From the IMG/VR virus record IMGVR_UViG_3300033998_000095, positions 1 through 64,000 of that record: a stretch of 64,000 nt of DNA. One strand, 5' to 3'. The stretch comes from a virus. Of this stretch, positions 1-64,000 are shown piece after piece. The position numbers were made by a program, and so were the translations under genes. Numbering within the stretch: the first letter of the stretch is position 1; every line of letters begins with the position of its first letter. The notes under the pieces were generated by a model, which was not told the DNA's origin, did not search any database, and worked only from the letters and a program-made list of their open reading frames with translations.

Positions 1-233
1 GTAACAATCTCTAAAGTTCCACCATTATTCTTTAACTTTGGACCACCTGTACCAATATAAAATGTAGATGAACTTGTTCCTAAATCTGTGTTTTGAACAT
101 GCCTTTTTGCAACAGCATCATCAATTAATGGCCCAGTAGAGTCTAGATCAGAAAACTGATTAACACTACCTGATTTTAATGCCAAATCTGGAAATATTTT
201 CATCTGATTATTAGCTATCTTTGTGGTTGGCAA
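1..233 (-). CDS. 5' part of a tail fibre-like gene (runs off the window; not in the ORF track)
   Basis: SD AAGGAG precedes TTG at 233; translation MPTTKIANNQMKIFPDLALKSGSVNQFSDLDSTGPLIDDAVAKRHVQNTDLGTSSSTFYIG matches the segment VALKSDSVNQFFDLNSDGYQIDMAVSKMHDQNTDTGTNNTSFYIG of fibre 6549..9443. Confidence 0.7.
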   Translation of the reverse strand, partial: MPTTKIANNQMKIFPDLALKSGSVNQFSDLDSTGPLIDDAVAKRHVQNTDLGTSSSTFYIGTGGPKLKNNGGTLEIV

Positions 234-270
234 TTATTATCTCACTCCTTGTAGCTATATTATTTTTTAC

Positions 271-957
271 TTATCCAAATATTGTAATTACAAATGTGTT
301 TTGCTGTGATGTATTGTTTGTGATATTTAATATACTACCTGTTGAATTTACCCATAGAGAGCACATACTATCATTTGTTTCTATATATCTGTTAGATGAA
401 GTATCCAAGATATATACTTTAATAATTGTATCTAAAAAAGTTTTATTTTCTTTATACATTAAATTACATGCAGCAAATGATAATGTGCTTGTACTACCAG
501 CATTTATAACCATAGTATGTTTTGCAAATGAAACCATATTACCAATATCCAAATTTGGAGATACATCAAATGGAGTTACAGATGTAATAGCTGATGATGA
601 TGTAATTACCTTTGCAATACATATTTTATTAAATCCATTTGGTTCTGCTGATGATGAGTATGTTATGTTTAATATATTTCTATTTGTTCCTCTACTCAAA
701 TATACATATACAGTACTATTTGTTGGTAGTGTTATAGAATCATTAACTAAAGAATGATAACCTCCAAGAAATACATGTGTATTGACAATATTAAGTGTAA
801 GACCAGATATAGAATAAGAGATTCTTCTATTAGCATATGACAACCCTATTTTTGGTTCAAAATTAATAAAATCAAGAGCATCTACTTCACTTTTAGTGTA
901 AATGTCATTTTCCATATATTCAAAATATTTAGTTGGTTTATTAAATTTATATACCAT
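271..957 (-). CDS. tail fibre/baseplate accessory protein
   Basis: N-terminus MVYKFNKPTKYFE and C-terminal domain shared with 1000..3582; tail-module context. Confidence 0.55.
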   Translation of the reverse strand: MVYKFNKPTKYFEYMENDIYTKSEVDALDFINFEPKIGLSYANRRISYSISGLTLNIVNTHVFLGGYHSLVNDSITLPTNSTVYVYLSRGTNRNILNITYSSSAEPNGFNKICIAKVITSSSAITSVTPFDVSPNLDIGNMVSFAKHTMVINAGSTSTLSFAACNLMYKENKTFLDTIIKVYILDTSSNRYIETNDSMCSLWVNSTGSILNITNNTSQQNTFVITIFG

Positions 958-999
958 TTAATTTATATATAACATTCCTTTCTTTATAATATTATATCA

Positions 1000-3582
1000 C
1001 TAATCACCTATAATAATTAAAGATATATTCTGCGTTGTGGAATAATTTGATTTGATATATAATTTTGTTAAATCAGATGATTTTGAGACAGTAAATGTAT
1101 TGTCTAAATAATAATTTAAACCATCTTGTCTATATATAGAGTATATAATATTATCAAAATTAGTAATATCTAATTGGATATTATTGTAGGTTATTTCTCC
1201 ATTTGCTGGAATAGAAATGTTTTTTAACATTATCTTTTTATGATTATAATAATCTGGTAATGATAATTCTCTTACTTCATATAATTCTTGTGATATGGGG
1301 TCTGTAGCATTTGTTGTTATTTTTGCCAATAATATACGTTGTGCAGTATTAGATAATTTAACAGTATCAACATACAAACTAATATTATTATTATTTAATA
1401 TAGCATAAATATAATTATCTGTATTAGGATTTAAAGCAACATCTTCATTAGGTAGATAATATAATCTTCCATCCATATATATGGGGAAATTTACTACAGT
1501 TGCTGCTAATCCAGAGGAAGGTACTGTATATATGTATCTAGATGTTTGATTAACATTATTTAAGAAATCTTGTAGATTTTGATTAAAGTAGAAGCGTTGT
1601 CTCCATGATTCATAGGAAACACCAGCATAATAACCATAAATAGGATGCCATCCAAATCTTCCTTGCATATCAAACCAAGGTCCTAAAAAAATATTATGTT
1701 GTGTAATTGTATTTGTGTTTTTATCATAACTATCTATATGTGTTCCTGCCTCTCCTCCAACAGTACCAAATACGCTACCACTATAGAATATTCCATTTTC
1801 TATAAATCCATTTATACTGCGTACATATCTAGCCACTCCATCTCCATATGATGTTGCACTAGTATTAGCTTCAGATGCACTGATTCTTGGGCTTTTATTC
1901 CAGGTTGCTCCATTATCAGAAGTCCATACAACTACAGATCTTCCATAATCATTCACATCAGTGCAAATCCAATATACAGTATTTGTGTTGAAATCATAAC
2001 CCCATGCATCTCTTCTTATATACAAAGAAGAGGGTGGTACTGGCAATGTAATATTCATATCAGTATAAGATATATTAAAATTAGACCCAATATTTATTTT
2101 ATATACTTTAAAATTACTATCATATATATAATGACTTACATTACTTCCTGATTTATAAATAAACCATTTACCTCTATCATGTATAGGTATTCTAGAATCA
2201 GGATTAATTTGAGTTAATATTCTCCATTGTCCAGGTAAAAGATCTACTTTATCATCAAGCATATTTATCTTTGAAATATACATTACAGAATTACCATATT
2301 TCTGACTTTTTCCTGCTGTAATTATATAATCATCTATAAAAAATCCAGCTCTATAATTTTGTTTAGCATATGGACAACTGTCTATTACATCACGTGTTTG
2401 ATCTGGATATACTCTGACCATTGTATTGGCATCATTTATATTATTAAAATAAAATGATGATATACGAACAGGTAAGCCACCATGCATACCAATATGTGGT
2501 ATATATAACACATTATTATATTTATCAAATGATAAAGAATATGTATTTGAACCATAAAATGTAGAAATTCCTTTGCAATTAGTAGAATTAAAAAAATTAT
2601 ATTCAGATATGTCTCTAGGAATTAGATAAGAATATGAAACAGTACCATTATTTCTCATTATATCATCTAATTTAATAGATATAACAAAAGATTTAACTGA
2701 TAATGTTCTTAAATTAGGTTGTATCCAGAAATATATAATACATTGAAGATGTATTAATAACTCACCAGTATTATAGTTAAATGCACAGCCTAATCCTCTA
2801 TATGCTAAACCCTTTGAATCAATACCATAATAAGCATTTATATCTACATCTACATTCATATCAAAGATTTCATACGAATTTATAAAATCAAGTGTATTAA
2901 GATCATACATATATAATTTGATTTTACCCCAGCCAGTTAAGTTCTCAGCAGCATCTACACATTTAACAACATATAATTTATTATAATTTACATCAACACA
3001 ACATGATTGTAATTGTGTCAAGAATAATGCTTGTGATAGTTCTTGTGATAGTGGTGTTAATAAATTGAATCCAATTTTTGCAGTTAAATTTTGTTTTAAT
3101 TGCCATGTCATTTCGTTATAGTCTGCATTTGTTTTGATTAACCAAAAATTATACGAAGCAGAATTATCATTGTTTATTGTTTTAATACTAGCAACTATAT
3201 AATCACTACACACATAGTCAATATAATCTATAAATTGATTATTTAATAAAAATGGTGGTTTCAATGGTGTATTTTCAAATATAAATGTTTCTGATGGAGC
3301 ATATCTGTATGCTTTAAAATAAGAATTTGTATTTGGATTTCCTTCTGAACCTGGTAATAATAATATCTCTCTTCCTTTATTATCTACGAACATGTGAAAG
3401 GGGACATTCCACAATGTAAATGCAAATTTCAAATATCCATATACTGGAATTGTTTTTTCATCTAAATAACCTGTTTTTGTAATATATGGTTTATAATCTC
3501 TCTCTTCTACTTCTGGTTTTAAAAAGTAATTTGTTTCAAGATCTTCAAAGTATTTAGGTGATTTATTATATTTGTAAACCAT
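1000..3582 (-). CDS. putative receptor-binding/tail spike protein (beta-rich, Asp-box-like WTSDNGATW)
   Basis: 860-aa ORF; BNR/Asp-box motif; both termini paralogous to 271..957. Confidence 0.55.
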   Translation of the reverse strand: MVYKYNKSPKYFEDLETNYFLKPEVEERDYKPYITKTGYLDEKTIPVYGYLKFAFTLWNVPFHMFVDNKGREILLLPGSEGNPNTNSYFKAYRYAPSETFIFENTPLKPPFLLNNQFIDYIDYVCSDYIVASIKTINNDNSASYNFWLIKTNADYNEMTWQLKQNLTAKIGFNLLTPLSQELSQALFLTQLQSCCVDVNYNKLYVVKCVDAAENLTGWGKIKLYMYDLNTLDFINSYEIFDMNVDVDINAYYGIDSKGLAYRGLGCAFNYNTGELLIHLQCIIYFWIQPNLRTLSVKSFVISIKLDDIMRNNGTVSYSYLIPRDISEYNFFNSTNCKGISTFYGSNTYSLSFDKYNNVLYIPHIGMHGGLPVRISSFYFNNINDANTMVRVYPDQTRDVIDSCPYAKQNYRAGFFIDDYIITAGKSQKYGNSVMYISKINMLDDKVDLLPGQWRILTQINPDSRIPIHDRGKWFIYKSGSNVSHYIYDSNFKVYKINIGSNFNISYTDMNITLPVPPSSLYIRRDAWGYDFNTNTVYWICTDVNDYGRSVVVWTSDNGATWNKSPRISASEANTSATSYGDGVARYVRSINGFIENGIFYSGSVFGTVGGEAGTHIDSYDKNTNTITQHNIFLGPWFDMQGRFGWHPIYGYYAGVSYESWRQRFYFNQNLQDFLNNVNQTSRYIYTVPSSGLAATVVNFPIYMDGRLYYLPNEDVALNPNTDNYIYAILNNNNISLYVDTVKLSNTAQRILLAKITTNATDPISQELYEVRELSLPDYYNHKKIMLKNISIPANGEITYNNIQLDITNFDNIIYSIYRQDGLNYYLDNTFTVSKSSDLTKLYIKSNYSTTQNISLIIIGD

Positions 3583-3603
3583 TGATATATATTTATAACT
3601 CCT

Positions 3604-6537
3604 TTAATTTAGTAATATAATAGAATTTTCTGTTATATAAAAAATCTTACCAGTCTCTGGATTGGTGACTTCTCTTGGATAACCAAATACATCTTGAGCA
3701 GTTAGTCCTGTTTCGACCCATTGGTTATTAATATATTTATATACCTTTCCACTTTGTGCATCTACAATTGTTTTATAATCTGCTCCACCAGTTAGAACAA
3801 TATTTTGATAATAACTATTTGCTTGAGATGCATTACAATAACCATAGGATTGCTTACCTTTAAATACAGCTAATCTTGAATCGCTATTTAAATCAACTAT
3901 CATTTCTGATGCTGGTTCATAAACATCACTATTCCATTTTGTGCCTAATACTCTTATATAATCACCTTGTCGTTCAACTTTTACTCTTATTCTTTTACCA
4001 GCCCAATAACCTTCACCTGAATTTGGAGATGTATTGACAATGTCGTAATCTCTCACTACAACAGTCCACGCATTATTATTATATGATATACCAAGTATTT
4101 TTCTATGAAAAGTACCACCATATGTACAAGTAGCAGATAATACATAGTTTTTACCCTCAGTTGCATTATATGTGTGTGCAATAACTACACCTATCATATC
4201 ATCGTCATTAGAAGGAGATGTCAATGTAACCTCGTGTGTATAATAATCTAATTTTTCTTTGCTTACAAATCCATTGTAATAATCACTATTATATGTTTGC
4301 TTAATAGAATCTAATGCAGCATCATATACCCATGTTTTATATGGATCTCTATCTGGTGCTAATGATATATTATCATAATATTCATCAGCAGTACTATGCA
4401 TAGCAAATACACCCCAGTTATTATATATAGCTTGCATAGATGGTGGTACAAATGAATTTAATATTGCTGTAGTTTCTGCAGTAGTAGCATATATAAATCC
4501 ATTTGTTGGAGGTAATGGTAATGTATCATATATATATTGTTTTAATAGTGAAACATTAGATGATGTTCTATTTGTTGGTTGCTGTTCAACTAATTCTAAT
4601 GCATTTTTAATATGTGCAATCCTATTGTGAAATGGAGAAGGAAATGGATTAATATCCCATTCATATTTTTTAGTTGTTGTTATGAATCTAGCTAATGCTA
4701 TTTCATCTTTTACTGGTGGTTGAAATCTATTGACTAATAATGATTTTGTATATTCAATAGGATTTGTAATCTGTACTACAATTCTATCTCCATTTTTGAC
4801 AAATATTCTATTAGTATCTCCATACCATATAATATTTTGATTTGTACCATCATGGCTGGTTTCACCAATTACATCTGAATTTAGCTTTATTAATCCAGAT
4901 AATGATCCAAGTTCACCTGGTATTAATCTAAAGTTAACATCAACAGTATTAAATACAGACATGGGTGTTTCAGTTATAACGTTATTATTATTATCCAAAA
5001 ACTCAACTAACTCTTGTGTACTTAATCCATAAGTAAATGATATTGGAGAAGTTGAATTATCATGATATCTCAACAAGAATTTATAAATAGTGTATCCTTC
5101 TTCATCTAATGATAATAAAGGTAATTCTGAAGCAGTATAAGTATCATAAATTGGAACAACTACTCTTGATTCAGATCCACCAGCATGTATATTTTCATCA
5201 TCAGATAGATTATTCCATAAAGGATGATCACCATAAGTTTGTCTTAAGAATCCAACATTTACAGGTGTTCTATCATAATTATCTGTAAAATATGCACCAT
5301 AGTTGACAGCTAAATAATTTGCTGTTCTAAAGAAACCAGAATAAGTACCATTTATAGCAGTATCTAAATCAGGTATATGTTCACCATGATCTGTTATAAT
5401 AAATATACCATTCTTATTTTCTCTAAATGTAACTAAATTATTTATACATGAATCTGTTATAAGTTTACTGTTTGTATATTTTGTGGAAAATAATAAAACA
5501 CAACAATATTGATCCAATTCTGAATATGTTGCATCTAATAGACCACTTGCATAATCAGATCTAACTTTGTATGTAGGAGTATATCCAATAATACTACAAA
5601 CTTTATCTATAGATGTTTTAAAATCAGAAGAAGCAGTACCTTTTATATAATAAGGATCACCAGATATAGCATCTCCTAATATTAATATCTTTTTATTCCC
5701 ACTTGATACTTTAGCTGGATTAGCAATATAATTGATTGCATTAGCAAGATATTTATAAGATGCTGACATTGCGCTAAAGGTTGTCCATGATGTATTACAT
5801 TGTCCATTATACCATTTAGGGAAACCACCATCAAACAATACATTGCCTAATCCATCTTCAACTACAGCTATAAATGGATTAGGTGGTGTTAAATTATCAT
5901 ATGCAATATATTTTGCAATAGTTGGATTTGTTCCATCTGTTGTATAAACTAAATCTTGAACAGAGTTATCAATTATTATTTCAATTTTTATAGGTGAGGA
6001 ATATATTTTAGCCTCTGGTTCTAATATAATTGGTGTAGTATATTCTATTTCCTGAGCTAATAAAGTAAAAGGACTTTGTTGTATATCTAAATATTGATAT
6101 GTATTATTAAAACTCAAACATTTAATATATTCTATATTTGTTTGACTAATAATATTAATAGTGATATCTGTAAATGATTCTATATTATCTATGATAATAT
6201 AATCTAAACTATTAACATTCCAATTCAAATTGGATGTTATACTAGATGAAGATGTTATAGATCCAGTTCCTATTATAGTAAATGAGGAAGGTAAGTTAGA
6301 TATACCCAAAGAACAACTACCTTCAGATGATATATATCCTCCTCCAATGATTACCAATGAAAGAGATTTAGTAGCATAATTCTTATACAAATATAATGCT
6401 AAGCATCCATTTTCAAGATCTTGGTTTATATATGTTGATATGTTGTTTTCATAAAATAACTGGGAAGATATATTATCTTTATAAGGAATTAAATTAAAAT
6501 CTTCTAAATAATACTTTTTTAAAGATATAGTCATCAA
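3604..6537 (-). CDS. virion structural/tail-associated multidomain protein
   Basis: 977-aa ORF between fibre genes; Fn3-associated-like motif VYTTDGTNP; lectin/beta-sandwich-like C-terminus. Confidence 0.5.
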   Translation of the reverse strand: MMTISLKKYYLEDFNLIPYKDNISSQLFYENNISTYINQDLENGCLALYLYKNYATKSLSLVIIGGGYISSEGSCSLGISNLPSSFTIIGTGSITSSSSITSNLNWNVNSLDYIIIDNIESFTDITINIISQTNIEYIKCLSFNNTYQYLDIQQSPFTLLAQEIEYTTPIILEPEAKIYSSPIKIEIIIDNSVQDLVYTTDGTNPTIAKYIAYDNLTPPNPFIAVVEDGLGNVLFDGGFPKWYNGQCNTSWTTFSAMSASYKYLANAINYIANPAKVSSGNKKILILGDAISGDPYYIKGTASSDFKTSIDKVCSIIGYTPTYKVRSDYASGLLDATYSELDQYCCVLLFSTKYTNSKLITDSCINNLVTFRENKNGIFIITDHGEHIPDLDTAINGTYSGFFRTANYLAVNYGAYFTDNYDRTPVNVGFLRQTYGDHPLWNNLSDDENIHAGGSESRVVVPIYDTYTASELPLLSLDEEGYTIYKFLLRYHDNSTSPISFTYGLSTQELVEFLDNNNNVITETPMSVFNTVDVNFRLIPGELGSLSGLIKLNSDVIGETSHDGTNQNIIWYGDTNRIFVKNGDRIVVQITNPIEYTKSLLVNRFQPPVKDEIALARFITTTKKYEWDINPFPSPFHNRIAHIKNALELVEQQPTNRTSSNVSLLKQYIYDTLPLPPTNGFIYATTAETTAILNSFVPPSMQAIYNNWGVFAMHSTADEYYDNISLAPDRDPYKTWVYDAALDSIKQTYNSDYYNGFVSKEKLDYYTHEVTLTSPSNDDDMIGVVIAHTYNATEGKNYVLSATCTYGGTFHRKILGISYNNNAWTVVVRDYDIVNTSPNSGEGYWAGKRIRVKVERQGDYIRVLGTKWNSDVYEPASEMIVDLNSDSRLAVFKGKQSYGYCNASQANSYYQNIVLTGGADYKTIVDAQSGKVYKYINNQWVETGLTAQDVFGYPREVTNPETGKIFYITENSIILLN

Positions 6538-6548
6538 TAATTCCTACT

Positions 6549-9443
6549 TTATTTAATAGTTATATAAAAAGATATTGTGGATGTATGGTTGTTTATAACT
6601 CTTACATATCTATTATCTCTTATAGCCACAGTTGCAACTGCTTCACTATTAATCCACATATTTTGAGTAACACTTCCAGATACACTATCTAAAATCTTAA
6701 CATCAACTATTCTACTACGTGCATCTGTATCAGTACCAAATGTCAGCCAAGTATCATATTCCCAATAACTACCAGCATTAACATTAGCTGTTGTTGAATA
6801 TGTTAATGTATATGGATGAAAATCTACAACTTTAACAAAAGCAGTGCTATCGAAGCCATCTAACAAATCAGCATCTAATCCAGACCCAGTACCATCTACT
6901 GTTTTTAGTTTTGTTAAAATATTATCGATACTAACATTAGTAGCTATAGATGCATCTGCAGACCCATCAAATTGTGCTGATCCAGTTACATCACCAGATA
7001 ATGTTATATTTCTGGGTGTTTCTAAATATGCAGCAGATCCTGTTATATCAATATTATATGTGCCTGATAACCTTGGTGGACTTATTATACCAGTATCTAA
7101 ATGACTTGCATCTGTATAAAATGAACTGTCTCTACCATCTAATAAATCAGCATCTAATCCAGAATCTGAACCATCTACAGTTGATATCATCATTAATAAT
7201 TGCAAAGCTGTAAACTGAGAAGCATCCAGTTTAAGGTCAAGTTGTTCAGCAAGTCCAGTTATATTATCCATAGTATGATTATGACTGTTATCTAATACTT
7301 CAGTTATAATAGTTACATTAGAACTACCATCAAATTGCACAGATCCAGTTACATCTCCATTTAATTCTATTGTTCTAGAATTTGTAAGCATATTAGCACT
7401 TGATGCAGTGCCAGAAATATTTATATCATATGTTCCACTCAGCCTACTGGGGGATAGTATACCTGCATTTATATTGGAAGCATCTCTATAAAAAGAACCC
7501 TCATATCCATCCAATAAATCAGCATCTAATCCAGAATCTGAACCATCTACAGTCTTAATCCTATCCAATAATTCCTGAGGAGTAAAATCAGCAGAATCTA
7601 GTTTGCTGTCAAGAATAGATTGTAAGTTAGTTATATTATCTATAATGTGATTATGAGAATTATCAGCAACAGTAACTGTTATATTGACATTACTACTACC
7701 ATCGAAGTTAACTGCACCAGATACATCACCAGATAATCTTATTTCTCGTGCTGTATTAAGTTTACTAGCAGAAGAAGCATTAGCATTAATGGAACCTGAA
7801 GTATCTCTAACAGGAATTGTATTAGCTATATTAATTAAACTCGCATGATATCCATCCAATAAATCAGCATCTAATCCAGAATCTGAACCATCTACTGTCA
7901 ATAATAGATTTAAAATGGTAGATGCTCCAAATGTAGATGTATCCATTTTTGAATCCAAAATAGCCTGTAAACCATTTATATTATCTATAGTATGATTATG
8001 AGAAGCATCCACAACAGTAGTTGTTATTGACATATTTCCAGATGCATCAAAAGACGCACCACCAACTACATCTCCAATTAAAGTTATAGTATTACCTTGC
8101 AATACTATAGTTTTTTCATCACCAAATAATCCAGCTTGCCATTTATCTATAGTTTCATTCCATATCAAAGATGATTGTGTAACTGATCCTCTGTTGACTT
8201 CTATACCAGCATTTTCAGTTGGTGTACTTCCACTATAGTTACTATTTAATACTAAAATGTTATCAGCAATGGATACCACTTCAGAATTTATAATAGTCTG
8301 TGTTCCCTTAACAGTTAAATTGTTGACAGTTAAATCAGCATAATTAGAATCATCATAAGATTTTAATTCTAACGATCCTGATACATTTTTTAATAATACA
8401 CCATTAGTACCAATATAAAATGAAGTATTATTAGTACCAGTATCAGTATTTTGATCATGCATTTTGCTTACAGCCATATCTATTTGATATCCATCACTAT
8501 TCAAATCAAAAAACTGATTTACTGAATCTGATTTTAATGCAACGTTTGTCAAATCAAGAAATAATTGTGGTTTATTTAATACATTATCCCAATCTACTTG
8601 TTTCTTACCATCAGTAGATGTACCTTCAAAAAAGTTATCAATTTGTGGTCTAGTATAATATCTAGAATCAAGAGCACCATTATCTAAATCATATATAGTA
8701 TATGTACCAAATTCTTCAAGTTCACTATTGGCAAAACCCCACATCTTAGATAAAAAGATCATTATATCTCCAGCATCCAATGGCTCCGTCATAGTGATAA
8801 TTTTAGTGGTGGGATCTAAAATGAAATCATATCCTTCTAATTGTAAAAGACCATTTCTATATAATGCATATTCTTTTACATACTCATCAAAATATAAAGA
8901 TATATCTAATGTTGTTTCTCCACCAAGAGCAGTCATAACATATTTCTTAGCAAGACGTTCTACAAATACAGGTTGTGCTAATTCTTCATCACTGAATGCT
9001 AATTGTTCATAGGCTAAATCAGTAGGAAATACATTTCCTGTTTTTGTTATTTTAAACAAAGCATAATGTTCTAATCCATTTAATTGAGTTTCAGGTATAA
9101 AAACTATTCTTGCTACAACAGGTGGATATTGCTTAACGTACTGATATTCAACTGCTAAATAATATACACCATCATTAAATGGCCACGTACCTGCTAATAT
9201 ATACATATCTGCAGTGAATTCAAGAACTACATAATCTTTAACTACAATACCTGGTGTTAAATGGAAATATACTTTGTTATCAGTGTCATACAATATATCC
9301 ATATCTAGACCAGATACTTTATATCTATCTCCACCACCAATAACAGTTAAATGATTAAGAATATCAGAATCAAGTTTACTTTTTGGATCTATTGTTCTTT
9401 TCTGTATACCAGACCAATTGCTTGTGGGAGTATATGTAGACAT
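6549..9443 (-). CDS. long tail fibre protein with DGSDSGLDADLLDG repeats
   Basis: four GLDADLLDG motifs alternating with LSGDVTGS-FDGS repeats typical of phage fibres; N-terminal anchor domain shared with 36013..37728. Confidence 0.8.
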   Translation of the reverse strand: MSTYTPTSNWSGIQKRTIDPKSKLDSDILNHLTVIGGGDRYKVSGLDMDILYDTDNKVYFHLTPGIVVKDYVVLEFTADMYILAGTWPFNDGVYYLAVEYQYVKQYPPVVARIVFIPETQLNGLEHYALFKITKTGNVFPTDLAYEQLAFSDEELAQPVFVERLAKKYVMTALGGETTLDISLYFDEYVKEYALYRNGLLQLEGYDFILDPTTKIITMTEPLDAGDIMIFLSKMWGFANSELEEFGTYTIYDLDNGALDSRYYTRPQIDNFFEGTSTDGKKQVDWDNVLNKPQLFLDLTNVALKSDSVNQFFDLNSDGYQIDMAVSKMHDQNTDTGTNNTSFYIGTNGVLLKNVSGSLELKSYDDSNYADLTVNNLTVKGTQTIINSEVVSIADNILVLNSNYSGSTPTENAGIEVNRGSVTQSSLIWNETIDKWQAGLFGDEKTIVLQGNTITLIGDVVGGASFDASGNMSITTTVVDASHNHTIDNINGLQAILDSKMDTSTFGASTILNLLLTVDGSDSGLDADLLDGYHASLINIANTIPVRDTSGSINANASSASKLNTAREIRLSGDVSGAVNFDGSSNVNITVTVADNSHNHIIDNITNLQSILDSKLDSADFTPQELLDRIKTVDGSDSGLDADLLDGYEGSFYRDASNINAGILSPSRLSGTYDINISGTASSANMLTNSRTIELNGDVTGSVQFDGSSNVTIITEVLDNSHNHTMDNITGLAEQLDLKLDASQFTALQLLMMISTVDGSDSGLDADLLDGRDSSFYTDASHLDTGIISPPRLSGTYNIDITGSAAYLETPRNITLSGDVTGSAQFDGSADASIATNVSIDNILTKLKTVDGTGSGLDADLLDGFDSTAFVKVVDFHPYTLTYSTTANVNAGSYWEYDTWLTFGTDTDARSRIVDVKILDSVSGSVTQNMWINSEAVATVAIRDNRYVRVINNHTSTISFYITIK
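7141..7895. repeat. three exact 38-bp direct repeats in the fibre gene (7141-7178, 7513-7550, 7858-7895)
   Basis: aataaatcagcatctaatccagaatctgaaccatctac x3; spacings of 372 and 345 bp are both in frame; degenerate fourth copy near 6862. Confidence 0.9.
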
Positions 9444-9463
9444 AATATAATAATTAACCTCCT

Positions 9464-10507
9464 TTATTCACTATCTTTCTTATATTTTTCTTCAGCTGCT
9501 TCTTGATTCATTCTGATAAATAGATAATTTTTATCATCTGTTTTAACCAATGAATAAAATCCCTTAACTTTATTACCAAAGAATTCAACTACTATAGTAC
9601 TACCCCATTTATATATTATACATTTACCTTTATCATAGATATCTACAGTTCCTGCACCATATTCTCCTTCAGGTATTTCACCTTTAAAAGACATCCATTT
9701 GAGATCATGATCTGGTGTTCTTACAGCGAGGATTCTTTCTCCATCTTTAGAAGGAATGTGTGCTTTTGGAAGAGCCCAAGAGGGTGCCTTATCTCCTTTT
9801 TTAATTCTTAAATCAAAATGATGATGAGAGGCATAATGATCATGTATTGTAAATCTTGTAGTAAATGGATAAGCTTCTTGATCTTCTCTTAAGGTATTCA
9901 TATATAAATGTCTGATATAATTTTCAATGATATTTGTATCTGATGCTCGTAATGATTTAATTATTTCCTCAACATATTCTAATCTGGTTTGAATATCTGT
10001 TACCTTTAATTCTTCATATATTTTATATCCAATTAGTTTATATATTTTAATTATATCATAATAAATAGACCATTGTTGTTCAGCTGTCATATATTCTTCA
10101 TCTATGGCAACTGGTAACAATATTAATACTGCTATATCTTCTTTGTCAACATTCATCAATTTATAAGTAGGAATCCATCCATCTAAATCAATATGTTTAG
10201 TTTTATTATAATAATAAGCTAATATATCTTCTAATGATCTATCCATTATTATCAAATCAACATCATCTGGAATAGATTGTTTTTGTTGAATTTCAGCACG
10301 TAATAATTCTTTTTCAAATTCTTCAAATAAACTTTCATTATCAGGATCTTCCCATGGGAGTGTTCTCTTTTCATGCTGCCATTGTCTTATGACCTTTATA
10401 GCCATTTCTTCAACTGTATAATATCCTTTTTTGGCAAGTTCATTAACTAAAGTTGTTTTACCAGAAGCAGCTGGACCTGTTATGATTACTATCTTTTTAT
10501 TGGACAT
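9464..10507 (-). CDS. P-loop kinase/ATPase (AAA_28/NadR-like) fused to a LigD-type 3'-phosphoesterase domain
   Basis: N-term GPAASGKTT and IMDRS; C-term HDHYASHHHFDLRI, SWALPK, LAVRTPDH and GEIPEGEYGAGTVDIYDKG match LigD PE motifs. Confidence 0.8.
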   Translation of the reverse strand: MSNKKIVIITGPAASGKTTLVNELAKKGYYTVEEMAIKVIRQWQHEKRTLPWEDPDNESLFEEFEKELLRAEIQQKQSIPDDVDLIIMDRSLEDILAYYYNKTKHIDLDGWIPTYKLMNVDKEDIAVLILLPVAIDEEYMTAEQQWSIYYDIIKIYKLIGYKIYEELKVTDIQTRLEYVEEIIKSLRASDTNIIENYIRHLYMNTLREDQEAYPFTTRFTIHDHYASHHHFDLRIKKGDKAPSWALPKAHIPSKDGERILAVRTPDHDLKWMSFKGEIPEGEYGAGTVDIYDKGKCIIYKWGSTIVVEFFGNKVKGFYSLVKTDDKNYLFIRMNQEAAEEKYKKDSE

Positions 10508-10514
10508 TATTACT

Positions 10515-12485
10515 TTACGCCTCCATCACTATTGTAATATCATTATCGATACCATTTAATTGAGGCTTCAGAATCTCATTTAAAATAGAAGATGAAGTAA
10601 TAACTGATACAGTATCAAATACATTTGACATCGCATCAACAAAGCTTCCCAAATCTTTACCCATAGCAATGGTTCTTATTTCATTAGTTACGTTGGGATT
10701 ATTGCCAAATCTTTTAGCAAATTCTTCAGCAGCATGTTGTAGATACCTTTGAGCATCAATAGAATATTTGATTTGATTATCCAATATTATATCATTTTCT
10801 TTAATTCTTTTCAATGAAGATGCTACTATCGATTCTGGTGTTACTACCTCATTATTTATTATAGATGGTAGCTTATAACTTATTCCTCTTGTAATATTAG
10901 ATAATACTGATATTAAAGTTCCAATATTAGATCCACTTTCATTTATAAATCCACCCAATTCTCTGGTTAATATAGCTTGAATAATAGCTAATTCATTTAA
11001 AGTAGCATTTGGTACTTGTGAAAATAGATTATTGGTAAAATGCTGCATAGAAAATGGATTAAATACATCTTGAATCATAGATAACATTTTTCCTTCTAAA
11101 CCTGAGAATAATAAATTGTTTAACATATTCTTTCCAGATATAGTGAATTTACTAATATTGTTCATATTGAAATTCAATGGACTTCCATTTACAAAATCAT
11201 ATGTTATCATATTACCAGCTATATTTTTTATGTTATCTAATTTAAATATTGTATTAGTATAATCCGTTTTAATTGAAAGTGATTTTTGCAAACCATCAAA
11301 TCTAGCTGATACATTTGATAGTTTAGGATTATCTATTAATTTTTTCACATTAAAATCTTTAACTTGAGCAGATGGAATAGCTGGTTGTGAAATACTGCTA
11401 TAATTGGGTTGTATCATAGATGAAGCCACATCACTTGCTTCTTCAGCTGCAGATCCCATTTTAATATCATATTCTTTACTAAGTACTCTAGTAAATGTCT
11501 TTCCTTGTATTCTATTTTTATAGTTTCTAGACATATTAGTTATAAACTTTTCAGCAGATGGGAAGTCAGGATTCTCTGATCCAGATTGAACCATTACATT
11601 ATATAAATCTTGAATAGTAATAGATACTTCTATATGTCTAGGTACTTCATTAAAATTAAACTCATTAAGTGGTGCAGACCAAGATAAACTAGAAATACCA
11701 CCAAGTTTAACATCCATAATATTACCTAATCTGGCTGAAATATAAGGTGGTTCCAAATAAGATATATTATATCCACCTACAGGTAAAGACAATTTTAATA
11801 ACACTTCTAATGGTTGTATTATGTCTCTAAAATACATCTCACTATTTGGATCAGTAGCAAATGTTCTTAGATCGATAGTAAATGTCCATGACATAGTTGT
11901 GCTAGAATCTTCCCATATATTTGGGATATCTATTCTTCCACCACCAAGAAAAGTACGTGATACATCAGCACCCAATGCTGTATATAATTGTGCAGCATTA
12001 CCACCAATTCTTGTACCATATGTTTGTAATACATCTGTCATTTGTCTTATAAGTTCATCCAAATAAGCAACACCTACACCAGAGAATGCTTGACCAGTTG
12101 GACCTTTTGATACTAAGGCAAGTTGTCTTATTTCTCCAGCTGTATTAAGTCTAATTAAGTTAGCTAAATCTTGTTCTATATTAGATGCATAATAATTATT
12201 GGTATGAGAATATGAGATAGATGTATCAGGTATAACAGCAAATTGATATTCCTGACTTAACTTCTTAACGTTCATGGGTTTTGTTATATTTTCCCATTCA
12301 CATGCTGATGCTATAATATGAAGTATTGGGAAAGTAACTTCAAGAAATGATCTTGTATCAAAATATTCTCCATCTGTTTCTGCACCAATTGGTGGTAAAC
12401 CCATTATTCTATCTACTTTAGGAAATGTAATATCCTTTGAACTTTTAGCAGGTGATGATGATTTTGAAGAGTTTACAGTAGCCAA
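10515..12485 (-). CDS. putative baseplate/tail tube initiator-like structural protein
   Basis: 656 aa, immediately downstream of the tape measure gene; tube-fold-like N-half (IPNIWEDS..SWTFTIDL..PRHIEVSITIQDL). Confidence 0.4.
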   Translation of the reverse strand: MATVNSSKSSSPAKSSKDITFPKVDRIMGLPPIGAETDGEYFDTRSFLEVTFPILHIIASACEWENITKPMNVKKLSQEYQFAVIPDTSISYSHTNNYYASNIEQDLANLIRLNTAGEIRQLALVSKGPTGQAFSGVGVAYLDELIRQMTDVLQTYGTRIGGNAAQLYTALGADVSRTFLGGGRIDIPNIWEDSSTTMSWTFTIDLRTFATDPNSEMYFRDIIQPLEVLLKLSLPVGGYNISYLEPPYISARLGNIMDVKLGGISSLSWSAPLNEFNFNEVPRHIEVSITIQDLYNVMVQSGSENPDFPSAEKFITNMSRNYKNRIQGKTFTRVLSKEYDIKMGSAAEEASDVASSMIQPNYSSISQPAIPSAQVKDFNVKKLIDNPKLSNVSARFDGLQKSLSIKTDYTNTIFKLDNIKNIAGNMITYDFVNGSPLNFNMNNISKFTISGKNMLNNLLFSGLEGKMLSMIQDVFNPFSMQHFTNNLFSQVPNATLNELAIIQAILTRELGGFINESGSNIGTLISVLSNITRGISYKLPSIINNEVVTPESIVASSLKRIKENDIILDNQIKYSIDAQRYLQHAAEEFAKRFGNNPNVTNEIRTIAMGKDLGSFVDAMSNVFDTVSVITSSSILNEILKPQLNGIDNDITIVMEA

Positions 12486-12503
12486 TTAAGTATCACCTCT
12501 CTT

Positions 12504-15500
12504 TTATAATCCTAATTCATGTGAAAATATTGGAGCTGTAACCCAAGCAAATGCTGTATTATGATCATCATCTTTTGTTTGATTATTATTTGAAGTAACA
12601 TTAGAAGAATTCGTAGTTGGGCTATTAACTATAACTATATTGTTTCCAGCAGGCTGTTGTTTGTTATTTTGTTGTGCTTGAGATGTCCCAAGTCCAACAG
12701 TAGATACCTGTGTTGTTACTTCTTTAGTTTGTAATGATTGCATGGTATCTACTTGTGCTTTAACTGGTTTGACTAAATTTAGAGTGACTGCTCTTTCTTT
12801 TAGTTGAGCATCAGCCAAATTTACATCAGGAAGATATTTTGTTAAAATAGAATCTATAAAAGGCATTGGGTTTATGGTATCAGATGAACCTAATTTTCTA
12901 ACTTCAAAATGCAGATGAGGACCAGTTGATCTTCCTGTAGAACCTGATAAGGCTATTTTATAACCAGGATATACTACCTGCCCTGATTTAACTAATATTT
13001 TTGATAAATGTCCATACAATGTTCTTACATTTTCTTGAGGATGATCTATTATAACAGTATTACCATAACCATTTATCCATCCAGCTTTAGAAACTTTACC
13101 TGCTAATGGAGTATATATTGATGTACCATGTTTTACACCAATATCTACACCTTGGTGCTGACTGATCTCACCCTTTGAATTTACACGTGTTTCACCATAT
13201 TTGCTGGTAATTTTTTGACTGCCAAAATATAATTTTAATAATTGCTGACGTGTAATATCTGCTTTTAGTTTCTCTTTTTCAATAGTTGCTGCTTTTGATA
13301 TTTCAGGTGCTCCAGTTGTTTCTGCAACACCAATAGTGGCTAATGATTTAATAGTATTTATTTGTTCTACATTTCTCTTAACGATTCTTGGTTCATTGAT
13401 TACATTTGGTGCACCAATAGAAGCTAATCCTCGATAGTTTATCGTATATGCTAATGTATCAACAGACTCTTTAAAAACACCTACTGATTCACTAAAAGTA
13501 TTAGCAGCACTAACTTGGGTTTGAGCAGACCTATTTGCTAAATCCAAAACAGATTCTCGTGTTCTGCCCAATATTCCAGCTAATGTACCATATCCCTTTT
13601 CTCTTGCTATTTGGGTGATATCTGATAAAAATCCTGCAGCTTTATCTGTACCCATTAAACCAGATAGAAATGCACCCAAAGTAGATCCCATAGATGTTAT
13701 AAATCCACCAAATTGACCTTTTGCAAAGTCAAATATACCAACTAAAACATCAAATGCTGATCTAACTGCCTTTCCCACAGATTGAGCAAGTTCCATAATA
13801 TCAGTTTTGAATGCTCCACCTTTAAAGTATTCTGCAATCATAGTCATACGTTTTCCTTGTTCTTCTGCCTGCTCAATCATATTTTGGTAAAAGTTTGCTT
13901 GTTCTTCTTGCTGTTCTCTAACTGCAGCTACTTCACTAGCTGCAGTTTGTATAGTTGTTGCTTCTGCAATAGATCGACCAGTAAATGTTCTTTTAATGGC
14001 ATTCCAGCCCCATTTAAAGATTTCAATTATAGCATCTTTTATGCCACCTAAAATCTCTCCACCTATTTTAGCTGTAACACGTACATACTTGGGAATATTT
14101 TTTATAAAATTTATAACCGTATCAATTGTTCCAGTAACTAATTTCACCATTAATCCAGATACAGTATCCCTTAGAGAAGATGGCACATTGTTTTTTCCAC
14201 CAAATACTTTTGGTAATAATACATTACGAAAGAAAGATATACCTTCCATAAATAAAGGCAATGTCAGTGCTATACCAATGCCAATTGGACCTAATGTCAT
14301 TAAAGCACCTTTGGCAAATGGTAATATTTTACCTATTACACCAAATACAGTTTTACCTGCTGTTCCTATCACTCCACCAGCAGCACCTATACCACGACCA
14401 ACAGTCTTCATTCCTGAAAATGTTTTATTAATACCTGTTAATAAGATATCTGTTATATTATGCATCAAAGACATTACTTTAGTTTTGAATTGATTACTAG
14501 GTTTTACATTTTCAGGTAATGTTATTATCTTCTGAGTTTGACCTAAAATATTTTGAGCAGTATTGTTTACTATATCTACTTGCATAGTCTGTACAGTCTG
14601 TTTAACTTTTGGTGGGATAAATCCTGTTCTTCCTAATCTACCTGCTCTTGACACACCTCTACCAAAACCAAACATTACATTTCCTACTTCTCTGACACCA
14701 AAGATACCTGTAGATTGTAATATACCACCAATTGTTCTGAACAATCCACTAGTAAGAGACATTACAATAGCAGGTGCATTAATGTTTTTAGCATAAGCAG
14801 CACCAGCTTTTTCCATTGAAGCTAATATAGCACGTTGAGATTTAGATAATCCTTTTAAAAATGCTTGAGATCCCCATAACCCTCCACCAAAAACACCTTG
14901 TGTAAGGATATTCTTCATACCATATACTGCAAATACAATAGATATTACTTTAGTAATAGATGGAAGGGCAAATTTATGCCAGAATACATCTAATGCAGAT
15001 ATCATTTTCTCTTTAAAATAGTCTCCAATGGTTTGATTTTGTGGTATTTTAATTCCAATCATACTTAAACCAACTCTAGTAGCTGTAGACATAACATCAA
15101 CTATAGCAGATACAAAACCATTGTGTTTAAATAGATTTGCAAAAATAGGACCTAATACATAAGACATAGCTCTATAAGTCAAATATCCATAAAATAATTT
15201 ACCAAATAGAGATCTTGGTGATAAAAGATATCTAGCTATTTGAAATAGAGCAGTACCTACTTTCATGGTACTCTTTAAGACATCCTCTATCTTCTTTGTA
15301 AATGTAACTTTAAGATCTTTTAATCCAGTTACTTGTTGTTCAGCATATCTTTCTAACTTTTTAAGATTAAGCTGTTTCCTTAATTCTTCTGTTGTTGTTG
15401 AATATGGTTTTAATACATCTTTTAAAACATCACGCATATTATCTGTGGATACTGGTCTATATGTGAGTATAGTTAAAAGTACATTCTTCATATCTGCTAA

Positions 15501-16235
15501 ATGTCTGGTGATAATATCCATTTTACTTAAAACAATTTTCTCATATGCTTGTTTAATCTTATTATTAGCTATTGTTAATGTTTTTATATTCATAAATAAC
15601 GTATCAAAATAATAAGGTGTCATCATTATGGTTTTGTATAATTCAAAAGTGAGGGGCATTGGTTTCATTCTACCCTTAAATTCAATAGCTTCATAGCCAA
15701 TAAAACCTCTAAGAAATTTAATGTTACCCAGTAACCTAACCAATGCCATTTCAGCAGCCTCTGCTGCTGTTTTAGAAGAGATAAGCTCTTGCATTCTTAG
15801 AATATTTTTTCTAAAGTTTTCTCCAAAAACACCCAAAAATCCACTTAATCTAAATGTTATCTTAGTAAAATTACTATCCAGTTGTTTTTGTAAGTCTATT
15901 TGATATTTGAAAACAGAATTAATTGTTGTATTTAAAGTATGCATCTCTTTATATAATGATTCTAATCTTACAACCAATGATACCTGTAATTTTTCCAATA
16001 AAGAGTGCGTTTTTCTATGCGCACTTTCAATTCTATTAGTCATTACAGCTAATGCATCCATTAATTTAGCAAATTGTTGATCACTATTAGCATAACCATT
16101 TGAAATAGTTGGAAGATTGGAAATTACAGATGCTTGATTTTGTTGTCTAGGTCTCTGAGATGCATTTGTCTGTAAATTAGCTACATCTCTTATAGACCCA
16201 GTTAAATTAAGTTTGATTTCCTCTTCATTGGGCAT
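12504..16235 (-). CDS. tape measure protein with C-terminal M23 peptidase
   Basis: 1243 aa; helical, Gly/Ala-rich with hydrophobic segments; M23 motifs HQGVDIG, YGHL, STGPHLHFEV. Confidence 0.85.
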   Translation of the reverse strand: MPNEEEIKLNLTGSIRDVANLQTNASQRPRQQNQASVISNLPTISNGYANSDQQFAKLMDALAVMTNRIESAHRKTHSLLEKLQVSLVVRLESLYKEMHTLNTTINSVFKYQIDLQKQLDSNFTKITFRLSGFLGVFGENFRKNILRMQELISSKTAAEAAEMALVRLLGNIKFLRGFIGYEAIEFKGRMKPMPLTFELYKTIMMTPYYFDTLFMNIKTLTIANNKIKQAYEKIVLSKMDIITRHLADMKNVLLTILTYRPVSTDNMRDVLKDVLKPYSTTTEELRKQLNLKKLERYAEQQVTGLKDLKVTFTKKIEDVLKSTMKVGTALFQIARYLLSPRSLFGKLFYGYLTYRAMSYVLGPIFANLFKHNGFVSAIVDVMSTATRVGLSMIGIKIPQNQTIGDYFKEKMISALDVFWHKFALPSITKVISIVFAVYGMKNILTQGVFGGGLWGSQAFLKGLSKSQRAILASMEKAGAAYAKNINAPAIVMSLTSGLFRTIGGILQSTGIFGVREVGNVMFGFGRGVSRAGRLGRTGFIPPKVKQTVQTMQVDIVNNTAQNILGQTQKIITLPENVKPSNQFKTKVMSLMHNITDILLTGINKTFSGMKTVGRGIGAAGGVIGTAGKTVFGVIGKILPFAKGALMTLGPIGIGIALTLPLFMEGISFFRNVLLPKVFGGKNNVPSSLRDTVSGLMVKLVTGTIDTVINFIKNIPKYVRVTAKIGGEILGGIKDAIIEIFKWGWNAIKRTFTGRSIAEATTIQTAASEVAAVREQQEEQANFYQNMIEQAEEQGKRMTMIAEYFKGGAFKTDIMELAQSVGKAVRSAFDVLVGIFDFAKGQFGGFITSMGSTLGAFLSGLMGTDKAAGFLSDITQIAREKGYGTLAGILGRTRESVLDLANRSAQTQVSAANTFSESVGVFKESVDTLAYTINYRGLASIGAPNVINEPRIVKRNVEQINTIKSLATIGVAETTGAPEISKAATIEKEKLKADITRQQLLKLYFGSQKITSKYGETRVNSKGEISQHQGVDIGVKHGTSIYTPLAGKVSKAGWINGYGNTVIIDHPQENVRTLYGHLSKILVKSGQVVYPGYKIALSGSTGRSTGPHLHFEVRKLGSSDTINPMPFIDSILTKYLPDVNLADAQLKERAVTLNLVKPVKAQVDTMQSLQTKEVTTQVSTVGLGTSQAQQNNKQQPAGNNIVIVNSPTTNSSNVTSNNNQTKDDDHNTAFAWVTAPIFSHELGL

Positions 16236-16242
16236 CTATGTT

Positions 16243-17271
16243 CTACCTCTTCCATAAAATTAGTAAAATACATAACATTAATATTAAATCTCTATGTGAT
16301 TGTGTTACATTATCCACATTCAATGATTTCAGTATATCATCAGTCAATGCTATATAATCATCTTTTTTATTTATTCTTTTCAACAACGTAAAGGGATCCA
16401 TATCTCTAATCCTATCTATAGAATCATAATCAACTAAGAGTTTAGCTACTATACTCTTAAGTAACTCATGTATATCTGTATTGTTTTCCATATCAAATAA
16501 TATGCTTTCTATTTCTAATTGCGTTAATTGTGTGATATTAGATAAATAAGATATTACCTGAGATGATGTAATAACTTCTGATAAATTTTGTACTATATCT
16601 TCTGCTTTCTCCATAACATCGGGTGTTTGTTTTGATATAGACATATTCTGATAGTATTTACTAGCTATTGCTTTTAACGATTGATTTAATTTATTTCGTA
16701 TATCTATCAAGAATCTATAATAATAATATGGGTTTATTTCTTTTATCATATCATCCTTATACTTATCTAATGTTTCATCAGCAATTTTTAAAACAAGCCC
16801 TGAAAAACCATATTTACCTGCTACTGATAATCCATGAAGGTTGCTAAGAGTATATTTAAGAACTTCTGGATTACATGACTGAAAATACTTTTTCTTAAGA
16901 TAACTTATTGTAAAACAAGCATACAATCTAGCAGTAGCATATGCATCATCTATTCTATTGTGTGCTAAGAATGCTAATATATATAAAACTAGGAGATTGT
17001 ATAATGGATTAGTTATAACATATCCCAAAGCTGGAGCATTTAACAAACTGCTTTGCTGTTTAAACTGTGCAGTTAAATATGATTTAAATTCTTCTTCAGT
17101 TATTCCTGCAGTTTGTAATAAAGTAGAATATATATTCTTACTAATTAAATAAAGACCACATGGTTGATCAATCGTGCTCATAGCTGTTGTTATATTTTTG
17201 CCTATATATTCAGCCATCTGTTCTACATTGGGCGACATTTTGGTTAAGATATCCAATAATTGCTTATCCAA
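16243..17271 (-). CDS. hypothetical protein of the tail module
   Basis: 342-aa ORF; SD + TTG start; operon context. Confidence 0.6.
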   Translation of the reverse strand: MDKQLLDILTKMSPNVEQMAEYIGKNITTAMSTIDQPCGLYLISKNIYSTLLQTAGITEEEFKSYLTAQFKQQSSLLNAPALGYVITNPLYNLLVLYILAFLAHNRIDDAYATARLYACFTISYLKKKYFQSCNPEVLKYTLSNLHGLSVAGKYGFSGLVLKIADETLDKYKDDMIKEINPYYYYRFLIDIRNKLNQSLKAIASKYYQNMSISKQTPDVMEKAEDIVQNLSEVITSSQVISYLSNITQLTQLEIESILFDMENNTDIHELLKSIVAKLLVDYDSIDRIRDMDPFTLLKRINKKDDYIALTDDILKSLNVDNVTQSHRDLILMLCILLILWKR

Positions 17272-17286
17272 TTATTATCTCCCTCT

Positions 17287-20200
17287 TTAATCAATCATAT
17301 TTGTCTCAATTTCAATTTTATCTTTAGAAAACCATATAAATTCAGGACAATATTTGTATACTATATCTCTATATGTGGATGGTATATTCTCAATGTCAAA
17401 ATCATATACTATATCTTGAGTTGGTTCCAATATTTCACAAAATTCAACATCATCAACAACATCATGAAGATATCTTGCCATCTCAGATCTATAAATATTA
17501 CTATGAAAACCAGCCTTTAGAGTTAAGAATGTATATAACACATTTTTACATTCAGATATAACTGAATTGATAGATAATCCACTCTTACGTTTGACATATA
17601 TTCTTACTTTGATCTTTGGTGGTATTTCTATTGCAAATGTATCTGGATAAGTTATAACAGCTTTAGAATTATATAAATTAAGTTGCATATTATTAGAATA
17701 ACCAGATGTTTTGACAAACTTTATATTAATATTATCAGTTAGCATTTTATACTCACTTAATGCTGTTGAAAACTTTGCTAATTGATTCAATATTAATTCA
17801 TCTATAACATCTTTTTTGGCATCATAATACTCCTGTTTTATGACTGGAACACCAAATACATATTGTACTCCATCTGATGCTACTGCTATATTACTATGGC
17901 ATATATTTGTTACTTCCTGTTTAAGTACAACTGATTGTTTATATGATGCAAAAAACTCACCTTTATAATATATATTAATATCAAATGTGATTAAACCAGG
18001 TTGTATTATATTTGTATTGATATTATCAGTTTCAAATACAGCCAGTCCTTCAGGAGTATCCCCAATCAAATGAAGAGAATATGTTTGCTCTGCTATATTC
18101 AAATGTAAAGAGATATTCATACTACTATTCTCTGGTAATTTACTTACATTGCATATAAACTTATAAAACTTATTATCAGGTGTGCTTTTAATTTGAATAG
18201 AATTCAAACCAATATGCACCAATTCTATTTGAGGAGTATCACTCTCTTCAACAGCTGCACTTATTGTATTAGATATTATACGTTTTCCATTAGATAATAT
18301 CTCTATATCACCAGAAAATTGATGTAAATTACCAAGTTCATATGTTATATCTATAGTCCAATGTAAATCACCAACAACAAAATCATCTAGTGGTATGTTA
18401 TCTGTAATAAATGTAAATCTATCAATCTGAGCAGTATTTAAATGCATAGTATAATCTCTATTATTGATATGCAATGTTACTGATAATTTAGTAGTATCTA
18501 TATTTGATGCCAAATTTAATATATCTACTGAAAACATACATTTATCTTCTAAGCCCGCTAAGTATTTAAAATCCAATGTATAAACATTAAACATAGCTGG
18601 AGTTGGTACATTAGAAGATGTAGCATTTGAAACAATATCTGTATCTATAGGTAATCCAGATTTAAATAATGTAATACTGCCTCTGTATGTATTATAAAAA
18701 CTAGTTGCATATAGATCTTCCCAATAATTAGGATCAGCTAAAGATTTATTAACATTATTATCAGCAAGAGATATATAAGTTCTATTATTATAATTTACAA
18801 CATCATTAATAGAATATACATAAGTTGGATTATATATGCCTTTAAAGTTCCAATTTCTTTTTAGATCATCAAAGTATAAATACAGATACCACATCTGAAC
18901 TCCTGTATTTATAATATATGATTCATAGTCTATATAATTGGAACTGAATATACATGTAGTATTATCATCATATACTTTAGTTAATGTTAATGGAATTCGA
19001 TAATTGTTCCCTATTTGAAACTCAGCATGAATCTTATCAGCAGTCATATCTGTAAGCTTATATACTTCTGTTGTAATAGACATTTGATGTGTATTTGGAT
19101 ATAAATATACAGATATTGTTCTTGCACCCATTAATATATCTTCATGCTCACTTTTAAATGCTAGGCTAGGTGATACTTTTAAATTATTCAGATTATAGAA
19201 ATATCGTGCCAATGGTATATCATAATTATCATCATATTCTATTTTAAAAGGAGAGACATAAGAAATATTATCATACGTTAAAACAGAACCCTGTTCTATT
19301 ACATTATTTATATTATCCATTTGAACAGGAATAGAAGCAGTTGGCATTGGAACTTTATCACTATCATATTTGACTATATAAAGAGTGATTTCATTGCCAT
19401 AGACATCTCTTCTCTGTAATACAGGTAAAGCTATTAAATCTGTAATACCTGTTACTCCTTGAAACCCTTTATAATCCTTTTCAGTTACCAATCTTTTTGC
19501 TGCTGATATATTCTCTATAATATGTTTTTTTACTTCTTCCAATGTTTCACCATTGGAACCATTCATAATAGGTAATGGATTATAACTTATGACATTAACT
19601 ATATCACCAGATATACCATCTATTACACGATCAGCCAATTGGGCTGTATTGGCTGCTATATTTCCTTCTGCACCAAGAGTGGAATATATAGTTATTAATG
19701 CTTGTGCTCCATTATGTGGAAGATATCCATGAATACCATTACCAAATCTGACAACTAGACTTCCTTCAGATTGATTCATCATTAGTTCATATACTTTATC
19801 TGATGATGATGCTATATAAATGGAGTTGATTGGTTTATATAATTCTCCACCAACATTAACTACTACATCATATATATAACCTTTAAATCCAGATATTGGT
19901 TCATCATAAAACTTATATAATTGAGTATTTTCAAAAGTAAAAGAATGTGTATATATTTCTAATTGTTGTATTTCTACATCAAAAACAAGACTTGGTTGTC
20001 CTGAACTAATTTCTATATTATATGTTACTGGAGTAACTATACCAGTAGCAATATCTTCCTTTATAATTTCTATAGTTGTAGAATCTTTTGTAACATAATA
20101 ATTATGAATTACTTTATATGCAGCACTTTCTGAGGTAACATTAGAACCTGCTGGAATCTTAATTTTCATATCACCAGAAGCTAAGGGAATAACCACTTTC

Positions 20201-20505
20201 AATGTGCCTGAAGCTGGTACTACATTTTGGATTTTATAATCTAATTGTGCAGCAATATTATATACTGTAGATGGTAACGTTGCTCTTATTAAAAATGCTT
20301 CATTGTACGCTAGTGCATTTTGAAATAACATATCTGAAGTCAGATATGTTAATGCTTGGATAAAGTACCCTAAAAAGCCAGATTCATACAAGTCTATATT
20401 TTTTAATTGAAAATATTCATCAGTTAAATCAACTAAACTCTTTTTAATATCATAAGGATCAAATGTTGGTAGATTTCTCGCATCTATAGCCAAATTAATG
20501 CACAC
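17287..20505 (-). CDS. baseplate wedge subunit (T4 gp6/baseplate J-like)
   Basis: EAFLIRATLPSTVYNIA, VRFGNGIHG, STLGAEGN, GSNGETLEEVK, RLVTEKDY motifs. Confidence 0.85.
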   Translation of the reverse strand: MCINLAIDARNLPTFDPYDIKKSLVDLTDEYFQLKNIDLYESGFLGYFIQALTYLTSDMLFQNALAYNEAFLIRATLPSTVYNIAAQLDYKIQNVVPASGTLKVVIPLASGDMKIKIPAGSNVTSESAAYKVIHNYYVTKDSTTIEIIKEDIATGIVTPVTYNIEISSGQPSLVFDVEIQQLEIYTHSFTFENTQLYKFYDEPISGFKGYIYDVVVNVGGELYKPINSIYIASSSDKVYELMMNQSEGSLVVRFGNGIHGYLPHNGAQALITIYSTLGAEGNIAANTAQLADRVIDGISGDIVNVISYNPLPIMNGSNGETLEEVKKHIIENISAAKRLVTEKDYKGFQGVTGITDLIALPVLQRRDVYGNEITLYIVKYDSDKVPMPTASIPVQMDNINNVIEQGSVLTYDNISYVSPFKIEYDDNYDIPLARYFYNLNNLKVSPSLAFKSEHEDILMGARTISVYLYPNTHQMSITTEVYKLTDMTADKIHAEFQIGNNYRIPLTLTKVYDDNTTCIFSSNYIDYESYIINTGVQMWYLYLYFDDLKRNWNFKGIYNPTYVYSINDVVNYNNRTYISLADNNVNKSLADPNYWEDLYATSFYNTYRGSITLFKSGLPIDTDIVSNATSSNVPTPAMFNVYTLDFKYLAGLEDKCMFSVDILNLASNIDTTKLSVTLHINNRDYTMHLNTAQIDRFTFITDNIPLDDFVVGDLHWTIDITYELGNLHQFSGDIEILSNGKRIISNTISAAVEESDTPQIELVHIGLNSIQIKSTPDNKFYKFICNVSKLPENSSMNISLHLNIAEQTYSLHLIGDTPEGLAVFETDNINTNIIQPGLITFDINIYYKGEFFASYKQSVVLKQEVTNICHSNIAVASDGVQYVFGVPVIKQEYYDAKKDVIDELILNQLAKFSTALSEYKMLTDNINIKFVKTSGYSNNMQLNLYNSKAVITYPDTFAIEIPPKIKVRIYVKRKSGLSINSVISECKNVLYTFLTLKAGFHSNIYRSEMARYLHDVVDDVEFCEILEPTQDIVYDFDIENIPSTYRDIVYKYCPEFIWFSKDKIEIETNMID

Positions 20506-20541
20506 CTCTTTATATAAATATTATAATACAAAAATATATTT

Positions 20542-20603
20542 GGAGAAGAAGTATTCTTGTTTCTCCTTCAAATAAGAATGGATATTGAGAATACTTCTTC
20601 TCC
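20542..20603. terminator. 16-bp inverted repeat (30-nt loop) downstream of the tail tube gene
   Basis: ggagaagaagtattct / agaatacttcttctcc, T-rich tract downstream on the minus strand. Confidence 0.6.
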
Positions 20604-20641
20604 TGATACAGTTAATCAAAAAGATTAAAACCTATATTAAC

Positions 20642-21340
20642 TTATATACCACCAGTTGCCTCCTCATACATCGCATCAATAGCAGTAATAGAAGCAGCCA
20701 CTGTGCTTTGAACCAAACTCTGTGCAGTATATATTGCCTGTTCACCAGTATACATCATATCAAAACTAAATTCAATCTCTGGTTCTACTTTTTCTTGAGT
20801 AGTTCTATCACTAGAGAAAGAATCAGTTGGTATCTTAAGAGGATATACTCCAGTAAAGGCAGCAGCATATTGAACTGTCCTAGCGTCTGGTAGAGTTGTA
20901 GCATAAATACATTTACCTTTATAATCCACCTGTGAAGCTGAACCTATAGATGGATCAGCTATACCATATATTACATTTCTAAATATGGTTACCCATTTAC
21001 CCATTATTTGGGTTATAGGTAGTCCAGCAAATTCAACAAATCTCACTGTAAATCTCTTGTTATCATATTCAACAGTACCTGGTACTGACCAAGACATATT
21101 GTTTGTACCATTGTATTCAATTGGATTAACAGTAATTCCTGGTACAGTAACTGATTGACATACAGTAGTTAGAAATTTACCAACTTCTGCTGACAATGCA
21201 GATGGCAGTTTAGTAAAAAATAGAAAATGATAACCTGTTTGATAGGGATCTATTGCAGTTGCATGATCACCAAACATACCCCTCAACTGATCAGGCCACC
21301 TATATTTATCAAATGATCCCATTACAAAAGGATTTGGCAT
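20642..21340 (-). CDS. tail tube protein
   Basis: CQSVTVPG, PGTVEY, FTGVYP, EIEFSFD pattern of gp19-like tube proteins; strong SD; followed by a terminator. Confidence 0.75.
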   Translation of the reverse strand: MPNPFVMGSFDKYRWPDQLRGMFGDHATAIDPYQTGYHFLFFTKLPSALSAEVGKFLTTVCQSVTVPGITVNPIEYNGTNNMSWSVPGTVEYDNKRFTVRFVEFAGLPITQIMGKWVTIFRNVIYGIADPSIGSASQVDYKGKCIYATTLPDARTVQYAAAFTGVYPLKIPTDSFSSDRTTQEKVEPEIEFSFDMMYTGEQAIYTAQSLVQSTVAASITAIDAMYEEATGGI

Positions 21341-21378
21341 TAGTTATTACCTCCTAAGTATTCTTTTTTCTAAGAATG

Positions 21379-23115
21379 TTATTTCTTATTTTCCTCTGCT
21401 TGTGTTCCTTTAAATACATCTCTTCCAACAAAGATATCAATTAAAATATTCCACAATGCTTTAAAAAATTGAATTTGAGCATAAATTAATACTGGTATAC
21501 TTGCTTTTACTACTAAAGGCTGACCAAGCGTTACTCCAAGTGAAAACAGAACATTTGCAGTTACAGCTGCAAAAAAGTTTTTAACTACACTTAAAGCTGT
21601 TTTTTTAGTTGATTGGAATAATGTTGGTATCCTCTTTTTGAGACTATTATAATGTTTGTCAATTTTAGATAAATTTTTGACTAATAAGTTAGAACTAATA
21701 AAACCTATAGCAATATTAAAAGCAAATTTATTTAATCTCTTATCATTAGCATAAACTGGGTTCTTTTTTGCCTCTGTTAAAATAAAAGTATATAACATCT
21801 TTGCATAGCTTAATATTGTATTTAAGATCGTCTCAGCTGGCTTCTGATCTTCAGGTAAAATATCAACTAACATCTGAAAAGCAATTTCTATACTATCTTC
21901 AGTGGGTGGTAAAGAATTGATTTGATTTACTAATGAGTCAGCTTCTGGACTCTGCGTCTTTTTAAGAATACTATCAAGTTGTTTTAAAGCATTTACTGTA
22001 GATGGTTTGGCTTCAATTACTCTACTTTCTTCTGTCTCAATAGGCTCTAAAGAATTTAATAAATCTGAAAATGTTAATGCCAAGAATGTGATTCTTTGCA
22101 CCTCATGATCATAGAATACAACAGTTGGATTTTTATCTTTCTTATTCTTGTACAGGAAACAAAAATAATTGCCATACCCGTCACTGCCAAATGGGAATAG
22201 AAGACCGTTGCTTTCTTTTTCAAATAATCGATAATAAATTAAAACGAAATCTTCATCCTCTTTATTTAGACTATGTAAATGATCAATTTCAGTTTCGATA
22301 TCAGGCAGTCCAGAGGGGATAGGTGTTCCTCCATTATGTTGTAATACACAGACAACGTAGTCATCTGGCAACATCAAACCAGTTTCTTTCTCTACAAATA
22401 GCACATCATCCATCGTTATAGGACTACTAAGATTTATCCACTTCAATGGTTTGGCTTCAATTACTCTACTTTCTTCTGTCTCAATAGGCTCACTTGTATT
22501 GGCCATACCTTCAATCATACTATATTGTGCAGCATATATACTGAAAGCAGCGTGTATTAATGCTGGAATTGCTGTGAATACTGTTTCTGTTTTACCCAAT
22601 ACAGCAGCAGCTGAAAGAGTTAAATCTGTAATTTGTTTTCCAACAATAATATCTAATACTTTCTCAGCATCTTCTTCAGAATCAAACAGATTAGGTATCT
22701 GCTTAGCCATAAATTGATAACGTTTTTCAACATCTTTTGCATCACCAGCAAAGAGATTTGAGCATGCAAATCCAAGTGCCATAAATAGTGCTAATTTGTC
22801 AATACTTTCATTATCTAATGCTTCATTTTCACTTTTTACAAGATCAAAAAGTTTTTCACATTTAGACAATATAGCATCTAATATCTCCTGAGCAGGTGCT
22901 TTATCTTCAGGTAGATTATCAAGCAACATATTAATACCTATATTAATATTGCTTTTAGTTGGTTTTAAAGAATCCAAACGTTTAAATAAAGTAGCTCCTT
23001 CAGAACTCTTTGTTTTGGATATAATTTTATTAATATTCTTCAGTAGATTACTTTCAGCTTCTTCTATTAGCTTATGTGCTTCTTTTATTCGTACAAATTT
23101 AGATGTTTGATTCAT
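21379..23115 (-). CDS. putative internal head polyprotein: two paralogous helical domains flanking an SMI1/KNR4 (SUKH) domain
   Basis: SUKH motifs LPDDY..NGG, FPFGSDGYGNYFCF, VVFYDHE, TFSDLL (22048-22445); duplicated linker EPIETEESRVIEAKP. Confidence 0.75.
   Translation of the reverse strand: MNQTSKFVRIKEAHKLIEEAESNLLKNINKIISKTKSSEGATLFKRLDSLKPTKSNINIGINMLLDNLPEDKAPAQEILDAILSKCEKLFDLVKSENEALDNESIDKLALFMALGFACSNLFAGDAKDVEKRYQFMAKQIPNLFDSEEDAEKVLDIIVGKQITDLTLSAAAVLGKTETVFTAIPALIHAAFSIYAAQYSMIEGMANTSEPIETEESRVIEAKPLKWINLSSPITMDDVLFVEKETGLMLPDDYVVCVLQHNGGTPIPSGLPDIETEIDHLHSLNKEDEDFVLIYYRLFEKESNGLLFPFGSDGYGNYFCFLYKNKKDKNPTVVFYDHEVQRITFLALTFSDLLNSLEPIETEESRVIEAKPSTVNALKQLDSILKKTQSPEADSLVNQINSLPPTEDSIEIAFQMLVDILPEDQKPAETILNTILSYAKMLYTFILTEAKKNPVYANDKRLNKFAFNIAIGFISSNLLVKNLSKIDKHYNSLKKRIPTLFQSTKKTALSVVKNFFAAVTANVLFSLGVTLGQPLVVKASIPVLIYAQIQFFKALWNILIDIFVGRDVFKGTQAEENKK
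22002..22491. repeat. exact 46-bp direct repeat (22002-22047 and 22446-22491) flanking the SUKH domain
   Basis: atggtttggcttcaattactctactttcttctgtctcaataggctc twice, 444 bp apart (in frame). Confidence 0.95.
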
Positions 23116-23243
23116 TTTATAATTCTTCCTCCTTTAATATGTTTAATATGCTCTATTATTTGTTATGCTTGATAATTAGATGTTTATATTGATCTTAAAA
23201 CCTCCTTTTTCAAGATTCTATATATAAAAAGAACATTATTTAT

Positions 23244-24867
23244 CATAAAGTGCAAGAAGACACCCACCTCTATAGGTGGGGGATGAATTGCACCTATAGT
23301 ACACAAAATCCTTTTCTAAACATATAAGGCTTAACTAAACTTGTTTTAACTGGTTTAGACAGTTCCACTAACCTAATATATTCTCCTTTGTTTTGTATGC
23401 CTTTAACGGTATACTTTTTACCATTAAAGATAACAATATCCTTAGGTTGGTAGAAATATCTTTGTTTGCGAATGTTTCTCCTTCCACTTGATTTTTTAAT
23501 TCCACGATACTTGCGAAAGCTTTCTTTGCTTAAATTCTTGTTTCGTGTTCTTCTGCCACAAAACAGTTCTTGTCCTGTTTTAATCAAATTATCTCTTATG
23601 TCGATATATTTTGCATCGTAGAATTTTTCAAGTGAACGATTATTTCGTCTGACTTGTTCAAAATAAATAGGTTCTATTCTTTGTTGACTATTACCACCTG
23701 CTATGCAAAATGCATCATTGTAGTGCGTCTTATCTAATTTAAGACTTATCCTTTTAGACTTAGTAATATATCCATAAGTATGACTACATTTTAATACATT
23801 AACTAATTTCCACCTTACAGTAGACATAAATGTTGCCTCTTTTAATGGCTTTTGTACAGGTTTCATTCCATATAGAATGTTGCCTTCTTTATGGTTTTTA
23901 GGTGTGTGGCATTTAGTGCAAAGTGTAATTAAGTTACTTGGTCTATCTGTTCTATCTTGTTTCCAATAGCCTATATGGTGTACTTCAAGTATGGTATCTT
24001 TTCTACCACATAGTTGACAGGTATAGTTATCCCTATACAGAACATATTCCCTAATATTCCAAAAGCCTTGTTGTTCACCTTGTTGATAGCCTTCACCTTC
24101 TACATTCGGATTTTTAAGTTTATGCGTATCAAAATTAGCTACTTCTATGACTATATTAGTTATAGGAAGTAGCTTTTTAAGGTACTCTATAAACCTAATA
24201 TGAGAGTCTAACTTATGCTTAATAGAAGGTGCAAGCCAACCTTCCTTTTTAGAAGATACTCTATTAGTGAATCGTGGTTTTCTATATCTAAGTTTGCTAC
24301 GTCTAATTCTACGATACATTAATCTTTCTTTAAGTAGTTCTGATATATCACCTCTTAGTTTAACTTCACCAGATATAAGTTCTTTCTTTTCAGTTATAGC
24401 TGAAAAACCTATATGGTTATACCCACTATCTATACCAAGTGTGATATTTTGTGTATAGGTAGTAGTATCATATAAAAGCTGAATAGTAAAAGGTTTAACT
24501 TTAACTACTTTAGCAAGTCCTTGCTTAAGTAGTCTTCTAACTTTACCATGCCTATTAGTTGGCATTAAAGGCTTTCCTTCAATAGATAGTACATATACCA
24601 CTTTAATAACCTCCTTGAAAGGTAAGTCAGGCTAAAGCCTGTAGGTCCACATCGCCAATGTTATATGGGGTTTTGTATGGCAGCAGCACTTCTCCTACCC
24701 TCAGAGATGTTTAACCACTGCCCTCAGAGCATAGGACTTGTGGAGCATCCTATGGTGACTATATATTCCCATATAACGTAGCTAAAGAGTAATCCTTTTA
24801 GCTTAGGCTAATCAACCGAGCTTGTTTTTCTACAAGCCCCCACCTCTATAGGTGGTGGGTAGTTGAC
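23244..24867 (-). mobile_element. IS200/IS605-family IscB element (non-autonomous, no tnpA)
   Basis: subterminal hairpins ccacctctataggtgg at 23264 and 24840; GTCAAC end at 24867; removing 23244-24867 restores the helicase end GAA GAA GAA TAA. Confidence 0.85.
23294..24601 (-). CDS. iscB: IscB RNA-guided endonuclease
   Basis: PLMP domain, RuvC-I GIDSG, Arg-rich bridge helix, RuvC-II IVIEV, HNH (CQLC..EVHH..NLITLCTKCH), RuvC-III HYNDA. Confidence 0.95.
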   Translation of the reverse strand: MVYVLSIEGKPLMPTNRHGKVRRLLKQGLAKVVKVKPFTIQLLYDTTTYTQNITLGIDSGYNHIGFSAITEKKELISGEVKLRGDISELLKERLMYRRIRRSKLRYRKPRFTNRVSSKKEGWLAPSIKHKLDSHIRFIEYLKKLLPITNIVIEVANFDTHKLKNPNVEGEGYQQGEQQGFWNIREYVLYRDNYTCQLCGRKDTILEVHHIGYWKQDRTDRPSNLITLCTKCHTPKNHKEGNILYGMKPVQKPLKEATFMSTVRWKLVNVLKCSHTYGYITKSKRISLKLDKTHYNDAFCIAGGNSQQRIEPIYFEQVRRNNRSLEKFYDAKYIDIRDNLIKTGQELFCGRRTRNKNLSKESFRKYRGIKKSSGRRNIRKQRYFYQPKDIVIFNGKKYTVKGIQNKGEYIRLVELSKPVKTSLVKPYMFRKGFCVL

Positions 24868-24883
24868 TCTTCTTCTATTTCTA
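24612..24883 (-). ncRNA. IscB omegaRNA (scaffold ~24612-24867; 5' guide ~24868-24883 TAGAAATAGAAGAAGA)
   Basis: structured non-coding region upstream of iscB beginning GTCAACTACCC..GGGGCTTG with GTTGATTAGCCT, CTACGTT, CTCTGAG, GGTTAAACA and AACATTGGCGATG blocks typical of IscB omegaRNAs. Confidence 0.8.
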
Positions 24884-26759
24884 CTGGTGGTTGTTTACTA
24901 CCCATAACAATAGAACTCATCTGTGCAGACCATTGCATTATATCATGAGTATGTGTGAGTATATTTGGTTTCTTTGTATTTAATAAAGCTTTCCATATAT
25001 ATACTTCTGTATCTTGACCAATTCTATGTATCCTATCAACAGCTTGCTGAAAATCAGCATCCCTATAAGGTAAATCTAAAAATATAGCTTGATTAGCTTC
25101 AATTAATGTAACACCAGTTGATAGCTTCTTTAATGATGCTATAAGCACATCTATGTCATCATATAATCTGAATTGCTTTAAAACTTCATCACTATCTTTA
25201 GTATCTCCAGTTACTACCACATGTTTAACACCTTTTGCATTTAATAAATTTGAAGTATTAGAGATAGTATCTTTAAATGTAGACCAAATAATGGTTTTCT
25301 TTTCTGCTTTATTAATAAGAGCAATTATAACATCTAAGTTTTCAGACACCATATCATTTATAGCTTGAATCTTACGTTTTGTATATATTTGACCCATTGC
25401 TTCTCCTAATGCTTTCATAATAGCATTAGTGATAGATACTTTTGTTTGTCTTAATAAATCTCTAAGACGTTTATCATATGTATTCAACCAATTAAAACAT
25501 ACATTGTAGATGAAATTAAATCTATTTATATCATCTATCTTTTTAATATCATAATTACGTATCATCTTCTTCATAAACTTAGCTTCTTTACGAGTTATAA
25601 CATTATTATTCTCACAATATTCTATTACTATATCAAAATCCTTTATATATTTATCAGTATTCTTAACAAGTTCATTAAAACGTTTCTCCATGTAATCATG
25701 CATATCTTTTACAATATTATCTATTAAATATTTTTCAGGATTTTTTATCTTTAGCCATAAATTAGCTATATGCTTTTCTGGTAAATTTAGAACTTCTGAT
25801 TTCAGCTTTCTGTCCATCATTATACTTAATCTATATTGCAAAATGTCATATGCAAATTCTCTATATTTCTTATATACGTTCATAAAAAGTCTCATAGCTT
25901 CTTTATCAAATAATGGATCCAATAAAGCTATTATTGGGATAAGCTCTGAAGCCAATGCCTTTATTGGTGTACCTGATAATGCCATAATATCATTTATATG
26001 CTTTGCATTTCTTAATGCTAAGATATCACCAGCACGTTTAGTATCCATATATCTAATATTATGAGATTCATCTATAATCATAGTAATATTTCCATCCAAT
26101 AAATAATCAACAGCTTTGTTTACTCTCTCATAATTACTTATTACGTAATCATAATCTGTTGAAACTGGATCTTCATCTACATATGCAATTTTGTATTTGG
26201 TTTTAAATACCTTACCAATTTCTTTTCTCCACACATCAACTACTGACTTAGGGCATATTATAAATACCTGTTTATTATCTATTACTTTAGCAGTAGCCAG
26301 AGCTGTAAATGTTTTACCAAGACCTTGTTCAAAAGCTAATATAGCCCCTCTTAAGTTAAGTTTGACTTTAGATTCAAAATAACTCTCAATAAATTCTTTC
26401 TGATATGGTTTTAATTCCCAGTTTAAATCATCAAGTTTAGAATAATCTATTGGAGGAATTGATTTGGTAACACTTATCAGCCAAGTATTATTTATTAATT
26501 GCTGAGCAATATTTATATAATTACGTTTTCTAAACTTATTTGCTAATTGCTCAAAAAGGTAATATACTTCTGGTGCAAAGAACTTATGAAATTGAAGAAT
26601 AGCTCTATGTTTAAACCATCTAGTCTTAATATGACCAAATAGGCCTATTTCATCCATTATGTTGGTTCCATATAATCTAACCATGTGCTTCATAAACATT
26701 TTATAATGTATATTATATACGTAGATGTATTTTTCATCTTCAGTTACATGAACAGCCAC
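24846..26759 (-). CDS. SNF2-family helicase/ATPase
   Basis: EQGLGKT, IIDESH, LSGTP, STGVTL, QAVDRIHRIGQ motifs; final residues STTHHL* come from the IscB element. Confidence 0.9.
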   Translation of the reverse strand: MAVHVTEDEKYIYVYNIHYKMFMKHMVRLYGTNIMDEIGLFGHIKTRWFKHRAILQFHKFFAPEVYYLFEQLANKFRKRNYINIAQQLINNTWLISVTKSIPPIDYSKLDDLNWELKPYQKEFIESYFESKVKLNLRGAILAFEQGLGKTFTALATAKVIDNKQVFIICPKSVVDVWRKEIGKVFKTKYKIAYVDEDPVSTDYDYVISNYERVNKAVDYLLDGNITMIIDESHNIRYMDTKRAGDILALRNAKHINDIMALSGTPIKALASELIPIIALLDPLFDKEAMRLFMNVYKKYREFAYDILQYRLSIMMDRKLKSEVLNLPEKHIANLWLKIKNPEKYLIDNIVKDMHDYMEKRFNELVKNTDKYIKDFDIVIEYCENNNVITRKEAKFMKKMIRNYDIKKIDDINRFNFIYNVCFNWLNTYDKRLRDLLRQTKVSITNAIMKALGEAMGQIYTKRKIQAINDMVSENLDVIIALINKAEKKTIIWSTFKDTISNTSNLLNAKGVKHVVVTGDTKDSDEVLKQFRLYDDIDVLIASLKKLSTGVTLIEANQAIFLDLPYRDADFQQAVDRIHRIGQDTEVYIWKALLNTKKPNILTHTHDIMQWSAQMSSIVMGSKQPPVEIEEESTTHHL

Positions 26760-26810
26760 ATTAATAATCCTCCAATCTTAATAATATATGCCATTAAGTA
26801 ATTTAATTAC

Positions 26811-27608
26811 CTATACTACGTTAGATGGTGGTAGATTTAAAGAATCTTTAAGTATTATCACTATCAATCCTATCAATATTTTTGCACAATCATTGGGTAA
26901 TGATACTTTAAATACTTTCTTAGCAACTTCTAATGCTACTATTGTAAAAGCAACTTCAGCAGATTTGAACATTGCAAATCTATCTTTGTATTTATTACAT
27001 ACACCAGCTATCTCACTTGCAGTACGCATATGAATACCTAATACTGCTATTATATTAGCTAATAACCATTTACTATTTTCATCTACATCTGTTATTGAAT
27101 TAAAAAGATTAAAAGCCTCTTGTACTGCTATATCAGTGTTCTCCCTATTAATAAACATATCAGCATCAGGAATTAATGACTGTATATATGCCAGATTATC
27201 TTTCATAGCATCTACTGTTTTATCAGAAGAGGAAACCTTTTCATATATCTGTTTTACAATATTAACTTCTTTTTCATCAACAGATGCAATTACATTAATG
27301 ATTGATTGAATAATATTTTCATTCAATCGTTTACTTTCAGTCACTCTTTTATTTTCTTCTGTAACTGTGATAAATGTTCCATTGTGTTCTTTACAGTGTA
27401 CTTTAGCTTCATTTTGATCCCATTCATCTTTCTTATATCTATATGATTGCTCACTAGTTGAAGTTGAACCTTTCTTTTTACCTAATACTACATAATAGGT
27501 CTTTCCTTCATGCTCCCTAGACATACGTTTAAAAGATTTATCATCAAATAAGTCAGCATCTTCTAATGTACAAATATATTCTGTCTTTGCCATTTCAATT
27601 ACCTCCAT
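26811..27608 (-). CDS. putative internal head protein (small N-domain plus helical domain related to 21379..23115)
   Basis: linker VTEENKRVTESKRLNE; C-domain resembles the repeated domain of 21379..23115. Confidence 0.45.
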   Translation of the reverse strand: MEVIEMAKTEYICTLEDADLFDDKSFKRMSREHEGKTYYVVLGKKKGSTSTSEQSYRYKKDEWDQNEAKVHCKEHNGTFITVTEENKRVTESKRLNENIIQSIINVIASVDEKEVNIVKQIYEKVSSSDKTVDAMKDNLAYIQSLIPDADMFINRENTDIAVQEAFNLFNSITDVDENSKWLLANIIAVLGIHMRTASEIAGVCNKYKDRFAMFKSAEVAFTIVALEVAKKVFKVSLPNDCAKILIGLIVIILKDSLNLPPSNVV

Positions 27609-27643
27609 ATTATCAATCTTTTAATTAAATAATATTCATTGAT

Positions 27644-27688
27644 TTAGATAAGAGGAGAGAGATTAATAGAATCTCTCTCCTCATCTAA
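27644..27688 (-). terminator. hairpin terminator after the tail sheath gene
   Basis: gaggagagagatt-aatag-aatctctctcctc. Confidence 0.7.
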
Positions 27689-27693
27689 TGGAA

Positions 27694-29307
27694 TTATTGG
27701 ACAGTAAGAGTAATACTAATAACTTCTATTGCGCCAGTTATTTGTAGATTAATCTGTACTTGGCATCTGTTAAGCTTTTTATCATAATCGTTTGCAAATA
27801 CATTTACTTTAAACCATTCAAGTGCTCTCTTGGATCTTAGTTCCCCAAGGAAGGCAGTCACGTTACCTTTGATCAATTCCCAAGTATATTCATCATTTAG
27901 ATCAAAGATATAATACTTTAAATTCCATTCAAGTACTCTCTTAATATACAATAATGTCAAAACAACGTGAATATTCTGTAAAGCACTTGGCCTAGATTGA
28001 GTAGTCCAGTTACCCCATATACAATCTCCACCATTGGACCATCTCATTATTGGATTAAGTTGATTTAACTTAAACTGATCTTTATATCCACCAACCAACT
28101 TATACCTTATATCTTTGATACCATCAACAACGCCTCTGGTCAATCCAGCAGTTGGCCACCATAAATCATAATCTCTATCTGTTTTAGCAAATGCTTTAGC
28201 AACATGATATATTGGAGAAAACCAATAATATTTACCAGTATATGCATCATATACTTTAGTATACATTTCAAATAATGCTGCTCTATAGTTATTATAATTA
28301 TGATCAGTTGTTCTAGTTTGGATAGCTGCAGCAGGAGAAGGATTATCTCCATTATCCAAGAATGCAAAACAATCTGTTCTTATATCACACAAATCTACAA
28401 TGGCATCTTTTACTGCAGTTGGATATCCTGCATCAAATACTACTGAAAACATTAAACACTCAGGATCAGTCAATTCATCATTTAGATTGCCAGTAAAAGG
28501 ATTTGTAAGTGTACCAGTGTATCCTCTTACCAGAAGTTGAGTGCCAACAGTCCAATCAAGAAATCCAGTAGTTGCATTAAAGAGGTTACCATCATCACCA
28601 TTTTTTAAATTAAGAAAAGTTGTAAAGGGAACAGACCAATCTTTAGTAGCGTCTATATTATCAGATACTTTAACTCTCAATAGTTGAGAATATTTATCTA
28701 AAACATATTCTACAAATAGACTTTCATTAGTATAATCTACAGCATCTTTGTCAAAGGAAATTAAGAATGATTCTGCTATAACATATTCTCCCTCAGATGT
28801 CTTTTGATAAATATCTATATTATAGCAACTAAACAGACCAGCATATTCTGAAGATGGTGTTAATTTAATAGCAACATCATTGTACCAAGATCCTCTTCCT
28901 ACTGGGTAAAATATTGCATCAGCATTACCATCAGTAATCTTTGTTGATATAGCATCTACTGAAGCTATATTCGTTAAAAACACTGTACTAACGCTATCAG
29001 TACCAACATTATATTTTAATCCCAAATTAGCAAATCCAGCAGTTTCTGGTAATACTCTCATTACATAAAGATTACCAAGAATGCTTAAATACTGTTTTGC
29101 TACATACCAACCTTGTCCATATTTGGCAGGATTACCTACACCATAGGTATTAATTAGATCTTGTACTGAAGTGGTCATCCTAGGTACATTATCAGGTCCT
29201 TTTTCTGAAAATAAACAAATAAATCCAATAGTACCTGGAAGTGGCTGCATAGTGAAAGATTCATCGACTATTGTAGTATAAACTCCTGGAAAAATATTTG
29301 TTGCCAT
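27694..29307 (-). CDS. tail sheath protein
   Basis: FPGVYTTIVD, SEKGPDN, FDAGYP, RTDCFAFLD, WWPTAGLTRG, LNPI, YIFDLND motifs. Confidence 0.92.
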   Translation of the reverse strand: MATNIFPGVYTTIVDESFTMQPLPGTIGFICLFSEKGPDNVPRMTTSVQDLINTYGVGNPAKYGQGWYVAKQYLSILGNLYVMRVLPETAGFANLGLKYNVGTDSVSTVFLTNIASVDAISTKITDGNADAIFYPVGRGSWYNDVAIKLTPSSEYAGLFSCYNIDIYQKTSEGEYVIAESFLISFDKDAVDYTNESLFVEYVLDKYSQLLRVKVSDNIDATKDWSVPFTTFLNLKNGDDGNLFNATTGFLDWTVGTQLLVRGYTGTLTNPFTGNLNDELTDPECLMFSVVFDAGYPTAVKDAIVDLCDIRTDCFAFLDNGDNPSPAAAIQTRTTDHNYNNYRAALFEMYTKVYDAYTGKYYWFSPIYHVAKAFAKTDRDYDLWWPTAGLTRGVVDGIKDIRYKLVGGYKDQFKLNQLNPIMRWSNGGDCIWGNWTTQSRPSALQNIHVVLTLLYIKRVLEWNLKYYIFDLNDEYTWELIKGNVTAFLGELRSKRALEWFKVNVFANDYDKKLNRCQVQINLQITGAIEVISITLTVQ

Positions 29308-29376
29308 ATTACATTCCTCCCAATAAAATTTTGTTTTTATTACTAAACTTAATATTACAAATAAAATAAAAGAATA

Positions 29377-30345
29377 TTATGACAAAAAAGATATCCCACG
29401 TGCACATATTGTTTGAATATTTGGATCAGCTAATAATTTAGCATTTATAGATAAAGCATAGATATATTGTGCCATAGGCTCACTTGTTACAAAAAGCTCT
29501 CTAAATATGGGCACAGGATATCTAAAATCTACCACTTTAACTGTACTTATAAGGGAATATGATGTATCTAAAGATTTAATAGATAATACTTTAAATTCAT
29601 ATCTATCAAGAAATTCCTGATTAAAGATCTTTAATCTGTGATTTTGATTTCTTACACATATAATAAACTCTTTAATAAATGTATCAAACCATTCTTTATA
29701 TGAGTCCAAACTTGGTTGATCTATATCACGTTGATTCAGATATTCTAAAGTATCTTTATATATTTCATTAAATAAATAGATAACTGTATTGATTGTATTC
29801 TTATTTATTTTTGACATGCCTTGAAGCATAGGTATTTCAAAATACTCAAGAATGATATTGAGATATCTTTTATACCATAATGATGCCAACATTTTAGACA
29901 TTGTAGATAATTGGGTAAATTCATAAAGTAATTTAAAAAAGAAATTCTTATAAAATGTATCATTTGATTCATAATTAATGAGAGAACCACGTTGATGGGC
30001 ATTATATGCATGGATACCACTATATAATATTGTGGCAAGGACTTTTCCAATGTTTTCTCCCATCATTCTTTTAAGTATATCTTTCTCATTTTTTAATAAT
30101 ATATTTTTAGCAAGAAAGTTTTTAACACTTGTAGATATATTATCTATTGCTGTAAGTATAAAAGATTCATCATAATATATTTTATTTGTTCTCCAATCAA
30201 ATATAACTCCATTAGGTGCTCTATTGCCTCTTGGATATATTCCTCCTGAATCCATTTGGCCTATAATAACTGTACTTAAAGGAGATTCTATTAATTTGTT
30301 TTCTTCAAGTTTGAGAATAAAATTTCTAAATGTTTCTGGCGTCAT
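29377..30345 (-). CDS. hypothetical protein
   Basis: 322-aa ORF with SD. Confidence 0.6.
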   Translation of the reverse strand: MTPETFRNFILKLEENKLIESPLSTVIIGQMDSGGIYPRGNRAPNGVIFDWRTNKIYYDESFILTAIDNISTSVKNFLAKNILLKNEKDILKRMMGENIGKVLATILYSGIHAYNAHQRGSLINYESNDTFYKNFFFKLLYEFTQLSTMSKMLASLWYKRYLNIILEYFEIPMLQGMSKINKNTINTVIYLFNEIYKDTLEYLNQRDIDQPSLDSYKEWFDTFIKEFIICVRNQNHRLKIFNQEFLDRYEFKVLSIKSLDTSYSLISTVKVVDFRYPVPIFRELFVTSEPMAQYIYALSINAKLLADPNIQTICARGISFLS

Positions 30346-30367
30346 TTACTTTAATCTCCTTATGATC

Positions 30368-31375
30368 TCATATAGTTATATTACTGAATATTGATGATAA
30401 AATAGGATATATCTCATTTACATAATGTGCAAAATCTATTCTATTATGCATATCATTATATGATGATAGATCAATATCATCACTGTTGATTATAGCTGTC
30501 ATGTTCTTTAACTTTAATTTTATGCTTGAGCCATCTGTAGTTTTATAAGCAAAATCTAATAATGAATCAGTATTATTAAATAAGAAAGTATCAATAATAT
30601 AATCCATATCACGTTCAGATGTAGCTAAACACAATCTGGATATTAGACTATAGAATATATTGGGGCTTAAAGAATCAAATCCTTTAAATGTAACCTGATT
30701 ATTTTTGTTTATTACACCAATCATATACTTTTGTTTAAAGAGTACCCATTTATAAACAGTTGTTGATATTTGACCATATATATCATAGATATCATTTAAT
30801 ATCCTCATTTTATATGGTTTTATATATGCTCCATCTACTTCACTTTTAATGATGTCCCCAATACGTTCAGCAACATACAATACATCATCATAAACCATAT
30901 ATCTTAGTTTATATAATGTATCAATACCCATACAATGAATAATAATGTTTGTTAGAAAATAATTATATAAAAATTTCTTTGCTCTTTTGGGAAGATAACT
31001 TGAGGATGCTAAAATAGTACACATCTTAGTATAAAGAGCTAATGCATCTGCATCTAATACTTGTTCAGCATACGTTGTAAATGCTCTTTGCATATCTATC
31101 TTTATAATATTAGATGTAAATAATTCTTGTTTTGGATATATGTACTTTATAATAAATTCATCATTAGGTTTAGATGGTGTTGTTCTTTTAGAATATGGTT
31201 TTAATTCTTTCCAAAATAAATTAATTATATTATTATAATTGGTTAAAATATTATTTAATACATCATATGAAACAATCCAATCATAATAATGCTTTACATC
31301 ATAAAGCAAAGTCTTTTCACAAACAATATATTTCATACCACATATATCTTTTAAAAAATGATAAAGGTTATACAA
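30368..31375 (-). CDS. small divergent family-B polymerase palm-like protein
   Basis: IIKIDMQRAF (motif A-like), IIKSEVDGAY (motif C-like), VTFKG. Confidence 0.45.
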   Translation of the reverse strand: MYNLYHFLKDICGMKYIVCEKTLLYDVKHYYDWIVSYDVLNNILTNYNNIINLFWKELKPYSKRTTPSKPNDEFIIKYIYPKQELFTSNIIKIDMQRAFTTYAEQVLDADALALYTKMCTILASSSYLPKRAKKFLYNYFLTNIIIHCMGIDTLYKLRYMVYDDVLYVAERIGDIIKSEVDGAYIKPYKMRILNDIYDIYGQISTTVYKWVLFKQKYMIGVINKNNQVTFKGFDSLSPNIFYSLISRLCLATSERDMDYIIDTFLFNNTDSLLDFAYKTTDGSSIKLKLKNMTAIINSDDIDLSSYNDMHNRIDFAHYVNEIYPILSSIFSNITI

Positions 31376-31397
31376 TAATAATCATCTCCCTTACTCT

Positions 31398-33086
31398 TTA
31401 AACAATATATCTGGCAATATCATCTTCTTCATCATTATTGTTCATAGATTTGTTCTTGTTGCCTTTTAATAAATTATACTCAACTATAGATCTAACTAAG
31501 TCTGATTTAGTATCAGACAAAATAAAGAAATCATCATTATTAATTTGTATATTTGAGCTTCCAGCTACACTTACAGTATCAAATATATCTACACCACTGT
31601 TCTCAAAGTCTAGTATATCAAAATACTTTGTCAAGTTCAAATGATTTGTTACCAAGAAACACATTCCTATAGCAAATACTAAATCATCATTTGGCTCTCC
31701 TTCTATTCGTCCTGATGATTTTCTGATAAGTGATGTTGCCTGTAATCTTAGGTTCTTAGATTTAACAAGATTATCATGTCTTGTAAATAATTCATATATC
31801 TGTTCCATTAATAAGGGTCTAGTAACTGCTGACATAGTTATACCATATTTATCTTTATTTCTGCTCAATTCATCTCGTATTATATATTTTTCATATTTTA
31901 CTTTTAGCATTTCTATTGTTTGATTTCCAACAGCATTGGATTCTATTACTAATAATTTATTTTTTAATTTATCTACTATAGCTGGAATATATTGTTCACA
32001 GAATTTAATAACTTGACATTTGAACATACCTTCAGCTACTTGTTCTCCAGTATCATAATTAATAACTTCTACAGCAGAATAATCTGTACCATTGGATGTA
32101 GCAGTATCTATACCTATTATATATCTCTTATTATCATCTGGTTCTTCAAACCAGTAAATGTATCCATCTGGCAATGTTGTAGTTGATATTGGTGGATAGG
32201 AAAGTGATTCATCTTGTAATCTTTTAATAATATCATCAGGAAATATAGAATCTGAGCTACCTAAAAATAACAATTCATATTCCTGATTCATTGTTTTCTC
32301 ATCATAGTTATTTAAAGCTTTTTGCTTTTCATACCAATCATTATCATATACTGGTATCTCAGACCAATGGATTTTAACTGGAATATATGCTGATCTCTCT
32401 GGATCAGTAATACTTTCCATCCACATCTTATAAAACTTTTCACCTTTACCAGTTCTTCCATTTGGAGTAGAAGATAAAACTACACCATAAGGTATGTTAT
32501 TTTCTCTAGCTACTTTAAACGTATATCCAGCTGCATTTAAAATAGCCTTTAAATGGTCCTCCAAATGTATAAATGCAGCCTCATCTATCCATATAAATGT
32601 AGGTCTCAAACCTCTACCTTTAGATGAGTTAATATCTCTAGTCTTATTACTTGCTTGTAAAATCAAAGATGAACCATTTGACAATTTAAACTCTTCAGCT
32701 TTATTAATAGTATAAGATGGCCTCATCCAATCAGGCAATCTATTTATGATATCTTTAACTTCTTGTAAAGTTTCTCTACCCTGCTTTAGATCTCTTGTCA
32801 TAAAGAGCACATCATAATTATCATTAAATATCATTAAATATGCTATAACAGCTTCATTCATTACAGTTTTACCACATTGTCTCGATGCAAGCAAAAGAAT
32901 ACCATCTTTTTCTTTTTTAGTCCAAATTTCTTTTAGAGCGTTGATATATTTCATCTGACTGGGATATAGATTCAAATTGACTGTTGTACCCAATCCAGGA
33001 ACAGGTATCAATACATAATTTTTAAAGAAGTATGTTATATCATATAAGCATTTAAAGAATTCTTTAGCTTGCTCTTCAGCTTTCAA
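31398..33086 (-). CDS. terminase large subunit
   Basis: LYPSQ, Walker A ASRQCGKT, Walker B IWIDEAAF, SSTPNG, QEYEL, nuclease GIDTA and DDLVFA. Confidence 0.95.
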   Translation of the reverse strand: MKAEEQAKEFFKCLYDITYFFKNYVLIPVPGLGTTVNLNLYPSQMKYINALKEIWTKKEKDGILLLASRQCGKTVMNEAVIAYLMIFNDNYDVLFMTRDLKQGRETLQEVKDIINRLPDWMRPSYTINKAEEFKLSNGSSLILQASNKTRDINSSKGRGLRPTFIWIDEAAFIHLEDHLKAILNAAGYTFKVARENNIPYGVVLSSTPNGRTGKGEKFYKMWMESITDPERSAYIPVKIHWSEIPVYDNDWYEKQKALNNYDEKTMNQEYELLFLGSSDSIFPDDIIKRLQDESLSYPPISTTTLPDGYIYWFEEPDDNKRYIIGIDTATSNGTDYSAVEVINYDTGEQVAEGMFKCQVIKFCEQYIPAIVDKLKNKLLVIESNAVGNQTIEMLKVKYEKYIIRDELSRNKDKYGITMSAVTRPLLMEQIYELFTRHDNLVKSKNLRLQATSLIRKSSGRIEGEPNDDLVFAIGMCFLVTNHLNLTKYFDILDFENSGVDIFDTVSVAGSSNIQINNDDFFILSDTKSDLVRSIVEYNLLKGNKNKSMNNNDEEDDIARYIV

Positions 33087-33104
33087 ATTGATTTCTTCCT
33101 TTAC

Positions 33105-34334
33105 CTATCCAGCATATGCATCATGAGTAGATACTGCATTTAACATTACATTTATAGTACCTTGTGCATTTTTGACCTTAGTTCGTTTGATATTAAATTG
33201 AATACCTGATATAAAAAATGTTATTTCACTTCCTATTTTATAGTTTACATGCTTATATTTCAATACAACTTTTCTACCTATATACCAGTGTGGAAATCTA
33301 AATGGTTGGGAAATACGAACAGATATAGGTTTAACAGTATTCAATATTATAGATGCTATACTTTCTCTTAAAGAATATTCATTATTCTGATCTAGATATA
33401 TTTTAGTGTTTGGTTGTACTATCTTGTCCAAATAATTCTCAAACGAATCAACACTATCTACAAACTTCATAGAACGTATTAAACTCATTACATCTATTTC
33501 ACTTTCTTTATACAGACCAGTATCACTTTTTTTGCATAGTGTTATTTTCTTTGGAATGAGTGCAGCAATACTATTAAATGAATTTGTTAATGAAGGAAGA
33601 TTTGGCAAAAAATACTGTCCATCATCTATCCTTATTTTATCTTGATCTTCTTGTGGTAAATCACCATATAATTCCAAAGCTTTTTCAGTTGTTGCATCAT
33701 TTAAGGATTTAATATACGCTACATTATCATGTAAATTAGTATAAATGATAGGGGGAATATTGAACATTCCATATCGTTGAGATATATATGCTAAATTGAC
33801 AAAGAACTTATTATTTGGTATCCATATCTGTTCATATTTCTCAGAATTATCTAATTTGGATACATTTAATCTTAATTTTCCATGATTTGTTTTTGACCAT
33901 AGACTATTAATAACATCTATAACTTTAACATTCTCATAAAGACCACCAACTACAGTATTAACACCAGTATACGCATCTTTAGCAACATATTCATGTCTGA
34001 CATTTATTATATCTGGTCTGGAAGATAAATCTGCTTCTCTATGTATATCAATCACAGCTTGACCAAAACTCAACCATTCACTATCTATTAAAGTTCTTTC
34101 TGTTTCACCCATATTCTTTTCAACGATAGTAATATGGACAGTATAAGGCATAAGAAGTAGATTTCTATATCTATTATCAATTCTAAAGTTCATTTTCATA
34201 CGTGGCACTAATTTATGATTTTGCATAATAAATGCAACTTCAAGAATCTCTTCTTGCAAAACAAGAGAAGTCTTAGTAAATTTAAACTCTGCCTTTATAT
34301 CAAATGCACTTTGCTTAACATCTGCATCAGGCAT
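33105..34334 (-). CDS. putative baseplate hub protein
   Basis: 409 aa; beta-rich hub-like organisation (YEQIWIP, IGRKVVL..FFISGI); context. Confidence 0.4.
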   Translation of the reverse strand: MPDADVKQSAFDIKAEFKFTKTSLVLQEEILEVAFIMQNHKLVPRMKMNFRIDNRYRNLLLMPYTVHITIVEKNMGETERTLIDSEWLSFGQAVIDIHREADLSSRPDIINVRHEYVAKDAYTGVNTVVGGLYENVKVIDVINSLWSKTNHGKLRLNVSKLDNSEKYEQIWIPNNKFFVNLAYISQRYGMFNIPPIIYTNLHDNVAYIKSLNDATTEKALELYGDLPQEDQDKIRIDDGQYFLPNLPSLTNSFNSIAALIPKKITLCKKSDTGLYKESEIDVMSLIRSMKFVDSVDSFENYLDKIVQPNTKIYLDQNNEYSLRESIASIILNTVKPISVRISQPFRFPHWYIGRKVVLKYKHVNYKIGSEITFFISGIQFNIKRTKVKNAQGTINVMLNAVSTHDAYAG

Positions 34335-34335
34335 G

Positions 34336-35322
34336 TTATATCATCTCTATCTCTTTGTTGTCTGATGATTGTAATAATGATTTCAATTGTGTTAGTATAG
34401 CATTCTTAGCAACTCTAATTGCACTTGGATTGATGCTTCCTATTCTTGTGTAGAATATATCTGAAGCAATATTAACTGTATTCATCATAGCTACTAATTC
34501 AAAGCCAGATGATACACATATAGTACATGTTGCACCAAACATACGTGTAATTCTATTTCTGAAATCATCAACAGTAATATTCGGCATTATATTATATTCA
34601 GTTAATATTCTAAATATATCATTCCAACTTGAAACATCATCACTTGGTAGTTTTTCTGTTTTAATATTAAATCTAATCTTAGAATTCTCTTCTTTGGAGA
34701 AGAATCTTCTCAATGCACCAAATGCAATTGCTTTTTCATTACCCTGAAAATCAAAATAATGTGAACATATTAACCTAGCTATAAGATAAAAAACAGTACC
34801 AAGCTCCTGATCTGAAGCTTTTAAAATATCAAAATCTCTTATATAACATCTCATTAAAAGAGAATAACAGAATGCACAAGCAGCAAAATACAATGAATTT
34901 AATACTGTTTCATTATCAATATCATACAATATTAACTTTGTTAAACCATATGATATACATGATGCAAAATTGTTATAGTCTTGGATTATAATTTTATTTT
35001 TAGTCATATCTAAACGAGCAGAGCACACATCTATATTCAACACAACACCTTTAGATGTTGCATCAGTTACATATATCAATGCTGGTAATAAGCTAATTGC
35101 TTGGGGGAAAACAGATAATGATATATTGTTCAAAGTTAATTGCTTGATATATTCAGCATATGATGCTGAAAGTGCACTGGCTAATATATTATTAACTCTA
35201 TCAATACCATCAAAGTGTCTATGTGGTTCTTCTAAATTAATTCTCTTATCTGGTGGGTTTCTCAATATTGGTATTGTTATATTAAATATATCTGATGGTG
35301 TATTAGTCAATCCTTTAAACAT
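34336..35322 (-). CDS. hypothetical protein
   Basis: 328-aa ORF with SD. Confidence 0.6.
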   Translation of the reverse strand: MFKGLTNTPSDIFNITIPILRNPPDKRINLEEPHRHFDGIDRVNNILASALSASYAEYIKQLTLNNISLSVFPQAISLLPALIYVTDATSKGVVLNIDVCSARLDMTKNKIIIQDYNNFASCISYGLTKLILYDIDNETVLNSLYFAACAFCYSLLMRCYIRDFDILKASDQELGTVFYLIARLICSHYFDFQGNEKAIAFGALRRFFSKEENSKIRFNIKTEKLPSDDVSSWNDIFRILTEYNIMPNITVDDFRNRITRMFGATCTICVSSGFELVAMMNTVNIASDIFYTRIGSINPSAIRVAKNAILTQLKSLLQSSDNKEIEMI

Positions 35323-35342
35323 AATTATTCCACCTTTTAATT

Positions 35343-36005
35343 TTACTTCTTAATATATTTGTCTAATATATAAACATATTGTGTGAGTTTGTCCAAACCA
35401 ATTTCTTCTACTAACTTCTTAAATGCAGGCGTATTCTGAATATCTGTATAGTCAAAATTGGGAATTTTAATATTAAGCCAATTATCTATAGATGTTTCTG
35501 GATCTTTACCATTCTTTATGTATTCTTCATATATTTCTATAAACTCTTCAGGTGATGTTATCTCCTTAGCAGTATATGAATTAGATTGCTTTTTAGATAT
35601 TAATATATCCTTTATTTGTTCATTCGATAATAACTTAATGTTAGGATAATAATCAGATCTGAAGTTAGCATTAGTAGTTATTTTATTAAGTAAAAGAACT
35701 AAAATAAAGAAAGTAGTATTGTTATATTCATCATATGCTAATACTGGTGATTTATAATCCATATCAGGAGACATATTATATTGTTCTGTAGTCTCTACCA
35801 CTTGATCTATCTTATCCAATAAAAAAGAAATAGATATATCTGGAACATTCAAATATGTTAGAGAATCTCCAACATATACATATTTGTATTCTTCGACTGA
35901 TTTACCAGTTGCCTCTATAGTTAATGTTTCTATAACCTTACCAATTCTGAAATCACTTTCTTCTTTAACATGCTCTCTTATATCAGGAGATGTCCACATA
36001 TACAA
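35343..36005 (-). CDS. hypothetical protein (possibly a tail fibre assembly factor)
   Basis: 220-aa ORF directly after a fibre gene. Confidence 0.5.
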   Translation of the reverse strand: MYMWTSPDIREHVKEESDFRIGKVIETLTIEATGKSVEEYKYVYVGDSLTYLNVPDISISFLLDKIDQVVETTEQYNMSPDMDYKSPVLAYDEYNNTTFFILVLLLNKITTNANFRSDYYPNIKLLSNEQIKDILISKKQSNSYTAKEITSPEEFIEIYEEYIKNGKDPETSIDNWLNIKIPNFDYTDIQNTPAFKKLVEEIGLDKLTQYVYILDKYIKK

Positions 36006-36012
36006 TCATTCC

Positions 36013-37728
36013 TTAGGATGGTATAAACATAACTCTAACTTGATTGGCTGATTTATTAATATTAATAATTCTTCCAACTATTTGATCAGCATATTGTTTT
36101 CGTTCTGTTTTACTAATAACTTTCCCATAACCATTGTCATCAGGTATAATATAATCTCCAATTTGAGCATCTTCAACATTTACTACATCTACCCATACAT
36201 ATCCAGCAGAACATATTGGAAGTTTTTTACCAGATTTAATTTCTTCTTCACTACCACCAGCTAAATAAGCATAAGAATCTGAAACTATACCAATTACAGA
36301 TGAAGATCCTTTACTGGCTAATGCTACAGTATCATTGTCTACTATTGCTACTATTTTATTTTTTGCAGTTTCATATGAGAGACCATCTTCAGGTATCAAA
36401 CAATCAGCAAAGTCATTATATACTGCATTATACACTCTTGTAGCATAAAAATATCCATCTAAATTCAATCTATAAGCTGCTGTTGGTGCTGTAGATCCTG
36501 CATATAAATAACCTTCAGCTTTAGTGGTACCTGATATCTTCAGAGTACCAGTCATTACATCTCCAGCTTTTTTAACATAAGTATTGGTAGCTTCTGTTTT
36601 TGTAGCAAAGGTATTATTAGCATATGTTCTAAGACCAGTGATTTCATTATCAACATATCGTTTTGTAGCAGCATGCAATAAATTAGTTGGATCTGCATGG
36701 AGAGTAAGATAACCAGTCATAGAATCTCCAGCTTTTTTAACATAAGTTCCAGTTGCTTGGTTTTGTGTAACAAAATTGGTATCAACATAATTTTTTAAAT
36801 TATTTATACTGGTATCAACAAAACCCTTTGTAGCTGCATGCATTGTATTAACTGGATGATCATATAATGTTAAAAATCCAGTCATTGTAGTACCAAGCTT
36901 AGGCACATAATCAGCAACCAATCTATTATCTATTTCTTGAGCAGCATAGTCTACATACCCTTTAGTAGCTGCTTGTCTACTACCCAAGGGATCTCTAACA
37001 GTTGATGGGTGTACACTTAAAGTTAATACACCAGTCATAGTGTCTCCAGATTTCTTAACAAACCTATCATCATGTTGAGAATCATGATTGGCTATTACTG
37101 TATCCACATATTCCTTATTCGCTGCTTGATTTGGTTCAGTTGGAGTAACAACATAGATTATTGTATCTTCATCAATAACACCACCATATATAGGCGTAAA
37201 GCTTCCAGTTAACCATTTGGGAAGATAAGCTGGGTCTGCTCTTAAATCTTTAAAATTATCCTCATTAGCAATCCAAGTATTAAATGCTGATTCACTTGGT
37301 AAAGTTAACCAGTTACCAGTTTTAAGATAAAATAATTTTAAATGTTTCGTTTCATTATATGTTTCTATTGGAATAGTCTTAATGGAAGCAACTGCTAGTG
37401 GTTGTATTTTTCTATATTCATATTCAACAACTATAAAATATTCTTTTTGATTTATTGGGCCTGCATTAGGATCTAATACTACTATGGTAGATGGTTGTTT
37501 AAATTCAATACATACATAGTTCATAACTACAATACCATTGGTCAACTGCATAACTATCTTCTGTTGTGCTGAATCATATATAAACGTATAATCTAATCCA
37601 TCGATGTATATATTCTGTCTTCCAAGTATCTTTAATAATTTATTATGATTATCAGAAAATACTGGTGAAAATGGATCTATATTTCTTTCCTGAATAGCAT
37701 CCCATTGAGTTGTAAGCACATAAGCCAT
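36013..37728 (-). CDS. short tail fibre protein
   Basis: repeats (Y/F)VKKxGDxMTGxLTL and AATKxYVD; C-terminal YNDFAD..IGIVSD..CSAGYVWV peptidase/chaperone-like domain; N-domain shared with 6549..9443. Confidence 0.8.
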   Translation of the reverse strand: MAYVLTTQWDAIQERNIDPFSPVFSDNHNKLLKILGRQNIYIDGLDYTFIYDSAQQKIVMQLTNGIVVMNYVCIEFKQPSTIVVLDPNAGPINQKEYFIVVEYEYRKIQPLAVASIKTIPIETYNETKHLKLFYLKTGNWLTLPSESAFNTWIANEDNFKDLRADPAYLPKWLTGSFTPIYGGVIDEDTIIYVVTPTEPNQAANKEYVDTVIANHDSQHDDRFVKKSGDTMTGVLTLSVHPSTVRDPLGSRQAATKGYVDYAAQEIDNRLVADYVPKLGTTMTGFLTLYDHPVNTMHAATKGFVDTSINNLKNYVDTNFVTQNQATGTYVKKAGDSMTGYLTLHADPTNLLHAATKRYVDNEITGLRTYANNTFATKTEATNTYVKKAGDVMTGTLKISGTTKAEGYLYAGSTAPTAAYRLNLDGYFYATRVYNAVYNDFADCLIPEDGLSYETAKNKIVAIVDNDTVALASKGSSSVIGIVSDSYAYLAGGSEEEIKSGKKLPICSAGYVWVDVVNVEDAQIGDYIIPDDNGYGKVISKTERKQYADQIVGRIININKSANQVRVMFIPS

Positions 37729-37747
37729 TAATAATAACCTCCTCTAT

Positions 37748-38320
37748 TTAAAACACAAAAAACCATTCAATAATTATCTTATCCATATTAGATTTAGGAA
37801 TAGAAGGAAATGTTACATGAGATAACATAACAAAATTGATTTCATTGTGATCTTCTGATGGAGCAGCATATAATCCAGCTTCATTTATGTATGTATCTAT
37901 ACAATCATTATAGTCAATAGTCATAGAAAATTTAGCAGTAAGATAAGCAGAGTATGATATACTGTCTATTAATTTTTTATTTTTAGTTGGATTATATAAT
38001 GGTCCTCCTAAATCATTAAATGGTAATATATTATAAAGCTCAGCATCATTATCAGTTGGCCAAGTTGGCTGAAAGGGAGCATCTATTGTGGCTGCACCAT
38101 TACCTACAGAAAACCATCGTGGAACCCATTCGTTCTTAGCATTTGTATCACTATAAGGCAAATCAAATAGTCGCTGCATGATATAATTTCTACCAGTTAA
38201 TACAATTTTGTTGTTCTTATCAACTACAATATCATTGTTTTTATAGATCTTTACTCTACCCTCGAATGAATATCTATCCTTATATTTAATATTATCATAT
38301 AACTTAAGATGCTTGTCCAT
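37748..38320 (-). CDS. baseplate wedge/fibre attachment protein
   Basis: NKIVLTGR, SVGNG, INEAGLY, SHVTFPSIPK..IEW motifs of baseplate fibre-attachment domains. Confidence 0.65.
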   Translation of the reverse strand: MDKHLKLYDNIKYKDRYSFEGRVKIYKNNDIVVDKNNKIVLTGRNYIMQRLFDLPYSDTNAKNEWVPRWFSVGNGAATIDAPFQPTWPTDNDAELYNILPFNDLGGPLYNPTKNKKLIDSISYSAYLTAKFSMTIDYNDCIDTYINEAGLYAAPSEDHNEINFVMLSHVTFPSIPKSNMDKIIIEWFFVF

Positions 38321-38356
38321 ATTATATTCATTTCCTCCTTTATTTATACACTCTAT

Positions 38357-40153
38357 TTAATATATTATATTTACTGGATTATATGATATATTTGTTAGAT
38401 CATATGGTATATTTGTTGGATAAGGATATATCATATTTTTTATTCTCATATTAAACGTTACATTATTAAAACTTTTTCCACGTGGTATATATACCACAGG
38501 TATAATCCAGCCAACATTATAAGGTAAATATGTTATATTAGCAATATCATCACAAGTCATAAACTCAGACATATCTAATACATCTGTAGGTCTAAGTTCT
38601 CTTGGATATGGATCTATAAATTGTGCTGAACCTATATCATATATATATGGTAATTTTTTCTTATACCAACCAATATTTTGTTTATAACACCAACAATTGC
38701 TTAATAATTCATTATGTCTATTATGGTGATGTATTATATTCTGTTCTGCATCAAAATTAAATGCAAATCTCACTTCTGGATCACACAATGCAGATATTTC
38801 TACATCAACAACACCATGTAATATTTTATATTTAGTTCGTCCTACTAAAATAACATCCCTATTCCAAGTATTAACAACAGTACCAGATATATGATCCCAT
38901 GTTAAATGTTCCAAATTTTGACGTAATTTATCTATTGTGTTCATTGTGGGTATATAAAATTTCCATGTAGAAGGAAAATGTCCACTATATGCTTTAGTAT
39001 ATATTTCTTCTTTAAATACTCTAGTTTCTTCATCTATTATTTCATCTTGTGTGTTAACCAACAAGGAATAATCAAAAACATTAACTACAGCGTCATCATC
39101 GTCTAAATTTGGTACATATCTTATATAATCAATAACAGAACGATATATAATTCTCTTTATATAATCTCTTATTTTGACGATGACATCATATAAACTATCA
39201 TCTTTAGTATCATCATAATCATATAATCTGTGCATTACACCAGTGACAATCTGTTTAGTTATTATTCTAGATATATAATCTGATGATGTTACAGATTCAT
39301 CTATATCACCATCTATTCGTAGTATGGGTGCAGTTTGTAAATTATAAGCATGATATGGTTTTACAAAGTCAACAATTATTTTCATATATATCTTGTACAA
39401 ATAAGAGAAAATAGCATATATACGCAATGGAAACATCTTCTTTGTAAAACCATATAATATCTGTTCTAATACAGCTAAAAAAGATAAATAGAATCTATTT
39501 CCATCAAGCAATGCTTTATTAAATAAGTTTAAATCGTCATCAATTGGTGTGTATTGACTATCAAAGAATTTAGCAAAAGGTTTAATATCAAATATGTAAT
39601 CTCTTGATACTCTAGTAATCATAGTAACTGAATTTAAAGCATCTTCAATAGCTTGTAGTCTTGCTTCTATCCAATTATAAAAAGGTTCATTCATTGTTTT
39701 TAATACTTCATATGATGAATAATTTAAAAAATTTGGTCCTGGTTTATAAAACCATTTTTCAATTGTTTGCATACGTAGAAACTTTTCATCTGTGTCATAT
39801 ACATTAGCAGAAAGTTCATCAAACATTTCCAATGCCATTGGGATATCAACATATGGATTATCAATAGGGCCATTCCATCCCATTGATGATATCCCCACAC
39901 TCTCTTGAACTTCTGGGGGAAAACCCCAATACATTCTATCAAATACCATCCACAAACCTAAACATAATTCATTAAAAGATATAAATTCTCCATATCCTTC
40001 AATTGATAATACTCTAGTATTGTATCCATGCAGTTCCTGATAATCATAATATTGTTTGACTATATCTAATGCAATAGCTGTTTCTTGTATCATATGTGTT
40101 GTTAAGAAATTATTTATTGAAAAATATGATGTTCGTTGTGGAAAATTAGACAT
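38357..40153 (-). CDS. putative baseplate wedge component
   Basis: 598 aa; IVDFVKPYHA motif of wedge (P2 gpI-like) C-domains; context. Confidence 0.45.
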   Translation of the reverse strand: MSNFPQRTSYFSINNFLTTHMIQETAIALDIVKQYYDYQELHGYNTRVLSIEGYGEFISFNELCLGLWMVFDRMYWGFPPEVQESVGISSMGWNGPIDNPYVDIPMALEMFDELSANVYDTDEKFLRMQTIEKWFYKPGPNFLNYSSYEVLKTMNEPFYNWIEARLQAIEDALNSVTMITRVSRDYIFDIKPFAKFFDSQYTPIDDDLNLFNKALLDGNRFYLSFLAVLEQILYGFTKKMFPLRIYAIFSYLYKIYMKIIVDFVKPYHAYNLQTAPILRIDGDIDESVTSSDYISRIITKQIVTGVMHRLYDYDDTKDDSLYDVIVKIRDYIKRIIYRSVIDYIRYVPNLDDDDAVVNVFDYSLLVNTQDEIIDEETRVFKEEIYTKAYSGHFPSTWKFYIPTMNTIDKLRQNLEHLTWDHISGTVVNTWNRDVILVGRTKYKILHGVVDVEISALCDPEVRFAFNFDAEQNIIHHHNRHNELLSNCWCYKQNIGWYKKKLPYIYDIGSAQFIDPYPRELRPTDVLDMSEFMTCDDIANITYLPYNVGWIIPVVYIPRGKSFNNVTFNMRIKNMIYPYPTNIPYDLTNISYNPVNIIY

Positions 40154-40180
40154 TAATAATTCATCTCCTATCTACAACTA

Positions 40181-42445
40181 TTATAATAAAACAATTTCAT
40201 TATAATGTTGAGGATCCAATAAAGGACCAATCTGAAGAGGCTCGTAGGTTGTAATTATTAAATATGGTGTATTATAACTTAACCAATCGTAGTAAGCTAA
40301 ATCTAATATTGGTTTAAAGGTAATTATAAACTGAGTATCAACTTTATAATATCTATCCCCATATAAAAACAATTGCCATTTGAAATTATTATCATCCACA
40401 CATCTTAAATTACCCATACAATCCATACCAATTATTCTCAATAATGATCCAGAATGTAATATCTGAATAGATCTCTCTAAATACATATCATAGCATATAC
40501 ACATATAATCATCTACAACAGATCTGTAATTTGATGAATTGTAATCATAATTTATAACTTTACCACTAACATATAGCCTTTTATCTCTACCAATAAAAAA
40601 TGAAATATTATCATCCAAATAAAACTCGTCTATGTCATACATAAATATATCATTACTTATATTTTGAGTAAATACTTCTCTTTCAGGTAAAGTATCTAAT
40701 AAAGAGCATTGTTGTACGTAGTTTTCTAATTTATAGACATCAAATCCAATAACACCTGAAGTATTATCTATGAAATACATAAAATTGTTAGTGCACATAA
40801 ACTTGTTTAATGGTCTTGATCCAAGATCAATATTAAATGTAATAGTTAGCTTATCTAAGAAATCAGATTTCATCGAAAACCATGTATTGTTTGTTTTATT
40901 AATAACTATTATATCACTTGAAAACAAAATAAATAAAAATTCATTATAATCATAACTCTGTTTAATATGCAATGAATTATCATTCAAATAATCTGTTAAT
41001 GACATATTGTTTATAATATGAACTATATTATTAAAACTTAATGTTGAAACGACATTGCGAAACGTATCTATCATCATACCATTAGTGTTGTCATCACTAC
41101 TTGTAAACAATAGATATTTATCAGACATAAAAGCACAAGCTATATCTGATAGATGAGAACAATTAAATGCTGAGATATAATTATTTTTGACCCACCAATT
41201 GCTTTCAACACTAACATCTATCCACGTTGGTTCACCATCTTGATTATAATTAAATGTAGTTCCAGATAGATGTGTTCTAATACACTCTTTTGGTGTACCA
41301 TTATGAATAACTATACTACCAACTAGATATTGTGTGTTTGGTTGCCATGTACTATAAGCATCAAGGTATTCCTGTAAATAATAATCATACCATTCTTGAT
41401 CATATAATACATATTTTGTTTCAATATTGTTGTTTTTAGTATTTATTATGTAACATATTGTTTTGGTCTTAAATTGTGGTGGTCCAGATATATCAGCTAC
41501 TGGTTTGGTAGTCATAACATTACCATGACCATCTTCTACATCATAGGATATTCTAAACTTATTTAAGGGTATATTATCGTGATCTACTGAAACAGGATAG
41601 TCTAATTTAACTACAACAGCAGCCTTATTTGTAAAGGAATTAAAATTGAAACTCCCTACTTCTTTAATAGATATATAATCTGGTAAGTTTAGATATTTCT
41701 GTAAATGTTTAAAATTATCTAGATTGTATGTACATAACCAGTTTTTTGGATATATAAATGTATTTTTCAAAGCTATACTATCTAATGTCTGCTCATCTAA
41801 ATACCATAATATATCATCCACTTCACTAAGTTTTATATCATTAGCCACTAATACATTTTTATATTGTTTAGCCACATCAGAATAATATACTGTATCTGGA
41901 ACTAGATACCATTCATCCAATGTTCTATTCAGATCATATTCATTTATTGTAAAAAATGTATAACCCAGTTGAACTAAAAAGTCTCCTAATAAATTTGGTG
42001 TGCCTTTTTTGCGCAAAAAAGAATATATTTTGTATGCTATATTCTGTCTAGAATTAAAATCGAATATATCATATATATCGAACCCATATGATATTAATAT
42101 ATCATTGATGATATCACTATCCAATTCATATACATTAGTTATATTTCTTCTTGTGGTAACTAATGTATTTATGACAGAAAATATTTTAGTAATTAAAAGC
42201 ATTATATTATTATAATCTTCATGATTGTATATATTTTGATACACTACATTATCAATATGTGTTGTAACCAGATCTTCAGACTGAAAATATCGTTCTTTCA
42301 TCATTGTTTGTGATATTTTAGAAAAGTCATTAGTTCTAATTGCATCTAATAATAATTTAAACATAACAATAGGTACATTAAGTGTAGAAAGAGAAGCCTC
42401 TAACTCTTGCAATGAGGATGTGTTTTTTAAATTGATATTATTCAT
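40181..42445 (-). CDS. baseplate wedge protein (gp7/P2 gpI-like) with a CBM5/12-like insert
   Basis: LISYGF..RKKGTPNLL motif; TWQPNTQYLVGSIVIHNG..CIRTH module. Confidence 0.55.
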   Translation of the reverse strand: MNNINLKNTSSLQELEASLSTLNVPIVMFKLLLDAIRTNDFSKISQTMMKERYFQSEDLVTTHIDNVVYQNIYNHEDYNNIMLLITKIFSVINTLVTTRRNITNVYELDSDIINDILISYGFDIYDIFDFNSRQNIAYKIYSFLRKKGTPNLLGDFLVQLGYTFFTINEYDLNRTLDEWYLVPDTVYYSDVAKQYKNVLVANDIKLSEVDDILWYLDEQTLDSIALKNTFIYPKNWLCTYNLDNFKHLQKYLNLPDYISIKEVGSFNFNSFTNKAAVVVKLDYPVSVDHDNIPLNKFRISYDVEDGHGNVMTTKPVADISGPPQFKTKTICYIINTKNNNIETKYVLYDQEWYDYYLQEYLDAYSTWQPNTQYLVGSIVIHNGTPKECIRTHLSGTTFNYNQDGEPTWIDVSVESNWWVKNNYISAFNCSHLSDIACAFMSDKYLLFTSSDDNTNGMMIDTFRNVVSTLSFNNIVHIINNMSLTDYLNDNSLHIKQSYDYNEFLFILFSSDIIVINKTNNTWFSMKSDFLDKLTITFNIDLGSRPLNKFMCTNNFMYFIDNTSGVIGFDVYKLENYVQQCSLLDTLPEREVFTQNISNDIFMYDIDEFYLDDNISFFIGRDKRLYVSGKVINYDYNSSNYRSVVDDYMCICYDMYLERSIQILHSGSLLRIIGMDCMGNLRCVDDNNFKWQLFLYGDRYYKVDTQFIITFKPILDLAYYDWLSYNTPYLIITTYEPLQIGPLLDPQHYNEIVLL

Positions 42446-42465
42446 TATTCAATCTCCATCTATTG

Positions 42466-43635
42466 TTAGAAATTAATACTAATTTGAGACAACGTATGTA
42501 ACTTCCTGGATATAATAATAAATTCCAATGTTGCTTCTAATAGATTAGTTGCTTTCATATCAGAAGATGTTTCAGTTATATCATTAACTGGATCAACTGA
42601 ATTTAAAAGATATAAAAACTCTCTTAACAATGCTGTTAACATCAATTCATTTTGGGGAATATCTAATGTAGGATTGGATATTGCTTCTTTAAAAGCATTT
42701 ATTGATAATTTAGCTTCTAATACTTTATCTGGATAGAAAGACTCTATTACATCTATATCATATGTATCTGTAATAGAAGTAGTATATTCTTGATAATCTA
42801 AAAACAGTTTTATTCTTGGATTGAAATAAGATCTTGTAAACTTATAATTAATTTCATCTGCATTGAACATATGTGGTAAAAACAATAAATTAAAAACACT
42901 ACTATTAATAATATGATCTACATATTTTTCTGATAGCAAGGTTACATTTGGAGGAATTATTGTTTCATAAGTATTAAGTATAAAATCAATTTCAGGAAAT
43001 GAATGTTTATTATCATTAAAATGTGCACATATATTTGTATGATATAACGAATTTAAATAGTTAATTACTTTCTCAAGACGTGATAATAATATTAAGAATG
43101 TCTGTCCTTGAGAGAATGGCAAAATAGATTTTAAATATTCTATGAATATATATTCACCATTTATATTATATTGTTCCCAATTTGCAAATGGTCTAAACTG
43201 TTCAACTACACATCTATAATAAGCTCTATTTAATGCTGCTGAACGTTCTATATTAACTATCATCCAATATACATAATCTCCATCTATATTAAAATGCAAT
43301 ATATCTCCAACTGTTGGTACAACATTAGTAGAAGGATCTATAACAATAGATGTCTGCGTATCTTGAGAGTAATTAACTCCTCTTTCAGAGGAATTCATGG
43401 CAGGTAATACCTGTTGAATAAATGTTATTGGAAGCATATATATCTTATGCCATTTCCTACCAGATAACTCACCAGTAGTTCTATATGTTTGAATATAATT
43501 TTCATCAAATACTGTATTTTGATAATCTAATTTATAATACGTAGAGTATATAACATTGTTCCAATCAGCATAATCATTATATACTAATTTCTGATACTCA
43601 TCAGCATAATTTGTTAATCTAATAGTAGGTTGCAT
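42466..43635 (-). CDS. putative neck/head-completion protein
   Basis: STYYKLD, GELSGRKW, VVPTVGDILHF beta-barrel pattern; context. Confidence 0.4.
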   Translation of the reverse strand: MQPTIRLTNYADEYQKLVYNDYADWNNVIYSTYYKLDYQNTVFDENYIQTYRTTGELSGRKWHKIYMLPITFIQQVLPAMNSSERGVNYSQDTQTSIVIDPSTNVVPTVGDILHFNIDGDYVYWMIVNIERSAALNRAYYRCVVEQFRPFANWEQYNINGEYIFIEYLKSILPFSQGQTFLILLSRLEKVINYLNSLYHTNICAHFNDNKHSFPEIDFILNTYETIIPPNVTLLSEKYVDHIINSSVFNLLFLPHMFNADEINYKFTRSYFNPRIKLFLDYQEYTTSITDTYDIDVIESFYPDKVLEAKLSINAFKEAISNPTLDIPQNELMLTALLREFLYLLNSVDPVNDITETSSDMKATNLLEATLEFIIISRKLHTLSQISINF

Positions 43636-43636
43636 T

Positions 43637-44074
43637 TTAATCCTCTACTCTTTCTTCTTTAACTGTTTTTAATTCATATAATGACTGGCTTAATAAATCT
43701 ATATTATCTAATATAGGAAATCTATAAGTATAATCTCTATCAGCATAATTAAATCTAATAGTTATACCAATACCTTTATTATATCTATCTCCTATGAATT
43801 CACTTTGTACGTCCAATACCCTAATTCTAGGTTCCCATTTTTCTAATGCATATCTAACTTCTTGATTTGCTTCAGTTAGTATATCATCAGTTTCCAAAGA
43901 AAATAAAAGTTTAGTTATATTACAACCAAACTCAGGTTGCCATATTCTACTGCCTGGAGGAGTAGCAAGAATGACAAATATGGACTGTAGAATAACACCA
44001 ATATTTCTACTTTCATAAAAGTCTCCATTTGGTGATAATTCTGGTAAACATCCAATCAACTCTTGATATGCCAT
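43637..44074 (-). CDS. baseplate wedge/sheath initiator (T4 gp25-like)
   Basis: ILATPPGSRIWQPEFGCNI, ALEKWEPRI. Confidence 0.9.
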   Translation of the reverse strand: MAYQELIGCLPELSPNGDFYESRNIGVILQSIFVILATPPGSRIWQPEFGCNITKLLFSLETDDILTEANQEVRYALEKWEPRIRVLDVQSEFIGDRYNKGIGITIRFNYADRDYTYRFPILDNIDLLSQSLYELKTVKEERVED

Positions 44075-44098
44075 TATTTGCTACTCCTCCTATTTTAA

Positions 44099-44287
44099 TT
44101 ATTTCTTTTTCATTGATGTTGCTTTTTGCCTGGACAATTCTTCTTCTACTCTTTGTTGCTTGGTTTCTTCATATTTTACTCTCCAATTTAAGATAGCATC
44201 AAGTTTACCTACTGGCATTGCCATAATATCACTGTATGGTACTCCTCCAAATAGGGTCATAAATAATGCTACCTTTTCAGTAAGCAT
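44099..44287 (-). CDS. tail/baseplate assembly chaperone (gp51/GT-like); possibly a frameshift extension of the upstream gene
   Basis: GGVPYSDIMAMP motif; no SD before the ATG; frame open back to 44341. Confidence 0.6.
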   Translation of the reverse strand: MLTEKVALFMTLFGGVPYSDIMAMPVGKLDAILNWRVKYEETKQQRVEEELSRQKATSMKKK

Positions 44288-44315
44288 CTTTTTGTATGTT
44301 TCTTGTGCTTTAGGA

Positions 44316-45188
44316 TTACTGTGATAAGCGAAAAAGCTCAGCTATTAAGCTGACTGGATTCTCCTCTGACTTCCCACAATTGGGACAGGTTCCTCTAACA
44401 TATAAATCTATACCATAATTTCCATACGCTTCATTCCATGCTTTTCTAATAGCTATTTTATCTCTTGATGGTAGGTTACGTAGATAAGAATATATTTCAA
44501 ACACATTTTTAACAACCAAATATTTCTTATCATCTTCACTATTATTTGTTGATGATTCATTTTCTATATTCTCATCTGGTTTCTGCTTCATTGCTACTTG
44601 TTTCTGTGGAATATGCAATTCTCTTATAATAATATAACTATCTGCTCTTCGTAAGATTTCCTGAGATATTCCTTTACTCGTTGCAAACTCACGTTCATCT
44701 TTTAAAGTAGGTAGGCAAAGCACAGCCTTATATTTACTTATAGGTAATGTTACATCCACTGTCTTTGCAATTAAACTTTCTCTTCCCTCATATAATCTTA
44801 TATCAACATTTTCAGTGATATTCTCTTTAACAGTGTATTGAAAATCACAAGCAGAGCAATTGATTGTAAAGTCTTGTTCTTCACCATATGATGCTACTAA
44901 TATTCCATAAAGCAAAGCTTCTCTATCTATTATAGAAACATTTCGTTCGAAATTATAAATAGTATCCAAAGGTGGTTCCTTTTCAGTAATACATTCATAT
45001 ACAGTTTGATTAAGTAATGCTGTTGCTTTAGCAGCAGTAAGAGCAGATTCCCTTAATCTCTCTTCCTGTGCTACTGTAAGAGACCTAACAGTTAAATGTA
45101 ATTTACTATGTGGTGTTATAACCTCAAACGTAGGAAACTGAAAATCCTCAAATTTTGGTAAATCTTTTGCTTGATAAGCCATTAACAA
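44316..45188 (-). CDS. baseplate hub assembly chaperone (T4 gp26-like)
   Basis: VRSLTVAQEE, DREALL..SYGEE, two CxxC pairs (CSAC, CPNC), LPISK. Confidence 0.75.
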   Translation of the reverse strand: MLMAYQAKDLPKFEDFQFPTFEVITPHSKLHLTVRSLTVAQEERLRESALTAAKATALLNQTVYECITEKEPPLDTIYNFERNVSIIDREALLYGILVASYGEEQDFTINCSACDFQYTVKENITENVDIRLYEGRESLIAKTVDVTLPISKYKAVLCLPTLKDEREFATSKGISQEILRRADSYIIIRELHIPQKQVAMKQKPDENIENESSTNNSEDDKKYLVVKNVFEIYSYLRNLPSRDKIAIRKAWNEAYGNYGIDLYVRGTCPNCGKSEENPVSLIAELFRLSQ

Positions 45189-45261
45189 AATCCTCCTTGT
45201 AATTAATTATTATTCGTTATTATATTTTACATCATTCAGTACAAAAATGCAATACAAAAAT

Positions 45262-45294
45262 ATATTGGTCTCCCTTTATCAGGGAGACCAATAT
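45262..45294 (-). terminator. intrinsic terminator after the major capsid gene
   Basis: 14-bp stem atattggtctccct/agggagaccaatat followed by a T-run on the minus strand. Confidence 0.8.
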
Positions 45295-45338
45295 GATATA
45301 GTATTACATGTTACATTGAAATGTAGTTTAGTATAGAA

Positions 45339-46817
45339 TTAGTTAGTTATTTCAATAAGTCCTACACCTTCATGCCTTATAAACTTAGCAGCATACCTGC
45401 TAAGGAAGGTCATGACTGGTTTCCTGCCAAGAGGGAATGGTGTAATGGTTAGTGGCCTATATGGTGCAAACACAAACACAGCATGATCTGGATTCTCAGG
45501 CTTTAACAATACTATCATTTTACCCTGAGGAACTACAGGAGAGCTTAGCACTTTCCAAGTATCATCCAGCACACCAGCTATAGGCGAATTACCAAATGCT
45601 CCACCACCAACAGTATTACCCTTGAAAGAATAATCAGAAGTAGTTTTCAGAATAGCAACATCAAGAGGATTGGCTACTATAGTATTGGCCACTCCAATAT
45701 TAGTATCAACATAAATCTGGTTGCTTACTTCATTCAGCTGAACTACAATCTGGTTGTACCATTCTTTTCTACCAAATGCAAAATTAGCATCAGGTGTCTT
45801 GGAGAAAGTTTTTATTGCATTGGGATGGAAAATGCTTGTTTCCCTAATAAGGGCATTAATCAGTTTCCTATCAATATCCAACGCTATAACATTTCCAAAC
45901 GTATCTACCAACTGAGCCTGGACATCCATATCAAAATATGCTTTGACATCCTGCTCATACTGAATCGTCCATTCAGCCTGCACTTCATGGTCAATAGCAT
46001 TCATTCTAATCTTAAGATGTTTAAAACTAATTTTATTAGCATACATTTCCTCAAATCCAGAAATGCTTGCTACTATGGATATACCAGTTACTCTTTCAGC
46101 TTCTCCTGCTCTAGTATTAGATACAGTTACTGTTCCTTTGAAATAGTCTACATTACCAGATACATGATCTACGAGACCACTGGTTCCAAGTTCAACATCA
46201 AAATTAAACATACCTTCTTCATTGGGCTCAACCAATATATCTACATCAGAAGTGGTGCTACCATTATCAGTAGTAAAAGTAACACTAACAATCTGAAAAT
46301 CTCTCTGTAGATGAGCCTGAGAAGGATTCAATCCCTGAGCAGCCAGCAAATCAGTAATAGAAGGAACAGCAACAAGAGCAGGAGCAGTTACTCCTATTTG
46401 AGTTGCACTAGAAACATCCCTCTGTAGATTAGGCAGATCAAACTCTTCATTGCCAACTTTAGCTACAGCAATCAAAAAGGGCCTTATAATTTCAGGCTGC
46501 TCCATTGGCAACACTGTCAATGCTTCCCTAGCAACCAATGCAGGCCACATTTTCCTAAACACAGGAAGAATTAGCTGAGCCTGTGGTTTAAATCCATAAA
46601 CAGTTTCAGCAAGTATTCCTTCCCTAACCAGACCAGACATAGTCTTGAATTCATCTTTCATATTTAATTCAAGACCTTCTGAAAGAGCTTCTACATAGTA
46701 ATCGAAAAGAGCATCATCAGCCAATATCTGTGGATAGTTTGCTACTACATCCACACCCTGCTTCTTCATAGACTTTGCAGTTTCCTGCAACAACGATTTT
46801 ACAGCACTATATTGCAT
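45339..46817 (-). CDS. major capsid protein (T4 gp23-like)
   Basis: QAEWTIQYEQD, DIDRKLI, ANTIVANP, VFAPYRPL, FLSRYA; downstream of the protease and followed by a terminator. Confidence 0.9.
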   Translation of the reverse strand: MQYSAVKSLLQETAKSMKKQGVDVVANYPQILADDALFDYYVEALSEGLELNMKDEFKTMSGLVREGILAETVYGFKPQAQLILPVFRKMWPALVAREALTVLPMEQPEIIRPFLIAVAKVGNEEFDLPNLQRDVSSATQIGVTAPALVAVPSITDLLAAQGLNPSQAHLQRDFQIVSVTFTTDNGSTTSDVDILVEPNEEGMFNFDVELGTSGLVDHVSGNVDYFKGTVTVSNTRAGEAERVTGISIVASISGFEEMYANKISFKHLKIRMNAIDHEVQAEWTIQYEQDVKAYFDMDVQAQLVDTFGNVIALDIDRKLINALIRETSIFHPNAIKTFSKTPDANFAFGRKEWYNQIVVQLNEVSNQIYVDTNIGVANTIVANPLDVAILKTTSDYSFKGNTVGGGAFGNSPIAGVLDDTWKVLSSPVVPQGKMIVLLKPENPDHAVFVFAPYRPLTITPFPLGRKPVMTFLSRYAAKFIRHEGVGLIEITN

Positions 46818-46923
46818 TTATTTTACCCCCATATTAAAAAGTGTTTATAATTTATTCCCAAATAAATTATTATCTTCTGTCTACTATACTTCATATCTTC
46901 TTAGTCTATTATCTTTCAGCTAA

Positions 46924-47349
46924 TTAACAATAAGAAATATAACCACTTATCTTATTAGTACTACCATTATCATTAACTATTATTAACTTTCTAAGCAAAT
47001 TACTTTGAATATTATTGAATACATATCTTCCAGCTTTTAAATAAGCAGGAGTAGAATTCATAGAATTGAAGTATAATTTTAAATTAGATTCACATTCTAT
47101 AACAACGTTCAATCTATACATCGACGACATTTTTTCAATTGGTAATTCAATTGTAAATTGATCTACTAAGTTATCTTCTTTAAAGCTATAAAGAATAGGA
47201 GAAACTGGTGGATCGTCTGAAATAAATTCTATATATTTGTTAAGCTCTGCTTTAGAAAGATATCTACTAAGAGTAAAAGTAGAATTACCTTTTGCGATAA
47301 AATCACCAACAACTACATCTTTAGGATTGTGATTCTTATATGTAGGCAT
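46924..47349 (-). CDS. hypothetical head-associated protein
   Basis: 141 aa between protease and capsid genes. Confidence 0.5.
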   Translation of the reverse strand: MPTYKNHNPKDVVVGDFIAKGNSTFTLSRYLSKAELNKYIEFISDDPPVSPILYSFKEDNLVDQFTIELPIEKMSSMYRLNVVIECESNLKLYFNSMNSTPAYLKAGRYVFNNIQSNLLRKLIIVNDNGSTNKISGYISYC

Positions 47350-47377
47350 TATTTTTTTACCTCTCTTTAGATAATAA

Positions 47378-48295
47378 TTATTCTATCCCAAAATATTTTT
47401 TAAATAAGGTATCAATTGGTTCTTTGTTATTTATATAATCATCGAGAAAATCTATAAGATTCTTTTCTTTCTTATATTCTTCTTCATCATATAGATAATT
47501 CTCAATTAATTTATCTACAGTGTTTTCTGCTTCCACTAATTTGTTATGTTTCAAATTAATTTCTAGCAGTTCCAATAAAGTTTCAAAATCATTCTTTACT
47601 TTATTTTCAGCTAATGGTTTAGAATTAAACATACCATTAACAATATCAAATCTATCTACCAGAATATTGGATTCTGTCAAATATGATGCTCTCTTTTTAG
47701 TATTTGCAAAATGTTCTTTGACAATCTCAATCATACGTGCCTTTTCATGTGAAGGATTACTAACACAATCATATGTTATGATTTCAAATGGGGCTGTTAT
47801 TTCAGTAATTCCATCAGATCTTGGTTTACATTCACCTACTGCTCTAACTGAAAATCCTACCTTAACACCATCCATTATTAAACCAGCTAATTTATATCCA
47901 TTATCAGTAGAGGTGGTCTCAATCTCTCCCAAGACCATATTACCATCCATCCACATTTTATTTATTATATGTGAAACATTATCATATAATACAACAAAAT
48001 GCCTATATTCATCTACTTCAGTATTACCTGTAAGCACAGGATGATCCAGTTCTCCAAGCAATGTCCTTGCTTGAATAAGTGGTTGTAAGGAATTAATCGC
48101 TTTCTCAACTAGATATTTAGGATACATACGTTTATTAAAATTAACATCATCAGTAGTCTGCAATACAGTTCTAATTTTAACTTTTGGCATCCTGGCACCC
48201 ATATACTTTGAATCAACTACTTCAGTATATAGGTTAGTTTTATCTATACCATTATCCAAATATATATACATTATGTTTTTGAACCTCCTAACCAA
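47378..48295 (-). CDS. prohead protease (T4 gp21-like)
   Basis: NFNKRMYP, LGELDHP, VSHII, GFSVRAVG, ITYDCVSNPS. Confidence 0.92.
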   Translation of the reverse strand: MVRRFKNIMYIYLDNGIDKTNLYTEVVDSKYMGARMPKVKIRTVLQTTDDVNFNKRMYPKYLVEKAINSLQPLIQARTLLGELDHPVLTGNTEVDEYRHFVVLYDNVSHIINKMWMDGNMVLGEIETTSTDNGYKLAGLIMDGVKVGFSVRAVGECKPRSDGITEITAPFEIITYDCVSNPSHEKARMIEIVKEHFANTKKRASYLTESNILVDRFDIVNGMFNSKPLAENKVKNDFETLLELLEINLKHNKLVEAENTVDKLIENYLYDEEEYKKEKNLIDFLDDYINNKEPIDTLFKKYFGIE

Positions 48296-49055
48296 TTGTA
48301 TTTAATAAAGAGTCAATATCATCATCTTGTTCTTTTGGAGAACTAGATAATTGATTATCCTTATCAGATATATTATCTTCTTCACTATTAGTTGCACTGT
48401 TATCCTCATCACTCTTTTTATCATCATTATTATCATTATCCTGATTATCTTGTGATAAGGTTTCATCATCAGAATTATATTTCTTCAATATCTCTATAGC
48501 CTGTTTTACAACTTCTGCAGAAAATTCCTCCAGTTTTTTATTAACTTCATCTAGATTATCTTTCTCATATATGCTATCACCAATAGTTGCAATTGTTTGT
48601 AAAACTTTGTTTACATACTTTATTAAAGGAGTAAAATCAGCATCTCTTGTTTTAGTAGATGCCATATTGAGCAAATCTCTGATTCTGATTAATTGTTTAA
48701 GATTAAATAAGAATTTATCTTTGATACTCTCAGCATCTTGTTCATCTCCAGAATCTATCTCAGGAGTTTCTGGAATGTTTTGATCATTGGTGTTTAAGAT
48801 ATCTTCTGGTGTAATATCGTTGATATTAGAATCTGGATTATCATTCTGACCAGTAATATCAGAAGGTTCATTATTTAACTCATCATCATTAATTTGTTGA
48901 TCATCTGTTTCATTTTGATCATCATCTTCTTCATCTAACAAATCATCTACTTCAAATAAAACATCGTTTTCAGTATAATTATCGATATCATATATCTTAT
49001 TCAATAATTCATCAATATTCTCATACTTACTATATAATATATTGTCAATAGTCAT
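48288..49055 (-). CDS. acidic prohead core/scaffold-like protein
   Basis: D/E/N-rich low-complexity protein between portal and protease. Confidence 0.55.
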   Translation of the reverse strand: MTIDNILYSKYENIDELLNKIYDIDNYTENDVLFEVDDLLDEEDDDQNETDDQQINDDELNNEPSDITGQNDNPDSNINDITPEDILNTNDQNIPETPEIDSGDEQDAESIKDKFLFNLKQLIRIRDLLNMASTKTRDADFTPLIKYVNKVLQTIATIGDSIYEKDNLDEVNKKLEEFSAEVVKQAIEILKKYNSDDETLSQDNQDNDNNDDKKSDEDNSATNSEEDNISDKDNQLSSSPKEQDDDIDSLLNTIG

Positions 49056-49096
49056 TTTATACTATAACCTCCATCAATATTACTTATAATATGTTA

Positions 49097-51148
49097 TTAA
49101 GGAGTCTCTGGAGCTGGTGTTTCTTCTCCTCCAAACAGATCTGATGAGAGTTCTCCACCACCCATGTCTTCTTCATTGGATTCTTCTCTTGATTTCTCCA
49201 TCTGTTCTAGATAGAATTCATCAAAATCATATTCTGGTAAGAATCTCCTTAATATTTTCTCTTCAGGTACATTCATTTCTTTAAGTGAATTGTATATATC
49301 TCTAATTTCAGTGTACATCTTTGACAATGCCTCAGTAATAATGCCTCTTGGTGGCATAAACGTTAGAGATATATTATGATAATTACTATTTAGATCATCA
49401 TCATCTGAATGTACTAATATATATATTTTGTGCATTAACTCTGTAAAGTATTCAGAAAACATCTTTTGATATCTGATAACTGATCTCGCAAATAACATGC
49501 TTTCTTGTGCTAGGGTTGCTTTGGTTGAATTGAATTCTTCTATACCTAGATAAGATGGTGGAATTTCAATACCAGTTAATATATTCTTTATGAGTGTTGT
49601 ATCTTCACCCTGTCTGGTATCTGAATAGGATCCCATATCAAGTGTATCCATTTCAACATATCTTTTTCCATCTTTAGCAGGTAAATAATAATCTTCAAAT
49701 GTAGACACAATAGAAGGAATAGTTTCTATATCATTTAAATCAGATACCTTTACTTCTCTACTCTTAACTGCTCTTTTAACATTTTCTATTCTACTAGATG
49801 CATCTCTAGTACCTGAAACATCTACAGTAAATATCATATGCTTTCCTGCTCTAGAAAGCATATATATCGTAGATGATACTAATCTAGCAAGATACAGTCT
49901 AAATATAAACTCAAGATCTGCAAATATAGACTCTCCATATACTTCATCTTTAAGACTTATATTCTTAAAATGAATCATATTGCTTTCAGGCACATATCTT
50001 ACATTGACAGATTTAATAGAACTAATTTTATTATAACCTTTTATAATATTAATTAAAACATCCTTTATATCATCAGATAATGAATTTACATCAATTTGTT
50101 TGAGATATGAAGAAATAACAGCATACACTTTGTTTATAATAGTATTAAATGCCTCTTTTTCAGAGTCCATCTGCATCTTAGAAAAGGATCCTACATTACC
50201 CATTCTTGGACCTGCTGCTTCTTGAGCACTTGTTTCACTATCAATGACTAAATAACCAAGGCATATATTATAACGTTGTATCTTAATTACATTATGTGGT
50301 TGATGAAATATTAACGAAACATCATCATATGTTATATCATCTTTATTATTTTTTGCATCATCTTTATTTGATTCATCTTCAGTGATAAGATAATCTTCTG
50401 TGATGTTATCATCATTTTTATATTCTCTTAATTCCTTTGATACTAAATCATTTTCTATTAAATTATGTCTGCGAATATGCTTTATATCCTCTGTTTCTAA
50501 TAACTTGACTGATATCTGTTTATCTTTAAATAACTTATTATTTATTTCAGATAGATTGATCTTTTCCTCTCTTATGACACCACCAAACACATTCTCCATT
50601 TCACGCTGTCTGGTAGTTAATTCAACAAAGAAATCACCAAATAATAAAGTATTCTGAATAATATAATCAGCTTTCTTATCTATAGCTAATACTTTCATAG
50701 CATTTCTAAATTCTTGTTTAAGAAGATCTATTTCAGTCTCTATACCTTCAATATCATCCAACTCAGATATTACATTCAAAGATCGTTTATTAATATCATC
50801 AGGTGAAAGAATATTATCAGCCCATATACGTAAAGCTTTTCCTAATATTGGTATTCTATCTTTAACAGCAAGTATATTCTTATAACTATCTAATCTTTTC
50901 TTAGATGGTGTAAATTGAGAATATCCAGCATTAAATGAACTCAATACATTGTCTATAACATCTGATTCTTTTCCATTGTTAGATTTATTAACAACAGCAT
51001 TAACCAAATCAATCCAATCTTTTTTCCTATAGGGACTTAATAAATCAGCACTATTAACATCATCTAGATGACGTTCGAAGTCAATAGTTAGATCTCCACT
51101 TTTGTTAATACTATATAGTAAATTTCTAAATGTATCTTTAATAGACAA
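49097..51148 (-). CDS. portal protein (T4 gp20-like)
   Basis: TLLFGDFF, YGESIF, IYMLSRA, FTVDV, EDYYLP, IPPSYL, FARSVIRYQ; acidic tail. Confidence 0.9.
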   Translation of the reverse strand: MSIKDTFRNLLYSINKSGDLTIDFERHLDDVNSADLLSPYRKKDWIDLVNAVVNKSNNGKESDVIDNVLSSFNAGYSQFTPSKKRLDSYKNILAVKDRIPILGKALRIWADNILSPDDINKRSLNVISELDDIEGIETEIDLLKQEFRNAMKVLAIDKKADYIIQNTLLFGDFFVELTTRQREMENVFGGVIREEKINLSEINNKLFKDKQISVKLLETEDIKHIRRHNLIENDLVSKELREYKNDDNITEDYLITEDESNKDDAKNNKDDITYDDVSLIFHQPHNVIKIQRYNICLGYLVIDSETSAQEAAGPRMGNVGSFSKMQMDSEKEAFNTIINKVYAVISSYLKQIDVNSLSDDIKDVLINIIKGYNKISSIKSVNVRYVPESNMIHFKNISLKDEVYGESIFADLEFIFRLYLARLVSSTIYMLSRAGKHMIFTVDVSGTRDASSRIENVKRAVKSREVKVSDLNDIETIPSIVSTFEDYYLPAKDGKRYVEMDTLDMGSYSDTRQGEDTTLIKNILTGIEIPPSYLGIEEFNSTKATLAQESMLFARSVIRYQKMFSEYFTELMHKIYILVHSDDDDLNSNYHNISLTFMPPRGIITEALSKMYTEIRDIYNSLKEMNVPEEKILRRFLPEYDFDEFYLEQMEKSREESNEEDMGGGELSSDLFGGEETPAPETP

Positions 51149-51180
51149 TTAATAATACACCTCTCAGTGTGAAATCAATC

Positions 51181-51555
51181 TTATCTAATAACGTTATAAA
51201 TCATATTCAAATGTCTATATATTTCTCTAGATATAAAATCAAAGTATTGATCCTTGGTCATAAATACCAAGGATTCTCTTTGTAATTTTCTAGGTATATT
51301 TTTCACAATATATGCAAATGCTTCTTTGTATATCATAAAGTATTCTTCAGTATTTAAATCCAAATTATTAACAAGTGCATCATGTACACCTTTTTCTTGC
51401 ATGAAAAAATCTATCAATGATGATATTGTATCTGAAAGCATAAAAAGAGTATTTCTCATTGATTTAATTCTATTTCGCTCTCTTATTGATGACAATAATC
51501 TAGACAACATGAATGTTAAGTATAATAACATAAAAATTATAATATATTTTATCAT
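51181..51555 (-). CDS. small membrane protein
   Basis: N-terminal TM helix IIIFMLLYLTFMLS; SD. Confidence 0.55.
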   Translation of the reverse strand: MIKYIIIFMLLYLTFMLSRLLSSIRERNRIKSMRNTLFMLSDTISSLIDFFMQEKGVHDALVNNLDLNTEEYFMIYKEAFAYIVKNIPRKLQRESLVFMTKDQYFDFISREIYRHLNMIYNVIR

Positions 51556-51584
51556 TTATGAAAAACTCCTCTCTCTTATTATCA

Positions 51585-51714
51585 TAATCAATCGAGTTGC
51601 AATGATGTGAACTACCCCCACCTATAGAGGTGGTGGCTTCGTGGTCAATGCTCCCATCGGAGCAAGATTACCCACGCTCAAAGGGCTGTTCCTTCCCCAG
51701 CTTTACCAATTACA
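51585..51714 (-). ncRNA. candidate stand-alone TnpB-type omegaRNA (scaffold ~51607-51714; 3' guide ATCATTGCAACTCGAT...)
   Basis: GGGGAAGGAACAGCCC..GAGCGTGGGTAA..GCTCCGATGGGAGC..CCACGAAGCCACC..GTAGTTCAC architecture like Firmicute tnpB right-end RNAs. Confidence 0.6.
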
Positions 51715-51800
51715 TGGCTAATTTTAGCAGGTTCTTTGATGCAGTCAAGCGACATTCATCACCCACTTATAGAAGTGGGCGACTTCTGTCGTTAATTAGG
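51607..51800 (-). mobile_element. protein-less IS200/IS605 mini-element (PATE-like) carrying a TnpB-type omegaRNA
   Basis: minus strand: ATTAA|CCTAATTAACGACAGAAGTCGCCCACTTCTATAAGTGGG (left-end hairpin) ... GAAGCCACCACCTCTATAGGTGGGGGTAGTTCAC (right-end hairpin, TCAC end); core hairpin identical to that of the IscB element. Confidence 0.8.
51721..51748 (-). promoter_or_regulatory. sigmaA-type promoter inside the mini-element
   Basis: TTGACT-16 nt-TAAAAT with extended -10 TG (TGcTAAAAT). Confidence 0.55.
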
Positions 51801-51856
51801 TTAATTTGACATTGCAACTCGATTGATTACAAATGAGAATATTTTATTTTGTTTTA

Positions 51857-52165
51857 CTATTCATTTTCAGAACATTCATCATCAGAATAGTCTTCAGCCC
51901 CACCTCTTACATGTTTCTTAGTGGTAGCATAGAAAAACACAAGATCTTTCTTATTAAGTAATAAGACGTCTTGCTCTCTGGTTGGTATATCAAGCAACAC
52001 AAAATCAGTTTGACTCTCTGCTATCTTTTCAGCTATACGATGAATGTCTTGTTTGGTAACATTCTCTGCAGTGAGAACTGATTTGGTGTTATTAATATAC
52101 CCAAATACCAGCCTAATAGAACACGTTTTTTCCTTAACCTGATTTTCCATAATTATACCCTCCAA
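51857..52165 (-). CDS. hypothetical protein
   Basis: GGAGG SD suggests the start at MENQVK (about 52150). Confidence 0.6.
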   Translation of the reverse strand: MEGIIMENQVKEKTCSIRLVFGYINNTKSVLTAENVTKQDIHRIAEKIAESQTDFVLLDIPTREQDVLLLNKKDLVFFYATTKKHVRGGAEDYSDDECSENE

Positions 52166-52239
52166 TATTCTTAGAATGATTTTATCTTTTCTTTTTGATT
52201 ATAAATGACATTTTGTGAAAAATCAAGTAGTTAATAAAA

Positions 52240-52464
52240 CTACTTTCCAATTTCTTCACTTTCTGGTTGTAATGATTTAGATTTCTTACCAGTGCTTTCT
52301 TGAGTATTATCTATAATCTCATATTGTACTCCTTGCACATCCAAAAGCAATAGCTGGTGTTCATATAATTCAACAATAGCTGGAGTTCTAAGGGAGTTAA
52401 ATCCAAATGCATTTAATGTGCCAGGAGATTTTATATTGACAAGTACCTTCTTTCTAGTATACAT
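52240..52464 (-). CDS. hypothetical small protein
   Basis: SD AAGGAG, 74 aa. Confidence 0.6.
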   Translation of the reverse strand: MYTRKKVLVNIKSPGTLNAFGFNSLRTPAIVELYEHQLLLLDVQGVQYEIIDNTQESTGKKSKSLQPESEEIGK

Positions 52465-52503
52465 GGCTGTAATCTCCTTTTATATAATGATGAACAAACA
52501 ATA

Positions 52504-53952
52504 TTACTTATTATCATTTGCAAGTTTACGCAAGACCATAGCTGGATCAAATTCTTCATATGTGCTATAGATGCTCAATAATCCAGAAGATTCTCTAAAC
52601 TTAAGATTACCTTCCTGCGATTCAGCTTCCTTCCAAGGTATAAGCATACCAAGCTGTTCGAGATATTTCTCCAGCTTTTGCCTCACTTCTTTAACTACAT
52701 TTTCATTAACCTTTAAAGCTTTAAGGGTAGCATCATTAGCAAATACATCAGTTAAGGTTTTAATAGCACCAGGTATTGCATAAAGTTTTCCATCAATAAT
52801 ATCTGCTATGGGATACTGATATGCATCTATATCATTTTCCTTACCAGGTTCAACATATAGATGGGCTTGTTTTATTAATTCAAAATTTACAGTATCAGTC
52901 TTAACTGCAGCTTCAAGTATTCTCTTACTAGAATTGACAGGAGACCAAGTAGCATTAACAGCAATTGGAAGTGGAACATAAGATTCAGTCTGTTTTTCTG
53001 GAGTTTCTGCTTCTTTATCTGGTGCTTTTTTATTTACTTCTGCTTCTTTTTTCTTACATTTTGCCTCTTCAGGCATCTCATCACTTACATCTTCTAGTTT
53101 GTCAATATCTCTTAATACAGTATCCAAATCAGCATCTTCTGCTTCAGTTGTTTTTACCATATCTTTATCATTTTTCATTTCAGCATCAGGATCTTCAAAA
53201 TTCTTTGCTACTTTTTCCATAGCTTTATCTACACTAGTTTTTGCTGCTTCAACCTGATTTATGAAATGCTCTACAGTAGAAAGTGTTTTATCAAGATCAA
53301 ATTCATCTTCAGATCCAGCTTCTGGTTCTAACTCAGCCTCAGGCTCAGTTTCCTGTTCTGGTTCCACTTCTTCAGGCTCTTCTGCTGGTTCTTCTTGAGG
53401 TTCCTCTAAAGATACAATTTTATCTAGAAACTCACTTATAATAGACATAAGTATATCTATATCATTGTCCTCATATACATCTACATCAGATGCATCTGCA
53501 GGCTCTTCAACAGATACTACAGATTGAACTACATCATTCTCATCATCTACAGGAGTATCAACTGTAGAAGCAACAACAACAGGTTCTTCCTCATCTTCCT
53601 GTTCTTTTAAAGCTGTAAGTAAATTACGTAGTTCAGTAACATCATCAGATTTCTTGCTTACTGACTCTTTGATAGCGTTGTCAACTTGTTTAGCACTCTT
53701 TTTAGGTTTAGACTCAGCAACAGAGACCATCTTCTGAGAAACTATATCCTCAACCATAGCATTAAGTTTCTCAGCTTCCTTTGTTAACTTTGCTTTAAGA
53801 TCAGCAGTAATATCAACAGGAACTATATTACTCTTTTCAAGATCCTTAATAATCCTACTAGAAAACAATTCACTTGCAATATCATTCATTGCAGGTTCCT
53901 TTGAAAACTCCATTTCTTGAACCATTTTATTCTTCTTCTTCTCGTTTGTCAT
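52504..53952 (-). CDS. acidic prohead core/scaffold protein with a C-terminal head-associated domain
   Basis: E/D/P-rich low-complexity region; C-domain W..KRI..AHLY..YQYPIADIIDGKLYAIP of a type seen in phage head proteins. Confidence 0.55.
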   Translation of the reverse strand: MTNEKKKNKMVQEMEFSKEPAMNDIASELFSSRIIKDLEKSNIVPVDITADLKAKLTKEAEKLNAMVEDIVSQKMVSVAESKPKKSAKQVDNAIKESVSKKSDDVTELRNLLTALKEQEDEEEPVVVASTVDTPVDDENDVVQSVVSVEEPADASDVDVYEDNDIDILMSIISEFLDKIVSLEEPQEEPAEEPEEVEPEQETEPEAELEPEAGSEDEFDLDKTLSTVEHFINQVEAAKTSVDKAMEKVAKNFEDPDAEMKNDKDMVKTTEAEDADLDTVLRDIDKLEDVSDEMPEEAKCKKKEAEVNKKAPDKEAETPEKQTESYVPLPIAVNATWSPVNSSKRILEAAVKTDTVNFELIKQAHLYVEPGKENDIDAYQYPIADIIDGKLYAIPGAIKTLTDVFANDATLKALKVNENVVKEVRQKLEKYLEQLGMLIPWKEAESQEGNLKFRESSGLLSIYSTYEEFDPAMVLRKLANDNK

Positions 53953-53987
53953 TTTTAAATGACCTCCTATTTTAATATTTTCTTATT

Positions 53988-54875
53988 TTATGAAACAAGA
54001 GCAGATGTTGCTCCTGATCCCAATAGTGCTAAAATTGAAGATATTGATAATATTATACCAACTGGTTTAAACAATGCTTTAAGATACATAAGTTTCTCAT
54101 TAAGTTCTTCACTTAATCTATAAGCTATAACTGCCTTAAGAAATAAAACAAATAAACCACCCATGATTATATTAAGACTAGCTTGCTCATTAACAGTGTC
54201 TTCTTTAACAATAGTAAATGATATATTAGGTACTTCTGGTACTGGAGGAGTTAATTCTTCAGGAAGTGGTTCTGGTTCTTTTCCTAGTAGATTATTGTAT
54301 ATTTCTTTTGCATAATTTTTAATTTTACCCAACCAACTCTCTTTATCCTTAACATTGATAGATGTTAATTTTTCATTAGCTCTATTTAACCATATTGAAA
54401 GTGCTATCATTATAACACAAGCAGTCAATCCTCCAGTTAATCCAGCAAGCGATAAAGAAATTCCTGTTACTAATCCACCTACTGCTAATCTATCTACTAT
54501 ACCACTTTTAGATAATTTATCACCAATATATCTACCTACACTTTTAATAATATTATAAGCTAAATTAAGAGCAGCTTTGGCTGATTTTAAAATTAAAGTA
54601 AGAATTGACTTAAACCATTCTTTGTCTACTACATTTTCTATTTCTGCACCAACATGAGCATGTTTAATATATTCCTTTATTATGTTCTTAGGATTTTCAA
54701 GAACATTAGTAACTATTTTTTTACTGCTTGGGTATTTGTTTACAACATCATTTACAAATTCCTTAAAATTAGGAAGATCTACATTTAAGTATTTGCCTTT
54801 TTGTTTGGCATTCAATTCTACCTGTTGCATAATACGACTGCGTTCTCTTTTATCTGGTAGTGACATTTTTATCAA
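53988..54875 (-). CDS. membrane-segment protein, possibly an ejected head protein
   Basis: two hydrophobic hairpins separated by a Pro/Glu linker ending IVKEDTVNEQA. Confidence 0.5.
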   Translation of the reverse strand: MIKMSLPDKRERSRIMQQVELNAKQKGKYLNVDLPNFKEFVNDVVNKYPSSKKIVTNVLENPKNIIKEYIKHAHVGAEIENVVDKEWFKSILTLILKSAKAALNLAYNIIKSVGRYIGDKLSKSGIVDRLAVGGLVTGISLSLAGLTGGLTACVIMIALSIWLNRANEKLTSINVKDKESWLGKIKNYAKEIYNNLLGKEPEPLPEELTPPVPEVPNISFTIVKEDTVNEQASLNIIMGGLFVLFLKAVIAYRLSEELNEKLMYLKALFKPVGIILSISSILALLGSGATSALVS

Positions 54876-55074
54876 TGATTCCTCCCCTTTTCATTATATC
54901 AAAATAATAATCAGTATTGTAATTCATATTTGGTTATGATATAGTTTATTTAATTATATCATATTGTATCATTTATTTGTTACGATTTCTTTTAGAATAT
55001 GGAACAAATAATTGAATGAATGGGAACGAAATATAACCCAAAATAACAATAAATAATATAGGGGGTAATAAATA

Positions 55075-55848
55075 ATGGAAATGCAGGAAAGATTTTATGG
55101 AAATTTGGATAAGATACTTGTTGATGTAAAATCAGGAGATCTAGAAAAAATGCTCCAATGGATGAAAGAGTTTGGATTGACTACATTTGCTGCTATATCA
55201 GGTTTTCTAACAAGCATAATTAGTTCTTTAAAAGATATAGCAAGTAAAGGATTGGATACTATAAGTGGCGTCATCCCTGTGGATCAAATACCTAAAGGAA
55301 TAGCAACATTCTTTCAAAATGCATATGCTAGTCTTATGCAGGTACTAAGTAATGTAGTATCTCATCTAACTGGTGCTGCTAAAGCAATAGCTACAAACGT
55401 ACCAGCTACTGTAACTGTTGGTGCTGTAACTATATCAACTGCTCATCTTATCCTTGGTGGTGTTGCAGCTTCTGTAGTATTGCTAGCATTGTTTAAACTA
55501 TTTAATAATCTTAAGGCACAGCCATCTGAAAATACGTTTAGTGATGCTATGGATATATTTAATGAGATGCCTCTATTTGCAGAGAGTATTAGCAAACATC
55601 TATCTGAAGAAAATGGAGAACCATCCAAGATGGGTAAAGTTATTTCTACCATCCTTAATAAAGGTAAACAAATAGCAGATAAAGTTGTAGATATGCTCTC
55701 TTCTGGTGTAGATAAGTTGGAAGGTGCAGCAAAAGTACTGCTCAGTTCCAAAGCAGTGCGTATCTTGTTAGGAGTATGTGTTCTGTTGATTTCTGTTGGT
55801 TTTATGCTATTATTTAGTGATCAGGTCCAGAATTTAACTGCTGTCTAA
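55075..55848 (+). CDS. membrane-segment protein (divergently transcribed)
   Basis: SD GGGGGT; amphipathic and TM helices; followed by a terminator. Confidence 0.7.
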   Translation: MEMQERFYGNLDKILVDVKSGDLEKMLQWMKEFGLTTFAAISGFLTSIISSLKDIASKGLDTISGVIPVDQIPKGIATFFQNAYASLMQVLSNVVSHLTGAAKAIATNVPATVTVGAVTISTAHLILGGVAASVVLLALFKLFNNLKAQPSENTFSDAMDIFNEMPLFAESISKHLSEENGEPSKMGKVISTILNKGKQIADKVVDMLSSGVDKLEGAAKVLLSSKAVRILLGVCVLLISVGFMLLFSDQVQNLTAV

Positions 55849-55873
55849 ATTACTGTAAGAAGTAACAAAAAAT

Positions 55874-55908
55874 AATATAGCACTCAGGAAATACCTGAGT
55901 GCTATATT
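55874..55908. terminator. bidirectional terminator between convergent genes
   Basis: 15-bp stem aatatagcactcagg/cctgagtgctatatt with A- and T-tracts on either side. Confidence 0.85.
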
Positions 55909-55916
55909 TATTTGTT

Positions 55917-57650
55917 TTATATTAAAGTATCTATATCAACTTTCCATAAATCCTCTGTTTCCTCTTCATCAGTTGTGACTACTTCTTGCTCTTCTTCATT
56001 AATATCTTGAGTATTAACTGAAACTTTATACTTAGCTAATTTAACTGTGCTAGGATCTTCATCGAATATGATACTAATCCTCTCTGGAATATCAAACATT
56101 CTACAAACAGTATAATCAATCCTCATTAAAAATCTTATATTGCTAGGACCATCTCTATTTTTATCTATAATACCCCAAACTTCTTTATAGTTCTTATAGT
56201 TATCTGTATTGTTTAATATATCATCCACATCTAATGTATTATAATCAATTACAGTTTCTTCAACTTTAGAGAAATCAAATAGAACTAATACATCAGCATT
56301 TTCTCTCTTCCTAATAGAGCCAGCTATTTTATCTCCTTTTATGTTTTCACCATATCCACTTCTATTTACCTGTGTAACAGTTACAACAGGGATATTAAAT
56401 TCAACACTCATGGCTTTTAAATCATCTACAATCTTTCCTAGATCTATCCATTCTTGTCCAGTCTTACTCTCTGTGGTTGCTGCCAATTTATCAGCATAAT
56501 CTATAAATACTATCTTTATTTTAGTACCATATGTGCGTTCAATATCATTTATTAATGACATAATATCAAAAGTATTAATTGATCCAGGTGATCTCCATAC
56601 TATGAATATTTCAGTACTATTTGGCTTGACAAATACCTGATCATATTTTTCTTTCACATAATTATAGTTGTTTAATCTATAAGATGATTCAAATTCATGT
56701 TTGGCTATTCCAGTGGCACAACTTACAAATCTTGCCTGTGTTTCCTCTTTACCATTTTCTAATGTTAAATACAATACACCCCATTTTTCTGATTCAGGTA
56801 TATTGTCCAACTTTCTTCTTTCATCAAGAGATATCTTAGCAGTGTAAGCTAAATTAATTAATACTAGAGATTTACCTCCACCAGAAATACCTCCCATAAT
56901 GTAAACCCTTCCATTTTCAAAGCCACCATTAAAAGCATAATCAAATACTTTGTATCTAGTGGGTATATGCTCTTTATTAAGTTCTTGGAGAATATAATCT
57001 TCAAAATTAGAAGTAGAAAGACTTAGAATATCTCCTCTTGATAATTCACTTATTTTAGTTTTGACTACAGTCTCATCTATAATCTTATTAAAGATGCTCA
57101 TATATTCATCTAAATCTTTACATGTCTTGTAATCTTTAATGATGAAATTCATTAGCACTTGATGTTGTTCAAATATATTAAATAAACATTTCCTATATGT
57201 AAATTTCTCTTCAATAAGATTAATGACATCCATGGAAAGAACATCTTGAGCTACACAATATCTGGAAAGAATTTCGTTTTGAATAGATGCTAATCTTGAA
57301 TCTGATTGGAGTATCTTTTTGAAATCCTCTAAACATATATCTCCATCTATATACTTCTTTCTACTATCTATGCATTTATCAAGGATATTGACTGTAGCTG
57401 AAGCTATATCATCAAAAGCCAAAAATTTAATATTATATTCCTTTTCCTTTGATTTAATCATATTGATAAAGGTCTTGAATTCTTTGGCCAAAAGGGAAGC
57501 TATCTCCATAACATCTTTATCTGGTTTCTTACCAAAAGCACATCTAGTATAATATGCTACAAACTCATTACCCATAAATACTTTATCTGTTTCTATTATT
57601 CTTTTCAGTTCTTGAAACAACATATCTGGTGATATATTATCAGTAATCAT
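55917..57650 (-). CDS. dnaB: replicative DNA helicase (DnaB/gp41-like)
   Basis: Walker A GISGGGKS, YLTLEN, FIDYADKL, TVTQVNR, KNRDGP. Confidence 0.9.
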   Translation of the reverse strand: MITDNISPDMLFQELKRIIETDKVFMGNEFVAYYTRCAFGKKPDKDVMEIASLLAKEFKTFINMIKSKEKEYNIKFLAFDDIASATVNILDKCIDSRKKYIDGDICLEDFKKILQSDSRLASIQNEILSRYCVAQDVLSMDVINLIEEKFTYRKCLFNIFEQHQVLMNFIIKDYKTCKDLDEYMSIFNKIIDETVVKTKISELSRGDILSLSTSNFEDYILQELNKEHIPTRYKVFDYAFNGGFENGRVYIMGGISGGGKSLVLINLAYTAKISLDERRKLDNIPESEKWGVLYLTLENGKEETQARFVSCATGIAKHEFESSYRLNNYNYVKEKYDQVFVKPNSTEIFIVWRSPGSINTFDIMSLINDIERTYGTKIKIVFIDYADKLAATTESKTGQEWIDLGKIVDDLKAMSVEFNIPVVTVTQVNRSGYGENIKGDKIAGSIRKRENADVLVLFDFSKVEETVIDYNTLDVDDILNNTDNYKNYKEVWGIIDKNRDGPSNIRFLMRIDYTVCRMFDIPERISIIFDEDPSTVKLAKYKVSVNTQDINEEEQEVVTTDEEETEDLWKVDIDTLI

Positions 57651-57683
57651 AATATAAAAATACCTCCCTTTTATTTATCTTTC

Positions 57684-58673
57684 TTACCAAGTTAAATTAT
57701 CCATATGATCAATATTAATTCCAAATATATCTATAATTGGTTCTAGTCTCTTATAAATTGCAATATCAAGCATGGCATCTATATCTGGATAAAAAATAGA
57801 GGTATCTAAATTAACTCCTTCAGGTACTGTAATAACATCAATCTGATCGTTTTTAATTAGCAAACCCTCAACACGCATTTGCTTTAATTTCTTATCATAA
57901 TCTTTGATCTTGCTACCATCTACTTTACTTATAGTAAATGTATATCCTCTATCTCCTTCATAAAAGGTAGGACCATATATGACATTGTATATTTTCATGC
58001 CTCTTATAGTCTTTGTCAATACTTTATATTCTCTAGCACCCCATCCACCAGGAACTCCTAAAGTATAATCACCAGCCATAAGTCTGGTTTTATATTCATC
58101 TATATATTTGTCTATTAGATTTAAAATTTGAAAAGAGCTGTATTCTTCTCTTAATATCTTATCTATAACATCTTGTAACATCTGTTTAGTAAACCTTGGG
58201 AAATCTGCTCTAACCACCTCCATACCAGTGATACTTAGATTATCTATTTTCTTTCCTTCTTTGTTGATGATCCATAATGCATACTTCTTCTTTGCATCTA
58301 AGAACATAGCTCTCTTAATAACTAATTCCTCTTTAAATGTAAAGTTATATTTAGTGGCAAGCTCAGAATCACCAGCATTATGCCTTTTAAGCATTTCAGG
58401 AATGATATATTTATTAATATATTCAGAACAATTTCTAACAATCTTTAAAGTGGTTTCTGTCTTTTCATCTTCACTTATTGAATCATATTTATCACCATAT
58501 AATGACTTGAGCACTGGTTCAATAAAGAGAAACATTGAGTCAGTATTATGTACTAAAATGTCATTAGCAAAAAACATATGGTTATTATCAACTTCAATAT
58601 CATATACATACTCTGGTACATTATTTTCAATTTTCTCAACAGATGCTATTCTTTCCTTTACTATAGGCATCAT
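57684..58673 (-). CDS. polB: DNA polymerase B C-terminal fragment preceded by the split C-intein (aa 1-43)
   Basis: VYDIEVDNNHMFFANDILVHN|TDSMF (intein blocks F/G, Thr+1); then FKEE, AKKKYA, GMEVVRAD. Confidence 0.93.
   Translation of the reverse strand: MMPIVKERIASVEKIENNVPEYVYDIEVDNNHMFFANDILVHNTDSMFLFIEPVLKSLYGDKYDSISEDEKTETTLKIVRNCSEYINKYIIPEMLKRHNAGDSELATKYNFTFKEELVIKRAMFLDAKKKYALWIINKEGKKIDNLSITGMEVVRADFPRFTKQMLQDVIDKILREEYSSFQILNLIDKYIDEYKTRLMAGDYTLGVPGGWGAREYKVLTKTIRGMKIYNVIYGPTFYEGDRGYTFTISKVDGSKIKDYDKKLKQMRVEGLLIKNDQIDVITVPEGVNLDTSIFYPDIDAMLDIAIYKRLEPIIDIFGINIDHMDNLTW
58545..58673 (-). other. split intein C-fragment (IntC, 43 aa)
   Basis: ends His-Asn followed by Thr of the polymerase TDS motif. 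Confidence 0.93.
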
Positions 58674-59005
58674 CTAGTACCCCCTATTCAAAATATCCAT
58701 ATATATTATTATAATGATATGGAGTAAAATCCATATCGATCATATAGCATTGCCACAGCAGAACCACCAGGCTCCCTAAATAATATATCACATCAGGAGA
58801 TATATATCTCCAAATATTTTTTAACTGTCTTTGTGGATTAAGTATAGCATAATATCTCTCACTTATCAAGCATATTAATATTAATAATCTCTTTAATGAT
58901 ATAAAAATTTACATATATATTATTATAATGAAAGAAGAAGTTTGTAGCTGTGTTTTACAGGCTTTTTCTTTCAAATATTTTTTTTACTTTTAGGGGGGTA
59001 TTATT

Positions 59006-59224
59006 ATGTTTAAGGTTGTAATTGAATCTTTATTTAATGATAGGTATGGGAAAGGTAAAAGGAAAGAATTCGTAGTATTAAGTAAAGCAGTTGCTATTCA
59101 AAAAGCAACTGCATTTAGTAAGCATTCTTGTGTAGAAGTTATCGATCACCATAAACAATGTATTGCTTATGGAGATCCAGTAGTAGGATTCAAGGAGATT
59201 GAGAGTTATGAGCACAATTTGTAA
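59006..59224 (+). CDS. hypothetical small protein
   Basis: SD GGGGGGT; overlaps the start of the next gene. Confidence 0.7.
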   Translation: MFKVVIESLFNDRYGKGKRKEFVVLSKAVAIQKATAFSKHSCVEVIDHHKQCIAYGDPVVGFKEIESYEHNL

Positions 59225-59540
59225 GATATATAAAGCAGTACTGTCAACTACAGTACTGCCAAATGATGGAATTTATCAGGTAAGAACTCTTGAAACCTTA
59301 CCTGATATCACAGGGGTGCCTCATTATATAGGACACCCTGCAACAAAAGCAATTGTAGAACAGCTTGGAGCAGTTGAAGCTTCCTCCAAGCTGTTCCAAG
59401 GATTAGATGTTGGAGAAGCAGCTGTATGCTTTGCCATCAAGCAAGGGAGAAGTACTAGAAAGGATGAAGGGTTCACAACTCCTCATCAAGAAGTTAGCAT
59501 TGATGATCTTTCTGTAAGAGAGATCATCAGATTAGAGTAA
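59208..59540 (+). CDS. DUF1874/YddF (STIV B116, AcrIII-1 ring nuclease-like) family protein
   Basis: AVLSTTVLPNDGIYQ, YIGHPATKAIVEQLG, GEAAVCFAIKQGR and terminal IIRLE align by eye with B. subtilis YddF-type proteins; SD AAGGAG favours ATG 59208. Confidence 0.7.
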   Translation: MSTICKIYKAVLSTTVLPNDGIYQVRTLETLPDITGVPHYIGHPATKAIVEQLGAVEASSKLFQGLDVGEAAVCFAIKQGRSTRKDEGFTTPHQEVSIDDLSVREIIRLE

Positions 59541-59546
59541 TAGAAA

Positions 59547-59582
59547 ATGGAAATGATCTGAGAATACTCAGGTCATTTCCAT
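59547..59582 (+). terminator. hairpin after the DUF1874 gene
   Basis: 16-bp stem atggaaatgatctgag/ctcaggtcatttccat with one G-U pair. Confidence 0.65.
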
Positions 59583-59606
59583 AAATACATAATTAAGAAT
59601 AAGGAG

Positions 59607-60116
59607 ATGATAGTGATGATATCAATGAAAAGGTTAACAAAATTATTTGTTTTATCTTTTATTATAAGCTACTTCTGTATAAATACAGGATTAGCATATG
59701 GGAATAATCTACATTTAGGAACAATTCCAAATGTAGATTATAAAATAGCTGAAAATAATGGTAATAATACTATCACCATCAATGAAAGTGGCTCATCTAA
59801 CATTGATGTAATATTAGATGAGTATGGTGATGTTTGTTTTAATATCAAAAAGATAAATCTCTATTTTACTGCAAATATATTTGCTGTATTAGATATCCTA
59901 ACACAGCTTGATGTTATTGAACCAGGTACATATAGAAATATGATTTTGGATGACAATGGAGTGACATTTGAAGTTGGTGTTAGCTCTGTGAAAAAAGATA
60001 ACGTCATGATGTGCATTAGTAATCAAGATATATCACTAATTCTAGACATTAAAACACCTAAACAGTTTCAATGTCTAGAAGATATAGAAAACAATATTCG
60101 CTCCTTATTTAAATGA
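59607..60116 (+). CDS. secreted/exported protein with signal peptide
   Basis: MKRLTKLFVLSFIISYFCINTGLA signal-like N-terminus; SD AAGGAG. Confidence 0.65.
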   Translation: MIVMISMKRLTKLFVLSFIISYFCINTGLAYGNNLHLGTIPNVDYKIAENNGNNTITINESGSSNIDVILDEYGDVCFNIKKINLYFTANIFAVLDILTQLDVIEPGTYRNMILDDNGVTFEVGVSSVKKDNVMMCISNQDISLILDIKTPKQFQCLEDIENNIRSLFK

Positions 60117-60122
60117 ATAGAT

Positions 60123-60165
60123 AAAGATATCAAGCGTGATTAAACGAATCACGCTTGATATCTTT
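60123..60165. terminator. bidirectional terminator between convergent 59607..60116 and polB-N
   Basis: 19-bp perfect stem aaagatatcaagcgtgatt/aatcacgcttgatatcttt. Confidence 0.85.
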
Positions 60166-60193
60166 TATTTAAGTAATATATTTCACTATATAT

Positions 60194-63100
60194 TTATTTT
60201 TGGTTTGTCAATACAAGATCAGAATCCAATATTTCATTTGGTTTAACTTGCATTAATTGTCCATCTCTCTCAATCATAATAGAATGGTCTTCAGTTACAA
60301 TTAATTCTTTTCCACTTTCAGTTCTAATTCTATACATTGGTTTATTAACTTTATGTCGTGATATATTATTTATTGATCTATATACAGCATCAGAATCTTC
60401 ATATGTAAGTACTTTGTCATTTGCAAAGATATATTCTCTTCCTATATAATTCATAAGTTTGTATTCCTTATGCCTTTCAAATAGATCTTTGATTGGTATA
60501 CCTTCTGGATATTGTTCAGTATTTATTTTTGTATTTTCATCAACAGAATCACCATATACTATATTCTCCAGTACATCAGCATCGAGAAATCTTGTATCAA
60601 ATTCATATGGTTCAATATCCATCTTGTGAGCATCTCTCATTTTATTTAAATACTGATGAATATGATATGCACCCATTGTTACTATTTCTCTTCCAGATGC
60701 AGTTATAGTCTCTGCAGATGGAAAATGAAACAGTCTAAAATATTGATTAGCAATTCCACCATATAGTGAGTTAGTAAGAACCTTATAAGTAAATTGCCAG
60801 TTATTATATCTTTCTGCTAACATATGATTATTATTCTCAATAGCTTTAAACATTTCATTTTTATATCGTTTACGTTCTCTAATAAGCATATCTATAATTT
60901 CATAATAAACTGACAATTTCGTGTTATGATTGACATACATTGTACCCATTATTGTTATTATCAAATTGTGTTTCGTTATAGTCTCATGCAATTTCTGTAC
61001 TGTTATCTGTTTAACATTTAAGTTCTTATCTTCATAATTAATAAGTCTATCTGGTTGAGGTAATAATTCATCTCTATTATAGATATACTCACGAGCTATA
61101 TATTCATCTACCTTACCAACATAGGTGTCAATAGAAATATTATATCGTGCAATGATATATGGATACAGAGAAGAAAGATCCAAATCAGCCAACCAGTTAT
61201 ATAATCCTTTTAATGGTTTTCTTACAAAAGCACCTTTAAGCTTTTCTGTTTCCTGATCATTATCTTTATCATATTCATATTTTTTACATATAACTGTCTT
61301 ATTTTGTTTATCCAATGTTGTAAATAGAATACCATCTATAATTGGAAGTGTGCTGAATGATTCCTCCCAACTGATGTTGGTAGCTCTTATAATGTTAAAT
61401 TGAATATCAATATATTTAAGTTTATTGTCCAACTTTCTAACAAGATGAACATCATTAATATTATAAGCAATGAATCTATTGGGATCTGATAACCACATAT
61501 CATCAAATCGTTTGTCAAGAGACAATTTCTTTATACCAAGTTCGAATTCAGCAATAAATCCAAGTGTATATGATTCTCTTTTACTGAATGTTCTTTTCTT
61601 ATACAATGTTAAATAATCACATTCCACGACATATGGAATGTATGGTTTATTAGTTCTCTCATTAATAAAAATACGACCATATTTGTTTTTACATTCTATT
61701 CCAAGATATTGTGATCTATTAATAATAATTGGCCAGTCAAATGCTGATGAGTTCCATCCTGTTACAAGATCAGGATCTATTTCATCAAATTTTTGAATAA
61801 ACCCGTTCAACATCTTTCTCTCATCATTATATACAAATATTTCAATATTACATTCGTCTTTATATTCAAGATGTTTGATTATTTCTTGTTTATCAATGTT
61901 CAAATTGAATGAGTTGTTTATAAATGTATAATAAGTATCAGTATAGTTATCATACAGGGTTATCAACGATATAGCATATCTCTTTGCAGCTGCCATCATG
62001 TCATCAAGAAGCATCATATTGCCATTGAGAAACAATTCGATATCTATAGCAGCAATTCTTAATGGTTGTTCAGTCTCAGTATAAGTATTTCTAAACTGAA
62101 TATTCTTATATACTGATAGATTCATATCTCCAAAGACATTAAACCCTTTACTCTTCAAATCATTTATTACATTTACTCTATCTTTAAACTGTATAACCTT
62201 GAGCTTTAGTTTATCCTTGTATTCAACAGTATTATTTGATTTACCATAATATAGAGCATATTTATCATCTGTAGTATGAATTATTTTATCTTGTCCTCTT
62301 CTTAATATATAATTAACTTCAGATTTAAGATAATTGTATACTGTATTGACTAACATTATATTATCTGATGTATTACTTGTGGTATCAGTATCACTCTTAT
62401 TGTCATTAACTGTTTCATATTTAGTATTGTTAGGAATAGGAAATAACTTCCTCACATCATCAGTAGTATAAGACATATGTGGTTGAACATTATCTTTTGA
62501 TTCTACAGCATATCTTATTTGTTTTAACCTATTAGCAAAAATATCGTATCTGGACATATTTCTGCATATTGCTGATGGATGAATACATGGCAATAATAGA
62601 TGATCATTATATTTATATATCTTTGTCATAGCATCAGTTATCTTATCTGTTATACCAAATCTACTACATGGATAATTACCAAGTGGAACTATAACAGCAT
62701 CAGCAGGTAATTTAGAAATGATTAACTCTAGATTGTCAAAACAATATGCTATCTCATCTTTCATTGGTGGGTTTGATGGTTGATGAAAACATAAACAAAC
62801 ATTCATAACACCCCAATGAATATCATTAAAACCAGTATTATCTAATGTTTGTCTTAATAACTGTCCTGCACGTCCAACAAAGGGTTTTCCTTCTTTAATT
62901 TCATTGACAGCTGGTGCTTCTCCAACAAATAATACTTTAACTTGAGATATATCATTTGTTGTAAAATCAAAAATAGTTCTTTGTATATCATCTTTATTAT
63001 TAGATTTGCATAATGCACATTGTGTAATGAGTCTCTTTTCTATCTCATCTTTCAATGGAGAGATAGTATCTATAGTATCTTCAACATTGCAAGAAACAAT

Positions 63101-63484
63101 AGATTCTTGATTAAGATTTTCAGTATTATTATTTTTTGTCAATGTAAGATATGTTTTAATATCTTCTTCTGATAAATAGGGATGTTGGTGTTTTAATTGA
63201 TTTATTTCATCAGTAACTTTCTTTGATTTGTTTGACATATATTGTATCTGTTTAGATCTATTAATATTTCTGTGAAATTCAGATAATTTATCAAAAGGTA
63301 CATTTCGTGCAAGTATAGGATTAGTATTAATTAACTGATCTAAGTATATACAAGATAACACATCATCTTCAGATATATTTAATATCGTAGATATATTAAG
63401 TTGTTTAACTGAATCATCCAATGAATCAGTCTTATGTTGTATATAATAAATGTATTTAGTTAGTGGTGATAACTCTTTTGCCAT
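60194..63484 (-). CDS. polB: DNA polymerase B N-terminal fragment with a family-4 UDG domain and the split N-intein (aa 980-1096)
   Basis: UDG: CxxC, VGEAP, PFVGRAG, HPS; Exo I-III: DIE, GWNSSAFD, YNINDV; Pol A DLSSLYP, Pol B KVLTNSLYG, YGD|S; intein block B LIVTEDHSI. Confidence 0.93.
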   Translation of the reverse strand: MAKELSPLTKYIYYIQHKTDSLDDSVKQLNISTILNISEDDVLSCIYLDQLINTNPILARNVPFDKLSEFHRNINRSKQIQYMSNKSKKVTDEINQLKHQHPYLSEEDIKTYLTLTKNNNTENLNQESIVSCNVEDTIDTISPLKDEIEKRLITQCALCKSNNKDDIQRTIFDFTTNDISQVKVLFVGEAPAVNEIKEGKPFVGRAGQLLRQTLDNTGFNDIHWGVMNVCLCFHQPSNPPMKDEIAYCFDNLELIISKLPADAVIVPLGNYPCSRFGITDKITDAMTKIYKYNDHLLLPCIHPSAICRNMSRYDIFANRLKQIRYAVESKDNVQPHMSYTTDDVRKLFPIPNNTKYETVNDNKSDTDTTSNTSDNIMLVNTVYNYLKSEVNYILRRGQDKIIHTTDDKYALYYGKSNNTVEYKDKLKLKVIQFKDRVNVINDLKSKGFNVFGDMNLSVYKNIQFRNTYTETEQPLRIAAIDIELFLNGNMMLLDDMMAAAKRYAISLITLYDNYTDTYYTFINNSFNLNIDKQEIIKHLEYKDECNIEIFVYNDERKMLNGFIQKFDEIDPDLVTGWNSSAFDWPIIINRSQYLGIECKNKYGRIFINERTNKPYIPYVVECDYLTLYKKRTFSKRESYTLGFIAEFELGIKKLSLDKRFDDMWLSDPNRFIAYNINDVHLVRKLDNKLKYIDIQFNIIRATNISWEESFSTLPIIDGILFTTLDKQNKTVICKKYEYDKDNDQETEKLKGAFVRKPLKGLYNWLADLDLSSLYPYIIARYNISIDTYVGKVDEYIAREYIYNRDELLPQPDRLINYEDKNLNVKQITVQKLHETITKHNLIITIMGTMYVNHNTKLSVYYEIIDMLIRERKRYKNEMFKAIENNNHMLAERYNNWQFTYKVLTNSLYGGIANQYFRLFHFPSAETITASGREIVTMGAYHIHQYLNKMRDAHKMDIEPYEFDTRFLDADVLENIVYGDSVDENTKINTEQYPEGIPIKDLFERHKEYKLMNYIGREYIFANDKVLTYEDSDAVYRSINNISRHKVNKPMYRIRTESGKELIVTEDHSIMIERDGQLMQVKPNEILDSDLVLTNQK
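60197..60547 (-). other. split intein N-fragment (IntN, 117 aa, Ser1)
   Basis: begins SVDENTKI right after YGD; TEDH block B; ends at the stop codon with no endonuclease domain. Confidence 0.93.
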
Positions 63485-63535
63485 GAATTAAAATCCCCCA
63501 TCATATAATAATCATATAGACAATGTTTTATTTAA

Positions 63536-64000
63536 CTAAACTTGGCAAGAAGTCTCCCATCTTCTACAAGTGGGAGATGAATTGCCAATTATTGTTATGA
63601 TTTATGAACTCTATATGCTTAAAACTAACTTGTTTATAAGATTTATTTGGTATAGTGATATAATTACCTTCTATATCTTGTATATATGCACCACCATTAG
63701 TAAAGCCTGTTATAAAACCAACTTTACCAAATACCTTCACTTTATCATTAAGATAAAAGCCATTTCTATATTTAGTGTTTTTACTGTTTCTTTTTTGAGT
63801 TCGATTTGGTTCTTTTCTACCTTTTCTTGGTATTGCTTCATGTAAACTACGCTTCTTTTTTCTAAATTGCTTTATTTTGAAGTAGTTGTCTGGATTATGC
63901 TTTATACTTTCTATTCCTGTTATAGCTATCGCATCATTATAATGAGTTTTTTCTAAGCCTAATTCTTTTCTTCTTATAGTTGTATAACTGCCATAGACTA
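63536..64000 (-). mobile_element. second IS200/IS605 IscB-type element (partial)
   Basis: end structure TTTAA|CTAAACTTGGCAAGAAGTCTCCCATCTTCTACAAGTGGGAGATGAATTGC parallels that of the first IscB element. Confidence 0.8.
63564..64000 (-). CDS. iscB: C-terminus of a second IscB (or IsrB) protein (not in the ORF track)
   Basis: translation VYGSYTTIRRKELGLEKTHYNDAIAI..QFRKKKRSLHE..DKVKVFGKVGFITG..WQFISHL*; RuvC-III HYNDA. Confidence 0.85.
   Translation of the reverse strand, partial: VYGSYTTIRRKELGLEKTHYNDAIAITGIESIKHNPDNYFKIKQFRKKKRSLHEAIPRKGRKEPNRTQKRNSKNTKYRNGFYLNDKVKVFGKVGFITGFTNGGAYIQDIEGNYITIPNKSYKQVSFKHIEFINHNNNWQFISHL

What the first reader, a model, noticed from the sequence alone, without database searches (positions are those of the whole stretch)
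51607..51800. Protein-less omegaRNA mini-transposon with its own promoter
Seen: a ~195-bp element with both IS200/IS605 end hairpins and no ORF. It has an extended -10/-35 promoter (51721-51748) directly upstream of a ~108-nt TnpB-type scaffold that ends at TTCAC, followed by flanking DNA as the guide (ATCATTGCAACTCGATTG). In the reconstructed empty site, ATTAA lies immediately 5' of the guide match, as a TnpB TAM would. Inference: a mobile guide-RNA cassette that borrows TnpA and TnpB in trans, from the host or elsewhere in the phage, to cut element-free phage alleles.
Basis: partly seen in the sequence, partly recalled or inferred. Interest (0 to 1): 0.75.

Follow-up and report, generated by a model that had tools for sequence, protein, structure and literature searches.

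The report
Gene-less TnpB guide-RNA mini-transposon in phage
The flagged 194 bases are a real, protein-less miniature of an IS605-type jumping gene, precisely inserted in a large digester phage; it keeps both transposon ends, a promoter and a complete TnpB guide-RNA scaffold, but elements of this kind are already described, so it is a well-documented new example, not a new system.

Summary
Observation confirmed to the base. Window 51607-51800 is a 194-bp insertion with no target duplication. It lies 3' of ATTAA on the minus strand, in the 11-nt loop of a perfect 20-bp hairpin. Two sister phage contigs and contigs of three other sequencing runs carry the exact empty site.

It is an internal-deletion derivative of a 1690-bp tnpA+tnpB IS605-type element. 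Both ends are identical to copies in another phage contig (L024) and in a Tissierellaceae-labelled contig.

The minus strand keeps the last 10 tnpB codons and the full omegaRNA scaffold. In TnpB-linked relatives that scaffold lies at the tnpB 3' end, and 22 of its 28 predicted pairs show compensatory changes. Each copy is followed by a different flank, which serves as the guide.

The proposed promoter (TTGACT-16-TGcTAAAAT) is a hybrid. Its -35 is the ancestral left-end -35; its -10 is recruited from the tnpB 3' end.

No tnpB or tnpA lies in the 112-kb contig, which instead carries at least 3 IscB elements with similar end hairpins. The family abounds in Caloramator and Tissierellia genomes.

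Use of the RNA by a trans TnpB is plausible but unshown. The TAM is off-consensus (ATTAA against TTTAA), this copy is a singleton, and there is no RNA evidence for the filled allele.

omegaRNA-bearing PATEs and stand-alone omegaRNAs are published, and this scan has found similar minis in many other phages.

The parts
51607..51800 (-). Whole mini-transposon (194 bp). The top strand is the window minus strand, with the left end (LE) at 51800 and the right end (RE) at 51607.
   Evidence: Empty sites in L042 and L043. Contigs that skip exactly 51607-51800 in X3, X8 and X17.
51801..51805 (-). Target motif (TAM), ATTAA on the minus strand, abutting the LE. The family consensus is TTTAA.
   Evidence: TTTAA in 31 of 44 elements; the window is the only ATTAA.
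51750..51791 (-). LE subterminal hairpin (core 51762-51778), 21 nt from the LE tip.
   Evidence: I6, D3. Identical to the LE of L024.
51743..51748 (-). -35 box TTGACT. This is the ancestral LE promoter -35 (TTGACA at LE position 53); its last base comes from the deletion junction.
51721..51726 (-). -10 box TAAAAT preceded by TG, recruited from the tnpB 3' coding end.
   Evidence: The homologous ...CTGCTAAAATTAGCC lies in the full-length tnpB.
51710..51742 (-). Remnant of tnpB: the last 10 codons (ASKNLLKLAM) plus the stop. The deletion junction is at 51743/51744.
   Evidence: Comparison with the TnpB of L024, 6192-7262.
51607..51722 (-). TnpB-type omegaRNA scaffold with five conserved helices, ending ...GGGGGUAGUUCAC at the RE tip.
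   Evidence: CM R1 gives 153 bits. The same model hits directly at the 3' end of tnpB in relatives. Covariation.
51615..51636 (-). RE subterminal hairpin, 8 nt from the RE tip. It is also helix 5 of the RNA.
   Evidence: I23.
51591..51606 (-). Guide segment, ATCATTGCAACTCGAT on the minus strand: phage flank outside the element.
   Evidence: Flanks differ in every copy. It matches the empty alleles exactly.
51585..51604 (.). Left arm of the phage's own 20-bp intergenic hairpin. It overlaps the guide.
   Evidence: I1, 100% complementary.
51810..51829 (.). Right arm of the same hairpin. The element sits in its 11-nt loop.
23250..24867 (-). Separate IscB insertion sequence with similar end hairpins. 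It contains iscB (23294-24601) and a HEARO/IscB omegaRNA (24641-24867). It is context, not part of the mini.

Best explanation
Shown. The stretch is a 194-bp non-autonomous IS200/IS605 element of the PATE kind. It arose from a 1690-bp tnpA+tnpB IS605-type element by an internal deletion of about 1.5 kb. It lies 3' of ATTAA in the single-stranded loop of a 20-bp intergenic hairpin, between two co-oriented genes of a large phage with a T4-like portal. It keeps the left end with its hairpin and -35 box, the last 10 codons of tnpB, the whole conserved omegaRNA scaffold and the right end.

Inferred. Transcription could start at the hybrid promoter, near 51714, or come by read-through from the phage operon. 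Either gives a minus-strand RNA whose 3' end runs into the phage flank, ATCATTGCAACTCGAT. A compatible TnpB supplied in trans could load this RNA. Possible sources are host IS copies, the unsequenced part of the phage, or a co-infecting phage. That TnpB would then cut the element-free allele (ATTAA + guide match), and a TnpA in trans could excise or move the element.

My odds: identity and anatomy about 0.95; the RNA being made about 0.6; its actual use by a trans TnpB on empty phage alleles about 0.35.
For: Insertion: it is precise and lacks a target duplication, and empty alleles exist.

Parentage: LE 56 of 56 and RE segment 137 of 138 bases identical to the 1690-bp elements in L024 and L074. 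L024 encodes Y1_Tnp TnpA and a TnpB with OrfB_IS605, TNB and HTH domains.

RNA type: the conserved block continues into the tnpB 3' end in full-length relatives. CM R1 hits always start at the tnpB stop, on the same strand.

Structure: 95% of cells are paired against 36-54% when partners are slid, 22 of 28 pairs show compensatory changes, and 0 of 500 shuffles reach this. The window copy scores highest, 153 bits.

Guides: they differ in all 29 distinct copies.

Promoter: the LE promoter is conserved at position 53 in 16 of 18 full-length elements and in 7 of 23 distinct minis at 10 or more of 12 matches.

Mobility of the family: 23 distinct minis of 154-226 bp with different flanks occur in phage contigs and Caloramator chromosomes.

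Possible trans sources: the family is abundant in Caloramator and Tissierellia genomes.

Guide accessibility: a promoter-derived RNA leaves the guide free, whereas read-through RNA locks it in a 23-bp stem.
Against: - No tnpB or tnpA lies in the 112-kb contig, which is estimated 41% complete.
- The exact deletion junction occurs nowhere else in IMG/VR or the JGI metagenomes, so this copy may never have moved as a mini.
- ATTAA is off the family's TTTAA, so TnpB may not accept it.
- RNA-library contigs show only the empty allele.
- No listed contig bridges the junction.
- The sequence is identical to the parent, so conservation of the scaffold in this copy says nothing about selection.
- The promoter match alone is not above background in this AT-rich DNA.
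- The alignment used for covariation was fitted to the model.
Confidence: 0.8

Rival explanations
1. Inert relic. A full-length IS605-type element inserted here and then lost its interior in place. The RNA scaffold and promoter-like boxes are leftovers that no TnpB uses, and the element is neutral junk that will decay or be lost.
For: It is a singleton junction. No TnpB or TnpA lies in the contig. The TAM is off-consensus. There is no RNA evidence for the filled allele. It is 100% identical to the parent, so it has had no time under selection. RM378 holds a clearly decayed copy without a left end.
Against: Both ends and all five RNA helices are intact. Independent mini lineages in the family keep at least 95 nt of scaffold and have multiplied. 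The -35 and -10 spacing after the deletion is near-consensus with a TG extension. Compatible elements are abundant in the likely host pool.
Confidence: 0.4
2. IscB-type omegaRNA. The element is read on the + strand, with the guide at 51591-51606 as its 5' end, and serves the phage's own IscB nucleases.
For: The phage has at least 3 IscB elements whose RE hairpin and tip (GTCAACTACCC...) resemble the mini's + strand start. R1 gives a weak hit on the IscB RE.
Against: Rfam HEARO finds nothing in 51000-52400, even at E up to 10, whereas it scores 129-160 bits on the three true IscB leaders. Beyond the first ~45 nt the mini is homologous to the tnpB 3' end, on the other strand.
Confidence: 0.02
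3. Assembly artefact. The phage really carries a full-length IS, or none, at this site, and the 194-bp form is a mis-join across a high-copy repeat.
For: Element-internal depth is 100- to 1000-fold above the flanks. All listed contig pieces stop at 51742-51744, and no other copy of the junction was found.
Against: Contigs of run X1 bridge both outer junctions with 0 differences. The two parental sequences share no overlap at the junction that a de Bruijn assembler could mis-join (inference).
Confidence: 0.05
4. Exapted regulator. The insertion matters to the phage because it splits the intergenic 20-bp hairpin, or because it adds a promoter for the downstream gene 51181-51555, and not because of any guide-RNA role.
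For: It sits in the hairpin loop between two co-oriented genes, and its promoter points at the downstream gene.
Against: Sister phages do without it. There is no sign of fixation or of change after insertion.
Confidence: 0.05

Closest known systems
PATE-like minimal IS200/IS605 elements that encode omegaRNAs (Geobacillus stearothermophilus ISGst family; Meers et al. 2023, PMC10055086)
   Same: Protein-less, with both subterminal hairpin ends. It keeps an omegaRNA that would need a TnpB in trans, shares ends with co-resident TnpB and IscB elements, and inserts next to a TAM without duplication.
   Different: It sits in a phage, not a bacterial chromosome. No tnpB or tnpA is present in the sequenced 112 kb. 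Its promoter is a hybrid made at the deletion junction. It lies in a hairpin loop. It is a singleton copy at an off-consensus TAM.
Stand-alone omegaRNAs of OMEGA systems, shown to work in trans with compatible effectors (Altae-Tran et al. 2021, as summarised in PMC10691335)
   Same: A mobilised guide-RNA locus lacking both effector and transposase.
   Different: In the published cases the effector is in the same genome. Here the only effectors in the held genome are IscB, which does not match this RNA.
Autonomous 1690-bp IS605-type element (tnpA+tnpB) of L024 (IMGVR_UViG_3300042257_000205) and L074
   Same: The left end, the promoter -35, the tnpB 3' end, the omegaRNA and the right end are identical. 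It has a TTTAA-type target.
   Different: The window copy lacks about 1.5 kb: the -10 box, tnpA and all but 10 codons of tnpB.
Transposon non-restorative homing between co-infecting phages or plasmids (concept in PMC13565253, Table 1)
   Same: The proposed role is to cut the transposon-free allele of a co-infecting genome.
   Different: Here the cassette would carry only the guide, and nothing has been shown experimentally.

Membership tests
IS200/IS605 non-autonomous element (PATE) | Similar subterminal imperfect palindromes at both ends, asymmetrically placed, with no terminal inverted repeats | tested here: met
   Hairpins at 51615-51636 (8 nt from the RE tip) and 51762-51778 (21 nt from the LE tip), 88% alike.
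IS200/IS605 non-autonomous element (PATE) | Insertion 3' of a short conserved target motif, without target-site duplication, and with a scarless empty site | tested here: met
   Empty alleles in L042 and L043, and contigs that skip 194 bases. TTTAA or ATTAA lies next to the LE.
IS200/IS605 non-autonomous element (PATE) | No protein-coding gene, and ends shared with an autonomous element that encodes a Y1 HUH TnpA | tested here: met
   No conserved ORF. L024 has identical ends plus Y1_Tnp, E 5.7e-46.
IS200/IS605 non-autonomous element (PATE) | Mobilised in trans, seen as several copies of the same mini at different sites | tested here: inconclusive
   This junction is unique. Other mini lineages of the family have several copies with different flanks.
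TnpB omegaRNA (reRNA) | The homologous sequence overlaps the tnpB 3' end and runs to the right end on the tnpB strand | tested here: met
   R1 hits start at the tnpB stop in relatives with 47-94% TnpB identity.
TnpB omegaRNA (reRNA) | A variable guide formed by the DNA just outside the right end | tested here: met
   All 29 distinct copies have different 3' flanks after ...GTAGTTCAC.
TnpB omegaRNA (reRNA) | Conserved secondary structure supported by compensatory changes | tested here: met
   22 of 28 pairs show changes on both sides, and 95% of cells are paired against 36-54% when slid. Caveat: the alignment was fitted to the model.
TnpB omegaRNA (reRNA) | It is transcribed, bound by a TnpB, and directs TAM-dependent DNA cleavage | not testable with these tools
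   The RNA-library contigs laid carry only the empty allele. No TnpB lies in the contig.
IscB omegaRNA (Rfam HEARO, RF02033) | A match to the HEARO covariance model, upstream of iscB | tested here: not met
   No hit at E up to 10 in 51000-52400. The phage's true IscB leaders score 129-160 bits.

The most novel reading that the evidence does not exclude
The phage carries only a guide. A promoter-driven omegaRNA, freed from the flanking hairpin by its internal start site, would hijack TnpB made by the host's many IS copies. That TnpB would then cleave co-infecting sister phages that lack the insertion. This would be a nuclease-less, guide-only homing or marker-exclusion device.
Probability: 0.1. 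Interest if true: 0.7.

Novelty: new member of a known kind. Interest (0 to 1): 0.3.

Why it matters
This is a clean natural example. Its boundaries are known to the base, the parent element is identified, and the empty allele is documented in several samples. It shows that IS605-type transposons shed their genes inside phage genomes and leave a promoter plus guide-RNA cassette aimed at the uninterrupted phage allele.

If a host or co-infecting TnpB loads that RNA, the cassette would bias phage inheritance at almost no coding cost. That is testable with the L024 TnpB and TnpA and the sequences given here.

As it stands, it adds an example and some detail to a phenomenon already described in bacteria and seen repeatedly in this scan. 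The detail is the hybrid promoter, the hairpin-loop target and the co-residence with IscB elements.

Tried and rejected
- Rfam scan of the locus at E up to 10: only chance snoRNA-like hits, and no HEARO.
- IscB-type reading on the + strand: considered because the phage's IscB elements share the RE hairpin, then rejected.
- TnpB and TnpA protein searches of the whole 112-kb record: nothing. CM R1 on the whole record found no second TnpB-type scaffold, only IscB right ends at 20-31 bits.
- Search for the exact deletion junction in IMG/VR and the JGI metagenomes: none.
- First TAM assignment, TTAAC, read from conserved ...GTTAA flanks: corrected by the empty site to (T/A)TTAA, with C as the first base of the LE.
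- Pfam and PHROGs on the two flanking ORFs: no family.
- Read laying gave no strand, start or level information, because all runs are kept as contigs. The 57-nt X3 contig over the left junction is too short to count as a filled allele there.
- Host assignment from L074 is weak. It is a 2.1-kb contig that is almost entirely the IS.
- The core 20-mer used to collect the first 113 copies makes that block invariant by selection. The covariation test was therefore repeated on loci collected through the TnpB protein.

Full report
**1. What is there**

The window is the first 64 kb of a 112-kb IMG/VR phage record, estimated 41% complete. It carries a T4-like portal gene at 49097-51148. Between two minus-strand ORFs (51181-51555 and 51857-52165) lies a GC-rich island.

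The island has two similar hairpins, CCCACCTATAGAGGTGG and CCCACTTATAGAAGTGG, at 51615-51636 and 51762-51778. Its flanks form a perfect 20-nt inverted repeat, 51585-51604 with 51810-51829. That 19-mer occurs nowhere else in the window.

**2. Exact boundaries**

Scanning IMG/VR for one arm of the repeat found two sister contigs, L042 and L043. There the arms are only 11 nt apart...GCAATG-ATTTAATTTGA-CATTGC.... Aligned with the window, the insert is exactly 51607-51800 (194 bp), with no duplicated target. No alternative placement of the boundaries fits.

Independently, contigs of three other public runs (X3 DNA; X8 and X17 RNA libraries) join 51606 to 51801, "skips 194, GT..GG". Run X1 bridges both outer junctions of the filled form with 0 differences.

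On the minus strand, the empty site reads TCAAATTAA|ATCATTGCAACTCGAT. The element therefore lies 3' of ATTAA. As single-stranded DNA, the site is a 20-bp stem with the target in its 11-nt loop.

**3. Which family, which strand**

A 20-mer from the core (51673-51692) occurs in 37 IMG/VR stretches and 76 stretches of GTDB genomes. Most of the genome copies are in Caloramator sp. mosi_1, C. australicus, C. proteoclasticus and Tissierellia MAGs.

In many copies the conserved block runs straight into the 3' end of an opposite-strand ORF. That ORF ends ...SSQICSKCGYKN...WECPNCGAIHDRDINASKNLLKLAM*.

In L024 the full element is 1690 bp:
- a TTTAA target;
- the left end with its hairpin;
- the promoter TTGACA-17-TATAAT;
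- tnpA (137 aa; Y1_Tnp, E 5.7e-46);
- tnpB (356 aa; OrfB_IS605, Cas12f1-like TNB and HTH_OrfB_IS605 domains);
- the right end.

The window element is identical to L024, and to L074, in 56 of 56 LE bases and 137 of 138 RE-side bases. The one RE-side difference is the junction base. The window element is therefore an internal-deletion derivative. It keeps the LE through TTGAC, then the last 10 tnpB codons, the stop and everything to the RE tip ...GGGGGTAGTTCAC.

**4. The RNA**

An alignment of 29 distinct copies shows that every copy has a different flank after GTTCAC. RNAalifold gives 28 pairs.

Those copies were collected with an exact core 20-mer, so I also collected loci through the TnpB protein (42 loci, 32-100% identity). 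I searched them with covariance model R1. All hits on those loci except one of the two on L164 lie on the tnpB strand, and in the close relatives they begin at the tnpB stop.

On that alignment:
- 95% of cells pair, against 36-54% when partners are slid;
- 22 of 28 pairs show compensatory changes;
- no shuffle of 500 reaches the observed values.

The caveat is that the alignment is fitted to the model. The window copy has the top score (153 bits), and all five helices lie downstream of the predicted start. "Too truncated to fold" is therefore refuted. Rfam has no matching family.

**5. The promoter**

The scan finds TTGACT-16-TAAAAT with a TG extension at 51748-51721(-). The AT-rich surroundings give many such sites, 10 against 6.5 in shuffles. 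The stronger argument is comparative.

A TTGACA or TTGATA box sits at LE position 53 in 16 of 18 full-length elements and in 7 of 23 distinct minis, in each case with a good -10. In the window the -35 is that ancestral box. The -10 is the ...CTGCTAAAAT of the tnpB 3' end, brought to a 16-nt spacing by the deletion.

Read-through from the co-oriented phage operon is a second possible source of the RNA. However, such RNA is predicted to lock the guide into a 23-bp stem with the upstream hairpin arm (-102.8 kcal/mol, z -7.65). An RNA starting near 51714 leaves the guide essentially free. This point is inference.

**6. Partners**

No TnpB or TnpA homologue lies in the 112 kb, and R1 finds no second TnpB-type scaffold there.

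Instead the phage carries three intact IscB genes (RRXRR + HNH). Each is preceded by a HEARO/IscB omegaRNA scoring 129-160 bits, and there is a HEARO-like fragment at the contig end. Their end hairpins are about 90% like the mini's. That fits mobilisation by one TnpA type, as reported for Geobacillus (PMC10055086).

HEARO does not match the mini, so IscB is not its partner. A trans TnpB would have to come from the host, the missing part of the phage, or a co-infecting phage such as L024. The family has dozens of copies in Caloramator and Tissierellia.

**7. Family picture**

Of the 44 elements with both ends, sizes fall into three classes:
- minis of 154-226 bp, 23 distinct, found in phage contigs and in Caloramator chromosomes, several lineages with multiple copies at different sites;
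- tnpB-only elements of 1276-1473 bp;
- tnpA+tnpB elements of 1689-1690 bp.

All the minis keep at least 95 nt of scaffold. This is more than I would expect TnpA to need, judging from IS608 (my recollection, not checked here), and so it hints at selection on the RNA.

The TAM is TTTAA in 31 of 44 elements; most of the rest look like off-by-one calls caused by indels. The window is the only ATTAA. The window's own junction is unique in IMG/VR and the JGI metagenomes.

**8. Mechanism and odds**

Shown: the identity, the boundaries, the parentage, an intact scaffold, the existence of the target allele, and a guide that matches it.

Inferred: transcription from the hybrid promoter, loading by a trans TnpB, cutting of ATTAA-flanked empty alleles and repair from the filled genome, and trans-mobilisation by TnpA.

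I put use of the RNA by a TnpB at about 0.35. The main rival is an inert, recent relic, at about 0.4. An assembly artefact (0.05), an IscB-type RNA (0.02) and a regulatory exaptation (0.05) are unlikely.

**9. Comparison and novelty**

[quoted passage not shown] Stand-alone omegaRNAs that work in trans are summarised in PMC10691335. Homing on co-infecting phages is discussed in PMC13565253.

This scan has already reported similar guide-RNA minis in many other phage genomes. The present case is therefore a new member of a known kind.

Its particular points are:
- the hybrid promoter created by the deletion;
- insertion in a hairpin loop;
- the absence of any tnpB, alongside several IscB elements;
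- the off-consensus TAM.

Noticed in passing
window 23250-24867; G000 63837-65065 (starts at window 63837, runs past the window end); G000 88319-89573; G000 ~111880-112006: The phage carries at least three intact IscB genes (RRXRR+HNH; 43-48% identical to one another). Each is preceded by a HEARO/IscB omegaRNA scoring 129-160 bits. There is also a HEARO-like fragment at the contig end. The first element abuts the stop of an SNF2-type helicase gene (24846-26759).
   Followed up: partly
L001:3001-3130 (Rhodothermus phage RM378, NC_004735.1 128214-128343): The isolated phage RM378 holds a copy of the same TnpB-type omegaRNA and right end, 79% identical and without a left end, with compensatory changes in one stem. 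GenBank annotates it as a 27-aa hypothetical protein (Rm378p143), next to the sigma-factor gene.
   Followed up: partly
L015:57-330 (IMGVR_UViG_3300010327_000840): One copy of the element has a tRNA-Thr(tgt) gene (122-197, opposite strand) lodged between the scaffold core and the tnpB-end segment.
   Followed up: partly
L030:5560-5900 (IMGVR_UViG_3300010269_000012): A TnpB-type right end and scaffold is followed within about 250 nt by a sequence that looks like a reversed HEARO/IscB leader. This suggests nested or abutting TnpB-type and IscB-type elements.
   Followed up: no
window 51585-51829; L043:9118-9166: The uninterrupted phage allele has a perfect 20-bp stem with an 11-nt loop between two co-oriented small genes. 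No U-tract follows it on the coding strand, and its function is unknown. The insertion turns it into a stem that encloses 205 nt.
   Followed up: partly
window 21379-23115: The ORF just downstream of the IscB element's left end carries an SMI1/KNR4 (SUKH) domain (Pfam E 4.5e-17).
   Followed up: no

Follow-up and report, generated by a model that had tools for sequence, protein, structure and literature searches.

A family B DNA polymerase of a jumbo phage is encoded in two genes broken at motif C by a probable naturally split, cysteine-free intein

We identified a family B DNA polymerase that is encoded by two separate genes, polB-N and polB-C, in a 64,000 nucleotide stretch of viral DNA (IMG/VR record IMGVR_UViG_3300033998_000095, positions 1 to 64,000; hereafter the window). 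A naturally split class-1 intein interrupts the polymerase within motif C (YGD|TDS), and the two parts are probably rejoined by trans-splicing, which we infer from conserved catalytic residues and purifying selection in the sequences. The source is a jumbo phage fragment (viral record of 112 kb, estimated 41% complete). The polymerase, which is fused to a uracil-DNA glycosylase (UDG) domain, is the sole replicative polymerase detected in this record; no second PolB or PolA was found in the 112 kb and, at this level of completeness, another polymerase may be encoded elsewhere. The features of the locus are listed in Table 1.

Table 1. Positions of the two polymerase genes, their intein and extein segments, and the elements lying between them.
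Feature	Position	Strand	Description
polB-N	60194-63484	minus	1096 aa; ORF and translation
N-extein of PolB	60548..63484	minus	979 aa, ends ...VYGD (first half of motif C)
Family-4 uracil-DNA glycosylase domain at polymerase N-terminus	62534..62950	minus	PF03167 match, aa 179-317
IntN	60197..60547	minus	117 aa, Cys-free; Ser1, NX motif S-R-H-K, N3 motif TEDH
Hairpin	60123..60165	.	19-bp stem, 5-nt loop; between convergent stops 60194 (polB-N) and 60116 (169-aa ORF)
Gap gene 3	59607..60116	plus	169 aa; hydrophobic, signal-like N-terminus
Gap gene 2	59199..59540	plus	113 aa; DUF1874 / AcrIII-1 / Crn2-like
Gap gene 1	59006..59224	plus	72 aa; most diverged segment vs L007
Divergent intergenic region	58674..59005	.	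putative polB-C promoter region
Second 19-bp hairpin	58929-58973		within 58674..59005
IntC	58545..58673	minus	43 aa, Cys-free; C2 block VYDIEVD..NHMFFAN, terminal His-Asn
polB-C	57684-58673	minus	329 aa; ORF and translation
C-extein of PolB	57684..58544	minus	286 aa + stop; Thr+1-Asp-Ser (TDSMF; second half of motif C), then thumb

The N-extein consists of approximately 150 aa without assigned function, followed by the family-4 UDG domain, a 3'-5' exonuclease and the polymerase palm, with Pfam matches to UDG (7.8e-20, aa 179-317), DNA_pol_B_exo1 (6.4e-18) and DNA_pol_B (8.6e-25), the last of which stops at aa 979. The GEAP, PFVGRAG and HPS motifs of the UDG domain are visible in the translation, and the UDG-PolB fusion was also found in three relatives with a cis intein (L018, L020 and L021). 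The C-extein matches DNA_pol_B at 1.8e-7 and picks up directly after YGD, both exteins aligning in exact abutment to an uninterrupted homologue (P0012) that reads ...NVLYGDTDSIFV... at the junction. An earlier reading made from the sequence alone had proposed that YGDTDS is rebuilt in an enzyme of 1265 aa (979+286), and this agrees with the alignment; the joined protein would have the exonuclease and polymerase domains of a family B DNA polymerase, with YGDTDS restored on ligation. Purifying selection acts on both polymerase halves, with dN/dS values against the related locus L007 of 0.03-0.17 for the N-extein and 0.03 for the C-extein.

The same reading had placed a 117-aa IntN after YGD and a 43-aa IntC, ending in HN, before TDS, and the ORFs and translations bear this out: IntN begins SVDENT, and IntC terminates in FFANDILVHN followed by Thr+1. 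Its assignment of Ser1 and Thr+1 and its claim of a cysteine-free intein likewise hold, as the two intein halves have 0 Cys in 160 aa; the N-extein has 14 and the C-extein 1. The residues expected of a class-1 intein are all present (Ser1, TEDH in block B/N3, blocks F/G with terminal HN, and Thr+1), as are those of a cysteine-less intein, with no Cys at positions 1 or +1 and an NX (R/K)-H motif, here the S-R-H-K that sits 21 residues before the TEDH histidine. Ser1 inteins are described as being marked by this NX (R/K)H motif (PMC10189870). The intein has the typical-split form, with a stop codon after IntN, an ATG and Shine-Dalgarno sequence before IntC, and halves of 117 and 43 aa, and the cis relative L018 runs contiguously through the split point. 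In an alignment with seven relatives, S1 (kept in 8/8), (K/R)H, T-E/A/S-D-H, VYD, HN and T/S at +1 were conserved; block N1 of IntN reads S-V-D-E-N-T, and that of all aligned relatives S-V-x-G-D-S/T. Both halves are acidic (net charge -4 for IntN and -5 for IntC), a pattern not evidently in line with the electrostatic "capture" known from the DnaE and Aes inteins.

Homology searches place both halves among known inteins. IntN and IntC cover complementary parts of the 155 positions of Pfam Intein_splicing (12-93 and 121-155), both scores falling short of the gathering cut-off, as those of half-domains should; this supplies the HMM comparison that the sequence-only reading had put forward as a check. 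The precedents that it named were apt, the best PDB match of IntN (phmmer) being the Aes123 PolB1 intein (9hth, E 2e-12), alongside PI-PkoII and TFIIB inteins, and IntC matched Spl DnaX (1.3e-6), gp41-1, 9hth and PolB16. By sequence, the two halves are homologous to characterised trans-splicing inteins.

In the proposed mechanism, the polB-N transcript would run up to a strong hairpin, and polB-C would be transcribed from its own promoter and translated from its own Shine-Dalgarno sequence. After separate translation, IntN and IntC would associate into a HINT fold, in which an N-O acyl shift at Ser1, aided by the NX and TEDH histidines, would be followed by transesterification onto Thr+1, cyclisation of the terminal Asn and an O-N shift, giving a 1265-aa polymerase with an intact YGDTDS motif. 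The efficiency of this splicing is not to be assumed, because the natural Aes123 intein reaches only ~30% in vitro (PMC11923092).

We consider it distinctly unlikely that the intein halves only dock the polymerase fragments non-covalently, as a heterodimer formed without splicing of the kind known for fragmented phage NrdA. As a precedent, interaction domains derived from mobile elements are reported to assemble a split enzyme (PMC3045599). The natural Aes123 intein splices inefficiently, and in the relative L009 block N3 reads TEDES in place of TEDHS, suggesting that the chemistry may be relaxed in some members. However, docking alone needs none of S1, the NX and N3 histidines, the terminal HN and T+1, which are retained here and in almost all relatives, and the N3 histidine is dispensable in the PolB16 intein, so that the L009 variant is no proof of inactivity. 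The break also falls between the two Asp residues of motif C, and an unexcised 160-aa HINT domain at this point would occupy the active site of a family B polymerase.

The stop codon of polB-N and the start of polB-C are 1520 nt apart, close to the 1.5 kb first noted, and three genes are encoded between them on the opposite strand. The 19-bp hairpin reported after polB-N was recovered, with a dG of -29 kcal/mol and a z-score of -9.1 (equally stable shuffles 0/200), and is likely a bidirectional terminator. Separate transcription of the two halves, earlier judged probable, is still best regarded as such given this strong hairpin. polB-C lies beyond this hairpin and the three opposite-strand genes and would need its own promoter. 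A sigma-70-like site was identified on the minus strand at 58869..58841 (TTGATA-17-TATACT, with TG), although such promoter-like sites are consensus matches only and no commoner than in shuffles. A GGGGG Shine-Dalgarno sequence lies 6-7 nt ahead of the polB-C ATG.

All three gap genes are under purifying selection (dN/dS of 0.15, 0.18 and 0.17 against L007 for genes 1, 2 and 3, with a dS of 0.57 for gene 1). Gap gene 1 had no family match in Pfam or PHROGs, and gap gene 3 no match in Pfam, PHROGs or the ESM Atlas. Gap gene 2 did not reach PF08960 in Pfam as a single sequence; its family profile matched AFV3-109 at 3.7e-7, together with STIV B116, SIRV1 gp29 and 6scf (PDB 2j6b, 2j85, 2x4i and 6scf). 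The top Foldseek matches of its AF2 model (pLDDT 84.8) all belonged to the Crn2/AcrIII-1 family, with probabilities of 0.9-1.0 and a TM of about 0.5, and G45-H46, the conserved G-H catalytic-site motif, was invariant across 24 sequences. Gap gene 2 thus has the fold and G-H motif of the DUF1874 / AcrIII-1 / Crn2 family, and from its profile and predicted structure is a candidate cyclic-oligoadenylate (cA4) ring nuclease. No homing endonuclease was found in the gap, its three ORFs being without a nuclease family match in Pfam and PHROGs. An ORF with RRXRR and HNH domains lies outside the gap, upstream of polB-N.

It is extremely improbable that mis-assembly, a chimeric contig or a decaying polymerase with inserted DNA accounts for the split, and we regard this reading, of an artefact or dead gene, as largely refuted already. 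The source is a metagenome-assembled viral fragment, and local GC content differs between the gap (0.37, at gene 2) and its surroundings (0.28). However, an independent metagenome contig (L007/L017) is collinear over polB-N, the gap and polB-C at 95% nucleotide identity, and because it shares this layout the split is not an assembly artefact, the possibility that the sequence-only reading had itself raised. A third contig (L006/L008), which breaks off within IntC, matches downstream. The cultured phage KP13-7 shares the fracture, as do relatives with 41-59% protein identity whose gaps measure 4.1-7.8 kb, showing that the split arrangement persists across diverged phages; in the L018-L021 clade, this site is occupied by a contiguous cis mini-intein. 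Typical-split layouts were found in 16 of the best 150 clusters from a search of 1.84 billion protein representatives, five of the 16 with Thr+1, and Cys-free intein relatives are L048 and L010. Against a dead gene, both halves are intact ORFs with dN/dS of ~0.03, and the gap genes are likewise constrained (0.15-0.18).

Least probable of all is a joining of the halves in RNA, with the 1.5 kb as an intron or bypassed element and translation of a contiguous cis-intein precursor. Group I introns occur in phage polymerase genes, and for Aes516 the polymerase annotation records a putative intron in this gene. Rfam, however, gave no match at E<=1 over 57000-64000 on either strand, IntN is closed by a stop codon behind which lies a strong terminator hairpin, the gap codes for three selected genes on the opposite strand, polB-C carries its own ATG and GGGGG ribosome-binding site, and the gaps of relatives reach 7.8 kb with many genes.

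For the split intein itself, a further role is conceivable, although rather unlikely, in which the break serves as a stable "landing pad" for swapped accessory or counter-defence genes, with the intein-coding arms as recombination borders. Examples of such cargo are the AcrIII-1-like gene of the window and, from relatives, ThyX, SLT, QueT, a B116-like gene and TnpB. The window and L017 are almost identical over 60198-60583 (IntN and adjoining extein) and 58333-58949 (IntC, adjoining extein and upstream region), and fully identical over 58683-58949, whereas the cargo between these arms is 4-15% diverged, with dS up to 0.57.

The split PolB of the window adds one more case to an arrangement known from other phages, and its novelty was earlier rated too high, given the several Cys-less split PolB inteins that had been characterised before (PMC10189870, PMC12707363, PMC11923092); those published are Aes123, CP21, LCGC14, GOM-OPS-1, PolB16, Neq Pol and MIJ3 (also PMC6892783). 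It opens no new question and overturns no expectation, and is a well-documented addition to motif C of phage family B polymerases as a heavily used intein site. The related phages span the published gene-fracture model, from a cis mini-intein, to a split with a small gap, and on to one in which unrelated genes fill up to 7.8 kb. Natural split inteins without any cysteine are few, and in the 2025 literature efficient Cys-less split inteins are still scarce, with CL/CLm derived from Aes, then LCGC14.

One of the closest known systems is the Aes123/Aes516 PolB1 intein of T4-like Aeromonas phages (9hth), from which CL and CLm were engineered. It too interrupts motif C of a phage PolB and is a naturally and typically split, Cys-less class-1 intein with Ser1. 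The Aes516 and window inteins are 39% identical over the joined intein, with common NX KH/RH, T-x-D-H and ILVHN blocks. In contrast, the Aes intein lies two residues downstream (DTD|S, Ser+1), and its halves are adjacent, overlapping genes on one strand, whereas those of the window are 1.5 kb apart with opposite-strand cargo and encode a UDG-fused polymerase of a jumbo phage. A split PolB intein is also published for the jumbo Pseudomonas phage MIJ3 / PA5oct; in MIJ3 the halves flank an HNH homing endonuclease gene and the +1 residue is Ser, unlike the endonuclease-free gap and Thr+1 found here (PMC6892783). PA5oct-group phages appear among the tblastn matches of polB-C.

The cultured jumbo Klebsiella phage KP13-7 (Alcyoneusvirus) has the same insertion point (YGD|SV...HN|TDS) in ORFs annotated as hypothetical. 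Its gap, in contrast, spans ~1 kb and contains a single 337-aa ORF on the same strand, for which Pfam gives just a weak REase-like match below threshold. Its IntC-bearing gene has ~80 extra N-terminal residues, and its intein has 3 Cys (0 in the window). The split intein of Nanoarchaeum equitans Pol uses Ser1/Thr+1. It is also naturally split in a family B polymerase and counted as cysteine-less (PMC10189870), although archaeal and thermophilic, with halves far apart in the genome, and is a more distant relative, because it was absent from the sequence matches of the IntN and IntC searches.

The "fractured genes" of Dassa et al. 2009 are likewise broken at the endonuclease-insertion site of an intein, with halves in the same locus and orientation, and share with the window a hairpin and separate expression signals (PMC2677866). 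Their defining free-standing homing endonuclease in the gap is lacking in the window, which matches stages III to IV of that model, with the endonuclease lost and the halves becoming uncoupled (PMC2677866). Finally, LCGC14 PolB2, GOM-OPS-1 PolB2 and CP21 PolB1 are typically split Ser1 phage PolB inteins with an IntN of 115-120 aa, and an IntC reported as 42 aa in LCGC14; compared by their descriptions, they are 32-52% identical to Aes, similar to the distance of the window intein (PMC12707363). All three carry a single non-essential Cys in IntN, which had to be removed by mutation (PMC12707363). The window intein is natively Cys-free, typically split, uses Thr+1 and is only 39% identical to Aes, which makes it reasonable to consider as a candidate ligation tool that would be orthogonal and insensitive to redox state.

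Pfam matches in polB-N, the gene for the N-terminal part of the split polymerase, run from UDG through the PolB exonuclease domain to the PolB polymerase domain, where the match ends at residue 979 in NIVYGD. The last 117 residues are IntN, which starts with SVDENT, contains SRHK and TEDH, and ends at the stop codon. IntC forms the first 43 residues of polB-C, ends in FFANDILVHN, and is followed by TDSMF and the remainder of the Pfam polymerase domain. Neither intein half contains a Cys residue, and the exteins, which hold 14 and 1 respectively, sum to 1265 aa. Re-deriving the ORFs, halves, Cys counts and extein length returned the numbers of the sequence-only reading throughout. The UDG domain (motifs GEAP, PFVGRAG and HPS) is fused N-terminal to the family B polymerase, behind approximately 150 aa of unknown function, and the same fusion occurs in the cis-intein relatives L018, L020 and L021.

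Features of the split polymerase region and of other elements in the same phage. Positions refer to the window, or to the longer source record where prefixed G000.
Feature	Position	Strand	Size	Evidence
polB-N	60194-63484	minus	1096 aa	
polB-C	57684-58673	minus	329 aa	
UDG domain, family 4	62534-62950 (polB-N aa 179-317)	minus		PF03167 7.8e-20
Gap ORF, diverged DUF1874 / AcrIII-1 / Crn2-like	59199-59540	plus	113 aa	profile matches, Foldseek
Hairpin just past polB-N stop	60123-60165		19-bp stem, 5-nt loop	dG -29 kcal/mol, z -9.1
RRXRR + HNH ORF	63564-64000, continuing to G000 64829 (L087:165-1430)	minus	421 aa	RRXRR 2.3e-66
Third Intein_splicing match (weak), beyond window	G000:C1:92062-92382	plus	in 319-aa open frame	E 0.0045, 13 bits
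thyX	G000 99967-100527			

We compared both halves with known inteins, as the sequence-only reading had proposed, and each matched the Pfam Intein_splicing profile (155 positions), IntN covering positions 12-93 and IntC 121-155; judged by these profile matches, the two are complementary halves of an intein. Solved inteins were also recovered from the PDB: the best match of IntN is 9hth, the Aes123 PolB1 split-intein structure (E 2e-12), followed by PI-PkoII and TFIIB Ser1 inteins, and IntC matches the Spl DnaX, gp41-1, Aes and PolB16 inteins. When the joined window halves are aligned with five viral-contig relatives (four split, one cis), Klebsiella phage KP13-7 and Aeromonas phage Aes516, the last 39% identical to the window intein, Ser1 is conserved, as are the VYD block, the T-x-D-H motif with a (K/R)H dipeptide some 20 residues before it, and an ILVHN that precedes Thr or Ser. 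That dipeptide, the "NX" motif, has been described as the signature of Ser1 oxyester inteins (PMC10189870). Block N1 is unusual, reading S-V-D-E-N-T in the window against S-V-x-G-D-S/T in relatives. In the relative L009 (48% identity), the IntN tail (L009:1-180) has T-E-D-E-S at block N3 in place of T-E-D-H-S, recalling the PolB16 intein, whose N3 His is dispensable. An uninterrupted polymerase homologue (P0012) reads NVLYGD-TDSIFV; polB-N aligns with it as far as D and polB-C from T onward, and because the two abut at YGD-TDS, excision and ligation would restore motif C exactly.

We propose that the polB-N and polB-C products would be joined by post-translational trans-splicing via oxyester intermediates, with Ser1, Thr+1 and the terminal Asn as the splicing residues. 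A pH of about 6 often suits Ser1 inteins best. Functional trans-splicing is, in our judgement, likely, with confidence slightly lowered by the unusual N1 block, by the net acidic character of both IntN and IntC, and by the natural Aes123 intein, which gives only about 30% splicing in vitro. The intein halves might instead dock the polymerase pieces without splicing, which we regard as improbable. Going by what is established for family B polymerases, the junction separates the two motif C acidic residues, and an unexcised 160-aa domain would occupy the active site, so splicing would be favoured over mere docking.

The IMG/VR viral record holding the window is 112 kb long, has an estimated completeness of 41%, and is most likely a jumbo-phage fragment. 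Across this record, PF00136 matches are confined to the polB-N and polB-C pieces, and no PolA was found. In an independent contig, L007/L017, which comes from another metagenome, polB-N, the gap and polB-C are collinear with the window at approximately 95% nucleotide identity; the sequence-only reading had named an assembly artefact in the intervening segment as grounds for abandoning the split, and the retention of this order makes an artefact very unlikely. Against the same contig, dN/dS is 0.03 in both polymerase parts and 0.07 in the UDG domain, and these comparisons indicate that the split polymerase is neither an artefact nor a dead gene. The three gap ORFs have dN/dS values of 0.15-0.18, and are therefore real genes too. 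With megablast, the 5.8-kb region matched none of 50,697 phage records, indicating that it has no close cultured relative among them.

The hairpin past the polB-N stop is common to the convergent 169-aa ORF. Ahead of polB-C lies a 330-nt divergent intergenic region; a sigma-70-like site with an extended -10 and a ribosome-binding site, GGGGG, also precede the gene. Candidate promoter sites were present in our scan but were not enriched over shuffles, so the polB-C promoter is putative, and the separate transcription of the halves suggested by the sequence-only reading draws on gene orientation and the hairpin; from this geometry it is probable and well supported. Joining of the halves at the RNA level was dropped as highly improbable, since Rfam at permissive E-values found no intron or other RNA across 57000-64000.

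The 1520-nt gap contains three ORFs on the plus strand, opposite to almost all other window genes. No homing endonuclease was recognised among them with Pfam or PHROGs; as single sequences, the 72-, 113- and 169-aa ORFs have no match in either database, nor does the 113-aa ORF in the PDB, and the other two drew no usable result from the ESM Atlas. The 113-aa ORF is placed only by family profile and predicted fold. Its local GC is 0.37, against 0.28 around it, and it has more than 100 homologues at 50-70% identity, including ones at 60-70% in bacterial metagenomes (e.g. Parageobacillus, Desulfotomaculales). The homologue profile matches AFV3-109, STIV B116, SIRV1 gp29 and the AcrIII-1 structure 6scf (2j6b, 2j85, 2x4i, 6scf), the AF2 model (pLDDT 84.8) has solely Crn2/AcrIII-1-family chains as its top Foldseek matches, and every sequence of the family alignment shares a Gly-His pair, making the protein a candidate cyclic-oligoadenylate ring nuclease. 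Gaps in relatives (L009, L010, L011, L012, L048:2415-8670) hold ThyX and, variously, SLT transglycosylase, QueT and a B116-like protein, with TnpB-like (OrfB_IS605 / Cas12f TNB) and CoiA-like proteins also in L012 (L012:5456-8112). In the window's own genome, thyX lies about 40 kb from the gap.

The intein-coding parts, with adjoining extein, form arms of near-identity to L007/L017, with a sharp boundary at the IntN stop codon: positions 60198-60583 are identical to L017 and 58333-58949 contain one mismatch. The intein arms carry one synonymous difference in 160 codons, against extein dS values of 0.1-0.2; divergence is 4-15% in the cargo that separates them (72-aa ORF dS 0.57), and the genomes differ by approximately 5% elsewhere. 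This pattern is no more than suggestive of recombination borders at the cargo edges, as the 15-kb alignment reaches equal identity in about 7.6% of all its 600-nt windows and contains longer identical runs elsewhere. A third contig, L008, has 4 mismatches within IntC, and among more distant relatives conservation of the intein does not exceed that of the exteins.

Directly upstream of polB-N, we identified an RRXRR and HNH ORF, possibly IscB-like, within a segment of approximately 1.5 kb (G000 63519-65066) in place of which the 95%-identical L017 has about 208 nt; the ORF probably represents a mobile nuclease gene that was inserted recently. The weak third Intein_splicing match may mean that this phage encodes a further intein or HINT-like domain.

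Relatives, collected by a degenerate-pattern scan of viral contigs and confirmed by tblastn, have protein identities of 32-59%. The split YGD/S...HN/TDS (slashes mark junctions) is common to L048 (59%; gap 6.6 kb), L009 (48%; 4.8 kb) and L010-L016 (about 41%; 4.1-7.8 kb), whereas L018-L021 (about 32%) have a single 1591-aa ORF in which this site is occupied by a mini-intein that is contiguous and 164 aa long, and three of these four have the UDG region on the contig. Searching polB-C against 1.84 billion cluster representatives, we classified the best 150 matches: 16 are typical-split IntC-PolB-C proteins (5 Thr+1, 11 Ser+1), 39 are fragments with a longer intein piece ahead of the junction, 14 are long proteins with an internal junction, 49 have an intact motif C, and 32 belong to neither class (fragment, or motif not found). 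The window register, YGD/TDS, lies two residues from that of Aes123, DTD/S. Inteins thus crowd motif C of phage PolB, where they occupy two registers.

The cultured jumbo phage Klebsiella phage KP13-7 (L003, OP617745, 3200-7963) has the same YGD/S...HN/TDS fracture around a 1-kb gap containing a 337-aa ORF, all three products being deposited as "hypothetical protein". The 484-kb huge phage LR756508.1 (L002, 48-7972) encodes PolB as two genes 3 kb apart that no split intein joins; motif B of the first carries one intein-like insertion, and the second contains a contiguous, endonuclease-sized Ser1/Thr+1 intein at YTD/S...HN/TDS. In the model of Dassa et al. (PMC2677866), the window fits the later steps, at which the endonuclease is gone and uncoupling of the halves is under way, but it falls outside their "fractured gene" definition, which requires an endonuclease. 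Published cysteine-less split PolB inteins include Aes123 PolB1 and the engineered CL/CLm, CP21 PolB1, LCGC14 PolB2, GOM-OPS-1 PolB2, the atypically split PolB16 OarG, and Neq Pol; a split PolB intein is also published from the jumbo phage MIJ3. The window intein is a further member of this cysteine-less group. It natively lacks any Cys, whereas three 2025 candidates each required a Cys-to-Ser change, and it is particular in its Thr+1 at the YGD/TDS register, its UDG-fused polymerase and the anti-defence-like cargo in its gap.

Follow-up and report, generated by a model that had tools for sequence, protein, structure and literature searches.

What occupies the space between the two halves of a polymerase gene encoded in separate pieces, and what does the central gene of that space do? 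The question is raised by a jumbo-phage polB in the window (the whole 64,000-nt stretch of viral DNA that was analyzed), where a first-pass annotation had proposed an anti-defense cassette built around a ring-nuclease-like gene.

The gap between the polB halves

The polB gene consists of two halves on the minus strand, 60194..63484 and 57684..58673, separated between the YGD and TDS of a single motif. The features of the locus are as follows.

57684..58673, minus strand: IntC and polB C-half; a 43-aa IntC ending ...VHN, then the C-half from TDS
58674..59005, no strand assigned: intergenic control region with direct repeats, a hairpin, the G-rich SD of the 72-aa gene, and divergent signals
58929-58973, no strand assigned: hairpin of 19 pairs in the intergenic control region
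59006..59224, plus strand: 72-aa orphan gene, its 3' end overlapping the start of the 110-aa gene by 17 nt
59208..59540, plus strand: 110-aa divergent DUF1874/AcrIII-1/Crn2-fold protein, putative ring nuclease (profile, fold and residue evidence)
59547..59582, plus strand: hairpin with a 16-bp stem and no T run (inverted repeat I2), directly 3' of the 110-aa gene and identical in the close relative L001
59607..60116, plus strand: 169-aa orphan gene (ORF) with an N-terminal hydrophobic, signal-like helix (...GLAYG/NN)
60123..60165, no strand assigned: hairpin with a perfect 19-bp stem, 100% complementary, and flanking T/A runs (inverted repeat I1)
60194..63484, minus strand: polB N-half and IntN, 1096 aa; UDG-like domain, 3'-5' exonuclease, and polymerase up to motif YGD

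As for the polymerase itself, the N-half matches the Pfam families DNA_pol_B (8.6e-25), UDG (7.8e-20), DNA_pol_B_exo1 (6.4e-18) and, over residues 998-1092, Intein_splicing (5.6e-8), while the C-half matches Intein_splicing (1.5e-5, residues 7-43) and DNA_pol_B (1.8e-7). The extein portion of the N-half ends in ...VYGD, followed by SVDENT..., where a 117-aa IntN starts with a Ser. The locus thus displays the features that define a split intein, in that different ORFs encode IntN and IntC, a conserved extein motif is interrupted, and Ser1 and Thr+1 supply the nucleophiles. The two halves are predicted to be separate genes whose products this Ser1/Thr+1 intein would rejoin after translation by trans-splicing. 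The same split is found in at least 24 C-halves, and conservation of such C-halves (325-330 aa) extends down to 38% identity. The only HNH protein in the vicinity belongs to an IscB-type nuclease element that adjoins polB outside the gap, upstream of the N-half, and a DnaB-like helicase gene lies near the two halves.

This arrangement is reminiscent of the fractured genes that Dassa et al. are said to have described in 2009, in which a free-standing homing endonuclease reportedly lies between the split-intein halves. The likeness extends to the encoding of the two intein parts by different genes and to the splitting of a catalytic motif. However, in contrast to fractured genes with a homing endonuclease, the gap here appears to carry an accessory operon on the opposite strand, and no homing-endonuclease or nuclease domain was detected by Pfam or PHROGs in any of its four ORFs, in agreement with the first-pass annotation. 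The cysteine-less split PolB inteins, exemplified by Aes123 PolB1 (PMC11923092), resemble the present one in being cysteine-free with Ser1/Thr+1 and in splitting a phage polB at a catalytic motif.

The gap measures 1.5 kb and contains three plus-strand ORFs of 72, 110 and 169 aa. Each has an SD, namely GGGGGG a few bases 5' of the ATG at 59006, AAGGAG at 59192-59197 for the 110-aa gene, and AAGGAG at 59601-59606 for the 169-aa gene. The three ORFs lie where the first-pass annotation had placed them, and the SDs and hairpins that it described are present. We envisage a small plus-strand operon composed of the 72-aa orphan, the 110-aa gene and the 169-aa gene with its signal-like N terminus, in which the 17-nt overlap probably couples translation of the first two genes. 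Upstream, a 28-nt direct repeat carrying a TATAAT-type box is present twice (58690-58717 and 58904-58931). Its 20-mer core occurs exactly three times in the 112-kb record, the third copy likewise lying ahead of a small ORF with a GGGGGG SD. The promoter-like motif of the operon appears to be phage-type, of class CATATATATTATTATAATGA, and separate from polB. At the other end, where the 169-aa gene and the polB N-half converge, the hairpin at 60123..60165 lies between their ends and is likely to be a bidirectional terminator.

Two further candidates in the control region were discarded. A 61-aa minus-strand ORF (58684..58869) has no SD, and the DNA it occupies matches that of L001 with 100% identity, so nothing indicates that it is a gene. 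Similarly, an sRNA following the first promoter-like repeat is unsupported because the segment 58722-58825 folds no better than shuffled sequences (z = -1.43). Rfam produced only sub-threshold chance matches on the gap.

Homology and fold of the 110-aa protein

The motifs singled out in the first-pass annotation (YIGHPAT, AAVCF, SSKLF and a terminal RLE) are indeed present in the 110-aa protein. The protein itself has no match in Pfam (E<=1), PHROGs (E<=0.1), NCBIfam or PADLOC, and phmmer found nothing among PDB sequences. It also lacks a direct match to PF08960 at the gathering score, which is an operational criterion and not a biological one. Among its clade, PF08960 is matched by 5/41 and 6/36 members of the two sets compared, the best at 4.7e-16, and the 28.6 bits of P0081 exceed the cut-off of 26. 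When the clade profile (A1) was aligned by hhalign with the canonical DUF1874 protein of the related phage contig L015, the two matched over 98/106 residues with a probability of 94.2% and an E value of 1.1e-7. A second profile (A2) retrieved AFV3-109 from the PDB at E 0.019; against gp29 of SIRV1 alone its hhalign match was weak (E 0.0045, probability 7.7%), yet IGH was aligned to IGH. A match of the A1 profile to FeoB in the PDB (E 0.84) was due to chance.

The predicted structure strengthens these findings. The AF2 model of the 110-aa protein has a pLDDT of 85, falling to 64-71 for residues 81-100. In a Foldseek search with this model, ranks 1-15 were all DUF1874 structures (8y7f/g, 6scf, 2x4i, 2j6b and 2j85), followed by a drop to E>1. 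VIA-align gave Z scores of 8.7 for 8y7g, 8.5 for 6scf, 8.1 for 2j6b, 7.4 for 2x4i and 6.3 for 2j85, the next being 2.5. A wide structural search of 48,161 PDB chains, which did not rely on Foldseek, returned only four with Z>=5, all of them DUF1874 (8.6-6.3), and a next score of 2.6. In BFVD, the model found only weak matches to uncharacterized viral proteins (best E 5e-3). Since the profile-profile and structural matches are clear, the proposed DUF1874 assignment stands at the superfamily level, although the Pfam profile finds nothing for the protein itself. As judged from sequence profiles and the modeled fold, the 110-aa protein is a true, very divergent homologue of DUF1874/AcrIII-1/Crn2.

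The best structural match is the Crn2 domain of Marinitoga Csx1-Crn2 (PDB 8Y7F and 8Y7G), with Z 8.6-8.7 and an rmsd of 3.3-3.4 over 103 aligned residues. That domain is cellular, forming part of a fusion with a CARF-HEPN effector whose gene lies in a CRISPR locus, whereas the 110-aa protein is encoded by a stand-alone phage gene whose clade, unlike cellular Crn2, is nearly absent from cellular genomes. The fold is equally shared with AcrIII-1 SIRV1 gp29 (PDB 2X4I and 6SCF) and with YddF of the Bacillus subtilis element ICEBs1, the 6scf alignment having a Z of 8.5 and an rmsd of 3.1 over 96 aligned residues. Like the 110-aa protein, gp29 is carried by a virus, is of similar size (114 vs. 110 aa), and has an IGH histidine followed by a Thr, a lid Arg and a flexible lid; the dimer is, in our case, a prediction. 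The sequences have nevertheless diverged widely, identity to gp29 and YddF being only 12-16%.

Putative ligand site, target and role

In gp29, cA4 is cleaved independently of metal with His47 as the general acid, and the ligand is contacted by N8, S11, N13, S49, T50, R66, Q81 and R85, with residues 82-94 forming a mobile lid (10.1101/778746). Part of this site is preserved in the 110-aa protein. HMMER, MAFFT and hhalign all align H43 with gp29 H47, and the residue is invariant within the clade (41/41) and nearly so in the wider set (35/36), which bears out the earlier claim that the GH histidine is retained. T46, equivalent to T50, is kept in 40/41 members. R84 matches the lid arginine R85 and is invariant (41/41), and G88 matches G89. 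The low-pLDDT stretch at residues 81-100 corresponds to the mobile lid.

A homodimer is predicted as well, with a score of 0.59 vs. 0.00 for the best control, a contact agreement of at least 89% among runs and a partner pLDDT of at least 75; the score mark used is reached by 20/30 proteins whose solved structures are pairs of one chain, and by 1/23 whose structures are single chains. This pass may reflect likeness to, or memory of, solved DUF1874 dimers. The predicted interface comprises residues 14-27, 62, 79, 104 and 109, and includes invariant residues.

On balance, residues, modeled fold and analogy to gp29 lead us to lean toward the 110-aa gene being a cA4-type ring nuclease that serves counter-defense. 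Its homodimer would bind a cyclic oligoadenylate at the dimer interface, beneath the flexible lid loop, and His43 would act as the general acid in a metal-free cleavage of the ligand like that of cA4 by gp29. In ring nucleases of the AcrIII-1/Crn2 type, such cleavage converts cA4 to A2>P. Destruction of cA4, the alarm signal of type III CRISPR, would in turn switch off the cA4-activated type III CRISPR effectors of the host.

The remaining contacts complicate the identification of the ligand. The gp29 arginine R66, which belongs to the canonical "NR" segment, is replaced as had been suspected, either by Lys61 (MAFFT and hhalign) or by an invariant Leu62 (HMMER). In the sequence alignments, N8 is replaced by Ser13, S49 by Ala or Asp45, and Q81 by Pro, Ala or Ser76. 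Neither S11 nor N13 of gp29 is conserved, and the canonical L015 protein lacks them as well. Compared with that of gp29, the lid loop carries four additional residues and a clade-specific PHQ, with H93 present in 36/41 members and Q94 in 40/41. Because of these altered contacts, the four-residue lid insertion and the HQ motif, the ligand may not be cA4. The fold and chemistry could have been kept for cutting or sequestering another signal (cA3, cA6, or one of the CBASS, Pycsar or Thoeris type), whereby a different defense would be countered. The systematic alteration of ligand contacts around a preserved catalytic His (no "NR" Arg, Ala or Pro at Q81, a longer lid, PHQ) speaks for such a change of target, as does the tree, in which a long stem sets this tight crown clade apart from the canonical DUF1874 proteins. 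We nonetheless regard it as unlikely. The characterized DUF1874 enzymes gp29, YddF and Crn2 are all cA4-specific (10.1101/778746; 10.1101/2024.09.24.614671), Lys61 could conservatively stand in for Arg66, the lid Arg is kept, and the fact that a relative carries a canonical DUF1874 gene in this place suggests an equivalent function.

About 120 clusters, nearly all of them viral, make up the tight clade to which the 110-aa gene belongs. The clade was found on 7 MAG contigs among 185,579 species genomes and in 2 cultured phages, its neighbors being integrase, RusA, HNH and RNR genes. The cultured carriers are a Moorella phage, in which the gene is annotated as "hypothetical," and a Parageobacillus phage whose record has no annotation; a literature search turned up nothing on the lineage of the present phage or on the gene in the Moorella phage. 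Members from phages of very different GC content share 60-70% identity, which fits a universal small-molecule target. There is a small chance that this virus-only clade, recognizable by HYIGHPATK...LF...QGKSTR...HQ, constitutes a new functional branch of DUF1874 that recognizes a signaling nucleotide other than cA4 or acts as a sponge. If so, phages of many hosts would counter defenses beyond the reach of AcrIII-1. Altered ligand contacts around an intact catalytic His provide a well-defined biochemical target for asking whether DUF1874 has diversified beyond cA4. The clade also bears on the abundance of such proteins. An HMM survey identified AcrIII-1 in just 36/28,114 phage genomes (10.1101/2024.09.24.614671). 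Since the clade escapes the Pfam model and is "hypothetical" in the Moorella phage, viral ring-nuclease-like genes may exceed survey counts and be more widespread and varied than these indicate.

A DUF1874 protein might also play no part in counter-defense in practice, either because it helps the phage to replicate by some other route, such as an interaction with a host protein, or because it is expressed too late to block CRISPR signaling. There is a precedent in SIRV2 gp37, a close homologue of gp29, whose middle/late expression leaves it without anti-CRISPR action during native infection, and which binds a lysine methyltransferase; moreover, a survey in the same study placed many archaeal viral ring-nuclease genes outside anti-defense islands (10.1101/2023.01.10.523387). 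The neighbors of the 110-aa gene, a replication gene and two orphans, include no recognizable anti-defense gene, which would be in keeping with this. However, the methyltransferase partner is restricted to Crenarchaeota (10.1101/2023.01.10.523387). The level of identity across phages of unrelated hosts, together with the kept His, Thr and Arg, points to a small-molecule site and not to a host-specific partner, and the cassette carries a promoter motif independent of polB. We consider a role of this kind rather improbable.

The locus in related phages

We then compared the space between the polB halves across related phages. In L015, whose polB is 59% identical, a canonical DUF1874 gene (PF08960, 6.5e-24) is present at the same spot. 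It lies at 966-1286/1289 on the minus strand of that contig, opposite in strand to polB and near the IntN end, from which it is separated by one 178-aa ORF, and its neighbor is a 169-aa ORF with a signal-like N terminus. The L015 protein and the 110-aa protein share their genomic place and are homologous (hhalign, 94%), but the former keeps the "SNR" motif, is only 24% identical to the latter, and groups with gp29 in the tree. Since the L015 protein clusters with gp29, far from the clade of the 110-aa gene, two distinct branches of the superfamily occupy a single locus in these related jumbo phages, a natural hint of functional equivalence.

Other relatives have different cargo. Two complete relatives (275 and 284 kb) with the same split polB have no DUF1874 gene, and the ORFs found on the minus strand within the L016 and L017 gaps belong to no Pfam family. 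Gene content between the halves was mixed in the five lineages examined, with ThyX, an SLT transglycosylase and QueT lying between them, partly on the polB strand. The variability anticipated by the first-pass annotation is therefore real, and the 110-aa gene is a patchily distributed accessory gene among related phages. Its further proposal, that the split intein creates an insertion site exploited as an anti-defense island, is not supported. Because the halves in relatives with the same split lie 4 to >7 kb apart and have ordinary genes between them, the gap is better viewed as ordinary variable space, and the halves as two genes that are transcribed separately. For the biology of split genes, this means that the space between split-intein halves behaves like other variable phage regions.

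These comparisons also bear on whether the 110-aa gene could be a replication accessory tied to polB, such as a DNA- or polymerase-binding protein. Its site between the polB halves, close to a DnaB-like helicase, and the occurrence of DUF1874-family genes here in two related lineages would be compatible with such a role. We nevertheless find it very improbable: the complete relatives have the same split polB and no DUF1874, clade homologues in other phages are not adjacent to polB, and the gene, encoded on the strand opposite to polB, has a promoter and terminators of its own.

As for the two genes flanking the putative ring nuclease, they remain lineage-restricted orphans with no assignable function. 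The 72-aa gene has no match in Pfam, PHROG, NCBIfam or PADLOC. Its sole relative, in the close phage contig L001, is 79% identical at the amino acid level, and nowhere else in the locus have the two phages diverged as much (80-84% nucleotide identity). For the 169-aa protein, a large-database search found just 4 clusters of homologues, of 68-96% identity, and hhalign detected no significant similarity to the signal-bearing 169-aa ORF of L015 (probability 2%). Except in the close phage, neither gene has a relative in the fetched loci, and the ESM Atlas contained nothing usable for either. The suggestion that they are anti-defense or exclusion factors accordingly finds no backing, neither gene having relatives beyond the immediate lineage or an informative fold. 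The AF2 model of the 169-aa protein (pLDDT 67) shows a helix at residues 3-30, followed by a β-sandwich and a C-terminal helix; its matches to PH/Ran-binding-like structures are weak (TM 0.3-0.4), and at this pLDDT they do not amount to a fold assignment. From SD spacing and homologues, the real start of the 169-aa gene is more likely at 59616 or 59625, which would yield a protein of 166 or 163 aa.

Split polymerase and the genes lodged between its halves

The 112-kb IMG/VR viral contig (GC ~28%) is 41% complete according to CheckV and, since relatives with the same polymerase reach 275-284 kb, derives from a jumbo phage. Its family B polymerase consists of two minus-strand ORFs, separated by a 1.5-kb gap.

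Features of the locus (window positions unless stated)
57684..58673, minus: polB C-half, a 43-aa IntC ending VHN, then TDS..., which completes the YGDTDS motif
58929-58973: hairpin
59006..59224, plus: 72-aa gene
59208..59540, plus: 110-aa gene
59547-59582: hairpin
59607..60116, plus: 169-aa gene
60123-60165: hairpin
60194..63484, minus: polB N-half, with UDG-like domain, exonuclease and polymerase up to ...VYGD, then a 117-aa IntN with Ser first
63564..63998, running on to record 64829, minus: 421-aa IscB-type protein, RRXRR (Pfam 2.2e-66) and HNH (Pfam 7.8e-12)
Record 64851..65065 (L054:1452-1666), minus: HEARO/omega RNA ahead of the IscB-type gene (Rfam 129 bits, E 8.6e-28)

The first-pass annotation had described three plus-strand genes with their own Shine-Dalgarno (SD) sites and hairpins, and no homing endonuclease. 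This is correct: each ORF is preceded by an SD site, and none contains an endonuclease domain in Pfam or PHROGs. Immediately upstream of the polB N-half there is a complete IscB-type element: a mobile RNA-guided nuclease gene flanks the polymerase, whereas the gap is without a homing endonuclease. The N-terminal part of the polymerase is fused to a UDG-superfamily domain (62510..63050, minus strand; Pfam 7.8e-20).

A divergent DUF1874 protein

As for the 110-aa protein, it has itself no match in Pfam, PHROGs, NCBIfam, PADLOC or PDB sequences. It has ~100 homologues (41-93% identity), and only 122 clusters emerged when 1.84 billion representatives were searched with a profile. Conservation of the family core is very high: 18 columns are invariant in an alignment of 41 diverse clade sequences. 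A minority of clade members reach the DUF1874 family PF08960 (5/41 and 6/36, best E 4.7e-16), one of them (P0081) scoring 28.6 bits with a cut-off of 26, and hhalign matches the clade profile over its full length to an established PF08960 protein (94% probability, E 1.1e-7). The AF2 model (pLDDT 85) matches DUF1874 structures only, which occupy Foldseek ranks 1-15 before a cliff: Csx1-Crn2, AcrIII-1 (6SCF), SIRV1 ORF114, AFV3-109 and STIV B116. VIA-align gave Z 8.7 (rmsd 3.4, 103 residues aligned) and Z 8.5 (rmsd 3.1, 96 aligned), while in a Foldseek-independent structure search only four of 48,161 chains, all DUF1874, reached Z≥5, the next scoring 2.6. Together, these profile and structural matches make homology to the AcrIII-1/Crn2 superfamily secure. 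The earlier assignment of the middle gene to DUF1874 is thereby borne out by hhalign and by structure, the Pfam profile failing on the window protein itself. The most fitting description of the protein is that of a new variant, invisible to Pfam, inside a known family. Zinc-ribbon extensions of CxxC type, or a DnaJ-type CXXCXGXG finger as an insertion, occur in some clade members (P0015, P0076, P0098; Pfam Anti-TRAP 4.6e-5, DnaJ_CXXCXGXG 8e-4), the window protein having neither.

We then compared the active site with that of gp29 (SIRV1 ORF114), whose sequence was taken from its genome record and whose numbering reproduces the residues named in 10.1101/778746. Residues were paired from HMMER, MAFFT and hhalign alignments.

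Active-site residues of gp29 and their counterparts (counts over 41 clade sequences)
H47 (catalytic): H43, invariant, 41/41
T50: T46, 40/41
R85 (lid): R84, invariant, 41/41
G89: G88, 39/41
N8: S13, changed
S49: A45 or D45, changed
Q81: P76, A76 or S76, changed
R66 ("NR" motif): K61 (MAFFT, hhalign) or invariant L62 (HMMER)

The first reading, that the His is retained and the "NR" segment replaced by SSKLF, was exactly right; Arg occurs in 2/41 sequences at position 61 and never at position 62. In contrast to gp29, the clade lid is longer by four residues (a "GRST" insertion) and has an extra conserved His-Gln pair (H93, 36/41; Q94, 40/41). The sole low-confidence part of the AF2 model, residues 81-100, covers this lid region, which fits the mobility of gp29 loop 82-94 (10.1101/778746). 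The predicted homodimer clears its controls (best score 0.00) with 0.59, a mark reached by 20/30 proteins solved as one-chain pairs and 1/23 solved as single chains; since DUF1874 dimers have already been solved, this is a likeness and not independent proof. Contact agreement between runs is at least 89%, with pLDDT at least 75, and the predicted interface (residues 14-27, 62, 79, 104 and 109) includes invariant residues.

We lean towards the 110-aa protein being a putative homodimeric, His-dependent ring nuclease of AcrIII-1 type, which would remove cA4 and blunt type III CRISPR signaling. The ligand contacts changed relative to gp29 leave genuine scope for another cyclic nucleotide as target, or for action as a sponge, though we regard these candidates as rather unlikely.

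Expression signals and flanking genes

The stretch 58674-59005 contains a 28-nt repeat in two copies, with a TATAAT-type box. There are exactly three copies of its 20-mer core, CATATATATTATTATAATGA, in the 112-kb record, all of them plus-strand (expected number in the window, 0.34).

Copies of the 20-mer
58698-58717, plus: copy 1
58912-58931, plus: copy 2
Record 98538-98557 (L043:1501-1520), plus: copy 3

Judged by its sequence context, the 20-mer is likely to represent a phage-specific promoter class. Since both copy 2 and copy 3 are followed by a 5' leader, a GGGGGG SD and a small ORF, the gap cassette appears to have such a promoter class of its own; copy 1 has no plus-strand ORF downstream, only a small T-run hairpin at 58796-58822. 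Whether the class is early or late is of consequence, given that the close gp29 homologue SIRV2 gp37 is ineffective as an anti-CRISPR during native infection, which was put down to middle/late expression (10.1101/2023.01.10.523387). That the 110-aa gene, too, serves in practice for something other than anti-CRISPR action seems to us distinctly improbable.

The last 17 nt of the 72-aa gene are shared with the beginning of the DUF1874-like gene. No other part of the locus diverges as fast as the 72-aa gene (79% aa identity to contig L001 vs 97-99% for polB). In the 169-aa protein, the N-terminal helix is hydrophobic and bears an AYG|N site. There are only four close homologue clusters of this protein; its model is of low confidence, with weak, uninformative fold matches. 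No family, atlas or locus-level relative was found for either gene, and their proposal as anti-defense or exclusion factors reduces to guilt by association. Window 58350-58950 is 100% identical to L001 DNA, the adjacent 72-aa gene 80-84%, with a sharp, mosaic-like boundary near 58950.

Gap content in relatives and distribution of the clade

Split C-halves of 325-330 aa were found down to 38% identity, and more distant polymerases have a contiguous intein at the same site.

Gaps in related contigs, with identity to the polB C-half
L001 and L013: ~99%, 1.5 kb, same three genes
L015: 59%, ~6.6 kb, opposite-strand cassette with canonical DUF1874 gene
L016: 48%, ~4.9 kb, ThyX included
L017 and L018: ~41%, ~4.2 kb, ThyX included
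L019-L023: ~41%, >7 kb, N-half outside flank

As anticipated, cargo varies among relatives: gap content differs in L015-L018, and a DUF1874 gene is altogether absent from two complete relatives (275 and 284 kb). Such variable cargo is as accessory function predicts. Besides unnamed opposite-strand genes, the relatives' gaps contain ThyX (Thy1 3.5e-72 in L015), an SLT transglycosylase and a QueT transporter on the polB strand (L015:3044-6670; L016:1422-2138; L017:4529-5200; L018:5502-6215). Their contents and lengths (~4.2 to >7 kb) speak against a small landing pad for anti-defense genes created by the split intein; the gap is variable DNA of the ordinary kind, flanked by two genes that are transcribed independently, and the location between the polB halves a curiosity, not a mechanism.

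In L015, the opposite-strand cassette adjoins IntN. Its canonical DUF1874 protein (PF08960 6.5e-24) shares only 24% identity with the window protein, and that two related phages have different branches of the superfamily in one and the same position argues for equivalent function. The neighbor of this gene is a 169-aa ORF whose N-terminus is signal-like. The PADLOC model "Csx16" matches the canonical protein (L015:966-1286, minus strand) over its whole length (5e-20), a name that may not separate Csx16 from DUF1874/Crn2.

The clade is almost purely viral. Among 185,579 species genomes, only seven contigs carry a clade gene, all from MAGs, and only two cultured phages do: Parageobacillus phage JGon-2020a, whose record is without annotation, and Moorella phage MTATph1, whose copy lies amid small accessory genes and bears the annotation "hypothetical protein". 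At 15 clade loci the neighbors are of the usual phage or prophage kind (integrases, RusA, HNH, RNR, DnaB), CRISPR genes being absent from their most frequent families. In the tree, the window protein falls within a tight crown clade, separated by a long stem from gp29 and other canonical members. The GC3 of the 110-aa gene, 0.27 vs 0.157 ± 0.026 in the phage's long genes, is over 110 codons a modest hint of foreign origin.
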